Below the pieces are notes generated by a model. It had not been told where the DNA came from. It saw only the letters and a list, made by a program, of their open reading frames with translations, and did not search any database. This document shows, piece after piece, positions 1 to 19,970 of a DNA stretch of 19,970 bases. The DNA comes from a virus. The DNA is taken from UHGV virus genome UHGV-0369446. One strand, written 5' to 3'. How positions within the stretch are numbered: the first letter of the stretch is position 1; each line of letters opens with the position of its first letter. Both the position numbers and the translations under genes were made by a program.

Positions 1-128
1 GCGCCGGACACCCGGACGAAACGCTGAGCCTCAATAATCTGCTCACGCATATCCTGCGTTGCTGACCAGGCATTATCAAAGTTGCACAGCACCTTGCGAT
101 GCCAGTCAGTCATCTTTTTTTCTGCCAT
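1..128 (-). CDS. portal protein, N-terminal fragment (gene continues past the left edge of the window)
   Basis: Minus-strand ATG at 128..126, just downstream of the terminase large subunit stop. Translation MAEKKMTDWHRKVLCNFDNAWSATQDMREQIIEAQRFVRVSG resembles the N-terminus of P22-type portal proteins as I recall them. Gene order terS-terL-portal fits a P22/Sf6-like packaging module. Confidence 0.6.
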   Translation of the reverse strand, partial: MAEKKMTDWHRKVLCNFDNAWSATQDMREQIIEAQRFVRVSG

Positions 129-129
129 A

Positions 130-1545
130 TCAACCTACACCACAAGGAATTGAGTAACTGGAATAGTCGGGTTGCGCAGCCGACTCCGGGCAATGCATAC
201 ACATCATCAGCGCATCAGCCAGGTTAGGAGATGGAATACCGAGCTTCTGCTTCATTTCGACCTTAGTCATTAGCTCCAGCTTCCCGTTGTTATTGAATTT
301 GCGCTGAATCTGCGTCAATTCTGCAAACAGCTTCTCCAGCATCTTCTCGCCTATCGCTTCTTTGTCGAAGCTCAGCATGTCGTCGGGGTCTGCATACTCA
401 CCGTGGACAACCGCCCGATATGTCAGATACAGCCTGTCAGCCAGTGCGTAATAGAATTGCGCTCGCTTATTGCGGAATACATCGCCAATAGTACGAACGT
501 TGTCACCCTGTACGACTTCATCAGCCCATGCTCCGGCTTGATACGGTGCATCTTCATCGAATGGCGATTCGCTGCCCTTGAACATCGTGGCGGTGATTTT
601 CTTGCCGGAAAACGCTTCCGTTGTCTGTCTGCGTAGCCCGGCACCAACACCATCACCATCCCACAGGTAATGGTCAGCGCCGTCTTCAATCGCCAGCGAA
701 GTAGCCCAGTCAGCACCCTCGTTGATGTCCATCAGCAGACCTTCGGCAATGCGCTTAACTACCGAACCGTGACGCGATGCATAACCTTTAGCATCTGGCC
801 CTGTATCTGATGGGTCATGCGCAGAGACAACAGCGCCTTTCGCTTTCCATCCGAGTTTCTTGTGCGCATCGGTTGCGGCTTCAAGCCATTCACGTTTGAT
901 AATTGCCATATCACTTGCGCTCACTGGCTCACCAAGCCAGATGTGACGATACAGTGTCGGATTTCTGCGTTTACACTCTTCCATCTCCAGACGGAGAACT
1001 TCAGGAAAGTGCGGGTTGTCGGTGTAGTTCACCGTCAACAGGCAAATATCATCAGGAGGATTTACGACGAATCGCTGATAGGTATCGTCGAGTATGTTCT
1101 TCGGGTTAAAGCTCACCCATATTTCAGAGAACGGCTTACGGATGGTTGGTATCAGGATATCCCATGATTCCTTCGTTACCGCTTCCGCTTCTTCCACCCA
1201 GCAGATATCAATACCTTCGAGCGATTTAATCTTCGTCGGGTTGTTTTTGATGCCGTAGAACATGAATTCAGCATTCGTTCCGAGATGACGAATCATTGAA
1301 CGCTGAATTTCAAACTCAGCCGAATATCCTTCACGCTCGATGGTGTCTTCAAGCAGCCGGATTACCGAATCGCTGATACTGTTTTGCAGTTCACGAGCGC
1401 AAAGAATACGCACTGGCTGACGACGCGCCGCTTCAACAAGCAGCCTCGCAATTGCCCATGATTTACCGCTACCTCGACCGCCTTTGGCGACTTTGTAGCG
1501 ATGCGCCTCAATGAACGGTTCAAAGATAGGATTAATCGAGGTCAT
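130..1545 (-). CDS. terminase large subunit (ATPase/nuclease)
   Basis: 471-aa ORF with Walker A-like motif GGRGSGKS near the N-terminus. It lies between a terminase small subunit-like gene and the portal start. The N-terminus resembles Sf6/P22-group large terminases from memory. Confidence 0.88.
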   Translation of the reverse strand: MTSINPIFEPFIEAHRYKVAKGGRGSGKSWAIARLLVEAARRQPVRILCARELQNSISDSVIRLLEDTIEREGYSAEFEIQRSMIRHLGTNAEFMFYGIKNNPTKIKSLEGIDICWVEEAEAVTKESWDILIPTIRKPFSEIWVSFNPKNILDDTYQRFVVNPPDDICLLTVNYTDNPHFPEVLRLEMEECKRRNPTLYRHIWLGEPVSASDMAIIKREWLEAATDAHKKLGWKAKGAVVSAHDPSDTGPDAKGYASRHGSVVKRIAEGLLMDINEGADWATSLAIEDGADHYLWDGDGVGAGLRRQTTEAFSGKKITATMFKGSESPFDEDAPYQAGAWADEVVQGDNVRTIGDVFRNKRAQFYYALADRLYLTYRAVVHGEYADPDDMLSFDKEAIGEKMLEKLFAELTQIQRKFNNNGKLELMTKVEMKQKLGIPSPNLADALMMCMHCPESAAQPDYSSYSIPCGVG

Positions 1546-1982
1546 TTTCCGAACAGAGTGCTCATCGGTGATGTTTCAATCTGAATTGCGCCGCCGTCTT
1601 TGCCTGTTAGCTCGTGATCAACCTTGTCGCGCCATTTATCCTTCTGTCGGTTCTTAAGCCAGAAGATGGCGGCAGTTGTATCAGGCGGGTAATACTTCTC
1701 AAGCGGAGTTTCGACAATTCTGTTTTCAATAACACGAATATCGATGTCTGGAGCCACGAAGCCCATAGCGCGTTGATAAAGACGGTCACTAACTTCTGCA
1801 TCAGCGACGGCCTTACCCTTTTTTATGGACTCCGAAAACTCAGGATAATCAAGCTTCCACTTGTTAATAGTTGACTCACTGACTTCGAAGAAATCAGCAA
1901 GCTCTGCATCGGTGTAGCCCAGCAAGCACAGTTTGCGTGCCTGTTCGGCATACGCCTCTTGATACTTTGTTGGGCGCGCCAT
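1542..1982 (-). CDS. terminase small subunit
   Basis: 146-aa ORF directly upstream of the large terminase with a 4-nt overlap. The N-terminal region LGYTDAELADFFEVSESTINKW looks like a helix-turn-helix, typical of small terminases. Confidence 0.75.
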   Translation of the reverse strand: MARPTKYQEAYAEQARKLCLLGYTDAELADFFEVSESTINKWKLDYPEFSESIKKGKAVADAEVSDRLYQRAMGFVAPDIDIRVIENRIVETPLEKYYPPDTTAAIFWLKNRQKDKWRDKVDHELTGKDGGAIQIETSPMSTLFGK

Positions 1983-1984
1983 GT

Positions 1985-2227
1985 TTATGCTCCGGTGGTG
2001 AACAGGTATAACGCTTCCTTCGATTTACGCACCGCTTCGATAGTGCGGGTAGTGATATCTGAATTAGCGCCGCCTGACTGGAAGTGAATTTTGAATAGCT
2101 CAAGCTTCAACTCGTCAGTGCCAATGAATTGAAATGCTTCTTCTGCGGCTGCGTTCTGGTTCATGACCAGTTTGTAAATCTCTAACTGGAATTTCTGTTC
2201 TTCAGTCATGGGAATAATCTCTGCCAT
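1985..2227 (-). CDS. small hypothetical protein (80 aa), same position as the small orf upstream of terS in P22-like phages
   Basis: 80-aa ORF abutting the terS start; no motif recognised. Confidence 0.45.
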   Translation of the reverse strand: MAEIIPMTEEQKFQLEIYKLVMNQNAAAEEAFQFIGTDELKLELFKIHFQSGGANSDITTRTIEAVRKSKEALYLFTTGA

Positions 2228-2390
2228 TGTTGGCTCCGTTTATCCGTTAAAAGGGATATCAGTTAAGTTATCCCGTGTAGGATATAAGCCATTATCAAGC
2301 CCACCCGTAGATAGGCTTTGTAATGGATAACCGTTGCTCAGTTCTCGTAATGCTTTGATTTTTTTCGATAACGCAGTTTTGCGTTTGCCA

Positions 2391-2912
2391 TCAGCACGCG
2401 ATATCGAGAGTCAACTGCAGTTGCTCACGCCAGTACTCGACATTTGCTTCAATAACCGGCTTATCCCATCGCCAGCGAGCCATCTCTCTTGCCCCATTGC
2501 TGGCTTTTGATTTCCGGTCATCGCGAATGCGACATGCTTGCTCATATTTCTGCTGCTCAGTCAGTTCACCGCGAAGCAGACTATCAATGTGCAGGTCGCA
2601 CCATACGGAGAATTTCGGATCGCACCATCTTGCAAAGGCAACTGATAACTTTGGATGCAGCCATGTTCCGCCGCCCCTGTCCTTTCGTGCCTTGCTTGTT
2701 TTTACATACCCGGAATCACGGGTATGTAGAATTTTCGATGGTTCACCTGAATAAACCTCATCCAGAGCTCTAACGTATTCGAGAGTTTCAGCGTTGGACA
2801 ACCAGTGATCCAGACGCTTCCCGAAACGTTTTGCAATATCAGTGGCATTAATCCAGCCATCAGTATTGAAGCGGATAGGTTCGCCTTTGTAATTTAGTGG
2901 AACGATATTCAT
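2391..2912 (-). CDS. KilA-N domain protein
   Basis: 173-aa ORF. The N-terminal segment (NTDGWINATDIAKRFGKRLDHWLSNAETLEYVRAL) matches the KilA-N DNA-binding domain pattern as I recall it. Located between the lysis cassette and terS. Confidence 0.55.
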   Translation of the reverse strand: MNIVPLNYKGEPIRFNTDGWINATDIAKRFGKRLDHWLSNAETLEYVRALDEVYSGEPSKILHTRDSGYVKTSKARKDRGGGTWLHPKLSVAFARWCDPKFSVWCDLHIDSLLRGELTEQQKYEQACRIRDDRKSKASNGAREMARWRWDKPVIEANVEYWREQLQLTLDIAC

Positions 2913-3059
2913 AGCGTCTTACCTTTTAGAAAGATGAGCCTGTTCGCACAGAAAAGCCGCCCCGAGATGGTCGCCACCATATACGGCAGTTCTCAGGCTC
3001 AGCTTTCTGAAAGACTCGGGATTGTTACGCGCTGCGATGCGCGGTTTACTGCAGATGTA

Positions 3060-3085
3060 AAAAAGCCCCGCAAATGCGAGGCTAA
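3060..3085 (-). terminator. putative intrinsic terminator downstream of Rz/Rz1
   Basis: Minus-strand RNA GCCUCGCAUUUGCGGGGC forms a GC-rich hairpin followed by UUUUUU. Confidence 0.45.
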
Positions 3086-3256
3086 ATCCTGGTATTTGTA
3101 ATGACTGGCTCTTATCTCAACGCAGCCCCTTACCGCGCGCCAGATGCTCAACTTCAAGCATCAGCAATGAGATGTTTAATCTGGATTCACTCCAGAAGTG
3201 ATCACCACCCTGTCTACAGAGCCAGATGTGAAGGATGATGAGTAAAATTATCGCTA

Positions 3257-3694
3257 TCATCGAAGGCATTGCGTCCTGATGTATTCCTGCAGGTAGTTAA
3301 CCTGCGCGGTTATCTTGTCGATTCCACTTCGGAGACGGTAATAATTGAGTTCAGCATCTGCTGTAAGTCTTGGGCTTTCTCCATTGCCCATGCTGCTGGC
3401 TCCGGTCGTTGACTTTGCACAGGTGGCGGCGACTTGCAGGCGCTTACGACCAGCAGAAACATCAGCACGGAGACTTTCGATAGTCGCGTTAGCATCAGCA
3501 AGCTCCTTTGTGTATCTGGCGTCGAGTTCTGCTACATCACGTTGACGCTTCTGCATGTCAGCAATTGTGGATGCGGCCTTATCGCGCTGCTCTTTGTAGG
3601 CGATGGCGTTATCACGGTAGTGATTAACAGCCCATGACAGGCAAACGATGATGCAGATAACCAGAGCGGAGATAATCGCGGTTACTCTGCTCAT
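3257..3694 (-). CDS. Rz: i-spanin Rz (inner-membrane spanin subunit)
   Basis: 145-aa ORF immediately after the endolysin with a 4-nt overlap. It has an N-terminal hydrophobic segment then a charged coiled-coil-like region, and it contains an embedded +1-frame lipoprotein ORF, the classic lambda Rz/Rz1 arrangement. Confidence 0.85.
3310..3501 (-). CDS. Rz1: o-spanin Rz1 (outer-membrane lipoprotein), embedded in Rz in another frame
   Basis: 63-aa ORF lying wholly inside Rz. It has a signal-peptide-like stretch ending in the lipobox-like VVSAC followed by a proline-rich tract ([13 protein letters not shown]), as in lambda Rz1. The exact start (M1 or M3) is uncertain. Confidence 0.72.
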
Positions 3695-4167
3695 ACCTCA
3701 ATCTCTCTGACTGTTCCGCCAGCTTCTTTGAATTTTGTAATCAGGCTGTCAGCCTTATGCTCGAACTGACCATAACCAGCGCCCGGCAGTGAAGCCCATA
3801 TATTGCTGCAACGGTCGATAGCCTGACGGATATCACCGCGATCAATCATCGGTAAAGCGCCACGCTCTTTAATCTGTTGCAATGCCACAGCGTCCTGGCT
3901 TTTCGGAGAGAAGTCTTTCAGGCCAAGCTGCTTACGATAGGCATCCCACCAACGGGAAAGAAGCTGGTAACGTCCGGCTGCTGTTGATTTGAGTTTGGGG
4001 TTTAGCGTGACAAGTTTGCGAGGGTGATCAGAGTAATCAGTGAATAGCTCTCCGCCAACAATGACGTCATAACCATGATTTCTGGTTTTCTGACGTCCAT
4101 TATCAGTTCCCTCTGACCACGCCAGCATATCGAGGAACGCCTTACGTTGATTATTGATTTCCACCAT
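3691..4167 (-). CDS. R: endolysin R (lytic transglycosylase)
   Basis: 158-aa ORF. The sequence [39 protein letters not shown]... matches lambda R as I recall it, almost residue for residue. It sits between holin and Rz. Confidence 0.95.
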
Positions 4168-4474
4168 CTTCTACTCCGGCTTTTTTAGCAGCGAAGCGTT
4201 TGATAAGCGAACCAATCGAGTCAGTACCGATGTAGCCGATGAACACGCTCGTTATATAAGCGAGATTGCTACTTAGTCCGGCGAAGTCGAGAAGGTCACG
4301 AATGAACCAGGCGATAATGGCGCACATCGTTGCGTCGATTACTGTTTTTGTAAACGCACCGCCATTATATCTGCCGCGAAGGTACGCCATTGCAAACGCA
4401 AGGATTGCCCCGATGCCTTGTTCCTTTGCCGCGAGAATGGCGGCTAACAGGTCATGTTTTTCTGGCATCTTCAT
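4151..4474 (-). CDS. S: holin S (class I holin with dual-start MKM motif)
   Basis: 107-aa [38 protein letters not shown]..., matching lambda S107/S105 from memory. Met1-Lys2-Met3 gives the antiholin/holin dual start. Its 3' end overlaps the R start. Confidence 0.95.
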
Positions 4475-4870
4475 GTCTTACCCCCAATAAGGGGATTTGC
4501 TCTATTTAATTAGGAATAAGGTCGATTACTGATAGAACAAATCCAGGCTACTGTGTTTAGTAATCAGATTTGTTCGTGACCGATATGCACGGGCAAAACG
4601 GCAGGAGGTTGTTAGCGCGACCTCCTGCCACCCGCTTTCACGAAGGTCATGTGTAGAAGGCCGCAGCATAACTATCACTGATGAATTCAGGATAGCCAGT
4701 GGCTACGGCTCAGTTTGGGTTGTGCTGTTGCTGGGCGGCGATGACGCCTGTACGCATTTGGTGATCCGGTTCTGCTTCCGGCATTCGCTTAATTCAGCAC
4801 AACGGAAAGAGCACTCGGTGCATTTAAGACAAGCTCCATAAGGGAGAATGCTCTTACCTGTTACACAGAT

Positions 4871-4930
4871 ATAAAAAATCCCGAAACCGTTATGCAGGCT
4901 CTAACTATTACCTGCGAACTGTTTCGGGAT
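4871..4930 (-). terminator. tR'-like late terminator (3' end of the short pR' transcript, the lambda 6S RNA equivalent)
   Basis: Minus-strand RNA has CCCGAAAC ... GUUUCGGG pairing around an inner GCAGG...CCUGC stem, followed by AUUUUUUAU. Position between Q and S matches lambda tR'. Confidence 0.7.
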
Positions 4931-5065
4931 TGCATTTTACAGACCTCTCAGCCTGCGATGGTTGGAGTTCCAGACGATACGTCGAAGTGACCAACTAGGC
5001 GGAATCGGTAGTAAGCGCCGCCTCTTTTCATCTCACTACCACAACGAGCGAATTAACCCATCGTT

Positions 5066-5100
5066 GGGGCAAATTTACCCAACTTTATTCAAAAAGTCAA
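5066..5100 (-). promoter_or_regulatory. pR' late promoter with overlapping qut site
   Basis: On the minus strand: TTGACT (5100..5095), a 17-nt spacer, then TAAATT (5077..5072), directly downstream of Q. This matches the lambda pR' -35/-10 hexamers I recall. Placing qut here is by analogy. Confidence 0.65.
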
Positions 5101-5142
5101 TATCATGCCGTTAATATGTTGCCATCCGTGGCAATCATGCTG

Positions 5143-5766
5143 CTAACGTGTGACCGCATTCAAAATGTTGTCTGCGATTGACTCTTCTTTGTGGCATTGC
5201 ACCACCAGAGCGTCATACAGCGGCTTAACAGTGCGTGACCATGTGGGTTGGGTAAGGTTGGGGATTAGCATCGTTACAGCGCGATATGCGGCGCTTGCTG
5301 GCATCCTTGAATAGCCGACGCCTTTGCATCTTCCACACTCTTTCTCAACAACTCTCCCCCACTGCTCTGTTTTGGCAATATCAACCGCACGGCCTGTACC
5401 GTGGCAATCTCTGCATCTTGCGCCCGGCGTCGCGGCACTACGGCAATAATCCGCATAAGCGAATGTTGCGAGCACTTGCAGTACCTTTGCCTTAGTATTT
5501 CCTTCGAGCTTTGCCACACCACGATATTTCCCCGATACCTTGTGTGCAAATTGCATCAGATAGTTGATAGCCTTTTGTTTGTCATTCTGGCTGAGTTCGT
5601 GCTTGCCGCAGAATGCAGCCATACCGAATCCGGCTTGTGATTGCGCCATCCCCATAGCAGCCATCACATCAGTACCGGAAAGAGAGTCAGAAGCCGTAGC
5701 CCGTGGTGAGTCACTCATCATTGGGCTTTTTGGCGAATGAAATTTAGCTACGCTTTCGAGTCTCAT
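5143..5766 (-). CDS. Q: late gene antiterminator Q
   Basis: 207-aa ORF MRLESVAKFHSPKSPMMSDSPRATASDS..., matching lambda Q as I recall it over its full length. It includes the zinc-binding cysteine cluster CRDCHGTG...CGRCKG. Confidence 0.95.
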   Translation of the reverse strand: MRLESVAKFHSPKSPMMSDSPRATASDSLSGTDVMAAMGMAQSQAGFGMAAFCGKHELSQNDKQKAINYLMQFAHKVSGKYRGVAKLEGNTKAKVLQVLATFAYADYCRSAATPGARCRDCHGTGRAVDIAKTEQWGRVVEKECGRCKGVGYSRMPASAAYRAVTMLIPNLTQPTWSRTVKPLYDALVVQCHKEESIADNILNAVTR

Positions 5767-5951
5767 GGCCTTCCCCTTTTGCCCTGTTTGACCATCAGGA
5801 CGCCGTTAACTATTACGTGACGCTCGCCTTTGCTGTCTCGGTTGTACTTGAGCACTGTTCCTCTTGCGCAGGAAAGCATCCTTGCCACTTCGGTCTGATT
5901 GCCTCGTGTCTGGATAAGAAGCTCTGGTATCGTTTGAATTGTGGCGTTCAT
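5763..5951 (-). CDS. ninH: NinH-like protein
   Basis: 62-aa ORF. The segment GNQTEVARMLSCARGTVLKYNRDSKGERHVIVNGVLMV resembles lambda NinH (GNQTEVARRL...RGTVRKY...IVNDVLMV as I recall). 4-nt overlap with the Q start. Confidence 0.7.
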   Translation of the reverse strand: MNATIQTIPELLIQTRGNQTEVARMLSCARGTVLKYNRDSKGERHVIVNGVLMVKQGKRGRP

Positions 5952-6310
5952 GCGTTCTCCAGTTCGGTGATTTTTATTCCAAGCCTTCCGCCTGGTACTT
6001 TCACGCCACGAATTACGCGAATGTCATCGAATTGCTCGTCGTCTTCCGCAAATCCGGCGTGGATAAGGGAGTCGAGTAAACCTTTCAGGATGTTGTCGAG
6101 GTCGCGACGGCGGGAGTCCGGAACGTCTGCGATGACTTTGATACGGAGTCGTGATTTGGTGAAAATGTCTAACTTGAGTTGGCGGATGATTTGCTGAACG
6201 TCTTTTCGGTATTTCTGGCCTTTGTCGCTTATGTAATATTGGCTTCCCCGTCTTCGCCAGTAGGTATTCACCGACGGCGGGTATGGGAGCACAAACTGAT
6301 ATTCGTTCAT
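5948..6310 (-). CDS. rusA: RusA Holliday-junction resolvase
   Basis: 120-aa ORF with the RusA-like motifs PPSVNTYW and DSRRRDLDNILKGLLDSL, comparable to E. coli DLP12 RusA from memory. Confidence 0.88.
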   Translation of the reverse strand: MNEYQFVLPYPPSVNTYWRRRGSQYYISDKGQKYRKDVQQIIRQLKLDIFTKSRLRIKVIADVPDSRRRDLDNILKGLLDSLIHAGFAEDDEQFDDIRVIRGVKVPGGRLGIKITELENA

Positions 6311-6597
6311 GACTTAATCTTCCCCTCCTTCAGCAGTATCGCCTGCGTCCTGATCACGCCTTCGAGGTGGTAAAGTCTGGCGTCTTTGTTGTCGAGATTA
6401 TGGGTGCGTCGGTCGATTTCATCGTGACACGCGCTACAAGCCCATGCGCCGATCAGGTCGTCAGGCTTCATTCCCGTTCCGCAAATTCCAGCCATCCGGT
6501 AATGTGCCAGAACTGTAGTTTCAGGATTGCCATTGCATACGCCGTAAATACGTACCTGGCATTCTCTGCCGCGCGCTTCTTTGCGTAGGTTAGCCAT
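6307..6597 (-). CDS. DUF1364-family protein (YbcO-like putative nuclease)
   Basis: 96-aa ORF MANLRKEARGRECQVRIYGVCNGNPETTVLAHYR...CSACHDEIDRR, closely resembling E. coli DLP12 YbcO as I recall it. 4-nt overlap with the rusA start. Confidence 0.72.
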   Translation of the reverse strand: MANLRKEARGRECQVRIYGVCNGNPETTVLAHYRMAGICGTGMKPDDLIGAWACSACHDEIDRRTHNLDNKDARLYHLEGVIRTQAILLKEGKIKS

Positions 6598-6802
6598 TTA
6601 CCTTCCCTCGCAATTGAAGAATTGACTGAAGGTCTTTTTTAATAAATATGCGAGTGCGAATTGAGCAGTAGTTTTCCTTCATTCTGGCGTAGTAATAGTC
6701 TTTTCTTTGCTTAAGCTTGTTGGCATCCGCTGTCATCCAGTCTTTTACAGCAAACTTAATTAACCAGCGGTGGCAGAGATACCATTTCAGGTAATCACTC
6801 AT
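6590..6802 (-). CDS. hypothetical small protein (70 aa)
   Basis: ORF whose ATG overlaps the ninF stop (ATGAGTGA). Relatively AT-rich; no motif recognised. Confidence 0.35.
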   Translation of the reverse strand: MSDYLKWYLCHRWLIKFAVKDWMTADANKLKQRKDYYYARMKENYCSIRTRIFIKKDLQSILQLRGKVNG

Positions 6803-6971
6803 CGTCTTCTTCCTCGTACATTGAGCTATTCGGATCGCTCATCAGTTCTGCGCAGCAGTGCTCACACACGTGAACTTCCAGCACATGCAGCTTCTGACCG
6901 CAGTTAGCGCACGTTAAAGCTCGCTCGACGCTTTCTTTCTGGTATTGAATGGATTGAGATGGGCTAAGCAT
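6795..6971 (-). CDS. ninF: NinF
   Basis: 58-aa ORF, below the 60-aa cutoff of the supplied ORF track, found by manual translation: [58 protein letters not shown]. This matches lambda NinF as I recall it, including the Cys-rich motif. Confidence 0.8.
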
Positions 6972-7311
6972 TATTGGCCTCCTGCATCAGGAGAAAGACA
7001 ATCATGGCGGCGCGGAGAGGTCTGGTATCAAATATTGGGCTTACGCCTTTTGCATCCACACACCATTCAGTTAACTGGTCTAAGATAGAAATCCTGTATT
7101 TCTCAATAATCGGCCATGAAGCGCTCGGATCATTGCAGTAGTCAGGCAAATGATTTAATGGCTCAAAAGTTGTATCAGCATTTCCGTAATACCATTTGTT
7201 GGTGTTATTCCCTGATGTTTCCGGTTTACTTGCCCAAAGGCCTTTAAAAATTATGTCTCCTACCATTCTGTTAATTTCAAAATCACTTAACTGTGAATAA
7301 TCCATTGTCAT
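6964..7311 (-). CDS. hypothetical protein between ninE and ninF (possibly NinX-like)
   Basis: I place the start at the Met whose ATG overlaps the ninE stop (ATGACAATGG), giving about 115 aa. The position corresponds to ninX in P22-type nin regions. The family assignment is a guess. Confidence 0.45.
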
Positions 7312-7484
7312 TTCCTCGCACGATATCTTAGCCACCGGATATCCCACAGGTGGGCTGTGTAATTGAAGGTTTTTACGTCAGATTCTTTTGGGATTAGCTT
7401 GCGTTTATTTCTGGAGCGTTTCGTTGGAAGGTATTTGCAGTTTTCGCAGATTATGTCGGTGATGCTTCGTCGCTGTCGTCTCAT
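7308..7484 (-). CDS. ninE: NinE
   Basis: Trimmed to the internal Met. The sequence [58 protein letters not shown] matches lambda NinE from memory. Its ATG overlaps the stop of the upstream methyltransferase. Confidence 0.8.
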
Positions 7485-8008
7485 GCAGCCCTCCTGACGC
7501 CCTGCCCGATCGCCATCAATGCCGCTTTGGATACGGTAGTAAACATCCGTCGAGGACTGATGAACGGTCGCCAAATCAGCAGCATGGAGCCTTTGCTGTT
7601 TCCCTTCTTCTCCAGCCCTGTCGATGGTTCGATAAAATTAATCCGTCCATCAGTGATAATACGAACTTCGTCAACACTCTCCAGAGCCTTGCTGAACCAT
7701 CCGACAGACATATCCTCTGGCACAAGCATCACTACCGTCTGTCGCTGTTGTATACACTGCTCAGCGGCTTTTTCCACCCACGGCCTGATATTGCTGTACG
7801 GTGGGTTATTCCAGATTGCACCGTGGCTTACCCACTCAGAATTGAGCGCGTCGTCGTCCTCAGTTAGCCAGTGAGCGCACAGAGCATTTTTGTCGCTCGC
7901 TGCCGAATCCAGCCAGAATCCAAACTCAATATCCAGTGCATCAAAAAGCCAAAGCGGCGTTTGCCAGCAGTCCTTGTCGTGTGCTGGCGTATTTGATTTG
8001 ATAGTCAT
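7481..8008 (-). CDS. phage-type DNA N6-adenine methyltransferase (Dam-like, orphan)
   Basis: Start placed at [26 protein letters not shown] (ATGA overlap with the ninB stop). Contains the motif IWNNPPYS (the NPPY catalytic motif of N6-adenine MTases) and the WxTP start typical of small phage Dam-family enzymes. No adjacent restriction gene. Confidence 0.8.
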
Positions 8009-8445
8009 GCAGCCCGATCTCCCCATCGCGCTTTCCATTCGAGAGCCAGTCGCGCTTCGTCTGACCACTTAACGCCACGCTCTGTACCGAATGCCTGTAT
8101 AAGCTCTAATAGCTCCGCAAATTCGCTTACACGCATCCTGCTGGTTGACTGGCCTATTACCACAAAGCCATTCCCGGCAAGGTTAGGAACAACATCCTGC
8201 TGCTTTAATGCTGCGGTAAACACACACTTCCAGCTTTCTGCATCCAGCCAGCGACCATGCCATTCAACCTGACGAGAGACGTCACCTAAGCAGGCCCATA
8301 GCTTCCTGTTTTGGTCTAAGCTGCGGTTGCGTTCCTGAATGGTTACTACGATTGGTTTGGTTGGGTCTGGAAGGATTTGCTGTACTGCGTGAATAGCGTT
8401 TTGCTGATGTGCCGGAGATCGAATTTCAAAGGTTAGTTTTTTCAT
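8005..8445 (-). CDS. ninB: NinB (Orf-family recombination mediator)
   Basis: Trimmed to MKKLTFEIRSPAHQQNAIHAVQQILPDPTKPIVVTIQERNRSLDQNRKLWACLG..., which matches lambda NinB (146 aa) as I recall it. Confidence 0.9.
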   Translation of the reverse strand: MKKLTFEIRSPAHQQNAIHAVQQILPDPTKPIVVTIQERNRSLDQNRKLWACLGDVSRQVEWHGRWLDAESWKCVFTAALKQQDVVPNLAGNGFVVIGQSTSRMRVSEFAELLELIQAFGTERGVKWSDEARLALEWKARWGDRAA

Positions 8446-8457
8446 GACTTCCCTCTC

Positions 8458-8493
8458 CCCCAAATAAAAAGGCCTGCGATTACCTGCAGGCCT
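8458..8493 (-). terminator. tR2-like intrinsic terminator between ren and ninB
   Basis: Minus-strand 8-bp perfect stem AGGCCUGC/GCAGGCCU followed by UUUUUAUUU. Position matches lambda tR2 at the start of the nin region. Confidence 0.55.
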
Positions 8494-8518
8494 GTTATTA
8501 GCTCAGTGATGTAGATGG

Positions 8519-8809
8519 TCATCTTTTAACTCCATATACCGCCAATATCCGTTTCATCGTGGCACTCTGGCGACACTCCTTAAAAATCAGGTTCGTGCTC
8601 ATCTTTCCTTCCCGTTCTTCCTTGGTAGCAAACCGGTAATACACCGTTCGCCAGACCTTACCTTCGATAACCAGAAGACCTGCCCGTGCCATTTTAGCCG
8701 CGGCCTGATTTATGCTGGTTACTGTTGCGCCTGTTAGCGCGGCAACGTCCGGCGCACAGAAGCTATTATGCGTCCCCAGGTAATGAATAATTGCCTCTTT
8801 GCCCGTCAT
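8519..8809 (-). CDS. ren: Ren (Rex exclusion protection protein)
   Basis: 96-aa ORF MTGKEAIIHYLGTHNSFCAPDVAALTGATVTSINQAAAKMARAG..., matching lambda Ren from memory. Located directly downstream of P. Confidence 0.9.
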   Translation of the reverse strand: MTGKEAIIHYLGTHNSFCAPDVAALTGATVTSINQAAAKMARAGLLVIEGKVWRTVYYRFATKEEREGKMSTNLIFKECRQSATMKRILAVYGVKR

Positions 8810-9507
8810 ACACTTGCTCCTTTCAGTCCTAACTTAGCTTTAATTTCTGCGATCTTCGCCAGCGCCTGAACACGATTTAGAGGTCTGCCGCCCATGACAG
8901 GAAGTTGTTTTACTGGTTCAGGTATCGTCTCACCACGGTTAATTCGCGCTGTCATACAGGTCAGTTCATCGGCAGCCTTGCGTCGTAATTCCGCGTCAGT
9001 CAGCGCATTGGCCCGCATGTTCTGGTACAGGTTGGTAACCAGCCAGTAGTGCGCGTTCGATTTCCACGGATAAGACTCTGCATCCGGATACAGGCCTCGC
9101 TTCCGGCAATACTCGTAAACCATATCAACCAGCTCGCTGACGTTTGGCAGTCCGGCGATAACGGATGCTTCTTCCCGGCACCATGCAACAAACTGCCCGG
9201 GTGATGGCAGAAATGGTCGATTCTGCCGACGGGCTACGCGCATTCCTGCGTTAACCTGTTCCATTGTGGTGATCCCGTTTTCCCGGAAAGCCAGAACCCA
9301 CTGGCGGCGGATTTCGTTCAGTTCGTTCTGGTCACGGTTAGCCAGACTCGCCGGGAAAGTTGCCAGTAACTGGCTGAACACACCGTTGATGATCTGCGCT
9401 ACCTGCTGTACCTGCGGCTTTTCGTCGTACTGTTCCGGCATGTTGTTGGCGATCCGACGCATCTGCTCACGGTCAAAATTAACCATCTGTGCGGCGATGT
9501 TTTTCAT
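8806..9507 (-). CDS. P: replication protein P (DnaB helicase loader)
   Basis: 233-aa ORF MKNIAAQMVNFDREQMRRIANNMPEQYDEKPQVQQ..., matching lambda P from memory. Overlaps the O stop. Confidence 0.95.
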   Translation of the reverse strand: MKNIAAQMVNFDREQMRRIANNMPEQYDEKPQVQQVAQIINGVFSQLLATFPASLANRDQNELNEIRRQWVLAFRENGITTMEQVNAGMRVARRQNRPFLPSPGQFVAWCREEASVIAGLPNVSELVDMVYEYCRKRGLYPDAESYPWKSNAHYWLVTNLYQNMRANALTDAELRRKAADELTCMTARINRGETIPEPVKQLPVMGGRPLNRVQALAKIAEIKAKLGLKGASV

Positions 9508-10403
9508 AAATCCACCCCGTAAATCCAGTCAGTGTTTGTCAGGTCGAGTTTTGGTTTGCAGGCTGTCACACCTGCCTGTTGCTTGTTACGGTTGATTTCG
9601 AGCTGGGTCCACTTGTCGCGGAGTTTGGCCGGGCTCAGCACGTTACCGGACCAGAAGTTGTCCTGGCATGCCCAGCGGAACAGTACACACATGTCGCGAT
9701 GGTTACGTCCGTCACGTTCACGCATCAGGCGGATATCGTTAGCCCACCCTGCAAAATTCGGTTTTCTGGCTGATGGCGCGATGGTCTTCACCATGTCAAA
9801 CATCCATTCTGCGGCGGTCAGGTCTTCTGCTGTCCCCCACTTGCTGCCGCTCTGAATTGCAGCATCCGGTTTCACCACAGAAAGGTCGTTTTCTGGCTGG
9901 TCAGAGGATTCGCCAGAATTCTCTGACGAATAATCTTTTCTTTTTTCTTTTGTAATAGTGTCTTTTGTGTCCCCCTGTTTTGAGGGATAGCAATCCCCCA
10001 ATTTGAGGGATGTTTTATCCCTCGTTTTAGGGGATTTTCCCTCGTTTTGAGGGATACACCATTCTGAGATGTTTTTATTTGGTCCAAACATGCCGCCTTG
10101 CTGCTTGATAATATTCATTCTGACGAGTTCTAACTTGGCTTCATTGCACCGTTTGACGGGTAACTTTGTAATCTCGCTAAGTTGAGAATCGGTGATTCTG
10201 TCCATTGGTTTATTCCATCCATAGGTTTTACGCAGAATGGCAAGCAGCACTTTAAACTGTCGCTTGGTCAGATCTGCGCCTGAATAAGCCTCAAGCAGCA
10301 TATTTGATAGTCTGGCGTAACCATCATCGAGATCTGCCACATTACGCTCCTGTTTGGCAAAGTTACCTCTGCAGAAGTTGAGTATTTTTGCTGTATTTGT
10401 CAT
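9504..10403 (-). CDS. O: replication initiator O
   Basis: 299-aa ORF MTNTAKILNFCRGNFAKQERNVADLDDGYARLSNMLLEAY..., matching lambda O from memory. It contains the ori iterons within its coding sequence. Confidence 0.95.
   Translation of the reverse strand: MTNTAKILNFCRGNFAKQERNVADLDDGYARLSNMLLEAYSGADLTKRQFKVLLAILRKTYGWNKPMDRITDSQLSEITKLPVKRCNEAKLELVRMNIIKQQGGMFGPNKNISEWCIPQNEGKSPKTRDKTSLKLGDCYPSKQGDTKDTITKEKRKDYSSENSGESSDQPENDLSVVKPDAAIQSGSKWGTAEDLTAAEWMFDMVKTIAPSARKPNFAGWANDIRLMRERDGRNHRDMCVLFRWACQDNFWSGNVLSPAKLRDKWTQLEINRNKQQAGVTACKPKLDLTNTDWIYGVDL
9930..10056. repeat. lambda-type replication origin: four about 18-bp iterons plus an adjacent AT-rich region, inside gene O
   Basis: Four tandem copies of the inverted-repeat motif (T)CCCTC-N6-GAGGGAT at about 9971..9988, 9994..10011, 10017..10035 and 10038..10056, flanked by the AT-rich tract AATAATCTTTTCTTTTTTCTTTTGTAATAGTGTCTTTTGTGT. 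Confidence 0.85.
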
Positions 10404-10435
10404 AATGACTCCTGTGGATTGATCCAGTAATGACC

Positions 10436-10732
10436 TCAGAATTCCATCTGGATTTGTTCAGAACGCTCGGTTGCCGCCGGGCGTTTTTTATTGGTGAGTC
10501 CATCAAGCGCATACTTAAAAGCCCTGCTAATCGGACTGATGTCTGATGCCATTCCGAAAGCACACAAGACCGAAGCAATAAATCTCCAGTCCGTTCTGCT
10601 TATCTTCGATTCATGACAGCCAATCATCTTTGCCAGACCGCGCTGGGTAATAGCTGACAGATTGATAAGTAAATCTGTTTCTGCGCGATCAACGTCACGC
10701 TGTGATAGTTTGCTGTAACTTGTTCTTTCCAT
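10436..10732 (-). CDS. cII: CII-family transcriptional activator (chimeric: divergent N-terminal part, lambda-type C-terminal tail)
   Basis: 98-aa ORF. The last about 20 residues (LTNKKRPAATERSEQIQMEF) match lambda CII from memory. The rest has a helix-turn-helix-like segment (GLAKMIGCHESKISR) but differs from lambda CII. Confidence 0.8.
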   Translation of the reverse strand: MERTSYSKLSQRDVDRAETDLLINLSAITQRGLAKMIGCHESKISRTDWRFIASVLCAFGMASDISPISRAFKYALDGLTNKKRPAATERSEQIQMEF

Positions 10733-10816
10733 TTCTTAAGATTTCCAATAGTGAATAGTTAGTTGAAAGGTATGCGTGGAAACGCATATGGCCTTAGTTG
10801 GTCAGATATCTTGGAA

Positions 10817-10863
10817 CTCGCTTTTCAGCGACGTAGGACGAATGTCCGTTGTTACAAAGAGCG
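10817..10863 (-). promoter_or_regulatory. putative nutR (boxA + boxB)
   Basis: Minus-strand CGCTCTTTGTAACAACG (boxA-like) followed about 17 nt later by UCGCUGAAAAGCGA (4-bp stem, loop UGAAAA), between cro and cII. It pairs with the similar site upstream of N. Confidence 0.5.
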
Positions 10864-10873
10864 GATCCGCTTA

Positions 10874-11089
10874 TTAAGCGGCTTTGTGTTCCGGCGGGAA
10901 CACGTCATCAAGACTGACTTTTGCGCCTAACTTGTTTAGGCACGCAACAAGAGCACGGCATGTTTTAAGGTCTGGGAAGCGACGACCAGATTCCCAATGT
11001 CCGATAGCTCCCTGTGTGCATCCAACTGCCTTAGCAAGTGTTGTTTGAGAGATATTCAGTGACTCTCGATATTTTCGTAGGTTGCTCAT
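10874..11089 (-). CDS. cro: Cro-like repressor (helix-turn-helix)
   Basis: Trimmed to the internal Met, which has a GGAGGG Shine-Dalgarno 4 nt upstream. The 71-aa product MSNLRKYRESLNISQTTLAKAVGCTQGAIGHWESGRR has an HTH whose recognition helix (TQGAIGHW) is similar to that of the divergently encoded CI (TQGGIGHW). The long 128-aa form in the ORF track has an implausible hydrophobic leader. Confidence 0.75.
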   Translation of the reverse strand: MSNLRKYRESLNISQTTLAKAVGCTQGAIGHWESGRRFPDLKTCRALVACLNKLGAKVSLDDVFPPEHKAA

Positions 11090-11200
11090 ATGCCCTCCAT
11101 AGTAAACACGAATAAAAAAATACAATATGTACTTTGCGAATACAAGTAAAAATACACATTGTGCATGGATGGTTCCAGTACAGAGCGTAATAATAAGGAC
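11090..11200. promoter_or_regulatory. OR region: divergent pR/pRM promoters and operators
   Basis: 111-bp AT-rich intergenic region between divergent cro and cI. It contains palindrome-like elements (TACAATATGTA, CACATTGTG) and a TACTAT hexamer upstream of cro. Exact operator boundaries are not resolved. Confidence 0.6.
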
Positions 11201-11860
11201 ATGAAAATGAAATGGTATGAACTGGCTAGATCCAGAATGAAAGAGCTCGGCATAACTCAAGAGAAGTTAGCCGAAGAGCTAGGTATGACGCAGGGTGGGA
11301 TTGGACACTGGTTGCGCGGATCTCGTCATCCATCTCTTAGTGATATTGGTGTGGTGTTTAAATACCTTGGTATTGATAACATATCATTCAACCACGACGG
11401 GACATTTTCACCTGTTGGCGAATACTCATCGGCCCCAGTTAAAAAACAATATGAGTACCCTGTTTTTTCTCATGTTCAGGCTGGGATGTTCTCTCCAGAA
11501 CTCAGAACCTTTACCAAAGGCGATGCGGAGAGATTGGTAAGCACAACCAAAAAAGCCAGTGACTCTGCATTCTGGCTTGAGGTTGAAGGTAACTCAATGA
11601 CCGCACCAACAGGTTCCAAACCCAGCTTTCCTGACGGGATGTTAATTCTGGTTGACCCTGAGCAAGCTGTTGAGCCCGGCGATTTCTGCATAGCCAGACT
11701 TGGTGGTGATGAATTTACCTTCAAGAAACTGATCAGGGATAGCGGTCAGGTGTTTCTACAGCCACTAAACCCACAATACCCAATGATCCCATGCAATGAG
11801 AGTTGTTCCGTTGTGGGGAAAGTTATCGCCAGCCAATGGCCTGAAGAGACGTTTGGGTGA
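11201..11860 (+). CDS. cI: CI repressor (heteroimmune N-terminal HTH domain, lambda-type C-terminal S24/LexA-like autocleavage domain)
   Basis: From [26 protein letters not shown] to the C-terminus (..[12 protein letters not shown]) the sequence matches the lambda CI C-terminal domain from memory. The N-terminal domain differs from lambda CI. The start is either ATG 11201 or ATG 11207 (better spaced from the AAGGA Shine-Dalgarno). The ORF-track start at 11159 is probably too far upstream. Confidence 0.9.
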
Positions 11861-11899
11861 TGAAACCACTTTTATCTACAATTTACAGGGCGGTAAACA

Positions 11900-12457
11900 T
11901 TGGCAAAAATAGATGATTATCAGCCAAGCCAAGTAGAAGTTGATAAAGTACTTTATTGTAAAAAAATAGTTAACTTTTCTGGCGTTAAATGGAAACAGAA
12001 ACCAAGTCGCTCTGATATGTGGCTACAAGCCCATATCATCCCCTTGGATGAGGATTGTATACCTATACAAGGGCTAAAGTTTGAACTGAAATGGAAACCA
12101 GATCAGGATTCAGAACCTGATGACCCGATTTCTTACCCTAAAATAAATATTATTGCTTTCTATCATAACAAGAGGGTTTTCGCGGTAGATACCTATCACT
12201 TTGACAAACACACGAATAGTTACAAGGTCGATCATCCGAAGTACCAAGATATCATTTACGGTGCTCACTACCATGTATACTATGAAGAAGCTGGATACTA
12301 TAGTGATAGAATAGCGTTTCCAATCGAAGATGACATAAACCCAGATGACCTGGTAGGGTATTGGAATTACTTCTGTAAACATCTGAACATAACTTACTCT
12401 GGGAGAATACCTTTACCGCTTGAAGATGAGTCGGGGCAAATGGGGTTTGGAATATGA
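11900..12457 (+). CDS. hypothetical protein A (185 aa) of a two-gene operon in the rexA position; function unknown
   Basis: ORF beginning 40 nt after the cI stop. The only in-frame start before codon 40 is TTG at 11900 (in-frame TAA at 11894..11896). AT-rich composition; acidic, Tyr/His-rich product (YGAHYHVYYEEAGYY); no hydrophobic segments. Its stop overlaps the start of gene B (ATGA). Confidence 0.6.
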   Translation: MAKIDDYQPSQVEVDKVLYCKKIVNFSGVKWKQKPSRSDMWLQAHIIPLDEDCIPIQGLKFELKWKPDQDSEPDDPISYPKINIIAFYHNKRVFAVDTYHFDKHTNSYKVDHPKYQDIIYGAHYHVYYEEAGYYSDRIAFPIEDDINPDDLVGYWNYFCKHLNITYSGRIPLPLEDESGQMGFGI

Positions 12458-13206
12458 TGTGCTCAACAGTGATCTCACAACTAGGTTTCGAATGCCATCC
12501 AATAGGCAAGACCTTGAGAATTATCAGTCCATTCACTTACTGTGATGATGGAGAGCATGTCGGTGCCTTTATCCGTGAAGTCAATGGTAGGTATTTAGTT
12601 AGTGACAGATGCGATGCCTTAATGAATATGGAGGCAAGAGGGATCTCGCTTACCAAAAAACGACTTGATGAGATACGACAATTACTGCTTAAAGAAGGCG
12701 CAGAACTCAATGCTCGAGGAGAAATCATTGCTTGGGCAACAGAAAAGGATGTCGGTGCGATTACATCGAACATAATTAGAGCTGGTATACTCGCATCAAC
12801 TTTGTCGTTAGACTGGTATCAGCCAGTTCAAGCTGAAAAGTTTGAAAGTATGGTTATTGATTATCTATATCACACAGAGCTTAGAGACGCACTTTCTCTT
12901 CGTGAAAACGTATATGGCTTGAGTGGACATCAAATTACCGTCCCTGTAACAATAAAAACCGACATACCTAAATACGTTTTTACATCAAGCGTGAAACACG
13001 GAGGAAGCTGGAATAGTGCTTACTCATTGCTTGGGAAACTAATTGATCTTAAAGCTTCAAGTGAGGAGTATAACAACAGATTTGTTGTTATAGACAGCGA
13101 AGCAATTGGTGATCAAATGCAACAACTCTCCTTACTCTTCCATGAATCAAGCCAAGTTCTACCATTCTCCAAAAGAGAGACTTGGGTTAAGAGACTTGCA
13201 GCATAA
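12454..13206 (+). CDS. hypothetical protein B (250 aa) of a two-gene operon in the rexB position; function unknown
   Basis: ORF starting ATGATG and overlapping the gene A stop. AT-rich. No membrane-spanning segments evident, unlike RexB. Followed directly by a strong intrinsic terminator. Confidence 0.65.
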   Translation: MMCSTVISQLGFECHPIGKTLRIISPFTYCDDGEHVGAFIREVNGRYLVSDRCDALMNMEARGISLTKKRLDEIRQLLLKEGAELNARGEIIAWATEKDVGAITSNIIRAGILASTLSLDWYQPVQAEKFESMVIDYLYHTELRDALSLRENVYGLSGHQITVPVTIKTDIPKYVFTSSVKHGGSWNSAYSLLGKLIDLKASSEEYNNRFVVIDSEAIGDQMQQLSLLFHESSQVLPFSKRETWVKRLAA

Positions 13207-13210
13207 TACA

Positions 13211-13238
13211 ACCCGGCCTCAGCGCCGGGTTTTCTTTG
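13211..13238 (+). terminator. intrinsic terminator ending the cI / rex-slot operon
   Basis: CCCGGC-CTCAGC-GCCGGG hairpin followed by TTTTCTTT, immediately after the gene B stop. Confidence 0.75.
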
Positions 13239-13424
13239 CCTCACGTTCGCCCACCTAAAAACACATAACCAATTATATTTATTGAAAAATAAATAGATGC
13301 AACCCACTAAACCACGCAATTCTGATCTCTCCTTACATCGCCGAGGCAATACATCCACGCTAAAAAACAACACTATTAAATACAAAGCGTTATAAAAAAC
13401 CACGCCAACTTACAACAAATTGTA

Positions 13425-13453
13425 TTGATCTTGTAAAGTACATATCGTACTAT
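13425..13453 (+). promoter_or_regulatory. putative pL promoter (with OL operators in the surrounding AT-rich region about 13380..13460)
   Basis: TTGATC (13425..13430), a 17-nt spacer, then TACTAT (13448..13453), oriented toward N. Flanking palindrome-like elements TACAACAAATTGTA and GTACATAT share half-sites with the OR region. Confidence 0.5.
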
Positions 13454-13498
13454 TTAACCGTCAGCAGGACGCTGGAAGCCAAATGGAACAGACTGGCA

Positions 13499-13546
13499 GG
13501 CTCTTTAAACAACGTCGACTCTCGACTACGTGGCTGAAAAGCCAGA
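13499..13546 (+). promoter_or_regulatory. putative nutL (boxA + boxB)
   Basis: GCTCTTTAAACAACG (boxA-like) followed about 16 nt later by TGGCTGAAAAGCCA (4-bp stem, loop TGAAAA), between pL and N. The stem differs from the nutR candidate by a compensatory base-pair change. Confidence 0.5.
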
Positions 13547-13642
13547 TCACCCAACCACATAAGCTGTGGGATGCAATGCCGAAGCAACCGTCTCAGGAGG
13601 AGCTTCGAGATTGCATCGCCAAAGTTTATTCGGGAGGAATCC

Positions 13643-13915
13643 ATGTCCAGAAAAACAGAATTTAAAGGCACCGCAGCTTCTCGCCGTAGAGCTCGTCGCG
13701 CAAATCTGCAAAGTCAGGAGGCGATCAGCTCCGACAAGCTACACAGGCCAACCCCTTCACGAGTGGTCTTGCAATGCAAGCTCAAACCAGCAATGAGAGC
13801 AGAAGTGATAACTCTGACAACGTTGACCAGAAAATATGAAGGTTCAACTTGTCTTCCGAACGTAGCTCTTTACGCGGCAGGCTACCGGAAATCAAAACAA
13901 CTGACGGCGAGATGA
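13643..13915 (+). CDS. N: N-family antitermination protein
   Basis: Start placed at the ATG preceded by GGGAGG (MSRKTEFKGTAASRRRARRANLQSQ...). It has an N-terminal arginine-rich motif like N proteins and is the first gene after pL/nutL. The sequence differs from lambda N and resembles non-lambda N variants (phage 21 / P22 gp24 type) as far as I recall. Confidence 0.7.
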   Translation: MSRKTEFKGTAASRRRARRANLQSQEAISSDKLHRPTPSRVVLQCKLKPAMRAEVITLTTLTRKYEGSTCLPNVALYAAGYRKSKQLTAR

Positions 13916-13931
13916 TAAATTCATTTGCTAA

Positions 13932-14513
13932 TTACTTGTTTTTGCCATGCTTATCCTGAGCGATAAGTTCATCCATAAGGCTGTCTGCCTTCCCGGCAAA
14001 CCTAATGTAGCACTCATGTCTATAGCTTTCAGGGATAACGAAACGGTCGGTATCAGGATATCCAACAGCAGGAGGCCTTCGAACGAGGAGTCCTTTTTTG
14101 AGCAATGAAATTGATTCATGAGCGCCCTTTTCCGTTTGTAGCTGGTTATTAGCGGCTACAGCGAATGCCAAATACGCTCTTTCTCCAAGAGTTAACGAAT
14201 CAAACAAATCTTGCACATATTTTTCTTCTTTAGATTTGCGCTTCTGAGCAGCGAATACCTCAATTCTTTCAGTCACAGCGTGATAAGCGGAATTAACAAC
14301 GCCGTTAAGCACATAGCTAACGCAAAACAACAGGATGTAATACATCCAGTAATGAGGAAGGATTTCTGGATTATGCAGGTTTATCCATTCTTTTACGCTT
14401 ACCGGCATAACAATAATCAATATGATCAGGATGATTAGCATATGAATCAACTGTTTAAGTGTCATTCCTTGCAGGAAAAAATGCATTAGTTCCTGCCACC
14501 ATGAGTTGTTCAT
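13932..14513 (-). CDS. sieB: superinfection exclusion protein SieB
   Basis: 193-aa ORF with an N-terminal hydrophobic membrane segment (LIHMLIILIILIIVMPV). It lies on the opposite strand between N and ral, as lambda/P22 sieB does. Similarity to SieB is from memory. Confidence 0.7.
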   Translation of the reverse strand: MNNSWWQELMHFFLQGMTLKQLIHMLIILIILIIVMPVSVKEWINLHNPEILPHYWMYYILLFCVSYVLNGVVNSAYHAVTERIEVFAAQKRKSKEEKYVQDLFDSLTLGERAYLAFAVAANNQLQTEKGAHESISLLKKGLLVRRPPAVGYPDTDRFVIPESYRHECYIRFAGKADSLMDELIAQDKHGKNK

Positions 14514-14656
14514 CGGCGTTTCTCTTTTGCTCTCTGTAGGGGTGAATAGAGTTTATCCGATTTCTCGTTGTAGGGGTACACGAGAACCACCGAGCCTGAT
14601 GTGGTTAAAAGACAGGCACAATCTTTACTACCGCAATCCACTCTTTAAGGTGATAT

Positions 14657-14743
14657 ATGGAAGAAGAATTTGAAGAGTTCGAAGAGCATCCTCAAGATGT
14701 GATGGAACAATACCAGGACTATCCGTATGACTACGACTATTGA
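14657..14743 (+). CDS. small acidic ORF (28 aa), lambda orf28-like
   Basis: Manual translation gives MEEEFEEFEEHPQDVMEQYQDYPYDYDY. Its 3' end overlaps the ral start. Position matches lambda orf28 as I recall; below the ORF-track size cutoff. Confidence 0.45.
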   Translation: MEEEFEEFEEHPQDVMEQYQDYPYDYDY

Positions 14744-14927
14744 TACAAATCAATGGTGTGGACAATTCAAACGATGCAATGGATGCAAGCTGCAATCGGA
14801 ATGCATGGTTAAGCCTGAAGAAATGTTTCCTGTAATGGAAGATGGGAAATATGTCGATAAATGGGCAATACGAACGACGGCAATGATTGCCAGAGAACTT
14901 GGTAAACAGAACAACAAAGCTGCCTGA
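14727..14927 (+). CDS. ral: Ral restriction-alleviation protein
   Basis: 66-aa ORF MTTTIDTNQWCGQFKRCNGCKLQSECMVKPEEMFPVMEDGKYVDKWAIRTTAMIARELGKQNNKAA, matching lambda Ral from memory. Confidence 0.9.
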   Translation: MTTTIDTNQWCGQFKRCNGCKLQSECMVKPEEMFPVMEDGKYVDKWAIRTTAMIARELGKQNNKAA

Positions 14928-15063
14928 TAGTGGCCTTTATTTTTGGCATAAATAACAGAATAAACACTGCACTGTGTATTCATTCCAACGAGTGAATACA
15001 CGGAGCAATGTCGCTCGTAACTAAACAGGAGCCGACTTGTTCTGATTATTGGAAATCTTCTTT

Positions 15064-15090
15064 GCCCTCCAGTGTGAGGGCGATTTTTTA
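15064..15090 (+). terminator. intrinsic terminator (tL2-like) between ral and ea10
   Basis: GCCCTC-CAGTGT-GAGGGC hairpin followed by GATTTTTTA. Confidence 0.55.
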
Positions 15091-15109
15091 TCTATGAGGA
15101 TATGAATAG

Positions 15110-15478
15110 ATGTCAAACATCAAAAAATACATCATTGATTACGACTGGAAAGCATCAATAGAAATTGAAATTGACCATGACGTAATGACAGAGGAAAAAC
15201 TTCACCAGATTAATAATTTCTGGTCAGACTCTGAATACCGACTCAATAAACACGGCTCTGTATTAAATGCTGTATTAATCATGCTGGCGCAACATGCTCT
15301 GCTTATAGCAATTTCAAGCGACTTAAATGCATATGGTGTTGTGTGTGAGTTCGACTGGAATGATGGAAATGGTCAGGAAGGATGGCCTCCAATGGATGGT
15401 AGTGAAGGAATAAGAATTACCGATATCGATACATCAGGAATATTTGATTCAGATGATATGACTATCAAGGCCGCCTGA
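15110..15478 (+). CDS. ea10: Ea10-like early protein
   Basis: 122-aa ORF in the ea10 position between ral and cIII. Same length as lambda Ea10. Sequence identity is recalled only loosely. Confidence 0.6.
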   Translation: MSNIKKYIIDYDWKASIEIEIDHDVMTEEKLHQINNFWSDSEYRLNKHGSVLNAVLIMLAQHALLIAISSDLNAYGVVCEFDWNDGNGQEGWPPMDGSEGIRITDIDTSGIFDSDDMTIKAA

Positions 15479-15550
15479 GCGCGGCGTTACCGCATACCAA
15501 TTACGCTTCACTCGAGGCGTTTTTCGTTATGTATAAATAAGGAGCACACC

Positions 15551-15715
15551 ATGCAATATGCCATTGCAGGGTGGCCTGTTGCTGGCTGCCCTTCCGAATC
15601 TTTACTTGAACGAATCACCCGTAAATTACGTGACGGATGGAAACGCCTTATCGACATACTTAATCAGCCAGGAGTCCCAAAAAATGGATCAAACAATTAT
15701 GGCTATCCAGACTAA
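15551..15715 (+). CDS. cIII: CIII (inhibitor of FtsH, stabilises CII)
   Basis: Manual translation gives [54 protein letters not shown] (54 aa), matching lambda CIII from memory. Below the ORF-track cutoff and in a different frame from the listed 89-aa ORF. Confidence 0.85.
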   Translation: MQYAIAGWPVAGCPSESLLERITRKLRDGWKRLIDILNQPGVPKNGSNNYGYPD

Positions 15716-15827
15716 ATTCACTATCGCCACTTTTATTGGCGATGAAAAGATGTTTCGTGAGGCCGTCGACGCTTATAAAAAATGGATATTAATACTGAAA
15801 CTGAGATCAAGCAAAAGCATTCACTAA
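15684..15827 (+). CDS. kil: Kil (FtsZ inhibitor)
   Basis: 47-aa product [47 protein letters not shown], matching lambda Kil from memory. It is the 3' portion of the 89-aa ORF in the track and overlaps the cIII 3' end in another frame. Confidence 0.85.
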
Positions 15828-15902
15828 CCCCCTTTCCTGTTTTCCTAATCAGCCTGGCATTTCGCGGGCGATATTTTCACAGCCATTTTCAGGAGTTCAG
15901 CC

Positions 15903-16199
15903 ATGAACGCTTATTACATTCAGGATCGTCTTGAGGCTCAGAGCTGGGCGCGTCACTACCAGCAGATCGCCCGTGAAGAGAAAGAGGCAGAACTGGCAGA
16001 CGACATGGAAAAAGGCCTGCCCCAGCACCTGTTTGAATCGCTATGCATCGATCATTTACAACGCCACGGGGCCAGCAAAAAAGCCATTACCCGTGCGTTT
16101 GATGACGATGTTGAGTTTCAGGAGCGCATGGCAGAACACATCCGGTACATAGTTGAAACCATTGCTCACCATCAGGCTGATATTGATTCAGAGGTATAA
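15903..16199 (+). CDS. gam: Gam (RecBCD inhibitor), short GamS form
   Basis: 98-aa [63 protein letters not shown]..., matching lambda GamS from memory. Confidence 0.92.
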
Positions 16200-16204
16200 A
16201 ACGG

Positions 16205-16990
16205 ATGAGTACAGCACTCGCAACGCTGGCAGGGAAGCTGGCTGAACGTGTCGGCATGGATTCTGTCGACCCACAGGAACTGATCACCACTCTTCGCCAG
16301 ACGGCATTTAAAGGTGATGCCAGCGATGCGCAGTTCATCGCATTGTTGATCGTCGCCAACCAGTACGGCCTTAATCCGTGGACGAAAGAAATTTACGCCT
16401 TCCCTGATAAGCAGAACGGCATTGTTCCGGTGGTGGGCGTTGATGGCTGGTCCCGCATCATCAATGAAAACCAGCAGTTTGATGGTATGGACTTTGAGCA
16501 GGACAATGAATCATGTACATGCCGGATTTACCGCAAAGACCGCAATCATCCGATCTGCGTTACCGAGTGGATGGATGAATGCCGCCGCGAACCATTCAAA
16601 ACCCGCGAAGGCAGAGAAATCACGGGGCCGTGGCAGTCGCATCCCAAACGGATGTTACGGCATAAAGCCATGATTCAGTGTGCCCGTCTGGCCTTCGGAT
16701 TTGCTGGTATCTATGACAAGGATGAAGCCGAGCGCATTGTCGAAAATACCGCATACACTGCAGAACGTCAGCCGGAACGCGACATCACTCCGGTTAACGA
16801 TGAAACCATGCAGGAGATTAACACTCTGCTGATTGCCCTGGACAAAACATGGGATGACGACTTATTGCCGCTCTGTTCCCAGATATTTCGCCGCGACATT
16901 CGCGCATCGTCAGAACTGACACAGGCCGAAGCAGTGAAAGCTCTTGGATTCCTGAAACAGAAAGCCACTGAGCAGAAGGTGGCAGCATGA
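16205..16990 (+). CDS. bet: Bet (Red-beta single-strand annealing protein)
   Basis: 261-aa [62 protein letters not shown]..., matching lambda Bet from memory. Confidence 0.95.
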
Positions 16991-17667
16991 CACCGGACAT
17001 TATCCTGCAGCGTACCGGGATCGACGTGAGAGCTGTCGAACAGGGGGATGATGCATGGCACAAATTACGGCTCGGCGTCATCACCGCTTCAGAAGTTCAC
17101 AACGTGATAGCAAAGCCCCGCTCAGGAAAGAAGTGGCCTGACATGAAAATGTCCTACTTCCACACCCTGCTGGCTGAGGTTTGCACCGGTGTGGCTCCGG
17201 AAGTTAATGCTAAGGCGCTGGCGTGGGGAAAACAGTACGAGAACGACGCCAGAACCCTGTTTGAATTCACTTCCGGCGTGAATGTTACTGAATCCCCGAT
17301 CATCTATCGCGACGAAAGTATGCGCACCGCCTGCTCTCCCGATGGTTTATGCAGTGACGGCAATGGCCTTGAGCTGAAATGCCCGTTTACCTCCCGGGAT
17401 TTCATGAAGTTCCGGCTCGGTGGTTTCGAGGCCATAAAGTCGGCTTACATGGCCCAGGTGCAGTACAGCATGTGGGTGACACGAAAAGATGCCTGGTACT
17501 TTGCCAACTATGACCCACGAATGAAGCGTGAAGGCCTGCATTATGTCGTGGTTGAGCGGGATGAAAAGTACATGGCGAGTTTTGACGAGATGGTGCCGGA
17601 GTTCATCGAAAAAATGGACGAAGCACTGGCTGAAATTGGTTTTGTATTTGGAGAGCAATGGCGATGA
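16987..17667 (+). CDS. exo: Exo (Red-alpha 5'-3' exonuclease)
   Basis: 226-aa [68 protein letters not shown]..., matching lambda Exo from memory. 4-nt overlap with the bet stop. Confidence 0.95.
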
Positions 17668-17846
17668 CCCATCCTCACGATAATATCCGGGTAGGCGCGA
17701 TCACTTTCGTCTACTCCGTTACAAAGCGAGGCTGGGTATTTCACGGTCTTTCTGTTATCCGAAATCCGCTGAAAGCCCAGCGGCTGGCTGAGGAGATAAA
17801 TAATAAACGGGGGGCGGTATGCACAAAGCATCTCCTGTTGAGTTAA
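17664..17846 (+). CDS. small hypothetical protein (about 60 aa), lambda orf60a-like position
   Basis: ORF whose ATG overlaps the exo stop (ATGA). An alternative start is 17658. No motif recognised. Confidence 0.45.
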
Positions 17847-18010
17847 GAACGAGTATTGATTTGGCACATAGCCTTGCTCAAATTGGAGTCAGGTTTGTGC
17901 CAATACCAGCAGAAACAGACGAAGAATTTCATACGTTAGCCACATCCCTTTCACAAAAGCTGGAAATGATGGTGGCGAAAGCAGAAGCAGATGAGAGAGA
18001 CCAGGTATGA
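17819..18010 (+). CDS. small hypothetical protein (63 aa), lambda orf63-like position
   Basis: 63-aa ORF overlapping the 3' end of the previous small ORF. Same length and position as lambda orf63. Confidence 0.45.
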   Translation: MHKASPVELRTSIDLAHSLAQIGVRFVPIPAETDEEFHTLATSLSQKLEMMVAKAEADERDQV

Positions 18011-18318
18011 CAACCACTGAATGCATTTTTCTGGCAGCGGGCTTCATATTCTGTGTGCTTATGCTTGCCGACATGGGGCTTGTTCAGTGACACCTCAGCA
18101 AGAAAACGCCCTTCGCAGCATTGCCCGTCAGGCTAATTCTGAAATCAAAAAAGTCAGACAGCAGTTTCCAAAAACGTCAATGACATTTGCCGTAGCGTAC
18201 TGAAGAAGCACCGCGAAACGGTAACGCTGAAGGGATTCACACCGACTCATTTAAGCCTGGCAATCGGCATGTTAAACGGCGTCTTTAAGGAACGATGAAC
18301 ATGAAAAGCAAAATTATC

Positions 18319-18343
18319 AGGGAGCTACAGGCTCCTTTTTTAT
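18319..18343 (+). terminator. intrinsic terminator
   Basis: GGAGC-TACAG-GCTCC hairpin followed by TTTTTTATT. Confidence 0.6.
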
Positions 18344-18396
18344 TGTTCGCATTCACCCTCAAGCGTATTAACCAACAGTTCAGGGATTAATGAAAG

Positions 18397-18618
18397 ATGG
18401 CAGACATCATTGATTCAGCATCAGAAATAGAAGAATTACAGCGCAACACAGCAATAAAAATGCGCCGCCTGAACTACCTGGCTGTATCTGCCACTCATTG
18501 TTGTGAGTGTGGCGATCCGATAGATGAACGAAGACGCCTGGCCGTTCAGGGTTGTCGGACTTGCGCCAGTTGCCAGCAAGATCTGGAGCTTATCCGCAAA
18601 CAAAGGGGGATTAAGTGA
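18397..18618 (+). CDS. TraR/DksA-family C4 zinc-finger protein
   Basis: 73-aa ORF with the CxxC-(17)-CxxC arrangement (CCECGDPIDERRRLAVQGCRTCASC) typical of TraR/DksA-like proteins. Lambda carries a comparable orf73 in this region. Confidence 0.8.
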   Translation: MADIIDSASEIEELQRNTAIKMRRLNYLAVSATHCCECGDPIDERRRLAVQGCRTCASCQQDLELIRKQRGIK

Positions 18619-18902
18619 TGGCTAACCTGCAACTTGCTGTTAAAAGTGAATACTTCGATGCCATGATTCGCGGAGAGAAAACGGAAGAGTATCGCTTGTG
18701 TAATGACTACTGGAATAAGCGAATTATGTTCCGCGAGTATGACCGCCTGATTATCACAAAGGGATATCCGAAGCGCGACGATTCCAGCCGCAGAATTGAC
18801 GTCCCGTATGAAGGGTATGAAATCAAGACAATCACACATCCGCACTTCGGCGATAAACCGGTAAAGGTTTACGCGATAAAGGTAAATATCGGCAATAAAT
18901 AA
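18615..18902 (+). CDS. ASCH-like domain protein (95 aa)
   Basis: The N-terminal pattern LAVKSEYFDAMIRGEKTEEYRL resembles the ASCH / PUA-like fold signature (KxxYxxxIxxGxKTxExR). 4-nt overlap with the upstream gene. Assignment is from pattern memory only. Confidence 0.45.
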   Translation: MMANLQLAVKSEYFDAMIRGEKTEEYRLCNDYWNKRIMFREYDRLIITKGYPKRDDSSRRIDVPYEGYEIKTITHPHFGDKPVKVYAIKVNIGNK

Positions 18903-18906
18903 CAAT

Positions 18907-18932
18907 CCTCGCACTCGCGGGGATTTCTTTTA
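18907..18932 (+). terminator. putative intrinsic terminator after the ASCH-like gene
   Basis: CCTCGC-ACTC-GCGGGG hairpin (one G-U pair) followed by ATTTCTTTTAT. Confidence 0.4.
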
Positions 18933-18944
18933 TATGGGGATAAT

Positions 18945-19745
18945 ATGACCATCCACTTTCACGGCAGCCCAATATGGGGGGATGAGCATGCCCCTACAGA
19001 TATGCTGATTAAAGCCCTTTACCGTGATGGTGGGGCTTTTGTTTCATTTGCCAGACCAGAGCAGATGAAAAAGATTGCCATGTTCCCTTGTGATATACGC
19101 CTTGATAACGGCGCTTTTAGCGACTGGATGAAAGCATTAAAGAAAGGCACTCCGGTAGACTGGAGTAAGAGACGAGCAAAATTCTACGACTTTGTTGGGA
19201 AGTGGTTCAGCAGAATTGAATGGTTTCTTATACCTGACGTTATCGAAGGGACAGAGGCAGAAAACGACGAGCAGATTGAGTGTGTTCCTGATTGGCTAAA
19301 ATCAAAAGCGGTTCCTGTCTGGCATACCGACGAATCAATTGAACGTCTTTTACGCCTTTCTGGCAAATTTGAATGGGTGGCGATTGGATGCTGCGGCCCA
19401 CACAGGCACATACGCTCTAAATGGTGGGAACAGAGAATGGATGAAGTTTTCACTGAACTTTATATCAATCGTAATTTGAAAGTGAAAATTCATGGTCTTC
19501 GAATGCTCGACGTGAGAGTTCTTGGTATGTATCCGTTCGCCAGTGCGGATTCTACTAATGTTGCTGTTAACGTACCGAAGACAGAGAAGCGATTTCCTGA
19601 GATTACCGACAAACTGGCACGTACAGCTGTACTTCGCGCTGCTATTGAAAAGGTGCACCCGCCATCGATATCAGCATGGGTAGACAGAAAGATGAGAGAG
19701 CCGGCGCAAGCCGGTTTTTTATTTGAATTCACCGACGCCGCTTAA
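18945..19745 (+). CDS. hypothetical protein (266 aa), uncharacterised accessory gene
   Basis: Long ORF with a start 13 nt after the preceding terminator. Contains a Cys/His cluster (AIGCCGPHRH). Followed by terminator-like hairpins. No confident family assignment. Confidence 0.6.
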   Translation: MTIHFHGSPIWGDEHAPTDMLIKALYRDGGAFVSFARPEQMKKIAMFPCDIRLDNGAFSDWMKALKKGTPVDWSKRRAKFYDFVGKWFSRIEWFLIPDVIEGTEAENDEQIECVPDWLKSKAVPVWHTDESIERLLRLSGKFEWVAIGCCGPHRHIRSKWWEQRMDEVFTELYINRNLKVKIHGLRMLDVRVLGMYPFASADSTNVAVNVPKTEKRFPEITDKLARTAVLRAAIEKVHPPSISAWVDRKMREPAQAGFLFEFTDAA

Positions 19746-19764
19746 TGCGGATTTCTTTTATCTG

Positions 19765-19790
19765 AACTCGCTACGGCGAGTTTTGTTTTA
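19765..19790 (+). terminator. putative intrinsic terminator after the 266-aa gene
   Basis: AACTCGC-TACG-GCGAGTT 7-bp stem followed by TTGTTTTA. A smaller CCGC-TTAAT-GCGG hairpin with ATTTCTTTTAT lies just upstream at about 19736..19760. Confidence 0.45.
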
Positions 19791-19802
19791 TGGAGATGAT
19801 AA

Positions 19803-19970
19803 ATGCACTTCCAAGTCACAGGTGAATGGAATGGAGAGCCATTCAACAGGGTTATCGAAGCAGAGAACATCAACGACTGCTATAACCACTGGATGATATG
19901 GGCGCAGATAGCGCATGCAGACGTAACCAATATTCGAATTGAAGAACTGAAAGAACACCAATCCGCCTGA
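19803..19970 (+). CDS. small hypothetical protein (55 aa)
   Basis: Manual translation gives MHFQVTGEWNGEPFNRVIEAENINDCYNHWMIWAQIAHADVTNIRIEELKEHQSA, ending at the last base of the window. Below the ORF-track cutoff. Confidence 0.4.
   Translation: MHFQVTGEWNGEPFNRVIEAENINDCYNHWMIWAQIAHADVTNIRIEELKEHQSA

Follow-up and report, generated by a model that had tools for sequence, protein, structure and literature searches.

Prophage VT2-Sa encodes the methyltransferase M.EcoVT2Dam, which PMC6602927 lists as an orphan enzyme specific for GATC; according to PMC7139368, which refers to Radlinska and Bujnicki (2001), VT-2 has been demonstrated to possess Dam-like activity. In phage Phi24B, the product called 'dam' is 100% identical to the VT2-Sakai protein NP_050531. 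It was detected in lysogen cultures, its transcript level changes significantly upon induction, and HK97 is listed at 99% for the same product (PMC3342100). The DNA of phage T1 produced in a dam- host is sensitive to DpnI; deletion of the T1 dam gene abolishes GATC methylation in a dam- host and leaves it incomplete in a dam+ host, and the burst size falls to ~60% even when host Dam is present (PMC10470545). T1 Dam thus methylates GATC in vivo and supplements a limiting host Dam. PamA, an enzyme of a Staphylococcus aureus prophage, has an NPPY active site, is inactivated by the P65T substitution and methylates GATC (PMC12435837), and it alters the expression of host virulence genes through its methylase activity (PMC12435837; PMC13076061). 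The role of Dam enzymes in phages is described as poorly understood so far (PMC7556043).

We analysed a gene of the same kind in a stretch of 19,970 bases of the virus genome UHGV-0369446, hereafter called the window. The ORFs of the window were annotated through phage ev207, which is 99.7% identical to it, or scanned with profiles, the scan covering part of the ORFs. The window is a lambda-like early region. Its plus strand carries, in this order, cI, two ORFs, N, ral, ea10, kil, gam, bet and exo, and its minus strand cII, O, P, ren, ninB, dam, ninE, ninX, ninF, a 70-aa ORF, ybcO, rusA, ninH and Q. The Q gene is of the lambda type, also on the minus strand, and is followed by lysis and terminase genes. 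The features on which the analysis centres are as follows.

7481..8008 (stop codon included), minus strand: dam, predicted 175-aa phage N6-adenine DNA methyltransferase (PF05869 / TIGR01712)
7955..7966, minus strand: codons of W15-Q16-T17-P18, the N-terminal WxTP motif, like motif X of gamma-class enzymes (from the translation)
7898..7912, minus strand: codons of L33-D34-S35-A36-A37, the 'LDxAA' segment (D34 invariant, A37 at least 90% conserved)
7796..7807, minus strand: codons of N68-P69-P70-Y71, catalytic motif IV of amino-methyltransferases (from translation and conservation)
8005..8445, minus strand: ninB (orf recombination mediator), the upstream gene (PF05772, 1.1e-54), whose TGA overlaps the dam ATG at 8008..8005
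7308..7484, minus strand: ninE, the downstream gene (PF05322, 1.8e-41), whose ATG overlaps the dam TGA at 7484..7481
8470..8493, minus strand: intrinsic-terminator-like hairpin followed by TTTTTATTTGG, a T-run, between ren and ninB and upstream of ninB-dam-ninE

The dam gene runs from an ATG at 8008..8006 to a TGA at 7483..7481 on the minus strand, and its translation yields 175 aa. A preliminary description of this DNA had placed an ORF at 7481-8008; these coordinates stand, and the strand, which had been omitted, is added here. The mechanical ORF reaches an upstream GTG at 8068, corresponding to 195 aa, and we set the start at ATG 8008 because this gives the length of full-length homologues, 175 aa, and because the alignments to the family profiles begin at residue 2-4. 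A GGAG sequence lies 10 nt 5' of this ATG. The overlaps of dam with both neighbours that had been proposed are real: TCAT is found on the plus strand at 8005-8008 and at 7481-7484, corresponding to ATGA on the coding strand. The neighbours match PF05772 and PF05322, in agreement with the placement of the gene between ninB and ninE. The same 4-base overlaps with ninB and ninE occur in 933W, VT2-Sakai and ev207. A GATC site at 8016 is located just 5' of the dam start codon and overlaps the Shine-Dalgarno-like GGAG.

The profile search against the phage Dam family that had been suggested in the preliminary description was strongly positive. The protein matches the Pfam Dam signature PF05869 over positions 1-167 of 169 (219.1 bits for a cut-off of 28.1, 3.7e-65) and the NCBIfam equivalog TIGR01712 over positions 1-165 of 165 (265.6 bits for a cut-off of 97.05, 1.2e-79). 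In the PHROGs collection, it matches phrog_111, 'DNA methyltransferase' (8.3e-88). The family is large: when 1.84 billion cluster representatives were scanned in full with HMMER, 8973 clusters proved related at E <= 0.001.

We aligned the window protein with 37 representatives at 33-67% identity, giving a set of 38 diverse homologues. Five residues, T17, D34, N68, P70 and R122, are invariant in this set, and ten others (W15, P18, A37, W59, P69, L95, W104, F125, N137 and S141) are conserved in at least 90% of cases. The window protein harbours all the family residues of the WxTP, LDxAA, NPPY, GR..F and GN.KGS motifs. The NPPY and WxTP motifs noticed earlier are indeed present, at residues 68-71 and 15-18, respectively, and their conservation in diverse homologues marks them as family signatures, which rules out fortuitous matches. 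The family includes T1 Dam (YP_003925) and HP1 orf13, both PF05869 members, 32% and 35% identical to the window protein, respectively; WxTP, LDxAA, NPPYS, GR..F and GN.K are common to the three proteins. Relative to the window protein, T1 Dam is extended by 45 residues at its N-terminus and carries an insertion within its sequence, and the T1 and HP1 dam genes are found in other genomic contexts, devoid of ninB or ninE. Another PF05869 member is a homologue from a phietavirus, 34% identical to the window protein, in which NPPY occupies residues 64-67. By its description and through this homologue, PamA can be likened to the window protein as a small, prophage-encoded orphan NPPY enzyme that methylates GATC. 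The two differ in their settings: the host of PamA is Gram-positive and lacks Dam, such that the enzyme creates a new methylome there, whereas the window enzyme duplicates an activity of its host.

The classical glycine-rich motif I is absent throughout the PF05869/TIGR01712 family, and the invariant Asp of 'LDxAA' is found in that position; the D34/LDxAA segment may thus serve in AdoMet cofactor binding. Sequence and profile searches of the PDB for a solved relative yielded chance matches only, with SdiA and Med31, the latter due to the common string 'WCNPPYS'. As there is neither a glycine-rich motif I nor a solved structure in the family, cofactor binding rests on family-level activity. In four proteins (P0136, P0137, P0144 and P0237), the PF05869 domain is fused to a C5 cytosine DNA methylase, which points to DNA as the substrate.

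The gene is already known and has long been annotated: it is an allele of the orphan Dam of the VT2-Sakai/933W/434/HK97 type. Its product is identical to VT2-Sakai orf32 (NP_050531) at 174 of 175 residues, the sole difference being residue 51, which is D here and A in orf32. It is 99.4% identical to 933W orf10 and 98.3% identical to the 'DNA adenine methyltransferase' of phage 434. Within the first 30 kb of VT2-Sakai, no methyltransferase other than orf32 is annotated, and for this reason we deduce that orf32 is M.EcoVT2Dam. More distant homologues, at 64-74% identity to the window protein, are found in Serratia and Morganella.

At the DNA level, phages ev207, ev017 and PhiR57_1 contain the 1171-bp ninB-dam-ninE stretch with 100% identity. 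Matches of at least 80% identity occur in 424 phage records, which annotate the gene as a DNA N-6-adenine methyltransferase. A tblastn search retrieved 2158 phage records with a dam homologue. Of 5426 complete E. coli genomes, 1566 (~29%) contain the 528-bp dam gene at an identity of at least 95%; they include the type strain and Nissle 1917, the DNA of the gene being 100% identical in the latter. In E. coli genomes, it is annotated as a 'phage N-6-adenine-methyltransferase' between NinB and NinE. The practical value of the present analysis is the correct annotation of a phage or prophage gene.

In VT2-Sakai and 933W, dam occupies the same position between ninB and ninE as here. Unlike VT2-Sakai, the phage around it in the window has lambda-type O, P and ren genes and a lambda Q, and the window contains no stx genes. 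On the side of ren, 83 of the 85 positions of the ren-ninB spacer, which includes the hairpin (8440..8525, minus strand), are identical to the lambda ren-ninB spacer. The region that corresponds to this spacer in VT2-Sakai is unrelated and much longer. From these comparisons, mosaic joints would flank a conserved ninB-dam-ninE block, of which this locus would be an illustration.

An AlphaFold model of the dam product, made from homologues of 59-86% identity and of moderate confidence only (pLDDT 74.9, pTM 0.76), displays a class I (Rossmann-like) AdoMet-dependent methyltransferase fold. Its least confident segment comprises residues 42-53, with pLDDT values below 50, and the residue that differs from VT2-Sakai orf32 is inside it. 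Judging from the order of its motifs (the TP motif, the cofactor strand and NPPY) and from its matches, the protein is nearest to the gamma-class enzymes, reduced to a bare catalytic domain. The gamma-class enzymes M.TaqI, M.BseCI, type I HsdM and CamA have 380-610 aa and large recognition domains or specificity subunits; in the model, by comparison, the window protein has little beyond the catalytic domain, only a short beta-hairpin and a helix at the C-terminus.

The gene had initially been called 'Dam-like'. This term is appropriate by function only: in the sense of protein families, E. coli Dam and T4 Dam are not homologues of the protein, whose sole Pfam match is PF05869. In the alpha-class Dam enzymes (PF02086, MethyltransfD12), an FxGxG motif I precedes an inserted recognition domain, and DPPY is C-terminal; the window protein does not have this organization. 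Compared with E. coli Dam, T4 Dam and DpnM, it is approximately 100 residues shorter, with WxTP...NPPY near its N-terminus, and it lacks both the FxGxG motif and the inserted recognition domain, making it a functional analogue of these enzymes. The sequence similarity between T1 Dam and the host Dam was likewise reported not to be significant (PMC10470545).

The position of the ren-ninB hairpin is presumably that of lambda tR2. The presence of this tR2-like hairpin and of an N gene in the window supports delayed-early, N-dependent expression of dam. Expression from pR after N antitermination had been put forward in the preliminary description, and we consider it a sound proposal, as dam is co-oriented with cII-O-P-ren and lies downstream of the hairpin. 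A search for promoters near dam gave no signal beyond chance, with 2 promoter-like sites for 1.5 expected. In our scenario, dam would be transcribed as part of a delayed-early pR operon, cro-cII-O-P-ren-tR2-ninB-dam-ninE...Q, N would be needed for read-through of the tR2-like terminator to reach dam, and the ATGA overlaps would probably couple its translation to that of ninB and ninE.

The most plausible interpretation, which we hold with good confidence, is that the dam product is a GATC-specific N6-adenine methyltransferase, orphan and delayed-early, that likely tops up the activity of host Dam. Its ability to methylate GATC is deduced from the 174/175 identity to VT2-Sakai orf32 and from the literature on M.EcoVT2Dam, T1 Dam and PamA. 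The activity, the timing and the biological role that we infer for this allele are as follows. The protein would be a compact, single-domain AdoMet-dependent enzyme, in effect an allele of M.EcoVT2Dam, and most likely would convert GATC to G(m6A)TC. Host Dam would be outpaced by rapid phage replication, and the phage enzyme would make up the shortfall such that the progeny is fully GATC-methylated, which might improve phage yield. Methylated phage DNA might in addition be guarded against methylation-sensitive, GATC-cutting restriction enzymes in other hosts. By analogy, the GATC specificity, the topping up and the burst-size effect would all carry over from the relatives described above. The window contains 51 GATC sites for 89 +/- 8.4 expected from 200 dinucleotide-preserving shuffles, none of which gave a number as low, and this depletion fits oddly with a simple benefit of methylating everything.

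Other explanations differ from this one in the partner, the specificity, the substrate or the role of the enzyme. The preliminary description stated that no restriction endonuclease partner is present nearby, and this holds for the ORFs scanned or annotated via ev207: no restriction-endonuclease family was found among the window ORFs scanned with Pfam, PHROGs, NCBIfam and PADLOC or annotated in ev207, and the nucleases identified in the window, Exo, RusA and YbcO, are of the recombination type only. The dam product could in principle be the methylase of a restriction-modification system, with, for instance, the YbcO-like nuclease encoded 0.9 kb downstream as its endonuclease, a proposal to which we attach next to no credence. 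The YbcO protein (96 aa, 6307..6597, minus strand), encoded directly upstream of rusA, does match PF07102, 'putative nuclease YbcO' (1.8e-44), and phrog_131, 'HNH endonuclease'. However, it has no PADLOC match, and dam is present without ybcO in ev207, PhiR11_1, VT2-Sakai and 933W. Moreover, a GATC-cutting partner would be lethal in dam- cells only and pointless in Dam+ E. coli, and the best PADLOC model for the methylase itself is 'oMTase', for orphan methyltransferase (1.6e-19). It is also very unlikely, although somewhat less so, that the enzyme is an active adenine methyltransferase of relaxed or non-GATC specificity, with a broad anti-restriction role like M.EcoGII, Hia5 and PhiOS31_p25. 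The small size of the protein, 175 aa with no recognizable separate target-recognition domain, would suit such an activity, and enterobacterial prophages often encode non-specific adenine methylases (PMC3299994; PMC7556043; PMC6602927). Nevertheless, the known non-specific enzymes are members of different families. In the present family, the members of reported specificity, T1 Dam, VT-2 Dam and probably PamA, have GATC as their target, and the VT2-Sakai protein is only one residue different from that of the window. We considered Hia5/Hin1523 and PhiOS31_p25 as potential relatives and discarded them: the former are relatives of alpha-class Dam, with FxGxG and with DPPY at approximately residue 194 (PMC3299994), and phiP27 L24, the homologue of the latter (PMC7556043), has 352 aa and is encoded upstream of stx2e. 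With its 175 aa and PF05869 as its only match, the window protein does not fall into the non-specific adenine methyltransferase subfamilies.

That the substrate is RNA (rRNA, tRNA or mRNA) rather than DNA, or that a partner subunit encoded nearby is needed, appears extremely improbable. There is a precedent in the Stx-prophage protein M.EcoPA8orf6770P, formerly annotated as a DNA adenine methylase. It is an rRNA-directed MT-A70 protein with a DPPW motif, its gene is located near int and its partner PNB-2 is encoded upstream (PMC10810198). This precedent, however, concerns an MT-A70/DPPW protein at another locus, and the fusions of PF05869 domains to C5 DNA methylases argue for DNA. The window protein has NPPY, not DPPW, and no MT-A70 Pfam match, and its gene is in the nin region. 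The Stx-prophage 'rRNA methyltransferase' of Gong et al., which we examined as possibly the same gene, is an MT-A70/DPPW protein encoded near int. A last alternative accepts GATC as the target and places the selected role of the enzyme in regulation, be it of the stability of lysogeny, of induction or of host gene expression from the prophage; we regard it as unlikely. Stable lysogeny by 933W depends on host Dam (Murphy et al. 2008, cited in PMC3342100), the identical Phi24B protein appears in cultures of lysogens (PMC3342100), and PamA changes virulence gene expression in its host (PMC12435837; PMC13076061). Yet, dam is part of the repressed pR operon, downstream of a tR2-like terminator, and the promoter-like sites nearby are compatible with chance; the Phi24B signal may stem from spontaneously induced cells. 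Extra Dam in a lysogen should furthermore add little because GATC is already methylated in Dam+ E. coli.

The topping up of host Dam by a delayed-early GATC methylase thus remains our preferred explanation. Further questions concern the whole family rather than this locus: why a phage of a Dam+ host keeps a GATC methylase when its own genome is GATC-depleted, how a 175-aa enzyme without a separate recognition domain reads GATC, and whether phage Dam affects lysogeny, induction or escape from restriction. The lambda-like background found here makes this phage an easier testing ground than Stx phages for such questions.

In lambda, the interval between NinB and NinE is occupied by NinC, annotated as a PAPS reductase, and NinD (lambda locus L005:1582-2624). 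This bears out the earlier remark that lambda has no methyltransferase at this position. The lambda NinC gene overlaps ninB by 4 bases, as dam does here, and a PF05869 domain is fused to a PAPS_reduct domain in P0195. The occurrence of NinC in the same slot, together with the fusions of PF05869 to PAPS_reduct and C5 methylase domains, hints that NinC-type proteins may act on DNA. One might speculate that the ninB-ninE position is a swap-in slot for nucleic-acid modification enzymes, and that coupling to NinB/Orf could mean action on replicating or recombining DNA, although we consider this unlikely. If it were true, phage Dam could, for example, exclude MutH-directed mismatch repair on fresh phage DNA, and lambda NinC would be predicted to be a DNA-modification enzyme as well.

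Several other genes of the window deserve mention. The ybcO gene (6307..6597, minus strand) is absent from ev207 and PhiR11_1, both of which carry the same dam. A 266-aa ORF at 18945..19745 (plus strand) matches phrog_887, 'queuine tRNA-ribosyltransferase' (3e-102); no match was obtained for it in Pfam, NCBIfam, PADLOC or PDB sequences. Its product may be a Tgt/DpdA-like base-exchange enzyme and hence a second nucleic-acid modification gene of this phage. Among 50,697 phage records, the whole 18945..19745 stretch was found in HK106 only, at 97.8%. Between the lysis and terminase genes, 2391..2912 (minus strand) encodes a KilA-N domain protein (PF04383, 2.8e-24), with a sub-threshold ORF11CD3 match (E 0.01, 16.5 bits for a cut-off of 25) and a weak PADLOC match to PDC-S22. 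Finally, two overlapping ORFs, 11900..12457 and 12454..13206 (plus strand), lie between cI and N, at the position of rexAB in lambda. The pair matches phrog_2017, phrog_1960, DUF1828 and PDC-M24, a candidate defence system of PADLOC (4.7e-10 for subunit B and a weak 4.8e-4 for subunit A), and it is likely that it constitutes a prophage-encoded defence pair.

Follow-up and report, generated by a model that had tools for sequence, protein, structure and literature searches.

The window, i.e., the whole stretch of 19,970 nt of the UHGV virus genome UHGV-0369446 that was analysed, contains at 10,436-11,860 the feature studied here. As originally predicted, this feature holds cII, cro and cI; the immunity system nevertheless continues beyond it, to the operators OL1-3 at 13378-13452 and to N. 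The following elements were located:

8005-10498, minus strand, lambda-type replication module with the ninB-side end, ren, P, O, pO-oop-tO and the last 20 cII codons plus stop
10378-10493, plus strand, predicted oop antisense-RNA unit, running against cII, whose 3' end it overlaps, and adjoining the O gene
10436-10732, minus strand, cII, 98 aa, with codons 1-78 (10499-10732) representing an HK97/VT2-Sakai-type allele
10436-10498, minus strand, cII codons 79-98 plus stop, lambda-type, with the crossover placed at 10498-10501 by informative sites
10499-10864, minus strand, separately assorting block of the cII N-part, pRE, tR1 and nutR
10874-11089, minus strand, cro, 71 aa, of an all-HTH_3 type and not lambda-Cro-like
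11118-11192, no strand assigned, OR with predicted 17-bp operators OR1 (11118-11134, AAATACAATATGTACTT), OR2 (11150-11166) and OR3 (11176-11192), overlapped by PR and PRM
11207-11860, plus strand, cI, 217 aa, start as in the VT2-Sakai record (mechanical ORF start 11159)
11207-11449, plus strand, cI codons 1-81, short HTH_3 DNA-binding domain and first part of the hinge, without the lambda-type N-terminal arm
11450-11861, plus strand, cI codons 82-217 plus stop, cleavage-site region and S24 catalytic/oligomerisation domain, the shared "lambda-type" block
11900-13206, plus strand, cargo occupying the rex position and consisting of a 185-aa and a 250-aa ORF that overlap
13209-13331, plus strand, conserved terminator block with a predicted tImm-like intrinsic terminator (stem 13210-13231) closing the cI operon
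13378-13452, no strand assigned, OL with predicted operators OL3 (13378-13394), OL2 (13410-13426) and OL1 (13436-13452), of the same specificity as OR
13571-13915, plus strand, N antiterminator of the VT2-Sakai type, 114-aa ORF, left part of the substituted immunity region

With a probability of roughly 0.9, the region would represent the lysis/lysogeny switch (immunity region) of a lambda-like E. coli prophage, being of the VT2-Sakai (Sp5) type from N to codon 78 of cII. Both this immunity type and the sharp joints between lambda and non-lambda DNA are ordinary and already known, the repressor belonging to a common and already annotated type. The backbone appears lambda-like on both sides, with O-P-ren on the right and cIII-kil-gam on the left as seen in lambda orientation, and the lambda cIII thermoregulator is the sole Rfam hit in the window (15538-15596). 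A blastn comparison of the window with lambda 33000-42000 revealed four blocks only:

8005-10498, equivalent to lambda 38591-41084, 97.3% identical
11450-11861, equivalent to lambda 37226-37637, 93.4% identical
13210-13331, 90.2% identical to lambda
14534-16015, 98.3% identical to lambda, with lambda-like DNA resuming at 14534

Exact breakpoints were assigned to 11449/11450, 10498-10501, about 10864 and 11858-11861, and the sharpness of these boundaries is far above the chance expectation. A uniform divergence of cI and cII from lambda, named by the original prediction as the outcome that would speak against a chimeric region, was not seen, the identity boundaries being sharp.

The N-terminal part of CI matches Pfam HTH_3 (E 1.9e-10, residues 9-56) and the C-terminal part Peptidase_S24 (E 1.1e-28). 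Ala92-Gly93, Ser130 and Lys173 occupy invariant columns and align with lambda A111-G112, S149 and K192, so that the protein, with its HTH, S24 domain, Ser/Lys dyad and Ala-Gly site, can be regarded as a probable LexA/CI-type repressor. By homology, the C-terminal part would be responsible for dimerisation and cooperativity as well as for self-cleavage at Ala92-Gly93, stimulated by RecA and catalysed by Ser130/Lys173; it aligns to the lambda cI 101-229 crystal construct 2ho0 as well as to 3bdn and is 99% identical to the solved lambda structures. The expected lambda-likeness of this domain and of the last approximately 20 residues of CII was confirmed by 135 of 136 (residues 82-217) and 20 of 20 identical positions, respectively. 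Likewise, the parts expected to differ from lambda do so: CI residues 1-81 share 21-25% of amino acids depending on the alignment, with their DNA at 45%, i.e., the level of unrelated sequence, CII residues 1-78 share 27.8%, Cro is unalignable and the operators are of a non-lambda type. In the alignments, lambda identity begins abruptly at position 11450, at TATGAGTACCCTG and 10 residues ahead of the Ala-Gly cleavage site; left of 11449/11450 the cI DNA cannot be aligned to lambda, right of it the identity amounts to 93.4%, and it stops one base past the cI stop codon. Residues 1-81 are 100% identical to VT2-Sakai, Nil2, Stx2-II and others, and codons 1-81 would form the immunity-specific part of the gene.

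Cro is likewise an HTH_3 protein (E 4.2e-12), identical in 71 of 71 residues to that of VT2-Sakai and paralogous to the N-terminal part of CI (35% over 62 residues, E 1e-12). The near-identical recognition helices noticed at the outset, TQGGIGHW in CI and TQGAIGHW in Cro, are indeed present. Also the proposed search for operators was successful, as six predicted 17-bp sites share the non-lambda core ARTACA-N3-YGT. The motif ARTACANNNYGT occurred 8 times, with 0.44 matches expected and none of 200 shuffles reaching 8, and 7 of the 8 matches are accounted for by the six sites. OR1-3 and OL1 are identical to operators annotated for VT2-Sakai; the other two OL sites retain the core and are nearly, though not exactly, identical. 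A pattern with an N5 spacer had given 33 matches compared to 21.6 expected, which was not significant, and was discarded in favour of N3. No lambda operator (TATCACCGCCAGTGGTA-like) was found within 3 mismatches. The centres of the operators are spaced by 32 and 26 bp, as compared to about 24 and 23 bp in lambda. Judging from homology, CI (217 aa) would bind the six 17-bp operators AARTACA-N3-YGT, three in OR and three in OL, via its short HTH_3 domain, and Cro (71 aa) would bind the same six sites by means of almost the same recognition helix. The N-terminal part of CI, Cro and the operators are all non-lambda, which sets the region apart from the lambda immunity group. Still, complete heteroimmunity with lambda is likely rather than proven, since lambda CI binds the six VT2-Sakai operators weakly in vitro, with KDapp values of 3.7-6.4 uM vs 0.2-3.1 uM for its own sites (Sedhom & Solomon 2023, PMC10742460).

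The history of the joint inside cI can be approached from its distribution. The core comprising cro, OR and the N-terminal part of cI occurs in 776 of 5426 complete E. coli genomes (~14%), and the C-terminal block is attached to it in all 776. About 435 further E. coli genomes carry the C-terminal block only, with the match starting exactly at 11450. As the block is thus commoner with this N-terminal domain than without it, "lambda-type" is a misnomer. At the nucleotide level, the block is 98.1-98.5% identical to VT2-Sakai vs 93.4% to lambda, at true lambda flanks of 97-98%. Because it is nearer to Sakai than to lambda and attached in every carrier found, the whole cI gene would have arrived as one unit, with a joint which is old and was not made in this genome. 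This joint would represent an old, family-wide domain boundary directly before the cleavage-site region, a point at which many N-terminal families would have recombined with one C-terminal family. Consistent with this, at least five N-terminal families were found on the one C-terminal family, the junction falling in the same column in all of them. On a neighbour-joining tree of the C-terminal part (136 residues, 113 tips), at least 33 changes of the N-terminal family were counted, a number which over-estimates the re-assortments, as the tree relies on only 136 residues that recombine themselves.

An alternative is a single recent event in which a heteroimmune segment replaced the DNA-binding parts of lambda, leaving the C-terminal domain of lambda cI and the cII tail as flanks. 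Such an event would agree with the sharp boundaries within both cI and cII and with the contiguous, 97.3% lambda-like DNA formed by the cII tail and all that follows on its right. The cI side nevertheless contradicts it: besides the identity values given above, the C-terminal block is not contiguous with lambda-type DNA, being followed after the stop codon by non-lambda cargo, and the same combination of N- and C-terminal parts is present in Stx phages whose replication genes are of the HK022 type, as well as in the 776 genomes. Moreover, the substituted segment itself is made up of two or more modules, given that cro-cI and the cII N-part assort independently of each other. This scenario is accordingly quite improbable, and for cI the identity gradient largely refutes it. 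The same observations do not bear out the original view of the cI joint as a graft onto a lambda-type flank of this phage, as the DNA past the stop codon is non-lambda cargo and the block itself Sakai-like, and leave the assigned direction of the graft unsupported, as one C-terminal family is shared at a single column.

It might also be assumed that cI has experienced no recombination at all, i.e., that one ancestral gene possesses a DNA-binding domain diverging fast under selection for specificity and a C-terminal domain held constant. The N-terminal domains of lambda and the window are in fact distant homologues, both of the HTH_3 type and sharing ELG[IL][ST]QE..A....GM.Q.G.G. However, the C-terminal block (411 nt) is conserved at synonymous sites as well: of the 27 nucleotides differing from lambda, 26 represent synonymous changes, and no more than 25 of the 137 third codon positions are affected. 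The N-terminal DNA is at the unrelated level, the switch occurs within one or two codons and the N-terminal families are interleaved on the C-terminal tree, which renders a purely divergent origin highly implausible. Variable sites of the block are patchy among 8 phages. Finally, an assembly chimera or another artefact in the window has a negligible probability. No sign of one was found; that no record contiguously covers at least 80% of the 20-kb window is normal for lambdoid mosaics. Positions 10300-12000 are 100% identical to the isolated phages ev207, ev017, PhiR57_1 and PhiR63_2, and for cro-cI (10865-11861) a 100% match exists in complete chromosomes, e.g., that of E. coli ATCC 11775. 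These identical junctions in independent finished genomes exclude an artefact.

The acquisition of cI as a unit with an old internal joint is preferred here. The donor hoped for by the original prediction could not be named: there is no classical donor, the nearest N-terminal relatives outside this immunity group being only 48-56% identical (phage L, the g341c/epsilon34 group of Salmonella, and phages of Klebsiella and Vibrio). Searches with the N-terminal domain found no donor carrying it on a different C-terminal domain. By tblastn, there was no full-length match between 93% and 56% identity, and the few matches at 60-80% each covered less than half of the query. Phage Louie was considered as a donor because its match seemed to end at the joint; it was rejected, as both Louie and Dewey possess this same hybrid cI, their C-terminal block having diverged further (91% nt). 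The shared block is 80% identical to that of BIS08P22, which has a short N-terminal family, and 64% to that of P8983 with a lambda-like one. The hint from these two outgroups that lambda itself might be the recipient in the chimera was dismissed, since in a wider sample each band of C-terminal identity contained all of the N-terminal families.

The joint inside cII is of another kind. CII matches Pfam Phage_CII (PF05269, E 7e-34, residues 1-92). When aligned together with VT2-Sakai and HK97, the window follows lambda up to 10498; this identity extends from the O gene, accounts for the last 20 CII residues (LTNKKRPAATERSEQIQMEF) and is gone from 10499 on. The predicted location of joints inside both coding sequences thus holds with respect to the sharp boundaries at 11449/11450 and 10498-10501, but the one in cII marks the border of the replication module, where the oop terminator ends. 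It coincides with the 3' end of the oop unit, the known limit of this module in lambda, as also seen in lambda imm21 hybrids, and does not reflect a border between protein domains selected for specificity. The joint agrees with a crossover involving a replication module of the lambda type, because the cII tail and the DNA to its right are contiguous and 97.3% lambda-like. Homologous recombination alone fails to explain its position, as the crossover was placed at the outermost margin of the homologous oop patch and not inside. In lambdoid phages, the oop unit comprises pO, a transcript of about 77 nt and an intrinsic terminator. The oop stretch is near-identical to lambda and contains the conserved 33-nt sequence of PMC3349717; pO was predicted by a promoter scan (10378-10406, TTGAGT-17-CATAAT) and the terminator by a terminator scan (stem 10460-10487, then a T-run), and no Rfam hit was obtained in this stretch. 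Twenty-three lambdoid phages, VT2-Sa and Nil2 among them, have the 33-nt oop/pO sequence in conserved form, cII of lambda imm21 hybrids differs left of oop, and the last 17 CII residues are dispensable for activity (PMC3349717).

The adjoining block 10499-10864 is 97.6% identical to Stx2-II/VT2-Sakai-type phages and 93-97% to HK97 and mEp234, with matches ending at 10864. HK97, which has lambda-type cI and cro, carries this allele of the cII N-part at 93%, and Louie and Dewey combine the same cro-cI with other cII alleles. Since the allele stands beside lambda-type cI and cro in HK97, the cII N-part is a separately assorting module and neither an immunity determinant nor, as had been supposed, a heteroimmune DNA-binding module. 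The positions of pRE, tR1 and nutR were carried over from the annotation of the VT2-Sakai record (offset 7392). A lambda-like predicted pRE/CII site TTGC-N6-TTGT (TTGCTGTAACTTGT, 10710-10723, plus strand) is found where the CII site is annotated in VT2-Sakai, corresponding to the direct repeat TTGC-N6-TTGC which CII proteins use at pRE within the cII 5' end, and the evidence for it is positional, the TTGC motif count in the window not being above chance. By homology, CII would activate pRE at this site, and the oop antisense RNA would overlap its last 20 codons.

On the other side of cI, the rex-position cargo is located inside the immunity transcription unit and is not part of the switch. Its ORFs match Pfam DUF6978 (weakly) and DUF1828 and have no similarity to lambda rexAB. 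They may form a candidate defence pair, with PADLOC hits to PDC-M24A (E 4.8e-4, residues 104-163 only) and PDC-M24B (E 4.7e-10, full length); a literature search on PDC-M24 yielded no paper. The terminator block, common to heteroimmune phages, is 90% identical to lambda 35708-35826 and also matches HK97, HK542, ev099 and VT2-Sakai. N is assigned to Pfam N_peptide (E 9.7e-33), and 13209-13915 as a whole is 93.2% identical to VT2-Sakai. As a rather doubtful idea, the conserved 3' half of cI and the tImm block may serve as homology "handles" for exchanging defence cargo in the rex slot. Taken together, the comparisons suggest a mosaic of four independently assorting blocks: (a) lambda-type oop-O-P including the cII tail, (b) the HK97/Sakai-type cII N-part with nutR, (c) cro-OR-cI as a single unit, plus the matching OL, and (d) variable cargo from the cI stop codon to the conserved terminator block.

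The C-terminal parts of lambda-type and Sakai-type CI differ in 1-4 of 136 residues. In E. coli O157:H7 Sakai, a lambda-type CI (cryptic prophage Sp1, ECs_0274) and a Sakai-type CI (Stx2 prophage Sp5) are present together. Based on the near-identical dimerisation/cooperativity/cleavage domain and this natural co-residence, the two might form mixed dimers or higher oligomers and so link prophages that are otherwise independent in their stability and induction, a tentative and rather doubtful idea. If true, a cryptic prophage CI could, e.g., titrate the repressor of an Stx phage.

As a discovery, the region is of small value, since textbooks already describe how lambdoid immunity regions are mosaics of domains and of modules and this immunity type already carries promoter, operator and nut-site annotation in the VT2-Sakai record. 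Its use is that of a clean, quantified illustration with exact breakpoints. Practical relevance is limited to the typing of prophage immunity groups in pathogenic E. coli and, as an idea, to co-resident heteroimmune repressors that might interact via their shared C-terminal domains.

Among the known systems, lambda shares with the window the gene order and logic, the cleavage-site/C-terminal part of CI, the CII tail with oop, the tImm block and the CII target motif; it differs in the CI DNA-binding domain, the N-terminal arm, the Cro family and the operators, and its rexAB are replaced in the window. In phages 434 and P22, Cro and the N-terminal domain of the repressor are HTH paralogues whose similar recognition helices serve one operator set. 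The CI/Cro paralogy in the window resembles these pairs, although P22 C2 is only about 37% identical to the window CI. The Salmonella epsilon34/g341c/BIS08P22 repressors combine a short N-terminal family (48-51%) with a lambda-like C-terminal domain, the latter 80% identical to the window. For epsilon34, a lambda/HK97-like C-terminal protease domain, a VT2-Sa/Nil2/L-like N-terminal part and a proposed operator core WTACRAWWTGTAT were described (PMC2629481); this core is similar to that of the window. As both repressor domains are diverged, this group represents another immunity specificity and not the donor. A literature search on Nil2 gave nothing useful. In the lambda imm21 hybrid, as described, the substitution spans N, OL, cI, OR, cro and the cII N-terminal part, its right boundary lies in cII immediately left of where oop overlaps this gene and the replication genes remain those of lambda (PMC3349717), all of which is found in the window, but the immunity specificity is different. 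The closest system is VT2-Sakai (Sp5), whose cassette is 96.6% identical to window positions 10396-11858 and whose record already annotates promoters, operators, nut sites and the CII site. Its presumably homoimmune relatives comprise Stx2-II, the Stx1 phage of Morioka V526, Nil2, 1717, YYZ-2008, 2851 and the PA-series phages as well as the non-Stx phages ev207, ev017, 2G7b and 2B8. This group agrees with the window in CI (99.5-100%), the cII N-part (97.6%) and N (about 93%). VT2-Sakai differs in having an HK022-type instead of a lambda-type cII tail, oop, O, P and ren, the CII tail being DGLTNKKRPAATERSEQIQMEF in the window and DEITKKKSPAATEDFKQIDMQF in VT2-Sakai; in addition, the cargo downstream of cI differs, and the window, unlike VT2-Sakai, is without stx context.

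The window represents a lambdoid phage or prophage in an orientation opposite to that of the lambda map, with three genes at the immunity switch:

10436-10732, minus strand: cII, 98 aa, Pfam Phage_CII
10874-11089, minus strand: cro, 71 aa, Pfam HTH_3
11207-11860, plus strand: cI, 217 aa from the start codon of the VT2-Sakai record (Stx2 phage, prophage Sp5 of E. coli O157:H7 Sakai), Pfam HTH_3 and Peptidase_S24; the mechanically called ORF starts earlier, at 11159

Comparison with lambda 33000-42000 by blastn gave only four blocks of similarity.

Blocks of blastn similarity between the window and lambda
window 8005-10498, lambda 38591-41084, 97.3%
window 11450-11861, lambda 37226-37637, 93.4%
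window 13210-13331, lambda 35708-35826, 90.2%
window 14534-16015, lambda 33000-34480, 98.3%

Base-by-base alignment placed the switch to lambda identity within cI at 11449/11450, with the Ala-Gly cleavage site ten residues further on, and the end of the similarity one base past the stop codon. In cII, the lambda-like DNA running from O via oop reaches 10498 and is gone from 10499. CI is 21-25% identical to lambda in residues 1-81 and matches it at 135/136 positions in residues 82-217; likewise, CII shows 27.8% identity in residues 1-78 and 20/20 in its tail. The recognition-helix strings TQGGIGHW (CI) and TQGAIGHW (Cro) are both present, and Cro is clearly paralogous to the N-terminal part of CI (35% identity, E 1e-12). 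The original prediction, which described lambda-matching C-terminal ends, diverged N-terminal parts and operators, near-identical recognition helices and sharp joints inside both genes, is confirmed as an observation in every particular. It was over-interpreted in three respects: it assumed a graft into lambda, counted the N-terminal part of cII in the specificity module and expected the donor to be identifiable.

Positions 10300-12000 recur without a difference in four isolated coliphages (ev207, ev017, PhiR57_1 and PhiR63_2; 100% identity), and 10392-11858 recurs at 96.6% identity in VT2-Sakai, Stx2-II, the Morioka Stx1 phage and many O157 Stx phages. The VT2-Sakai GenBank record annotates cI ('similar to lambda CI'), cro, cII, PR, PRM, a CII site, nutR, tR1 and six 17-bp operators, of which all three OR and one OL were found unchanged. 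The core ARTACA-N3-YGT matches eight times in the 20-kb window (0.44 expected; at least eight in 0/200 shuffles), and seven of these matches form the six sites, with no lambda operator in the window at up to three mismatches:

11118-11134, 11150-11166 and 11176-11192: three OR sites, matches to the motif
13378-13394, 13410-13426 and 13436-13452: three OL sites, matches to the motif

The operators of lambda are spaced by roughly 24 and 23 bp. Here, centre-to-centre spacings of 32 and 26 bp follow in the same plus-strand order at OR (11118-11192) and OL (13378-13452), unlike those of lambda although the cooperativity domain is 99% identical, and the promoter-proximal pair is spaced by 32 bp at PR versus 26 bp at PL. 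With operators and recognition domains unrelated to those of lambda, heteroimmunity to lambda is to be expected, although lambda CI is reported to bind VT2-Sakai operators weakly in vitro, in the micromolar range (PMC10742460). The segment 13209-13915 (terminator block, OL, nutL, N) is 93% identical to VT2-Sakai. The immunity substitution relative to lambda therefore spans N to cII codon 78, with lambda-like DNA back at 14534. Among 5426 complete E. coli genomes, 776 contain the core (cro, OR and the cI N-terminal part, 10865-11449).

Three results show that the cI joint predates this genome and was not created in it. First, the C-terminal block (codons 82-217 and stop) is 98.1-98.5% identical to VT2-Sakai versus 93.4% to lambda, compared with 97-98% for genuine lambda-type flanks of this phage, which speaks against a graft into lambda; it also lacks adjoining lambda-type DNA, non-lambda cargo following after the stop codon. 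Second, the core is joined to it in the same genomes (776/776). About 435 further genomes carry the block without the core, the match beginning exactly at 11450, and both translated examples (n = 2) have lambda-type N-terminal domains. Third, a search with the 136 residues gave 113 full-length representatives bearing at least five families of N-terminal parts (44 HTH_19-type of 212-216 aa, 40 Sakai/epsilon34, 25 lambda and two small families), all fused at the same column, [YF]xYP[VL]FSHVQAG. On the C-terminal neighbour-joining tree, at least 33 switches of N-terminal family are counted, against a possible minimum of 4 and, for shuffled labels, 53.8 on average and never fewer than 45. The figure of 33 is approximate and inflated, because the alignment is short and itself recombines. 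The block is conserved at synonymous sites: just one of its 27 differences from lambda changes the protein, the other 26 being synonymous, and its variable sites are patchy among eight phages. The abrupt boundary is thus the product of recombination and not of unequal selection. The block matches the crystallographically solved, cleavage-competent lambda fragment 'cI 101-229'. Shuffling takes place between the DNA-binding domain and a unit that is complete for cleavage, dimerisation and cooperativity. Neither side can be assigned as donor or recipient: the nearest N-terminal relatives beyond the own immunity group (Salmonella g341c/epsilon34/BIS08P22, phage L, Klebsiella and Vibrio phages) are just 48-56% identical, and the searches gave no close classical type among P22, L and lambda-immunity phages, with 434, 21, HK022, phi80 and 933W outside the comparison.

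Besides, the cI of an E. coli LR-60 prophage (L010 598-1311) combines a lambda-type N-terminal domain with a BIS08P22/epsilon34-like distal C-terminal half, which indicates further recombination within the C-terminal domain itself. In E. coli O157:H7 Sakai, the cryptic prophage Sp1 encodes a lambda-type CI (ECs_0274; L013 5941-6654) and Sp5 a Sakai-type CI (L002 3815-4468). Since these differ at only 4/136 C-terminal positions, mixed dimers or oligomers of the two heteroimmune repressors are conceivable.

In a three-way alignment, the window resembles VT2-Sakai and HK97 between about 10864 and 10501 and lambda from 10498 on, which confines the crossover in cII to about three bases. Directly on the lambda-like side lie:

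10378-10406, plus strand: pO
10460-10487, plus strand: stem of the oop terminator, followed by a T-run

The lambda-type block therefore ends just past the oop transcript, by 5-10 bases, and the joint is the edge of the replication module, not a CII domain boundary selected for specificity. Likewise, lambda imm21 has the same pattern, with cII changed left of oop and small differences within the overlap (Hayes et al., PMC3349717); the last 17 CII residues are unneeded for activity and required for oop control, and VT2-Sa and Nil2 are among the 23 lambdoid phages across which the conserved oop region was aligned (PMC3349717). The N-terminal cII allele and nutR (10499-10864) recur at 93-97% in HK97 and mEp234, HK97 having lambda-type cI (237 aa) and cro, and in Louie and Dewey a Sakai-type cro-cI is accompanied by cII alleles of lambda type or of other types. 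This part of cII is thus no immunity determinant. The repeat at the pRE position, TTGC-N6-TTGT, is lambda-like. A perfect TTGC-N6-TTGC repeat, TTGCGAGCACTTGC (5466-5479, plus strand), lies antisense inside a 207-aa ORF (5143-5766, minus strand) equal in length to lambda Q, at the position expected of the CII-dependent promoter paQ; the motif is no more frequent in the window than chance predicts.

Two overlapping ORFs (11900-13206, plus strand) occupy the position of lambda rexA/rexB: 185 aa with a weak DUF6978 and 250 aa with DUF1828. Both show similarity to PDC-M24, a candidate defence pair in PADLOC, with a partial match to component A (E 4.8e-4) and a full-length match to component B (E 4.7e-10); a literature search on PDC-M24 gave no paper. 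The slot has the cI stop codon (11858-11861) on one side and, on the other, a conserved block (13209-13331) with a tImm-like terminator (13210-13231), both of them common to lambda, HK97, HK542, ev099 and VT2-Sakai. The cargo differs in the four phages inspected (rexAB in lambda, H0093 in VT2-Sakai, an NYN-domain gene in ev099, HK244-like genes in HK542), and the slot has the appearance of a hot-swap site for cargo expressed by prophages. Additionally, a 193-aa SieB-family superinfection-exclusion ORF (13932-14513, minus strand; Pfam SieB, E 2.5e-22) sits between N and the return of lambda-like DNA in DNA that is itself not lambda-like, and the lambda-like left arm contains the Rfam cIII thermoregulator element Lambda_thermo (15538-15596, plus strand, 88.5 bits).

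In the proposed mechanism, CI and Cro would compete for the six operators, CI binding with pairwise cooperativity through its lambda-type C-terminal domain until inactivated by RecA-stimulated self-cleavage. CII would set up repressor synthesis from pRE. Its restraint would come from oop antisense RNA and probably, like that of lambda CII, from proteolysis via the conserved tail.

The finding is real and was observed correctly, and its interest is low, each component being of a kind already known: immunity of the VT2-Sakai group, replication genes of lambda type and lambdoid modular recombination. The replacement from N to cII codon 78 is similar in extent to the classical imm21 substitution. 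Moreover, the same kind of domain-level mosaicism in this repressor family has been described for epsilon34, whose repressor joins a protease domain like that of lambda and HK97 to a DNA-binding part resembling those of VT2-Sa, Nil2 and L (PMC2629481).

Follow-up and report, generated by a model that had tools for sequence, protein, structure and literature searches.

A two-gene cassette in the repressor unit of a lambdoid phage: a candidate prophage defence module

In phage lambda, the rexA and rexB genes lie just past cI on the cI strand, separated from each other by a 15-nt gap, and are followed by a terminator (tImm), OL/pL, and N; RexB is a polytopic membrane protein. Here we describe a stretch of 19,970 nt from virus genome UHGV-0369446 (referred to in its entirety as the window), in which two genes, A and B, form a cassette bounded by the stop codon of cI and a common terminator. 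The cassette shares with rexAB its position and strand, a presumed pRM-driven expression in lysogens, and the order of the elements beyond it, the terminator after gene B being the counterpart of tImm. The abortive-infection systems rexAB and bstA both occupy the interval between cI and N, which has been documented as a hotspot (PMC8585504). The likeness to RexAB is nevertheless one of layout. Comparison of A and B with RexA and RexB by hhalign gave probabilities of 0.4%, 0.4%, and 0.1%, and no Rex family was matched in Pfam at E ≤ 1, so that the dissimilarity noticed when the locus was first read holds at the level of profiles (hhalign below 1%) as well as of topology, protein B having no membrane segments. 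RexB is described as an ion channel (PMC8585504), whereas protein B is soluble; A and B overlap rather than being separated by a gap; and gene A, in another difference from RexAB, begins with TTG or GTG.

The other described systems each share some traits with the pair. BstA of the Salmonella prophage BTP1 is likewise a prophage module just past the repressor, presumably under the repressor's promoter, with its own terminator and a position kept across genera (PMC8585504); it is, however, a single protein with a DNA element (aba) for self-immunity, whereas A and B are two proteins of other families for which no self-immunity element was identified. The PADLOC candidate PDC-M24 has two genes in the same component order, and its B profile is matched by B over the full length, its A profile weakly and in part by A. 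PDC candidates derive from genes found inside BREX, DISARM, or type I RM loci (Payne et al., bioRxiv 10.1101/2024.01.29.577857), in contrast to A-B, which sits behind repressors in prophage or viral contigs (95 loci). DS-6 (HipAD) is one of two validated systems that tie DUF1829, a domain also present in B, to defence (PMC13092281); in DS-6B, DUF1829 is joined to DUF3037 and the protein acts together with a HipA-like kinase, whereas B has DUF1829 fused to DUF1828 and is paired with a DUF6978-like A. Sensor-nuclease fusions of the Can2 and Card1 type, which are CRISPR ancillary nucleases, offer an architectural analogy only, as the N terminus of B is YbjN/chaperone-like rather than CARF, B does not have the catalytic triad, and no cyclic-nucleotide synthase lies nearby.

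Layout, expression, and translation of the cassette

The features of the locus are collected in Table 1, with PGAP annotations transferred from the identical locus of E. coli Nissle 1917 (Nissle locus coordinate plus 5860 gives the window coordinate). The order that the earlier note had laid out, from the end of cI through the overlapping A and B genes to the terminator, OL/pL, and N, is borne out in all of its sequence statements. The cI product contains Peptidase_S24 (E 1.3e-28) and HTH_3 (E 2e-10) domains in Pfam and is named a LexA family protein by PGAP, which also sets its start at 11165; the ORF closes with a TGA at 11858-11860. The OR and OL regions are linked by a 21-nt match (11115-11135 against 13435-13455, 86% complementary) and a 12-nt match (11119-11130 against 13415-13426). 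In an Stx1 phage, the annotation of the region homologous to OR lists putative operators together with a cI maintenance promoter, and the place homologous to OL carries putative operators and a promoter that is also labelled 'maintenance promoter for cI'. An Rfam scan of the whole window returned only the cIII thermoregulator RNA (15538-15596, downstream of N), with no match within the cassette.

Table 1. Features of the repressor region, in window coordinates
Feature	Coordinates	Strand	Basis or remarks
cro-like repressor gene	10874..11089	-	Divergent from cI; ORF; PGAP in identical Nissle locus: 'helix-turn-helix transcriptional regulator'
OR / pRM-pR control region	11090..11164	.	Operator-like sequence 11115-11135
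cI repressor (HTH_3 + Peptidase_S24)	11165..11860	+	Pfam and PGAP
Spacer between cI and gene A, 39 nt	11861..11899	+	Weak Shine-Dalgarno AGGGCGG; in-frame TAA 11894-11896
Gene A, 185 aa, TTG start	11900..12457	+	
Gene B, 250 aa, ATGATG start	12454..13206	+	ATGA overlap with gene A
Intrinsic terminator closing the cI-A-B unit	13210..13239	+	Terminator scan, folding, homology to same-cI phages
OL operators / pL region	13415..13455	+	Operator-like repeats matching OR region
N antiterminator, first gene of pL operon	13643..13915	+	Pfam N_peptide E 9.7e-33; PGAP CDS

A terminator scan placed the only plus-strand terminator of the cassette at 13210-13231, 3 nt past the gene B stop (an 8-bp stem with 6 GC pairs, then a T-run; folding energy -17.2 kcal/mol, z = -2.4), and found none in the spacer between cI and gene A. 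Promoter-like matches within the cassette were not above chance (5 found, against 5.8 expected from shuffled sequence), a result that speaks neither for nor against an independent promoter, and repeats within it were limited to short two-copy matches at chance level. The cassette is very probably expressed in the lysogen, as had been proposed from its place in the rexAB slot: its orientation with cI, the uninterrupted junction between cI and A, and the common terminator past B all fit such an architecture. By analogy with lambda, and given that no terminator intervenes, A and B would be co-transcribed with cI from pRM. The position of the pair upstream of the terminator, on the repressor transcript and outside the pL early operon, argues that its products are made in the lysogen and not in early lytic growth. 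A function in anti-defence or counter-defence, used by the phage during infection, is thus highly improbable; phage accessory regions do also hold anti-defence genes, but the relatives of A-B sit within BREX and RM loci of bacteria.

Since the spacer carries a TAA in frame with gene A, translation of A cannot begin before 11900. No in-frame ATG follows until codon 40, and an N terminus that is invariant in 18 homologues (MAK-DDY-PSQ-EVD) indicates that the first 39 codons are translated, in agreement with the TTG start originally assigned. The start codon is GTG or TTG in 9 of 10 lineages despite saturated synonymous sites (pS 0.74-0.88), which lends support to the earlier suggestion of low translation; an apparent ATT start in one locus stems from a 1-nt shift in its contig and is not genuine. 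The first ATG of gene B overlaps the TGA stop of gene A, giving ATGA. The output of A-B would accordingly be held low by the conserved GTG/TTG start and weak Shine-Dalgarno sequence of A and by re-initiation of B at the ATGA. Comparison with the Salmonella orthologues gave pN/pS values of 0.158/0.877 for gene A and 0.088/0.744 for gene B; A and B are therefore real genes under purifying selection, with A evolving faster than B, and together they constitute a real cassette.

Exchange of the slot and distribution of the pair

The AT-richness of A and B relative to their surroundings, remarked on at the outset, is confirmed: the cassette has a GC content of 39.5%, compared with 47.2% for the whole window, and is the lowest among all 1348-bp windows of the stretch (0.1% of which are equally low), with GC3 of 0.34-0.36 in its genes against 0.45 in cI. 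Its borders are sharply defined by comparison with other phages. Homology to phages that share this cI stops at 11858-11862 and returns at 13209-13210, the latter in 2G7b, the Stx1 phage, and E212, and the slot of same-cI phages holds other cargo, namely a 283-aa protein of unknown family, a 285-aa NYN-domain protein, or ORF b63, ahead of a terminator that phages with different cargo have in common. Nucleotide homology to Salmonella and to an IMG/VR locus runs from 11901 to 13233-13240. The slot between cI and the terminator is thus interchangeable among same-cI phages.

Within the slot, the pair behaves as a unit. Gene A lies directly upstream of gene B with a 4-nt overlap in all 95 related loci surveyed, which are prophage or viral contigs ranging from Escherichia to Aeromonas. 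Even A homologues at 21-28% identity still abut a DUF1828 gene, in 2 such loci behind an S24 repressor. The nearest upstream ORF, on the other hand, varies: at least 10 clusters occur in this position, and of 10 representatives, 9 encode HTH and/or S24 repressors. Residence in the repressor operon across the surveyed loci, adjoining the genetic switch, could be taken to mean that A-B is a regulatory accessory of the repressor, acting on the lysis-lysogeny decision or the induction of its own prophage, rather than a defence system. We consider this improbable, as a 99.6%-identical cassette is found behind unrelated repressors and operators, and the pair is therefore not tied to one particular switch; moreover, same-cI phages carry unrelated cargo or none, and Pfam detects no DNA-binding domain in A or B.

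A scan of genome contigs (one genome per species) found 8 loci. Among 5426 complete E. coli genomes, the cassette is present at ≥99% identity in 250, including Nissle 1917, where the prophage is defective, and the cI type (at ≥80% query coverage) in 776; ATCC 25922 and ATCC 11775 are also among the E. coli carriers, which make up about 4-5% of complete genomes. Nissle 1917 resists lambda and Stx phages, for reasons that are only in part explained (PMC5987069). Primers used by Bury et al. for the Nissle 'phage repressor pr' map to a cII-like ORF at 10436-10732, so that this gene is neither the present cI nor part of the cassette.

This persistence at high identity, even in a defective prophage, together with the strict co-inheritance of two small, overlapping, translationally coupled genes whose expression is tightly limited by a weak start codon, is what one might expect of an addiction module resembling a toxin-antitoxin pair, which would keep the prophage or its immunity region stable with no direct effect on other phages. 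Such a module is nonetheless unlikely, if the least unlikely of the alternatives: Pfam, NCBIfam, and PADLOC give no match to a known toxin or antitoxin family for either protein, both exceed the typical size of type II components, and the fixed place behind the repressor and ahead of the common terminator points to a service function expressed in the lysogen. This explanation also overlaps with the defence reading, because many toxin-antitoxin-like pairs are defence systems. ExPEC, APEC, and commensal B2-type strains are over-represented among the top genome matches, and the cassette is AT-rich, as morons acquired horizontally typically are; both observations would suit a lysogenic-conversion gene pair that benefits the host in ways unrelated to phages (stress tolerance, colonisation, or virulence). 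That possibility appears just as improbable as a role in the phage's own switch, given that A and B are proteins of the cytoplasm that lack signal peptides and membrane segments, that B has a nuclease-superfamily fold, and that two defence predictors have independently singled out the pair or relatives of it.

Proteins A and B and a putative mechanism

The initial impression that neither protein shows a recognisable family or nuclease motif proved only half right: B consists of two Pfam domains, the second of which has a PD-(D/E)xK fold, and A is a remote relative of DUF6978. In the AF2 model, B is a soluble alpha/beta protein of two domains (maximum 19-residue hydropathy 1.19). The N-terminal domain is DUF1828 (residues 26-110; 33.5 bits against a gathering cut-off of 22), which has a YbjN/type III chaperone-like fold and is matched by all 8 of 8 diverse B-family members. 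The C-terminal domain is DUF1829, with a restriction-endonuclease-like alpha-beta-beta-beta-alpha-beta core. Motifs were mapped to strands through the AF2 secondary structure rather than by superposition, and in a deep alignment strands 160-167 and 173-178 contain no invariant acidic residue, so that the canonical D...(D/E)xK triad is absent. The invariant residues are instead G155, S157, G158, P164, T177, G194, D198, and D214, while distant members no longer have H159 and K173. We therefore rejected a canonical nuclease reading of B, and nuclease activity itself is doubtful. Over its full length B matches a PDC-M24B profile (E 4.7e-10, residues 2-249 on positions 4-254 of 256), and a second such profile matches at E 1.5e-7.

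Protein A belongs to a rare family and is soluble and mostly beta (maximum 19-residue hydropathy 0.45). It scores 22 bits against DUF6978, matching the C-terminal part of the profile alone, and, as this is below the cut-off of 29.6, we treat it as a remote relative and not a member; sub-threshold matches to DUF6978 recur in 5 of 15 family members. The matches of A to DUF6978 and to a PDC-M24A profile (the latter E 4.8e-4, residues 104-163 only) are both weak and partial, at E about 1e-4, and three PDC-M24A profiles gave 7 weak matches over the 15 family members (best E 2.4e-4). No fold match was obtained for A, Foldseek against BFVD returning nothing at E ≤ 1e-3; a profile search of both proteins against PDB sequences gave nothing under E 0.2, and NCBIfam gave no match for the cassette proteins. 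The invariant residues of A are K22, W31, R92, D97, (H104), N106, G121, H123, and H125, of which D97, H104, N106, H123, and H125 form a D-H-N-H-H cluster on neighbouring strands. Readings of the histidine motifs as HNH, cupin, HIT, or 2H do not agree with the predicted secondary structure, and we adopt none of them.

These features suggest a mechanism in which transcription from pRM/pRE would run through cI, A, and B to the terminator in the lysogen, yielding a low level of both products. B would be the effector, its DUF1828 domain binding a partner or ligand and thereby controlling DUF1829, which may act through a non-canonical site (S157-G158-H159, D198, and D214) on its restriction-endonuclease fold. 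A would be the partner that senses an invading phage or regulates B, and may itself be a metal-dependent enzyme. Activation would lead to nucleic acid damage or growth arrest and so stop phage spread. The division into sensor and effector is suggested by relative evolutionary rates and fold analogy. A stronger version, in which A-B is a prophage immune module of a mechanistically new type, with a new-fold A that has an invariant Asp/His/Asn metal site and acts as sensor or enzyme to control a non-canonical PD-(D/E)xK-fold protein gated by its YbjN/chaperone-like domain, and is a main cause of the full resistance to lambda and Stx-converting phages of strains such as Nissle 1917, is a tentative proposal that we think is probably too strong.

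Prediction as a defence system and its implications

In DefensePredictor (Science 2026), the exact A and B proteins both carry the label 'Predicted novel defense gene', with log-odds of 4.90 for A and 5.64 for B. The pair does not figure among the units tested in that study (Table S6); by our own count, 10 of the 26 tested units with log-odds of 3.6-7.6 were validated, about 60% having no phenotype. Literature on the families, the candidate system, and phages such as ev207, ev017, and PhiR57 yielded no study of, or experiment on, the A-B pair. In view of this listing and of the PDC-M24 relatives in PADLOC, the word 'novel' in the earlier note was an overstatement: A-B has already been flagged by a published machine-learning screen, and is a solid candidate rather than a new discovery. 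It is probably a defence or abortive-infection module, as predicted. Our preferred reading, held with some confidence though well short of certainty, is that A-B is mobile two-gene prophage cargo inside the repressor unit, most likely guarding the lysogen from other phages.

The weak, conserved start codon and translational coupling would make a clear, testable case of dosage control for a potentially toxic module carried on a repressor transcript. If A-B does act in defence, it would be the third unrelated family, after RexAB and BstA, in the repressor-linked slot of lambdoid prophages, and would provide the first functions for DUF1828, for DUF1829 in the architecture of B, and for the DUF6978-like fold. 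It would also help to explain heteroimmune exclusion in the complete E. coli genomes that carry it, and would bear on phage therapy, on the safety of probiotics with respect to conversion by Stx phages, and on the choice of laboratory hosts.

The cassette and its boundaries

Genes A and B, the two overlapping genes behind cI that together form the cassette, lie in a lambdoid immunity region whose orientation is opposite to that of the lambda map. The layout that the earlier note had read from the sequence (cI, A, B overlapping the A stop, terminator, operators and N) is found in full, and the match to the cIII thermoregulator RNA confirms the orientation of the pL operon. The AT-richness ascribed to the pair is likewise borne out: at 39.5% GC, compared to 47.2% for the window, the cassette has the lowest value among all 1348-bp windows. 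Directly after N, a SieB superinfection-exclusion gene (13932-14513, minus strand; Pfam SieB, E 2.5e-22) provides the immunity region with a second, independent exclusion function.

Features of the immunity region, and cargoes in the slot of phages sharing its cI (locus coordinates for the latter)
Feature	Position	Strand	Remarks
cI	11165-11860	+	Peptidase_S24 E 1.3e-28; HTH_3 E 2e-10
Gene A	11900-12457	+	TTG start; 185 aa
Gene B	12454-13206	+	250 aa; first ATG overlaps A stop (ATGA)
Intrinsic terminator and T-run	13210-13231		8-bp stem, 6 GC pairs; -17.2 kcal/mol, z -2.4
Operator-like sequences	13415-13455		Match those at 11115-11135
N	13643-13915		N_peptide E 1e-32
cIII thermoregulator RNA	15538-15596	+	Rfam Lambda_thermo, 88.5 bits; downstream of N
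2G7b cargo	L010 2360-3211		283-aa protein, no family
Stx1 phage cargo	L011 2763-3284		ORF b63, 173 aa
E212 cargo	L012 2388-3245		285-aa NYN-domain protein; weak PADLOC HEC-09 match

Phages with the same cI (2G7b, an Stx1-converting phage and E212) carry other cargo in the slot between the cI stop codon and the terminator; these cargoes are all further candidates. At the nucleotide level, the homology of these phages to the window ends at 11858-11862, the cI stop codon, and restarts where the terminator stem begins, at 13209-13210, so that the exchangeable unit is exactly A plus B. The terminator is common to these phages whatever their cargo; of the sequence arguments for a cargo that would be transcribed together with the repressor, the position of the unit between this terminator and the repressor stop codon is the strongest. 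A terminator scan of the cI-A interval found none, and promoter-like matches showed no excess over chance.

For Salmonella and other genera, nucleotide similarity is limited to 11901 to 13233-13240, that is, to A, B and the terminator. In two IMG/VR loci (L045 and L046) a 99.6%-identical cassette follows another S24 repressor, and 27 nt from the 3' end of the window-type cI persist there as a remnant (around 3356-3447; window 11833-11860), which indicates recent recombination between immunity types.

Distribution, linkage and the weak start codon of A

Of 5426 complete E. coli genomes, 250 have the cassette at 99% identity or more, in each case on the chromosome; Nissle 1917, ATCC 25922 and ATCC 11775 are among them. 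Phages ev207, ev017, PhiR57_1 and PhiR63_2 have an identical copy (100%). As 776 of the complete E. coli genomes have the window-type cI, A-B accompanies about a third of that immunity type.

Conservation of the pair, which the earlier note had proposed to survey, was assessed in the window and 94 further loci from genomes and IMG/VR (B identity 47-100%), from genera including Escherichia, Salmonella, Yersinia, Providencia, Xenorhabdus, Pectobacterium, Pantoea, Izhakiella, Thorsellia and Aeromonas; a homologue was also found in Klebsiella. In all 95 loci B is immediately preceded by a homologue of A that overlaps it by 4 nt. Even for A homologues at 21-28% identity a DUF1828 gene still abuts or overlaps, in two such loci behind an S24 repressor. 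Clustering at 50% identity sorts the next same-strand ORFs upstream of A into 10 or more groups; of 10 representatives, 9 are repressors of the HTH and/or Peptidase_S24 type. We judge it improbable that the pair modulates the prophage's own switch, a reading disfavoured by the occurrence of the cassette behind unrelated repressors.

An extra DUF3024 gene (113 aa) separates the repressor from A in nine loci, among them L013 (3044-3385), L015 (3053-3394), L016, L059-L062 and L064, from Izhakiella, Providencia and several IMG/VR prophages; it may represent a third cargo gene or act as an accessory component. A 518-bp contig labelled Actinomadura rugatobispora (L020) encodes B residues 1-97 at 82% identity, and is most likely enterobacterial contamination of an actinomycete assembly.

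The TTG at 11900 had been proposed as the start of A, on the grounds that no in-frame ATG precedes codon 40. We find an in-frame TAA (11894-11896) one codon ahead of it, and residues 1-39 are conserved (MAK, D6, P9, Q11, V14, D15, L18, K22, W31 and K34 do not vary among 18 homologues); together these indicate that the TTG start is real, and the PGAP annotation of Nissle 1917 uses the same codon. A starts with GTG or TTG in 9 of 10 lineages (ATG in Thorsellia only), and of three distant lineages one has GTG and two ATG. An apparent ATT start in one IMG/VR locus (L047) results from a 1-nt shift relative to its neighbours at about 3402-3477, within or upstream of A, possibly reflecting a frameshifted copy or a sequencing error. 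The weak start has been kept even though synonymous sites are saturated between lineages, a pattern suggesting that low translation has been selected for. Comparison with Salmonella shows purifying selection on A (pN/pS 0.158/0.877) and on B (0.088/0.744). In every lineage A is the faster of the two to diverge (for example, identities for A and B of 70% vs 84%, 48% vs 69% and 36% vs 54%).

The two proteins and their relation to known systems

Neither protein is related to RexA/RexB, the lambda exclusion proteins (hhalign probability <1%), in line with the lack of resemblance noted earlier. The two proteins fall in PHROGs 2017 and 1960, both annotated as of unknown function. B is predicted to be soluble, with two domains (pLDDT 84) and no membrane segment. 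Its structure matches to restriction-endonuclease-like proteins (Can2 10.1, PspGI 9.8, BstEII 9.7, NgoMIV 9.6; also AF1548, Bax1 and Cfr10I) are assigned by us to residues 129-250, and agree with the published HHpred assignment of residues 155-241 to DUF1829 (clan PDDEXK, 98.8%; Table S5 of the DefensePredictor machine-learning screen, PMC13092281). The earlier statement that no family or nuclease motif was recognisable thus stands in part: the C-terminal domain is a DUF1829 domain of PDDEXK fold, but the canonical D...(D/E)xK triad is absent from B. Invariant residues in this domain are G155, S157, G158, P164, T177, G194, D198 and D214, with H159 and K173 invariant in the close family only; those of the N-terminal domain are C3, C14, D32, E34, D51 and E90.

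A belongs to a very small family (20 cluster representatives at E<=1e-3 among 1.84 billion), and its AF2 model is confident and mostly beta (pLDDT 82, pTM 0.81). K22, W31, R92, D97, N106, G121, H123, H125, F158 and P173 are invariant in a deep alignment, and H104 nearly so; consecutive predicted strands bear D97, H104/N106 and H123/H125, a putative metal or catalytic site. Pfam DUF6978 gives a weak, partial match.

The pair was described earlier as a candidate novel system; it had in fact already been flagged computationally, and defence cargo in a lambdoid repressor operon is known, the cI-N interval being a hotspot of mosaic diversity with rexAB and bstA (Owen et al., PMC8585504). The two-gene PADLOC candidate PDC-M24 is matched by A (weakly and partially, E 4.8e-4) and by B (full length, E 4.7e-10); PDC systems are 145 untested candidates found through embedding in BREX, DISARM or type I RM loci (bioRxiv 10.1101/2024.01.29.577857). 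DefensePredictor (Science 2026, PMC13092281) lists exactly these proteins, from an ECOR assembly, as 'Predicted novel defense gene', with log-odds of 5.64 for B (WP_000968518.1) and 4.90 for A (WP_001062368.1); both are absent from its table of tested units, and we count 10 validated units among the 26 tested at log-odds of 3.6-7.6. The same study newly ties DUF1829 to defence through DS-6B (HipAD), which shares that domain with B but differs in architecture.

Nissle 1917 was resistant to lambda and Stx phages in the study of Bury et al. (PMC5987069), whose authors concluded that additional prophage-3 factors are still to be found; their supplementary table gives the two 'hypothetical' genes adjoining cI as absent from the comparison strains. 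The cloned 'phage repressor (pr)' gene of that study, EcN_1294, reduced lambda and Stx plating about 200-fold (Bury et al. 2018, PMC5987069). It is not the cI repressor: its primers map to window 10408-10778, over a 98-aa cII-like ORF (10436-10732, minus strand) that PGAP names a CII family transcriptional regulator.

A candidate lysogen-expressed module

Taken together, we consider A-B to be probably a lysogen-expressed anti-phage module, made at a low level. B would combine sensor and effector in one fusion, with A as its faster-evolving partner, a sensor or regulator and possibly an enzyme; which protein senses and which executes we propose only tentatively. A toxin-antitoxin-like stabilisation module seems unlikely, a host-fitness moron unrelated to phages slightly more so, and an anti-defence function very improbable. 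To the earlier predictions the present analysis adds the exact boundaries of the cassette, strict A-B linkage over at least 10 immunity types and down to approximately 21-28% identity of A, a conserved weak start codon with translational coupling, for A an orphan fold and a candidate active site, for B an active site that is non-canonical, and the connection of the pair to Nissle 1917.

What the first reader, a model, noticed from the sequence alone, without database searches (positions are those of the whole stretch)
13499..13546. nutL and nutR candidates share a boxB with covarying stem bases
Upstream of N (plus strand) and between cro and cII (minus strand) there are two sites with the same architecture: a boxA-like GCTCTTT(A/G)..AACAACG, about 16 nt containing CTACGT, then a hairpin with identical loop TGAAAA. 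The stems differ by a compensatory change (TGGC/GCCA versus TCGC/GCGA), which preserves pairing and supports a functional RNA hairpin. Loop and stem differ from lambda boxB (GCCCT-GAAAA-AGGGC), in keeping with the non-lambda arginine-rich motif of this N protein. The second site is at 10817..10863.
Basis: seen in the sequence. Interest (0 to 1): 0.45.

Follow-up and report, generated by a model that had tools for sequence, protein, structure and literature searches.

The report
Known nutL/nutR antitermination sites, tetraloop boxB
The two sites are the N-utilisation (nut) sites of a common VT2-Sakai-type lambdoid prophage; identical sequences are already annotated as putative nut sites in GenBank, so the finding is correct but ordinary, and the one useful detail is that their boxB hairpin has a four-base GNRA loop.

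Summary
Observation confirmed, interpretation supported, not new. Both sites exist as described. nutL is at 13499-13544 (+), between pL and N. nutR is at 10863-10818 (-), between cro and cII. Each reads boxA, a short spacer hairpin, UACG, then boxB. The shared 19-nt core occurs twice against 0.01 expected.

nutL is identical, and nutR identical within the site, to features annotated "putative N-utilization leftward/rightward" in VT2-Sakai (AP000422). nutR is homologous to the nutR of H-19B, which has been studied experimentally.

Three corrections:
- boxB folds as a 5-bp stem closed by U-A with a GAAA tetraloop, not 4 bp with a TGAAAA loop.
- The "~16 nt with CTACGT" is a conserved spacer stem-loop of the kind I recall being called the "reducer" in H-19B.
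- The N arginine-rich motif (SRRRARRANLQSQ) is the most lambda-like of those compared, not un-lambda-like.

Comparative data add support. About 106 loci with the RRR-x-RRA-x-LQ motif carry GNRA tetraloops at both nut sites. About 35 H-19B-type loci carry GACAA pentaloops at both. None is mixed, although nutR lies across a mosaic immunity region. The two outer boxB pairs covary (U-A/C-G/A-U; G-C/C-G, and A-U in further loci).

In passing: a PICI-like island carries an array of nut modules of several specificities upstream of alpA.

The parts
13425..13453 (+). pL-type promoter (TTGATC, 17 nt, TACTAT). The transcript begins about 40 nt upstream of nutL with GTCAGCAGGACGC, like the lambda and P22 pL leaders.
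   Evidence: Read. Equivalent to the 'putative major leftward promoter' of VT2-Sakai and to the lambda and P22 leaders. The simple consensus scan did not pick it up.
13499..13512 (+). nutL boxA, GGCUCUUUAAACAA; close to the boxA consensus as I recall it (UGCUCUUUAACAA).
   Evidence: Conserved in 84 related nutL sites.
13514..13526 (+). nutL spacer stem-loop, GUCGA-CUC-UCGAC ('reducer'-type hairpin).
   Evidence: Forms in the minimum-energy fold. In relatives the stem is kept while the loop varies (CUC, ACAC, ACUC, AUC, GCAC).
13531..13544 (+). nutL boxB, UGGCU-GAAA-AGCCA: 5-bp stem, U-A closing pair, GNRA tetraloop, preceded by the invariant linker UACG (13527-13530).
13643..13915 (+). N antiterminator gene, 90 aa; arginine-rich motif GTAASRRRARRANLQSQ at residues 9-25; ribosome-binding site GGGAGGA upstream.
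   Evidence: Pfam N_peptide 1.5e-32; PHROG 271; 98.9% identical to VT2-Sakai N.
10849..10863 (-). nutR boxA, CGCUCUUUGUAACAA, starting 11 nt after the cro stop codon.
10836..10847 (-). nutR spacer stem-loop, GGAC-AUUC-GUCC; identical to the one in H-19B and 933W nutR.
   Evidence: Relatives show GGGC/GUCC and GGGC/GCCC (wobble, then compensated) and GGCC/GGCC.
10818..10831 (-). nutR boxB, UCGCU-GAAA-AGCGA, preceded by UACG (10832-10835).
   Evidence: The same 14 nt are annotated 'putative NutR - boxB' in epsilon34 EU570103.
10763..10788 (-). tR1-like region (hairpin AUGCGU-UUCC-ACGCAU) between nutR and cII; the first terminator that the N-modified polymerase would have to pass.
   Evidence: Corresponds to the 'putative rho dependent terminator for pR transcript' of VT2-Sakai. 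Sequence.
10874..11089 (-). cro (71 aa), upstream of nutR.
   Evidence: HTH_3 4.2e-12; annotated Cro in relatives.
10436..10732 (-). cII (98 aa), downstream of nutR and tR1.
   Evidence: Phage_CII 7e-34.

Best explanation
These are the nutL and nutR sites of a VT2-Sakai-type lambdoid prophage.

When RNA polymerase starting at pL or pR transcribes a site, the nascent RNA presents three elements: a near-consensus boxA, a short spacer hairpin that draws boxA and boxB close together, and boxB. boxB is a 5-bp stem closed by U-A and capped by a true GNRA tetraloop (GAAA).

The N-terminal arginine-rich helix of this phage's N protein (AASRRRARRANLQ) binds boxB. NusA joins, and NusB with S10 presumably binds boxA. 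The complex stays attached to the polymerase and carries it through tR1 and the downstream terminators, so the delayed-early genes are expressed.

Shown here: the sequence anatomy, the position, the folding, the identity to annotated sites, the stem covariation, and the strict pairing of loop type with arginine-rich-motif type.

Inferred from lambda, P22 and H-19B: binding by N, the roles of the Nus factors, and antitermination itself.
For: Position and orientation are right: each site lies in sense orientation in an early transcript, about 40 nt after pL and 11 nt after the cro stop.

A cognate N gene is present.

The sequences are identical to the annotated putative nutL and nutR of VT2-Sakai. 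nutR is homologous to H-19B nutR, differing in the loop (GAAA against GACAA) and in boxA. For H-19B nutR, footprinting showed two hairpins, with N and NusA protecting spacer and boxB, and arginine-rich-motif mutants lost antitermination (PMC3526286).

The core motif occurs twice against 0.01 expected.

Covariation: boxB cells are 100% paired; the two outer pairs change on both sides (UA/CG/AU; GC/CG); 0 of 500 shuffles reach the score; slid controls collapse. A further A-U type at pair 2 appears in other loci.

Loop type follows N type. About 106 loci with the RRR-x-RRA-x-[LV]Q motif have GNRA tetraloops at both sites. About 35 loci with RRRERLKAKAL have GACAA at both. None is mixed. nutR lies beside at least 9 different cro 3' ends, so this is not simple linkage.

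The features known to matter for lambda N binding (U-A closing pair, loop G1, purine at loop position 3, the arginine patch) are all kept (PMC12027372).
Against: No experiment on this particular N and nut pair was found in the accessible literature. The GenBank features are labelled 'putative'.

In isolation the minimum-energy fold of the 50-nt nutL pairs boxA with the 3' half of boxB (-14.3 kcal/mol) rather than forming the two local hairpins (-12.0). For nutR the two are nearly equal (-11.9 against -11.7).

As I recall from Chattopadhyay et al. 1995 and Legault et al. 1998 (not held in the library), lambda's extruded loop base was implicated in the NusA-dependent step. A tetraloop has no such base, so the lambda mechanism may not transfer in full.

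Hairpins with a GNRA loop are common by chance.

The co-segregation counts come from related and partly redundant contigs.
Confidence: 0.9

Rival explanations
1. The two hairpins are chance GNRA hairpins with no role. The resemblance only reflects shared ancestry of the pL and pR leaders.
For: 19 hairpins with a 5-bp stem and GNRA loop occur in the window against about 11 expected. The window itself offers only two sites.
Against: The extended 19-nt motif has an expectation of 0.01. Architecture and position are conserved with compensatory changes across many phages. Loop type tracks N type across a mosaic region.
Confidence: 0.02
2. The inverted repeats act at the DNA level, as palindromic binding sites for a dimeric DNA-binding protein, not as RNA hairpins.
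For: Compensatory changes preserve a DNA palindrome as well as an RNA stem.
Against: The outer pair takes three forms (U-A, C-G, A-U) and the second pair takes G-C, C-G or A-U. Only complementarity is conserved, not base identity. G-U wobble intermediates occur in the spacer stem and in Oslo boxB; these pair only in RNA. The asymmetric loop always has the same polarity relative to transcription. The operators of these phages are elsewhere.
Confidence: 0.03
3. They are nut sites, but boxA and boxB also form a mutually exclusive long-range helix (boxA GGCUCUUU with AAAAGCC). This would work as a switch controlling the availability of boxA and boxB, beyond the standard model.
For: That helix is in the minimum-energy fold at both sites. 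The base before boxA (G in nutL, C in nutR) matches the G/C difference in the boxB stem.
Against: The match is lost in natural variants: A-GCUCUUU in POCJ13 and U-GCUCUUU in several loci, with the boxB stem unchanged. The epsilon34-type nutL sites have no GCUCUUU at all yet keep boxB. Local hairpins should form first during transcription. The energy advantage is small.
Confidence: 0.05

Closest known systems
nutL and nutR of Stx2 phage VT2-Sakai (GenBank AP000422.1, 'putative N-utilization leftward/rightward'), and the same module in many Stx and non-Stx E. coli prophages
   Same: nutL is 100% identical. The nutR site is identical, with two flanking differences. N is 98.9% identical. Gene order is the same.
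   Different: Nothing of substance. The window comes from a lambda-like phage or prophage (ev207, ev017, PhiR57_1 type) with a different repressor region between cI and pL.
H-19B and 933W N with their nut sites (Neely & Friedman, Mol Microbiol 2000, PMID 11123680; Sen laboratory, PMC3526286)
   Same: nutR has the same spacer stem-loop (GGACAUUCGUCC), the same UACG linker, the same boxB stem (UCGCU/AGCGA) and the same downstream tR1 region. A spacer hairpin is present at both nut sites. The N C-terminus is shared (LPNVALYAAGYRKSKQLTAR).
   Different: The boxB loop is GACAA (five bases) in H-19B and GAAA (four bases) here. N is only about 41% identical, with a different arginine-rich motif (SRRRERLKAKALA). 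The H-19B boxA is degenerate (CGCUAUUUU; none in nutL) whereas here both are near consensus. The reported NusB and S10 independence of H-19B may therefore not apply; that report is recalled from the abstract and was not readable here.
Lambda N and boxB (GCCCU-GAAAA/GAAGA-AGGGC; GNRA-like pentaloop with the fourth base extruded)
   Same: 5-bp stem, U-A closing pair, loop G1, A3 and final A. The arginine-rich core RRRxRRAxxQxQ is shared at 8 of 14 positions, and the Ala two residues before the core is kept.
   Different: There is no extruded loop base. There is no Trp18 equivalent (Glu here) and Lys14 is replaced by Leu. The stem sequence differs. The spacer is a hairpin rather than a short single-stranded stretch. 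The rest of N is unrelated to lambda N and belongs to the P22 gp24 / H-19B family.
Salmonella phage epsilon34 N and nut (Villafane et al. 2008, PMC2629481; 'putative NutR - boxB' in EU570103)
   Same: Same tetraloop boxB class: nutR boxB is identical and nutL is CGGCU-GAAA-AGCCG. The arginine-rich motif is closely related (AAGRRRERRAALQ).
   Different: N is 120 aa with an H-19B-like middle region. nutL and nutR lack a canonical boxA. The authors predicted 'a novel BoxB specificity' from the protein alone.

Membership tests
Lambdoid N-utilisation (nut) site | One site in each early operon, in the sense strand of the transcript: promoter-proximal in the pL transcript upstream of N, and just downstream of cro in the pR transcript | tested here: met
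   nutL lies about 40 nt after pL and 99 nt before the N start. nutR starts 11 nt after the cro stop and lies upstream of tR1 and cII.
Lambdoid N-utilisation (nut) site | boxA (CGCUCUU(U)A-type) 5' of boxB | tested here: met
   GGCUCUUUAAACAA and CGCUCUUUGUAACAA. Compare lambda CGCUCUUA and P22 GCUCUUUAAC.
Lambdoid N-utilisation (nut) site | boxB: short hairpin with a purine-rich loop of GNRA fold | tested here: met
   5-bp stem with GAAA loop at both sites. 100% pairing, with two pairs covarying, in 15 distinct relatives.
Lambdoid N-utilisation (nut) site | Cognate N protein with an N-terminal arginine-rich motif whose type matches the boxB type | tested here: met
   PF25694 1.5e-32. Motif class and loop class co-segregate without exception in about 150 loci.
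Lambdoid N-utilisation (nut) site | N- and Nus-dependent read-through of downstream terminators | not testable with these tools
   Needs a reporter or in vitro transcription assay. Only the homologous H-19B nutR has such data (PMC3526286).
H-19B-type nut site (spacer 'reducer' stem-loop) | Dyad symmetry (stem-loop) in the spacer between boxA and boxB | tested here: met
   GUCGA-CUC-UCGAC and GGAC-AUUC-GUCC. A spacer hairpin ending at the C of CUACG was found at every one of about 320 related sites, in unrelated sequence families and with compensated variants.
H-19B-type nut site (spacer 'reducer' stem-loop) | boxB pentaloop GACAA recognised by the H-19B-type motif RSRRRER-LKAKAL | tested here: not met
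   The loop is GAAA and the motif is SRRRARRANLQ.
H-19B-type nut site (spacer 'reducer' stem-loop) | Degenerate or dispensable boxA, and independence from NusB and S10 | tested here: inconclusive
   Both boxA elements here are near consensus, unlike H-19B. That argues against dispensability, but factor dependence cannot be tested in silico.
Lambda-type boxB (GNRNA pentaloop) | Five-base loop with the fourth base extruded; Trp18 of N stacking on the loop | tested here: not met
   The loop has four bases, and the residue aligned with Trp18 is Glu. The U-A closing pair, G1 and purine-3 requirements (PMC12027372) are met.

The most novel reading that the evidence does not exclude
The GNRA-tetraloop boxB, together with the RRR-x-RRA-x-LQ arginine-rich motif, forms a separate natural N specificity class (VT2-Sakai, POCJ13 and epsilon34 types). 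In this class no loop base is extruded. A single-base loop insertion or deletion (GAAA against GACAA), on an otherwise identical nutR, would then be the switch that separates it from H-19B/933W-type N. The loop-base contribution to the NusA-dependent step described for lambda would be dispensable or replaced. Neither this class nor this switch was found described in the literature I could reach.
Probability: 0.55. Interest if true: 0.4.

Novelty: already known. Interest (0 to 1): 0.18.

Why it matters
For annotation, it places nutL, nutR and N in a module carried by about 14% of complete E. coli genomes (759 of 5,426, including Nissle 1917 and the type strain). RefSeq often labels N there as 'hypothetical protein'.

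For specialists, the modest point of interest is a natural boxB that is a true GNRA tetraloop, paired with a lambda-like arginine-rich motif that lacks the stacking tryptophan. It differs from the H-19B nutR essentially by one loop base. That makes a clean natural system for asking what sets N-boxB specificity and whether an extruded loop base is needed for the Nus-dependent step.

It does not change the understanding of antitermination.

Tried and rejected
- Rfam, gathering threshold: no family covers nut or boxB. The only hit in the window is the cIII thermoregulator.
- The consensus promoter scan missed pL and pR, and the terminator scan only flagged the spacer hairpin and unrelated hairpins.
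- Counting generic hairpins with a 5-bp stem and GNRA loop gave no significance (19 against about 11). The hairpin alone was therefore rejected as evidence.
- MAFFT on boxB sequences mixing tetraloops and pentaloops put the gap at the 3' end, so formal pair counting was limited to the tetraloop class.
- Two scripts had regex errors and were rerun.
- The genome-contig scan gave only 4 loci, two of them probable contaminants.
- One literature search was wasted on the prefix match 'nutr'.
- Neely & Friedman 2000, Cocozaki et al. 2008 and Thapar et al. 2014 are not held. What I say about the 'reducer', NusB independence and the role of the extruded base rests on memory of those papers.
- A boxA-to-boxB long-range helix was considered as a switch and judged unlikely, because natural variants break it.
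- A DNA-palindrome reading was rejected because of the pattern of base-pair types and the G-U intermediates.

Full report
**What is in the sequence.** The window is the early regulatory region of a lambdoid phage. It carries P, O, cII (10732-10436, -), cro (11089-10874, -), cI (11204-11860, +), two further ORFs, pL, N (13643-13915, +), sieB and a cIII thermoregulator.

- nutL (+): GGCTCTTTAAACAA (13499-13512), GTCGA-CTC-TCGAC (13514-13526), TACG, TGGCT-GAAA-AGCCA (13531-13544).
- nutR (-): CGCTCTTTGTAACAA (10863-10849), GGAC-ATTC-GTCC (10847-10836), TACG, TCGCT-GAAA-AGCGA (10831-10818).

Each lies in the sense strand of its early transcript. The 19-nt core CTACGTNGCTGAAAAGCNA occurs exactly twice, against 0.01 expected even with two mismatches allowed. 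A hairpin with a 5-bp stem and GNRA loop is not unusual by itself: 19 in the window against about 11 expected. The evidence is therefore the extended motif and its placement.

**Structure.** Folding gives a 5-bp stem closed by U-A with a GAAA tetraloop at both sites (-7.1 and -6.7 kcal/mol; z = -3.1 and -2.2). A second small hairpin forms in the spacer.

In isolation, a competing fold that pairs boxA with the 3' half of boxB is slightly more stable at nutL (-14.3 against -12.0 kcal/mol) and equal at nutR. Natural variants do not preserve that pairing, so I treat it as incidental.

**It is already annotated.** The N-nutL segment is 100% identical to several phage genomes and 94-95% identical to many Stx phages. 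In VT2-Sakai (AP000422.1) the very same nutL sequence is annotated "putative N-utilization leftward". The same nutR sequence is annotated "putative N-utilization rightward", followed by a "putative rho dependent terminator". The nutR boxB is also annotated in epsilon34. The N protein is 98.9% identical to VT2-Sakai N. The nutL-N module is present, at 80% coverage or more, in 759 of 5,426 complete E. coli genomes.

**Relation to characterised systems.** H-19B and 933W N are only about 41% identical to this N. Their nutR nevertheless has the same spacer hairpin, UACG linker, boxB stem and downstream region, and differs in the loop (GACAA against GAAA) and in boxA. [quoted passage not shown]

The spacer hairpin is the feature I recall Neely & Friedman (2000, PMID 11123680) naming the "reducer". 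That paper could not be read here, so the name and its reported properties are from memory.

Lambda boxB (GCCCU-GAAAA/GAAGA-AGGGC) shares with the present boxB the U-A closing pair, G1, A3 and the last A. These are the features reported to matter for lambda N binding (PMC12027372). The arginine-rich core here (SRRRARRANLQSQE) matches lambda (TRRRERRAEKQAQW) at 8 of 14 positions, and matches H-19B and P22 at only 5 of 14. It lacks the Trp18 equivalent. The pair therefore looks like a lambda-type recognition module without the extruded loop base, set in a P22/H-19B-family N protein.

**Comparative test.** I collected about 290 loci in three ways: with this N, with epsilon34 N and with a DNA pattern for the boxB core. 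Twelve reference phage regions were added.
- Motifs of the form [ST][AS]A[SGA]RRR[AED][RH]RAx[LV]Q always come with GNRA tetraloops (GAAA, sometimes GCAA) at nutL and nutR: about 106 loci with both sites read.
- Motifs of the H-19B form (RRRERLK[AV][KQ]A) always come with GACAA: about 35 loci, plus 8 Oslo-type loci with GACAA at nutR.
- No mixed case was seen.

nutL is adjacent to N, so linkage explains that half. nutR, however, lies 2.5-3 kb away across the mosaic immunity region and sits beside at least 9 different cro 3' ends. The match there argues for functional coupling.

Within the tetraloop class every boxB cell is paired. The outermost pair is U-A, C-G or A-U. The second pair is G-C or C-G, and also A-U in loci. 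The three inner pairs and the loop are fixed. No shuffle of 500 reaches the covariation score, and slid controls collapse.

A spacer hairpin ending exactly at the C of CUACG was found at every one of about 320 sites. It occurs in three unrelated sequence families plus a fourth. Loops vary, and stems show compensated changes: GGAC/GUCC to GGGC/GUCC to GGGC/GCCC, and GGCC/GGCC.

**Mechanism and confidence.** These are the phage's nut sites (confidence 0.9). N binds the tetraloop boxB through its arginine-rich helix. NusA, and via the near-consensus boxA probably NusB with S10, join the complex. The modified polymerase then reads through tR1 and later terminators. Binding and antitermination are inferred from homologues, not shown for this pair. 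No experiment on VT2-Sakai-type N was found. Villafane et al. only predicted a "novel BoxB specificity" for epsilon34, from the protein (PMC2629481).

**Novelty.** The finding as stated is already known, because the same features are annotated on identical sequence. What the analysis adds is the correct structural reading and the tetraloop-with-motif specificity class.

**Noticed in passing.** In E. coli CP131_Sichuan, an island with a P4-type integrase and primase sits at tRNA-Thr. Between int and an alpA gene (PF05930, 7e-20) it carries an array of nut-like modules of several specificities:
- a complete tetraloop-class module;
- two P22/H-19B-type GACAA boxBs, one within a full H-19B-type nutL;
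- the exact lambda nutR boxB;
- an mEpX2-type boxB.

Fillol-Salom et al. 2018 showed that helper phages lambda and phi80 switch on alpA of an E. coli PICI, and stated that the phage-encoded inducer was still under study (PMC6092414). The array suggests that N proteins of diverse helpers could be that signal. I could not check whether this has since been published. The array also supports the tetraloop module indirectly, since it sits alongside validated lambda and P22/H-19B boxB sequences as an equivalent unit.

Noticed in passing
L299 6020-6400 (+) (E. coli CP131_Sichuan NZ_CP053720.1); also L278 1505-1725: A PICI/P4-like island at tRNA-Thr (integrase, alpA, AntA/B, Icd-like, P4-family primase) has an array of nut-like modules of different N specificities between int and alpA. 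It contains boxA + hairpin + UACG + CAGCU-GAAA-AGCUG (tetraloop class); two GCGCU-GACAA-AGCGC (P22/H-19B class, one within a full H-19B-type nutL); GCCCU-GAAAA-AGGGC (the exact lambda nutR boxB); and CCUGCC-GAAAU-GCAGG (mEpX2 type). A terminator-like hairpin follows before alpA. This suggests the island senses any lambdoid helper through N-dependent read-through into alpA, whose phage-encoded inducer was unknown in 2018 (PMC6092414). Present in 43 of 5,426 complete E. coli genomes. Whether this is already published could not be checked.
   Followed up: partly
window 11900-13206 (+): The two ORFs between cI and pL, in the position of lambda rexAB, are PHROG 2017 and 1960 (unknown function; weak DUF6978 match below threshold, and DUF1828). 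They match the PADLOC candidate defence system PDC-M24 (A: E 4.8e-4; B: 4.7e-10), so they are a possible prophage-expressed defence moron.
   Followed up: partly
window 13499-13544 and 10863-10818: The minimum-energy fold of each isolated nut RNA pairs boxA (GGCUCUUU / CGCUCUUU) with the 3' half of boxB (AAAAGCC / AAAAGCG). The base before boxA differs between the sites (G/C) in step with the boxB stem. Natural variants break the match, so it is probably incidental.
   Followed up: partly
window 15538-15596 (+): Rfam Lambda_thermo (cIII thermoregulator), 88.5 bits, E 9e-21. This is the only Rfam family hit in the window.
   Followed up: no
window 10867-10881: A perfect small palindrome, CCGCTTATTAAGCGG, spans the cro stop codon immediately upstream of nutR boxA. 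It is present only with this cro allele (contexts). Function unknown.
   Followed up: no
window 13210-13231 (+) and 10460-10487 (+): Two strong intrinsic-terminator-like hairpins. One ends the cI operon just before pL. The other lies antisense within the 3' end of cII, in the position of the lambda oop terminator.
   Followed up: no
L005 and L008 (Segatella copri MAG JAJXBQ01); L006 (Xanthomonas pisi contig, 394 nt): Enterobacterial lambdoid N genes and nut sites appear in assemblies labelled Segatella copri and Xanthomonas pisi. This is most likely mis-binning or contamination.
   Followed up: no
H131-H135 (E. coli ATCC 11775, Nissle 1917 and others): In RefSeq complete E. coli genomes the identical N gene is annotated only as 'hypothetical protein', and no nut features are annotated.
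   Followed up: no
L092 and L095 (Salmonella phages Oslo, 103203_sal5), upstream of N: With an H-19B-like motif (TSRARRRERLKAKAL), nutL has an atypical boxB, GCUC-CGUCAAC-GAGC (4-bp stem, 7-nt loop), while nutR is UCGCU-GACAA-GGCGA with a U-G closing pair. This may be a further specificity variant or a decaying nutL.
   Followed up: no

Follow-up and report, generated by a model that had tools for sequence, protein, structure and literature searches.

The perfect 9-bp inverted repeat in the intergenic region between ral and ea10 of this lambda-like phage belongs, to judge from comparison of its many copies, to a structure that the early leftward (pL) transcript forms as RNA and that is selected together with PreS, the small RNA encoded immediately downstream. 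Support is good both for the hairpin and for its association with PreS. As to what the hairpin does, we lean towards the view that it is an RNase III site resembling R1.1 of phage T7, which would release PreS from the pL transcript. We see an even chance that PreS is neither a terminated primary transcript nor an RNase E product, and that RNase III cuts it from pL RNA at an R1.1-like signal of its own, which accompanies it in every case. Coordinates throughout refer to the window, by which we mean the whole 19,970-nucleotide stretch of the viral genome UHGV-0369446 that was analysed.

A small RNA between ral and ea10

The plus strand of the window carries a lambda-like early left operon, with ral and ea10 followed by cIII, kil, gam and bet, and positions 14600-15500 share 98.8% identity with phage lambda and 99.9% with phage ev207. 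An earlier, sequence-only reading of this DNA had placed the repeat between ral and ea10, about 60 nt upstream of a tL2-like terminator. Identification of the flanking genes bears out the first placement, and a stem at 15062-15083 followed by a T run bears out the second. The main features of the region are as follows.

14727-14927, plus strand: ral, the upstream gene in this phage; other genes hold this position in related phages
15003-15090, plus strand: LPR1/PreS, an Hfq-dependent sRNA of 88 nt, placed by mapping of published primers and deletion homology arms
15037-15052, plus strand: PreS seed region, from the published M1 mutation site; an 18-nt seed deletion begins at 15038
15062-15089, plus strand: tL2a intrinsic terminator (stem at 15062-15083, then a T run), which supplies the 3' end for PreS
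15110-15478, plus strand: ea10, the downstream gene in this phage, by gene identification

The 60 nt that separate the palindrome from the terminator, together with the terminator itself, are LPR1/PreS. An Hfq-bound sRNA between ral and ea10 was described as LPR1 and later renamed PreS (Silverman et al., 2024 preprint, bioRxiv 10.1101/2024.10.31.621285). According to the accessible text of that preprint, PreS gives a northern band of about 88 nt, is trimmed to about 68 nt and ends at tL2a; its production is restricted to the lytic cycle and active pL; and it activates translation of the host dnaN and boosts phage replication. The same accessible text makes no mention of the hairpin, of RNase III or of PreS biogenesis. 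The primers and deletion arms in its Table S5 map to 15003-15090, exactly 88 nt, and the PreS 5' end used here is this cloning and deletion coordinate taken together with the ~88-nt northern band, rather than an end mapped at nucleotide resolution. With its last nucleotide at 15001, the palindrome's right arm stops 1 nt short of this 5' end. The palindrome as a whole (14974-15001) thus lies outside mature PreS (15003-15090), and the full PreS deletion, as given in the accessible part of the preprint, retains it.

A promoter scan found no promoter-like site upstream of PreS. Because PreS is pL-dependent and has no such site, its 5' end must arise by processing of the pL transcript. A promoter within the palindrome itself was considered and rejected: there is no sigma-70-like site and no -10-like hexamer common to both alleles of the hairpin described below, and expression tracks pL. 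Searching the window against Rfam returned the cIII thermoregulator only, with matches around the palindrome at chance level (rliE, E = 0.29; RyhB, E = 0.39), and the PreS family is absent from Rfam 15. The EHEC prophage sRNAs EcOnc, HnrS, AsxR and AgvB were also considered and set aside, as their place is in the late region and not at this locus.

Several other features of the operon deserve a brief record. The Rfam match to the cIII thermoregulator element (Lambda_thermo) lies at 15538-15596, is full length at 88.5 bits, and overlaps the start of cIII. Just after ea10 and before cIII, at 15503-15520, there is a terminator-like hairpin with a T run, whose position we take to be that of lambda tL2b. 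The ORF at the gene N position (13571-13915, 114 aa, MQCRSNRLRR...) does not resemble lambda N, and in some relatives the upstream homology to lambda breaks off near 14633, so that the window looks to be a lambda-like hybrid whose immunity/N region is of another type.

The inverted repeat is part of a longer stem-loop

The repeat itself is exactly as the sequence-only reading had described it, with arms GTGTATTCA and TGAATACAC fully complementary across a 10-nt spacing. The elements of the hairpin are listed here.

14974-14982, plus strand: left arm of the repeat, GTGTATTCA, from an inverted-repeat search
14993-15001, plus strand: right arm of the repeat, TGAATACAC, from the same search
14972-15003, plus strand: full RNA stem-loop by folding, in which a tetraloop caps an unbroken run of 14 pairs, two being G.U
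14986-14989, plus strand: tetraloop CAAC; the loop sequence differs among copies
14964-14973, plus strand: 5' strand of an imperfect lower stem, pairing with 15002-15011 and holding the lambda-type tandem CACTG CACTG

The repeat is longer than first noted, extending to 22-nt arms (14964-14985 and 14990-15011) with 82% complementarity, and in plus-strand RNA 14972-14985 pairs contiguously with 14990-15003 to give the 14 pairs. The 48-nt segment 14964-15011 folds at -24.2 kcal/mol, against -8.4 +/- 2.6 for shuffled sequences (z = -6.1), and none of 200 shuffles was equally stable. The perfect 9-bp repeat by itself is at chance level and not significant, and its meaning comes from its context: dinucleotide-shuffled windows are expected to hold 0.88 perfect 9-bp inverted repeats with a 3-12 nt loop, 55% of shuffles hold at least one, and the window has four such loci (at least 9 bp, short loop) against about 0.9 expected from shuffles. 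The three other perfect palindromes lie at 2703-2728 (TACATACCCG..CGGGTATGTA), 4600-4629 (GGCAGGAGGT..ACCTCCTGCC) and 13069-13092 (TATAACAACA-GATT-TGTTGTTATA). A search for the same palindrome elsewhere had been suggested by the sequence-only reading. Run within the window, it finds no further exact copy of the half-site beyond the two arms themselves, and at up to one mismatch there are 9 half-site matches where 4.2 are expected.

The lower stem varies among copies. Lambda-type copies carry the tandem CACTG CACTG at 14965-14974 and 933W-type copies a single CACTG, and the extra 5 nt give lambda-type copies a longer lower stem that reaches PreS nucleotides 5-9. The lower-stem partner 15003-15011 is the sole part of the helix that belongs to PreS.

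The hairpin travels with PreS

We collected 182 copies of PreS from IMG/VR plus lambda and Sf6, using the PreS sequence rather than the hairpin as the anchor. A hairpin lies directly before PreS in all of them (182/182), and the sequences on its left belong to 12 unrelated classes. Breaks in homology cluster on the left side at 14932-34, 14958-59 and 14969 and on the right at 15087-89, with no breakpoint cluster between hairpin and PreS in the 182 copies. From hairpin to terminator, the block is 95-100% identical across lambdoid, Stx-converting, Shigella and P22-like phages with differing neighbour genes. Of 5426 complete E. coli genomes, 2239 (~41%) also carry the module formed by hairpin and PreS (14964-15091), with up to 6 copies per genome, and in the ten E. 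coli records listed no annotated feature underlies the match. The sequence-only reading had held that a lack of conservation among related phages would speak against a function; the element proves to be present in every related copy found.

Part of this block already has a name. In the Sf6 GenBank record the equivalent of 14969-15081, hairpin plus PreS, is labelled 'bsq4; boundary sequence', and the HK542 record carries a 'boundary sequence 4'. With its 12 left-flank classes and with breakpoints at its edges, the block is indeed a conserved stretch at the junction of non-homologous modules.

Two observations on neighbouring sequence belong here. A 29-codon ORF (MSLVTKQEPTCSDYWKSSLPSSVRAIFYL) overlapping PreS spans 15008-15097 and is closely preceded by GGAG at 15002-15005; the 3' end of the ORF spans the mosaic breakpoint at 15087-89, and neither its C-terminus nor its stop codon is conserved. 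Because its end crosses that breakpoint, the ORF is probably non-coding. Upstream of the hairpin, 14951-14963 (AAUAACAGAAUAA) is complementary to the PreS seed at 15037-15050, and the helix between AAUAACAGAAUAA and the seed, which encloses the hairpin, is predicted to sequester the seed in the lambda-type precursor with a pairing probability of 0.88. As a conserved feature this long-range 'anti-seed' helix was rejected, with pairing probabilities of only 0.02-0.54 in the other 11 left-flank classes.

Two alleles retain the helix

The hairpin exists as two alleles: type A, that of the window, and type B, found in 66 copies as TATAGCAGATT-TACG-AGTCTGCTATG. The flanks CGAATAAGC and GAGCAATG and an apical ACGAGT are identical in both, so the alleles are homologous and neither is a foreign insertion. 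Between them, eight consecutive stem pairs are changed on both sides with pairing kept, and three apical pairs are unchanged; the apical U-A and U.G pairs are invariant in 182/182 copies across both alleles. With the alleles aligned in register 15-16 of 16 pairs are canonical, and with the partner strand slid 3-10 are, in an alignment from a covariance model that was built on one allele and is biased towards structure. Pairs were counted on plus-strand rows only, since the covariance-model alignment also gathered minus-strand matches, and MAFFT alignments of the alleles were left out, their left arms being out of structural register. When the arms are replaced at random, about 0.1% of trials give a stem of at least 11 bp.

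Among copies of one allele the stem hardly varies. The loops differ, with CAAC, CAAT and CAGC in type A and TACG, TGCG and CACG in type B. The plus-strand fold is more stable than the minus-strand fold in 24/24 variants, an advantage that comes from the G.U pairs. The compensatory change between the two alleles and this G.U asymmetry favouring the plus strand together support an RNA hairpin on the pL transcript, one of the options that the sequence-only reading had raised for the palindrome.

A third allele was sought with the pattern WNGAGCAATGTCGCTCG. In viral contigs it has 16 matches, one of which is a point variant of type A (L170) and the other 15 of which are without PreS. In genome contigs this 15-base pattern, too short for a search on that scale, has 120 matches, none enterobacterial among the titles listed and none with PreS in the loci checked.

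A candidate RNase III processing signal

The substrate rules of E. coli RNase III have been worked out on minimal substrates derived from R1.1 (Pertzev and Nicholson 2006, PMC1540722). These need a helix of 11 bp from cleavage site to tetraloop; with one pair fewer, reactivity falls 50-fold. The distal box is a U-A pair followed by a U.G pair, with the U.G stringently required. Binding or catalysis is blocked when proximal-box positions 2 and 4 hold G-C or C-G pairs, and off-consensus substitutions at pb1 or pb3 weaken binding of the minimal substrate. The product has a 2-nt 3' overhang. Placed on the window's hairpin, these rules single out the following positions.

14983-14984, plus strand: distal-box-like pairs, 5' half (U14984-A14991 as db1, U14983.G14992 as db2), from the RNase III rules and the allele comparison
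14991-14992, plus strand: distal-box-like pairs, 3' half (A, G), from the allele comparison
14975-14978, plus strand: proximal-box-equivalent pairs, 5' half (pb4 U-A, pb3 G-C, pb2 U-A, pb1 A-U), paired with 14997-15000
14997-15000, plus strand: proximal-box-equivalent pairs, 3' half, from the RNase III rules
15002-15003, plus strand: predicted RNase III scissile bond in the 3' arm, placed 13 nt past the tetraloop as in T7 R1.1 and equal to the PreS 5' end

Above the predicted cut, the window allele has the 11-bp helix (14975-14985 with 14990-15000), and type B has 10 formable pairs between the predicted cut and the loop. In both alleles the tenth pair from the cut is U-A and the ninth is U.G. 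At pb2 and pb4, neither allele carries an antideterminant: both pairs are U-A in the window and both are A-U in type B. Where the consensus at pb1 and pb3 is G-C and A-U, the window has A-U and G-C and is off-consensus, and type B has the consensus G-C at pb1 with U-A at pb3. Outside lambda-type copies the lower stem comprises about 5 positions, well below the ~22 bp that RNase III can contact. If 11 pairs are counted down from the tetraloop and 2 nt are allowed for the overhang, the 3'-arm cut falls at 15002/15003, which is the PreS 5' end used by its discoverers; the predicted bond thus coincides with an RNA end that is itself taken from primer and deletion coordinates. Among the plus-strand hairpins of the window, only the one adjacent to PreS has RNase III-type features. 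The one further hairpin of the window to combine at least 10 pairs with a loop-adjacent, distal-box-like U-A/U.G lies on the minus strand, at 1874-1902.

These features suggest a mechanism in which the palindrome would form the upper stem of a stem-loop in the pL transcript that acts as a T7 R1.1-type signal for host RNase III. The enzyme would dock on the U-A/U.G distal box beside the tetraloop and on the A/U-rich proximal-box pairs 11 bp below it, and would cut the 3' arm at 15002/15003 and possibly the 5' arm at 14974/14975. The cut in the 3' arm would create the 5'-monophosphate end of the 88-nt PreS, whose 3' end is made by tL2a, and would part PreS from the upstream message, which would keep or lose the hairpin according to whether one strand or two were cut. 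Among the specific mechanisms that the sequence-only reading had entertained, an RNase III site is the best supported, through the box rules, the match to T7 R1.1 and the fact that the predicted cut falls on an RNA 5' end already known; that RNase III cleaves at 15002/15003 is what we infer.

Alternative explanations

The strongest alternative is that the hairpin does function as RNA and in connection with PreS, but as a boundary or insulator and not as an RNase III site: it might let PreS fold independently, guide a single-strand endonuclease such as RNase E, or cap the upstream 3' end against 3' exonucleases. Structural conservation and linkage to PreS fit this explanation equally. The trimming of PreS to ~68 nt reported in the accessible preprint text falls in an A/U-rich, single-stranded stretch and looks like the work of RNase E, and many sRNAs that derive from longer transcripts are made by RNase E, according to the accessible text of a study of Campylobacter (PMC8687705). 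At the junction itself the picture differs. There is almost no single-stranded RNA there, since 0-1 nt separates the hairpin from the first helix of PreS and the junction is spanned by lower-stem pairs, and the sequence, CACG followed by GAGC, is not A/U-rich. A cut of RNase E type guided by the hairpin is possible and fits poorly. A boundary function also leaves the invariant U-A/U.G unexplained amid a stem that has been replaced around it, and a hairpin that served the upstream gene should move with that gene, but this one moves with PreS. We therefore regard a boundary or insulator as unlikely, and favour the RNase III site.

It is a good deal less probable that the palindrome is functionless and has been kept through proximity to a conserved sRNA or as the recombination boundary sequence bsq4. 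The annotations in Sf6 and HK542 speak for such an explanation, as do the chance expectation for a lone 9-bp palindrome and the near-invariance of the stem within each allele, which is uninformative on structure. The comparison between alleles is what tells against it: type B alters both arms yet retains the helix, an outcome so rare among random replacements; the shared flanks and apical ACGAGT mark the two as homologous alleles; and it is the loops that vary while the stems do not.

The sequence-only reading had also offered a protein-binding palindrome. The window allele does have perfect 9-bp dyad symmetry as DNA, which a dimeric phage or host protein could recognise. The helix, however, runs through G.T positions that can pair only as plus-strand RNA, and the U.G position is kept in both alleles; type B has another sequence and is an imperfect palindrome as DNA; and the window holds no second copy of the half-site. 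A DNA-level site is on these grounds very improbable. Least credible of all is a terminator or pause signal of the tL2 cluster, the remaining option of the sequence-only reading, for although a stable, G/C-poor hairpin does lie 60 nt upstream of tL2a, it is followed by GGAGCAATG with no T run, its A/U-rich stem running into GGAGCAAUG lacks the form of an intrinsic terminator and is absent from the terminator scan, and tL2a has a separate hairpin of its own (15062-15083) with the body of PreS between. We accordingly reject DNA binding, termination and pure hitch-hiking as explanations.

Discussion

Our analysis points to a processing signal of a known kind, the R1.1 type, that would here be newly placed to release a phage sRNA. 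The prediction of the 5' end to a single nucleotide offers a handle on PreS biogenesis in that it names an enzyme, a set of base pairs and a bond. RNase III modulates lambda N and cIII expression. If the proposal is right, PreS would join N and cIII as the third product of the lambda pL operon under RNase III control; confirmation would tie PreS output to RNase III activity, and would therefore be relevant to the balance between lysis and lysogeny. One lambdoid 'boundary sequence' at the least would then be a self-contained cassette of processing signal, sRNA and terminator. The block of hairpin and PreS accounts for the near-identity of this intergenic region across mosaic lambdoid, Stx-converting and P22-like phages, and in genome annotation the hairpin, the sRNA and the terminator are best handled as one unit.

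The closest known counterpart is R1.1, which lies between T7 genes 1 and 1.1 and whose minimal form is uR1.1, a resemblance that we noticed post hoc. In the T7 genome it reads AAGGTCATTC-GCAA-GAGTGGCCTTTAT up to the cut and GATTG after it; the window reads GTGTATTCATTC-CAAC-GAGTGAATACACG and then, past the predicted cut, GAGCA. Both are tetraloop hairpins located between functional units of a phage early polycistronic transcript. The five pairs next to the tetraloop, among them the U-A/U.G distal box, are the same in the two (CAUUC/GAGUG), and positions 2 and 4 of the proximal box hold A/U pairs in each. In R1.1 the 3'-arm cut comes 13 nt after the tetraloop, and in the window the PreS 5' end lies at this same distance of 13 nt. 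The two differ in the sequence of the middle and proximal stem, where the window allele is off-consensus at pb1 and pb3, and in the cut region, which is an internal loop in R1.1 and is base-paired around the predicted cut in the window; because of this pairing, both strands might be cut in the window. They differ too in the downstream product, which is an mRNA for R1.1 and would be an sRNA here, cleavage being predicted.

Within lambda, the element occupies the LPR1/PreS locus itself, and the terminator noted in the sequence-only reading is the PreS terminator tL2a. It resembles bsq4 in being a block common to phages with unrelated neighbouring genes, and departs from the boundary-sequence idea in that the latter describes a recombination linker without a product, whereas here the block comprises an sRNA and a structured element before it. 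RNase III sites are known in the lambda pL operon in the N leader, in the cIII mRNA and at sib, where they control mRNA translation or decay. An older mapping of pL processing sites was reportedly made by Hyman and Honigman in 1986. The hairpin described here would share with the known sites the transcript, the host enzyme and a regulatory outcome, and would differ from them in that they control mRNAs, whereas here the predicted outcome is release of an sRNA.

Beyond lambda, RNase III rather than RNase E cuts an sRNA from a longer precursor in at least two described cases, a Campylobacter sRNA (PMC8687705) and Salmonella ManS (PMC11745405), according to the accessible text of the two reports. 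Those sRNAs come from other organisms and are unrelated in sequence; PreS, by contrast, is phage-encoded, and the role of the enzyme in releasing it is a predicted one.

Follow-up and report, generated by a model that had tools for sequence, protein, structure and literature searches.

The + strand of the window, i.e. the whole 19,970-nucleotide stretch of UHGV-0369446 that was analysed, has the direction of the lambda pL operon. A cI-like repressor gene (11159-11860, +) and the gene of an N-like antiterminator (13571-13915, +) are followed on this strand by kil, then gam, bet (16205-16990, +), exo (16987-17667, +), small ORFs, and a gene coding for a 73-aa DksA/TraR-type C4 zinc-finger protein (18397..18618, +; PF01258, E 6.7e-9; phrog_54). 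The latter is a context gene that lambda also has. Further downstream, lambdap35-like orf55 (19803..19970, +; 55 aa; phrog_676, E 3e-38) is the gene found immediately 5' of xis in lambda and HK106. Between the zinc-finger gene and orf55 lie an ASCH-like gene with a PUA-like fold (18615..18902, +; 95 aa) and a singleton DpdA-like gene (18945..19745, +; 266 aa), ortholog of HK106 gene 29. The counterpart interval of lambda holds ea22 and ea8.5; the first-pass annotation had rightly placed both ORFs there as their replacement. Two genes of unknown function occupy the position of rexAB, directly 3' of the cI-like repressor gene (11900-13206, +; phrog_2017 and phrog_1960), and match weakly the PADLOC candidate defence system PDC-M24A/B (E 4.8e-4 and 4.7e-10). 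A SieB-like superinfection-exclusion gene (13932-14513, -; phrog_1301, E 3e-122) is found just after the N-like gene on the opposite strand.

The 95-aa ORF more likely starts at the ATG at position 18618, overlapping the upstream TGA. Its product, first noted as ASCH-like, shows the ASCH/PUA-like beta-barrel fold, but it stays below the Pfam gathering threshold for ASCH (PF04266, 14.4 bits versus a cutoff of 21.2, residues 7-29 only). Its place beside the DpdA cassette is not conserved: of nine near-identical cassettes, three have an intact ASCH gene (the window, L012 and L016). Only its last 18 codons persist in L010 and L011 (4902-4955) and its first ~20 codons in L014 (4875-4958), these remnants lying directly 5' of the terminator-like hairpin 1 described below, next to an intact DpdA cassette. 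The ASCH gene has been eroded by deletion in sister prophages. HK106, L013 and L015 carry a 29-aa Cys-rich ORF in its place. The ASCH gene is also widespread in the absence of DpdA. A functional ASCH-DpdA operon is discarded, and the linked role that the first-pass annotation thought conceivable is not supported.

Hairpin 1 (18904..18925, +; 9 pairs, centroid -13.1 kcal/mol, z -3.6) corresponds to the element found 3' of ea8.5 in lambda and is convincing as a good terminator-like element. Its T-rich tail contains the left copy (18921..18933, +) of a 13-bp direct repeat, GGATTTCTTTTAT, whose right copy is at 19749..19761 (+). The sequence tail previously noted as shared by the two genes is therefore an exact 13-mer present twice, displaced by 1-4 nt from the coordinates first given. 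The window has no third exact copy; allowing up to two mismatches there are five matches versus 0.61 expected, a number reached in none of 200 shuffles. The two exact copies are not due to chance. An alignment of the junctions of the window, lambda, HK106 and eight near-identical cassettes from viral contigs clarifies their arrangement. The lambda DNA from ea8.5 to orf55 is a single block composed of hairpin 1, GGATTTATTTTAT, CTGAAC, hairpin 2 and TTTTGTTTTATGGAGATGATAAATG. Hairpin 2 of the window (19764..19783, +), followed by TTGTTTTAT, is the lambda element 5' of orf55. In the window, HK106 and L010-L016 the 266-aa gene lies right after the 13-mer, which is found again at the 3' end of the gene, the right copy of HK106 having one mismatch (GGGTTTCTTTTAT). 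Since the gene sits exactly between the two copies, the shared tail is a 13-bp direct repeat around an insert of ~815 bp. By this alignment the 266-aa gene is an inserted cassette of ~0.8 kb that parts two terminator-like hairpins standing in tandem between ea8.5 and orf55 in lambda. The two GGATTTCTTTTAT tails are not independent terminators, because the comparison to lambda reveals a single ancestral site that the insert has split. This arrangement is most simply read as the outcome of recombination, illegitimate or by short homology, in which two T-rich terminator tails took part.

The left edge of this region has a mosaic history of its own. A conserved block, AATAACAATCC, is found just 5' of hairpin 1, and the TAA inside it serves as stop codon of at least three unrelated upstream genes across phages, a sharing also seen at about 6003 in L001 and about 2850 in L008. 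In many E. coli prophages the homology to the window extends to position 18908 and is lost beyond it, with breakpoints at 18898-18908. This junction is a typical lambdoid mosaic joint, and the block looks like a reusable recombination linker at the gene edge.

A scan for terminators gives 6 sites versus 2.0 +/- 1.5 expected. The first-pass annotation had described a hairpin after each gene. This holds for hairpin 1, but the stem preceding the second tail is weak, with only 4 bp closing a loop that contains the stop codon (19738..19750, +). It is the remnant of the 266-aa gene's own terminator. L018-L021, relatives of 64-83% identity, have this terminator intact and strong at the end of the gene, the loop again containing the stop codon (GCCGCTTAAGGGCGGCTTCTTTTTT in L018); in the window it is weakened to GCCGCTTAATGCGG, then ATTTCTTTTAT. 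Two stronger hairpins that had escaped the first reading flank this weak stem. One is hairpin 2 and the other is a terminator-like hairpin followed by T6 within the last 50 nt of the DpdA coding sequence (19695..19720, +). The latter codes for EPAQAGF in the disordered carboxyl-terminal tail of the protein (residues 256-266 have pLDDT <50 in the predicted model). Its stem is retained in the 76-85% relatives L017 and L004, with synonymous changes in the loop. The structure may be an attenuator or merely tolerated; in a more speculative view, this conserved hairpin might adjust how much transcription reads through. The same hairpin is also retained in the middle of the ORF of a DpdA-Dam fusion. 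A crude consensus scan finds no sigma-70-like promoter in 17600-19970 versus 3.8 expected. The terminator-like hairpins are present, but an autonomous moron, with its own promoter and its own terminator, is not found; the first-pass annotation had proposed a moron-like layout of gene plus terminator.

The 266-aa protein shares 98.5% amino acid identity with HK106 gp29 (YP_007151699), named 'queuine tRNA-ribosyltransferase' in RefSeq, and matches PHROG 887 (3e-102). HK106 has the same cassette, with the same flanking hairpins and position upstream of orf55-xis-int, whereas its recombination module is Erf/Abc2 and that of the window Bet/Exo. Hutinet et al. (2019; PMC6884629, Supplementary Data 1) list the phage as DpdA-only, and gp29 is one of the 'singleton DpdA' proteins in their cluster of gamma-proteobacterial phages. 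A full-text literature search pairing DpdA with HK106 returned nothing, the link being present in that supplementary table only, and no 2024-2026 paper on singleton DpdAs was found in the collection searched.

A family profile of 50 sequences (A1) aligns by hhalign to the genetically validated DpdA of phage CAjan over 193 columns (95.4% probability, E 1.9e-8), pairing LDNGAFS with LDSGAFS, AIGCCG with TIGGMV, KIHGLR with KLHAFG and SADSTN with SCDSSS. Intermediates 36-41% identical to the window protein match CAjan DpdA directly in BLASTP (down to 1.6e-12). The protein has the (beta/alpha)8 barrel of TGT/DpdA type. An exhaustive profile search extends the family to 1813 clusters (50% identity) at E <= 1e-3, mostly of 240-280 aa; a pattern scan of genome contigs, with strict patterns, gives 13 loci only. 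Scans with Pfam, NCBIfam and PADLOC give no match for the 266-aa protein, nor do PDB sequences (phmmer, profile hmmsearch) or the TGT profile PF01702, and hhalign versus E. coli Tgt yields 0.4% probability. CAjan DpdA likewise has no Pfam match, so that these profile negatives are uninformative and do not argue against DpdA membership. We consider it highly likely that the 266-aa protein is a member of the phage DpdA family, within the TGT superfamily. The TGT/DpdA-like guess of the first-pass annotation was correct, given the homology to the validated CAjan enzyme and the near-identity to catalogued HK106 gp29. The assignment being already catalogued, the prediction is not new, and the chemistry of the protein is predicted.

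The candidate catalytic residues are D54, D98, H127, H183 and D202. The two motifs first noticed are indeed present, IRLDNGAFS at residues 51-59 and VAIGCCGPH at residues 145-153, and the catalytic Asp residues to be looked for in an alignment have their candidates in D54 and D202. No variation is seen at D54, H127, G148, H183, D202 and S203, with CAjan also in the comparison. In LDNGAFS, D54 (invariant in A1 and A4) is followed four residues on by the aromatic F58, an arrangement comparable to the Asp and gate D95/F99 of bacterial DpdA. D202-S203 of SADST, aligned to CDSS of CAjan, compares to the bacterial nucleophile D256. Mutagenesis of bacterial DpdA assigned roles of general acid/base, gate and nucleophile to D95, F99 and D256, roles for which D54, F58 and D202 would be suited to judge from the alignment. 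Counterparts of the base-recognition Asp (D130) and His (H181) of bacterial DpdA are tentative: D98 is invariant within the clade and opposite a Ser in CAjan; H127 and H183 are invariant. The zinc site to be expected in a TGT is absent. There is no CXCX2CX22H and no CxCxxC, and none of the four cysteines (C49, C113, C149, C150) is conserved; CAjan DpdA also has no CXCX2CX22H motif. The Ins8 subdomain is absent too, the protein stopping about 60 residues past beta8. The first-pass interpretation is thus partly supported, its DpdA guess surviving while the zinc site, the ASCH partnership and the autonomous moron do not. With a dN/dS ratio of 0.14 versus HK106 and 0.04 versus L018, strong purifying selection acts on the gene. 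It is carried by 82 of 5426 complete E. coli genomes, with an intact ORF in 79 of these 82.

The gene context of relatives is informative on function. A gene of the Vut_1/YhhQ family is adjacent to or overlaps the DpdA-like gene in 23 of 84 viral or metagenomic homolog loci; YhhQ is the protein that transports preQ0 in E. coli (cited in PMC6884629). All relatives of 57-85% identity have the two genes translationally coupled, and the transporter gene lies on the opposite side in more distant ones. In-frame fusions join the DpdA-like protein to a Dam-type methyltransferase (PF05869) in a metagenomic prophage (P0006, L004-L007), Pantoea ananatis and Erwinia rhapontici, and to a D12-class methyltransferase (PF02086) in Rosenbergiella; Pantoea dispersa has an unfused dam gene directly after the DpdA-like gene. 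These fusion or adjacency loci are at 6001-7383 in L004-L007, 2986-4704 in L091, 3001-4719 in L092, 2953-4686 in L093 and 3920-5095 in L090. No mention of DpdA-methyltransferase fusions was found in the DpdA literature examined. QueD adjoins the DpdA homolog of Caulobacter phage DMCA. In the 335-aa P0316 a QueD/PTPS domain (residues 7-134) is joined to a DpdA-like domain devoid of its first strand; this could be a real fusion or an artefact of gene calling or assembly, and is supportive only. Two other candidates, P0255 with a Phage_GPD domain and P0245 with a truncated D12 methyltransferase joined to an amino-terminally truncated DpdA, seem to be chimeric or to have arisen by deletion and were discounted. 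Together, the Vut_1, methyltransferase and QueD associations point to a 7-deazaguanine substrate and a DNA target. The window itself codes for a Dam-type N6-adenine methyltransferase (7481-8068, -; PF05869, E 5.5e-65) that is 49% identical to the Dam domain of P0006. The Dam and DpdA-like halves are separate genes in this phage, about 11 kb apart.

The characterized enzymes of the superfamily differ from the window protein to various extents. CAjan/9g DpdA (DpdA1) is homologous and shares the catalytic motifs, at an identity of about 14-24% only; both sides are alike in having no zinc motif or Pfam TGT match. The CAjan/9g genomes carry FolE, QueD, QueE, QueC and a preQ0 transporter beside dpdA, and their DNA has dPreQ0 and dG+ at about 25-30% of G. 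In the window no preQ0 synthesis or transport gene is seen beside the 266-aa gene, and tblastn with Vut_1, CAjan preQ0 transporter, QueD and FolE references reveals no such gene. Phage 9g dpdA alone is sufficient in E. coli to introduce host preQ0 into plasmid DNA, and VH7D DpdA2 inserts preQ1. The bacterial DpdA of Salmonella Montevideo (PDB 7UI4), which belongs to the Dpd restriction-modification system, is a 413-aa protein with four insertions and a CXCX2CX22H zinc site that needs the DpdB ATPase, whereas the 266-aa window protein has no zinc site, no large insertion and no PADLOC DpdA match. Closest among phages with analysed DNA is the lytic 90-kb Salmonella phage 7-11, the only close relative of this kind. 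Its DpdA (YP_004782407), annotated shorter at the amino terminus, is 58% identical and likewise a singleton found without preQ0 genes. The DNA of 7-11 has trace dADG (50 per 10^6 nt, 0.02% of G) and that of phage Orion has none (PMC6884629). No group of phage DpdAs is larger than the singletons (76 of 182 viruses; Hutinet 2019, PMC6884629), and the singletons of gamma-proteobacterial phages form their own similarity cluster, flagged as possibly functionally diverged (PMC6884629).

The present data establish the homology and fold of the protein, its conserved residues, the purifying selection on its gene, the structure of the cassette and the gene context of relatives; its substrate, DNA target, expression timing and protective role are inferred. 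We favour, as reasonably probable, that the protein is a stand-alone phage DpdA that exchanges G for a host-made 7-deazaguanine in phage DNA, is read from pL and provides an anti-restriction mark. Such an enzyme would belong to the tRNA-guanine-transglycosylase superfamily as a minimal TIM barrel with no zinc, and would exchange bases in double-stranded phage DNA. In a reaction with D54 of LDNGAFS as general acid/base and D202 of SADST as nucleophile, guanine would be excised and replaced by a base from the host queuosine pathway, most likely preQ0 and possibly preQ1. Because no promoter of its own was found, the gene is probably read from pL with N antitermination in lytic growth. The modification would mark progeny DNA against restriction. 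We hold this functional statement less firmly than family membership, since 7-11, with only trace dADG, is the sole member of the clade assayed and singleton clusters are possibly diverged.

This divergence underlies the alternative to which we give most weight, though we judge it unlikely: a true DpdA-family protein of diverged or very sparse activity, leaving bulk DNA essentially unmodified and having a role other than general anti-restriction. Such an enzyme might act at rare motifs only, insert another 7-deazaguanine derivative (dADG-type as in 7-11) or behave like a DNA glycosylase. The 7-11 and Orion measurements and the separate cluster, for which the authors of that study considered functional divergence, speak in its favour. 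So does the Gly-rich loop, with GCCGPH here and GSSGE in relatives; in TGT and bacterial DpdA it is this loop that selects the 7-substituent. The invariant catalytic Asp pair with its surrounding motifs and the strong purifying selection argue against it, and the transporter, QueD and DNA-methyltransferase associations lead back to a genuine 7-deazaguanine/DNA function. More doubtful is the proposal that the singleton clade is half of a two-mark anti-restriction module, in which a DpdA with no zinc would place 7-deazaguanine, imported or derived from the host, at sparse specific sites and work alongside a Dam-type adenine methyltransferase, or alternatively that it moved to a new substrate or chemistry. 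The two-mark version is suggested by the fusions to two unrelated methyltransferase families in relatives and by the separate dam gene at 7481-8068, and the other version would account for the near-absence of bulk 7-deazaguanine in 7-11.

That the protein is a tRNA-guanine transglycosylase altering wobble modification of host or phage tRNA during infection, as its RefSeq and PHROG names imply, is improbable. There is no detectable profile similarity to Tgt/ArcTGT, be it with PF01702 or in the hhalign comparison to E. coli Tgt, and the window protein has neither the CXCX2CX22H zinc site, with its four cysteines not conserved, nor the Ins8/carboxyl-terminal subdomain and tRNA-binding parts. Its nearest validated relatives act on DNA, and fusion to DNA adenine methyltransferases is recurrent. 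We give very little credit to a TGT-like enzyme with a non-nucleic-acid substrate, either modifying proteins like Cap10 of type IV CBASS or sequestering preQ0: no QueC-like Cap9 or CD-NTase partner is present among the surrounding genes examined, the sequence link is to phage DpdA rather than Cap10, and relatives are fused to DNA methyltransferases. A decaying passenger gene with no function, compatible with the lost Vut_1 partner, the terminator stem reduced to 4 bp and the eroded ASCH neighbour in sister prophages, is hardly tenable for an ORF intact in nearly all E. coli carriers, with a dN/dS of 0.04-0.14 and all catalytic motifs intact.

Singleton DpdAs are the least understood group of phage DpdAs, the key question being whether they modify DNA from the host preQ0 pool. 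The discovery is incremental because the gene was already catalogued; the present analysis adds the anatomy of the cassette and its duplication, the native terminator remnant, the hairpin inside the coding sequence, and the recurrent Vut_1 coupling and DNA-methyltransferase fusions of relatives. If the stand-alone DpdA activity that we favour is true, DNA hypermodification would be added to temperate coliphages, with a bearing on restriction evasion and horizontal transfer. Because the cassette occurs in classic lambdoid phages and prophages amenable to genetics (HK106, E. coli W), whether singletons draw on host preQ0 is readily testable in mutants of the E. coli queuosine pathway. A DpdA cassette of 99% identity is also found in H105 (NZ_CM135829.1), labelled E. 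coli DH5alpha; it is surprising in a laboratory strain of K-12 and suggests a lysogenised or mislabelled isolate.
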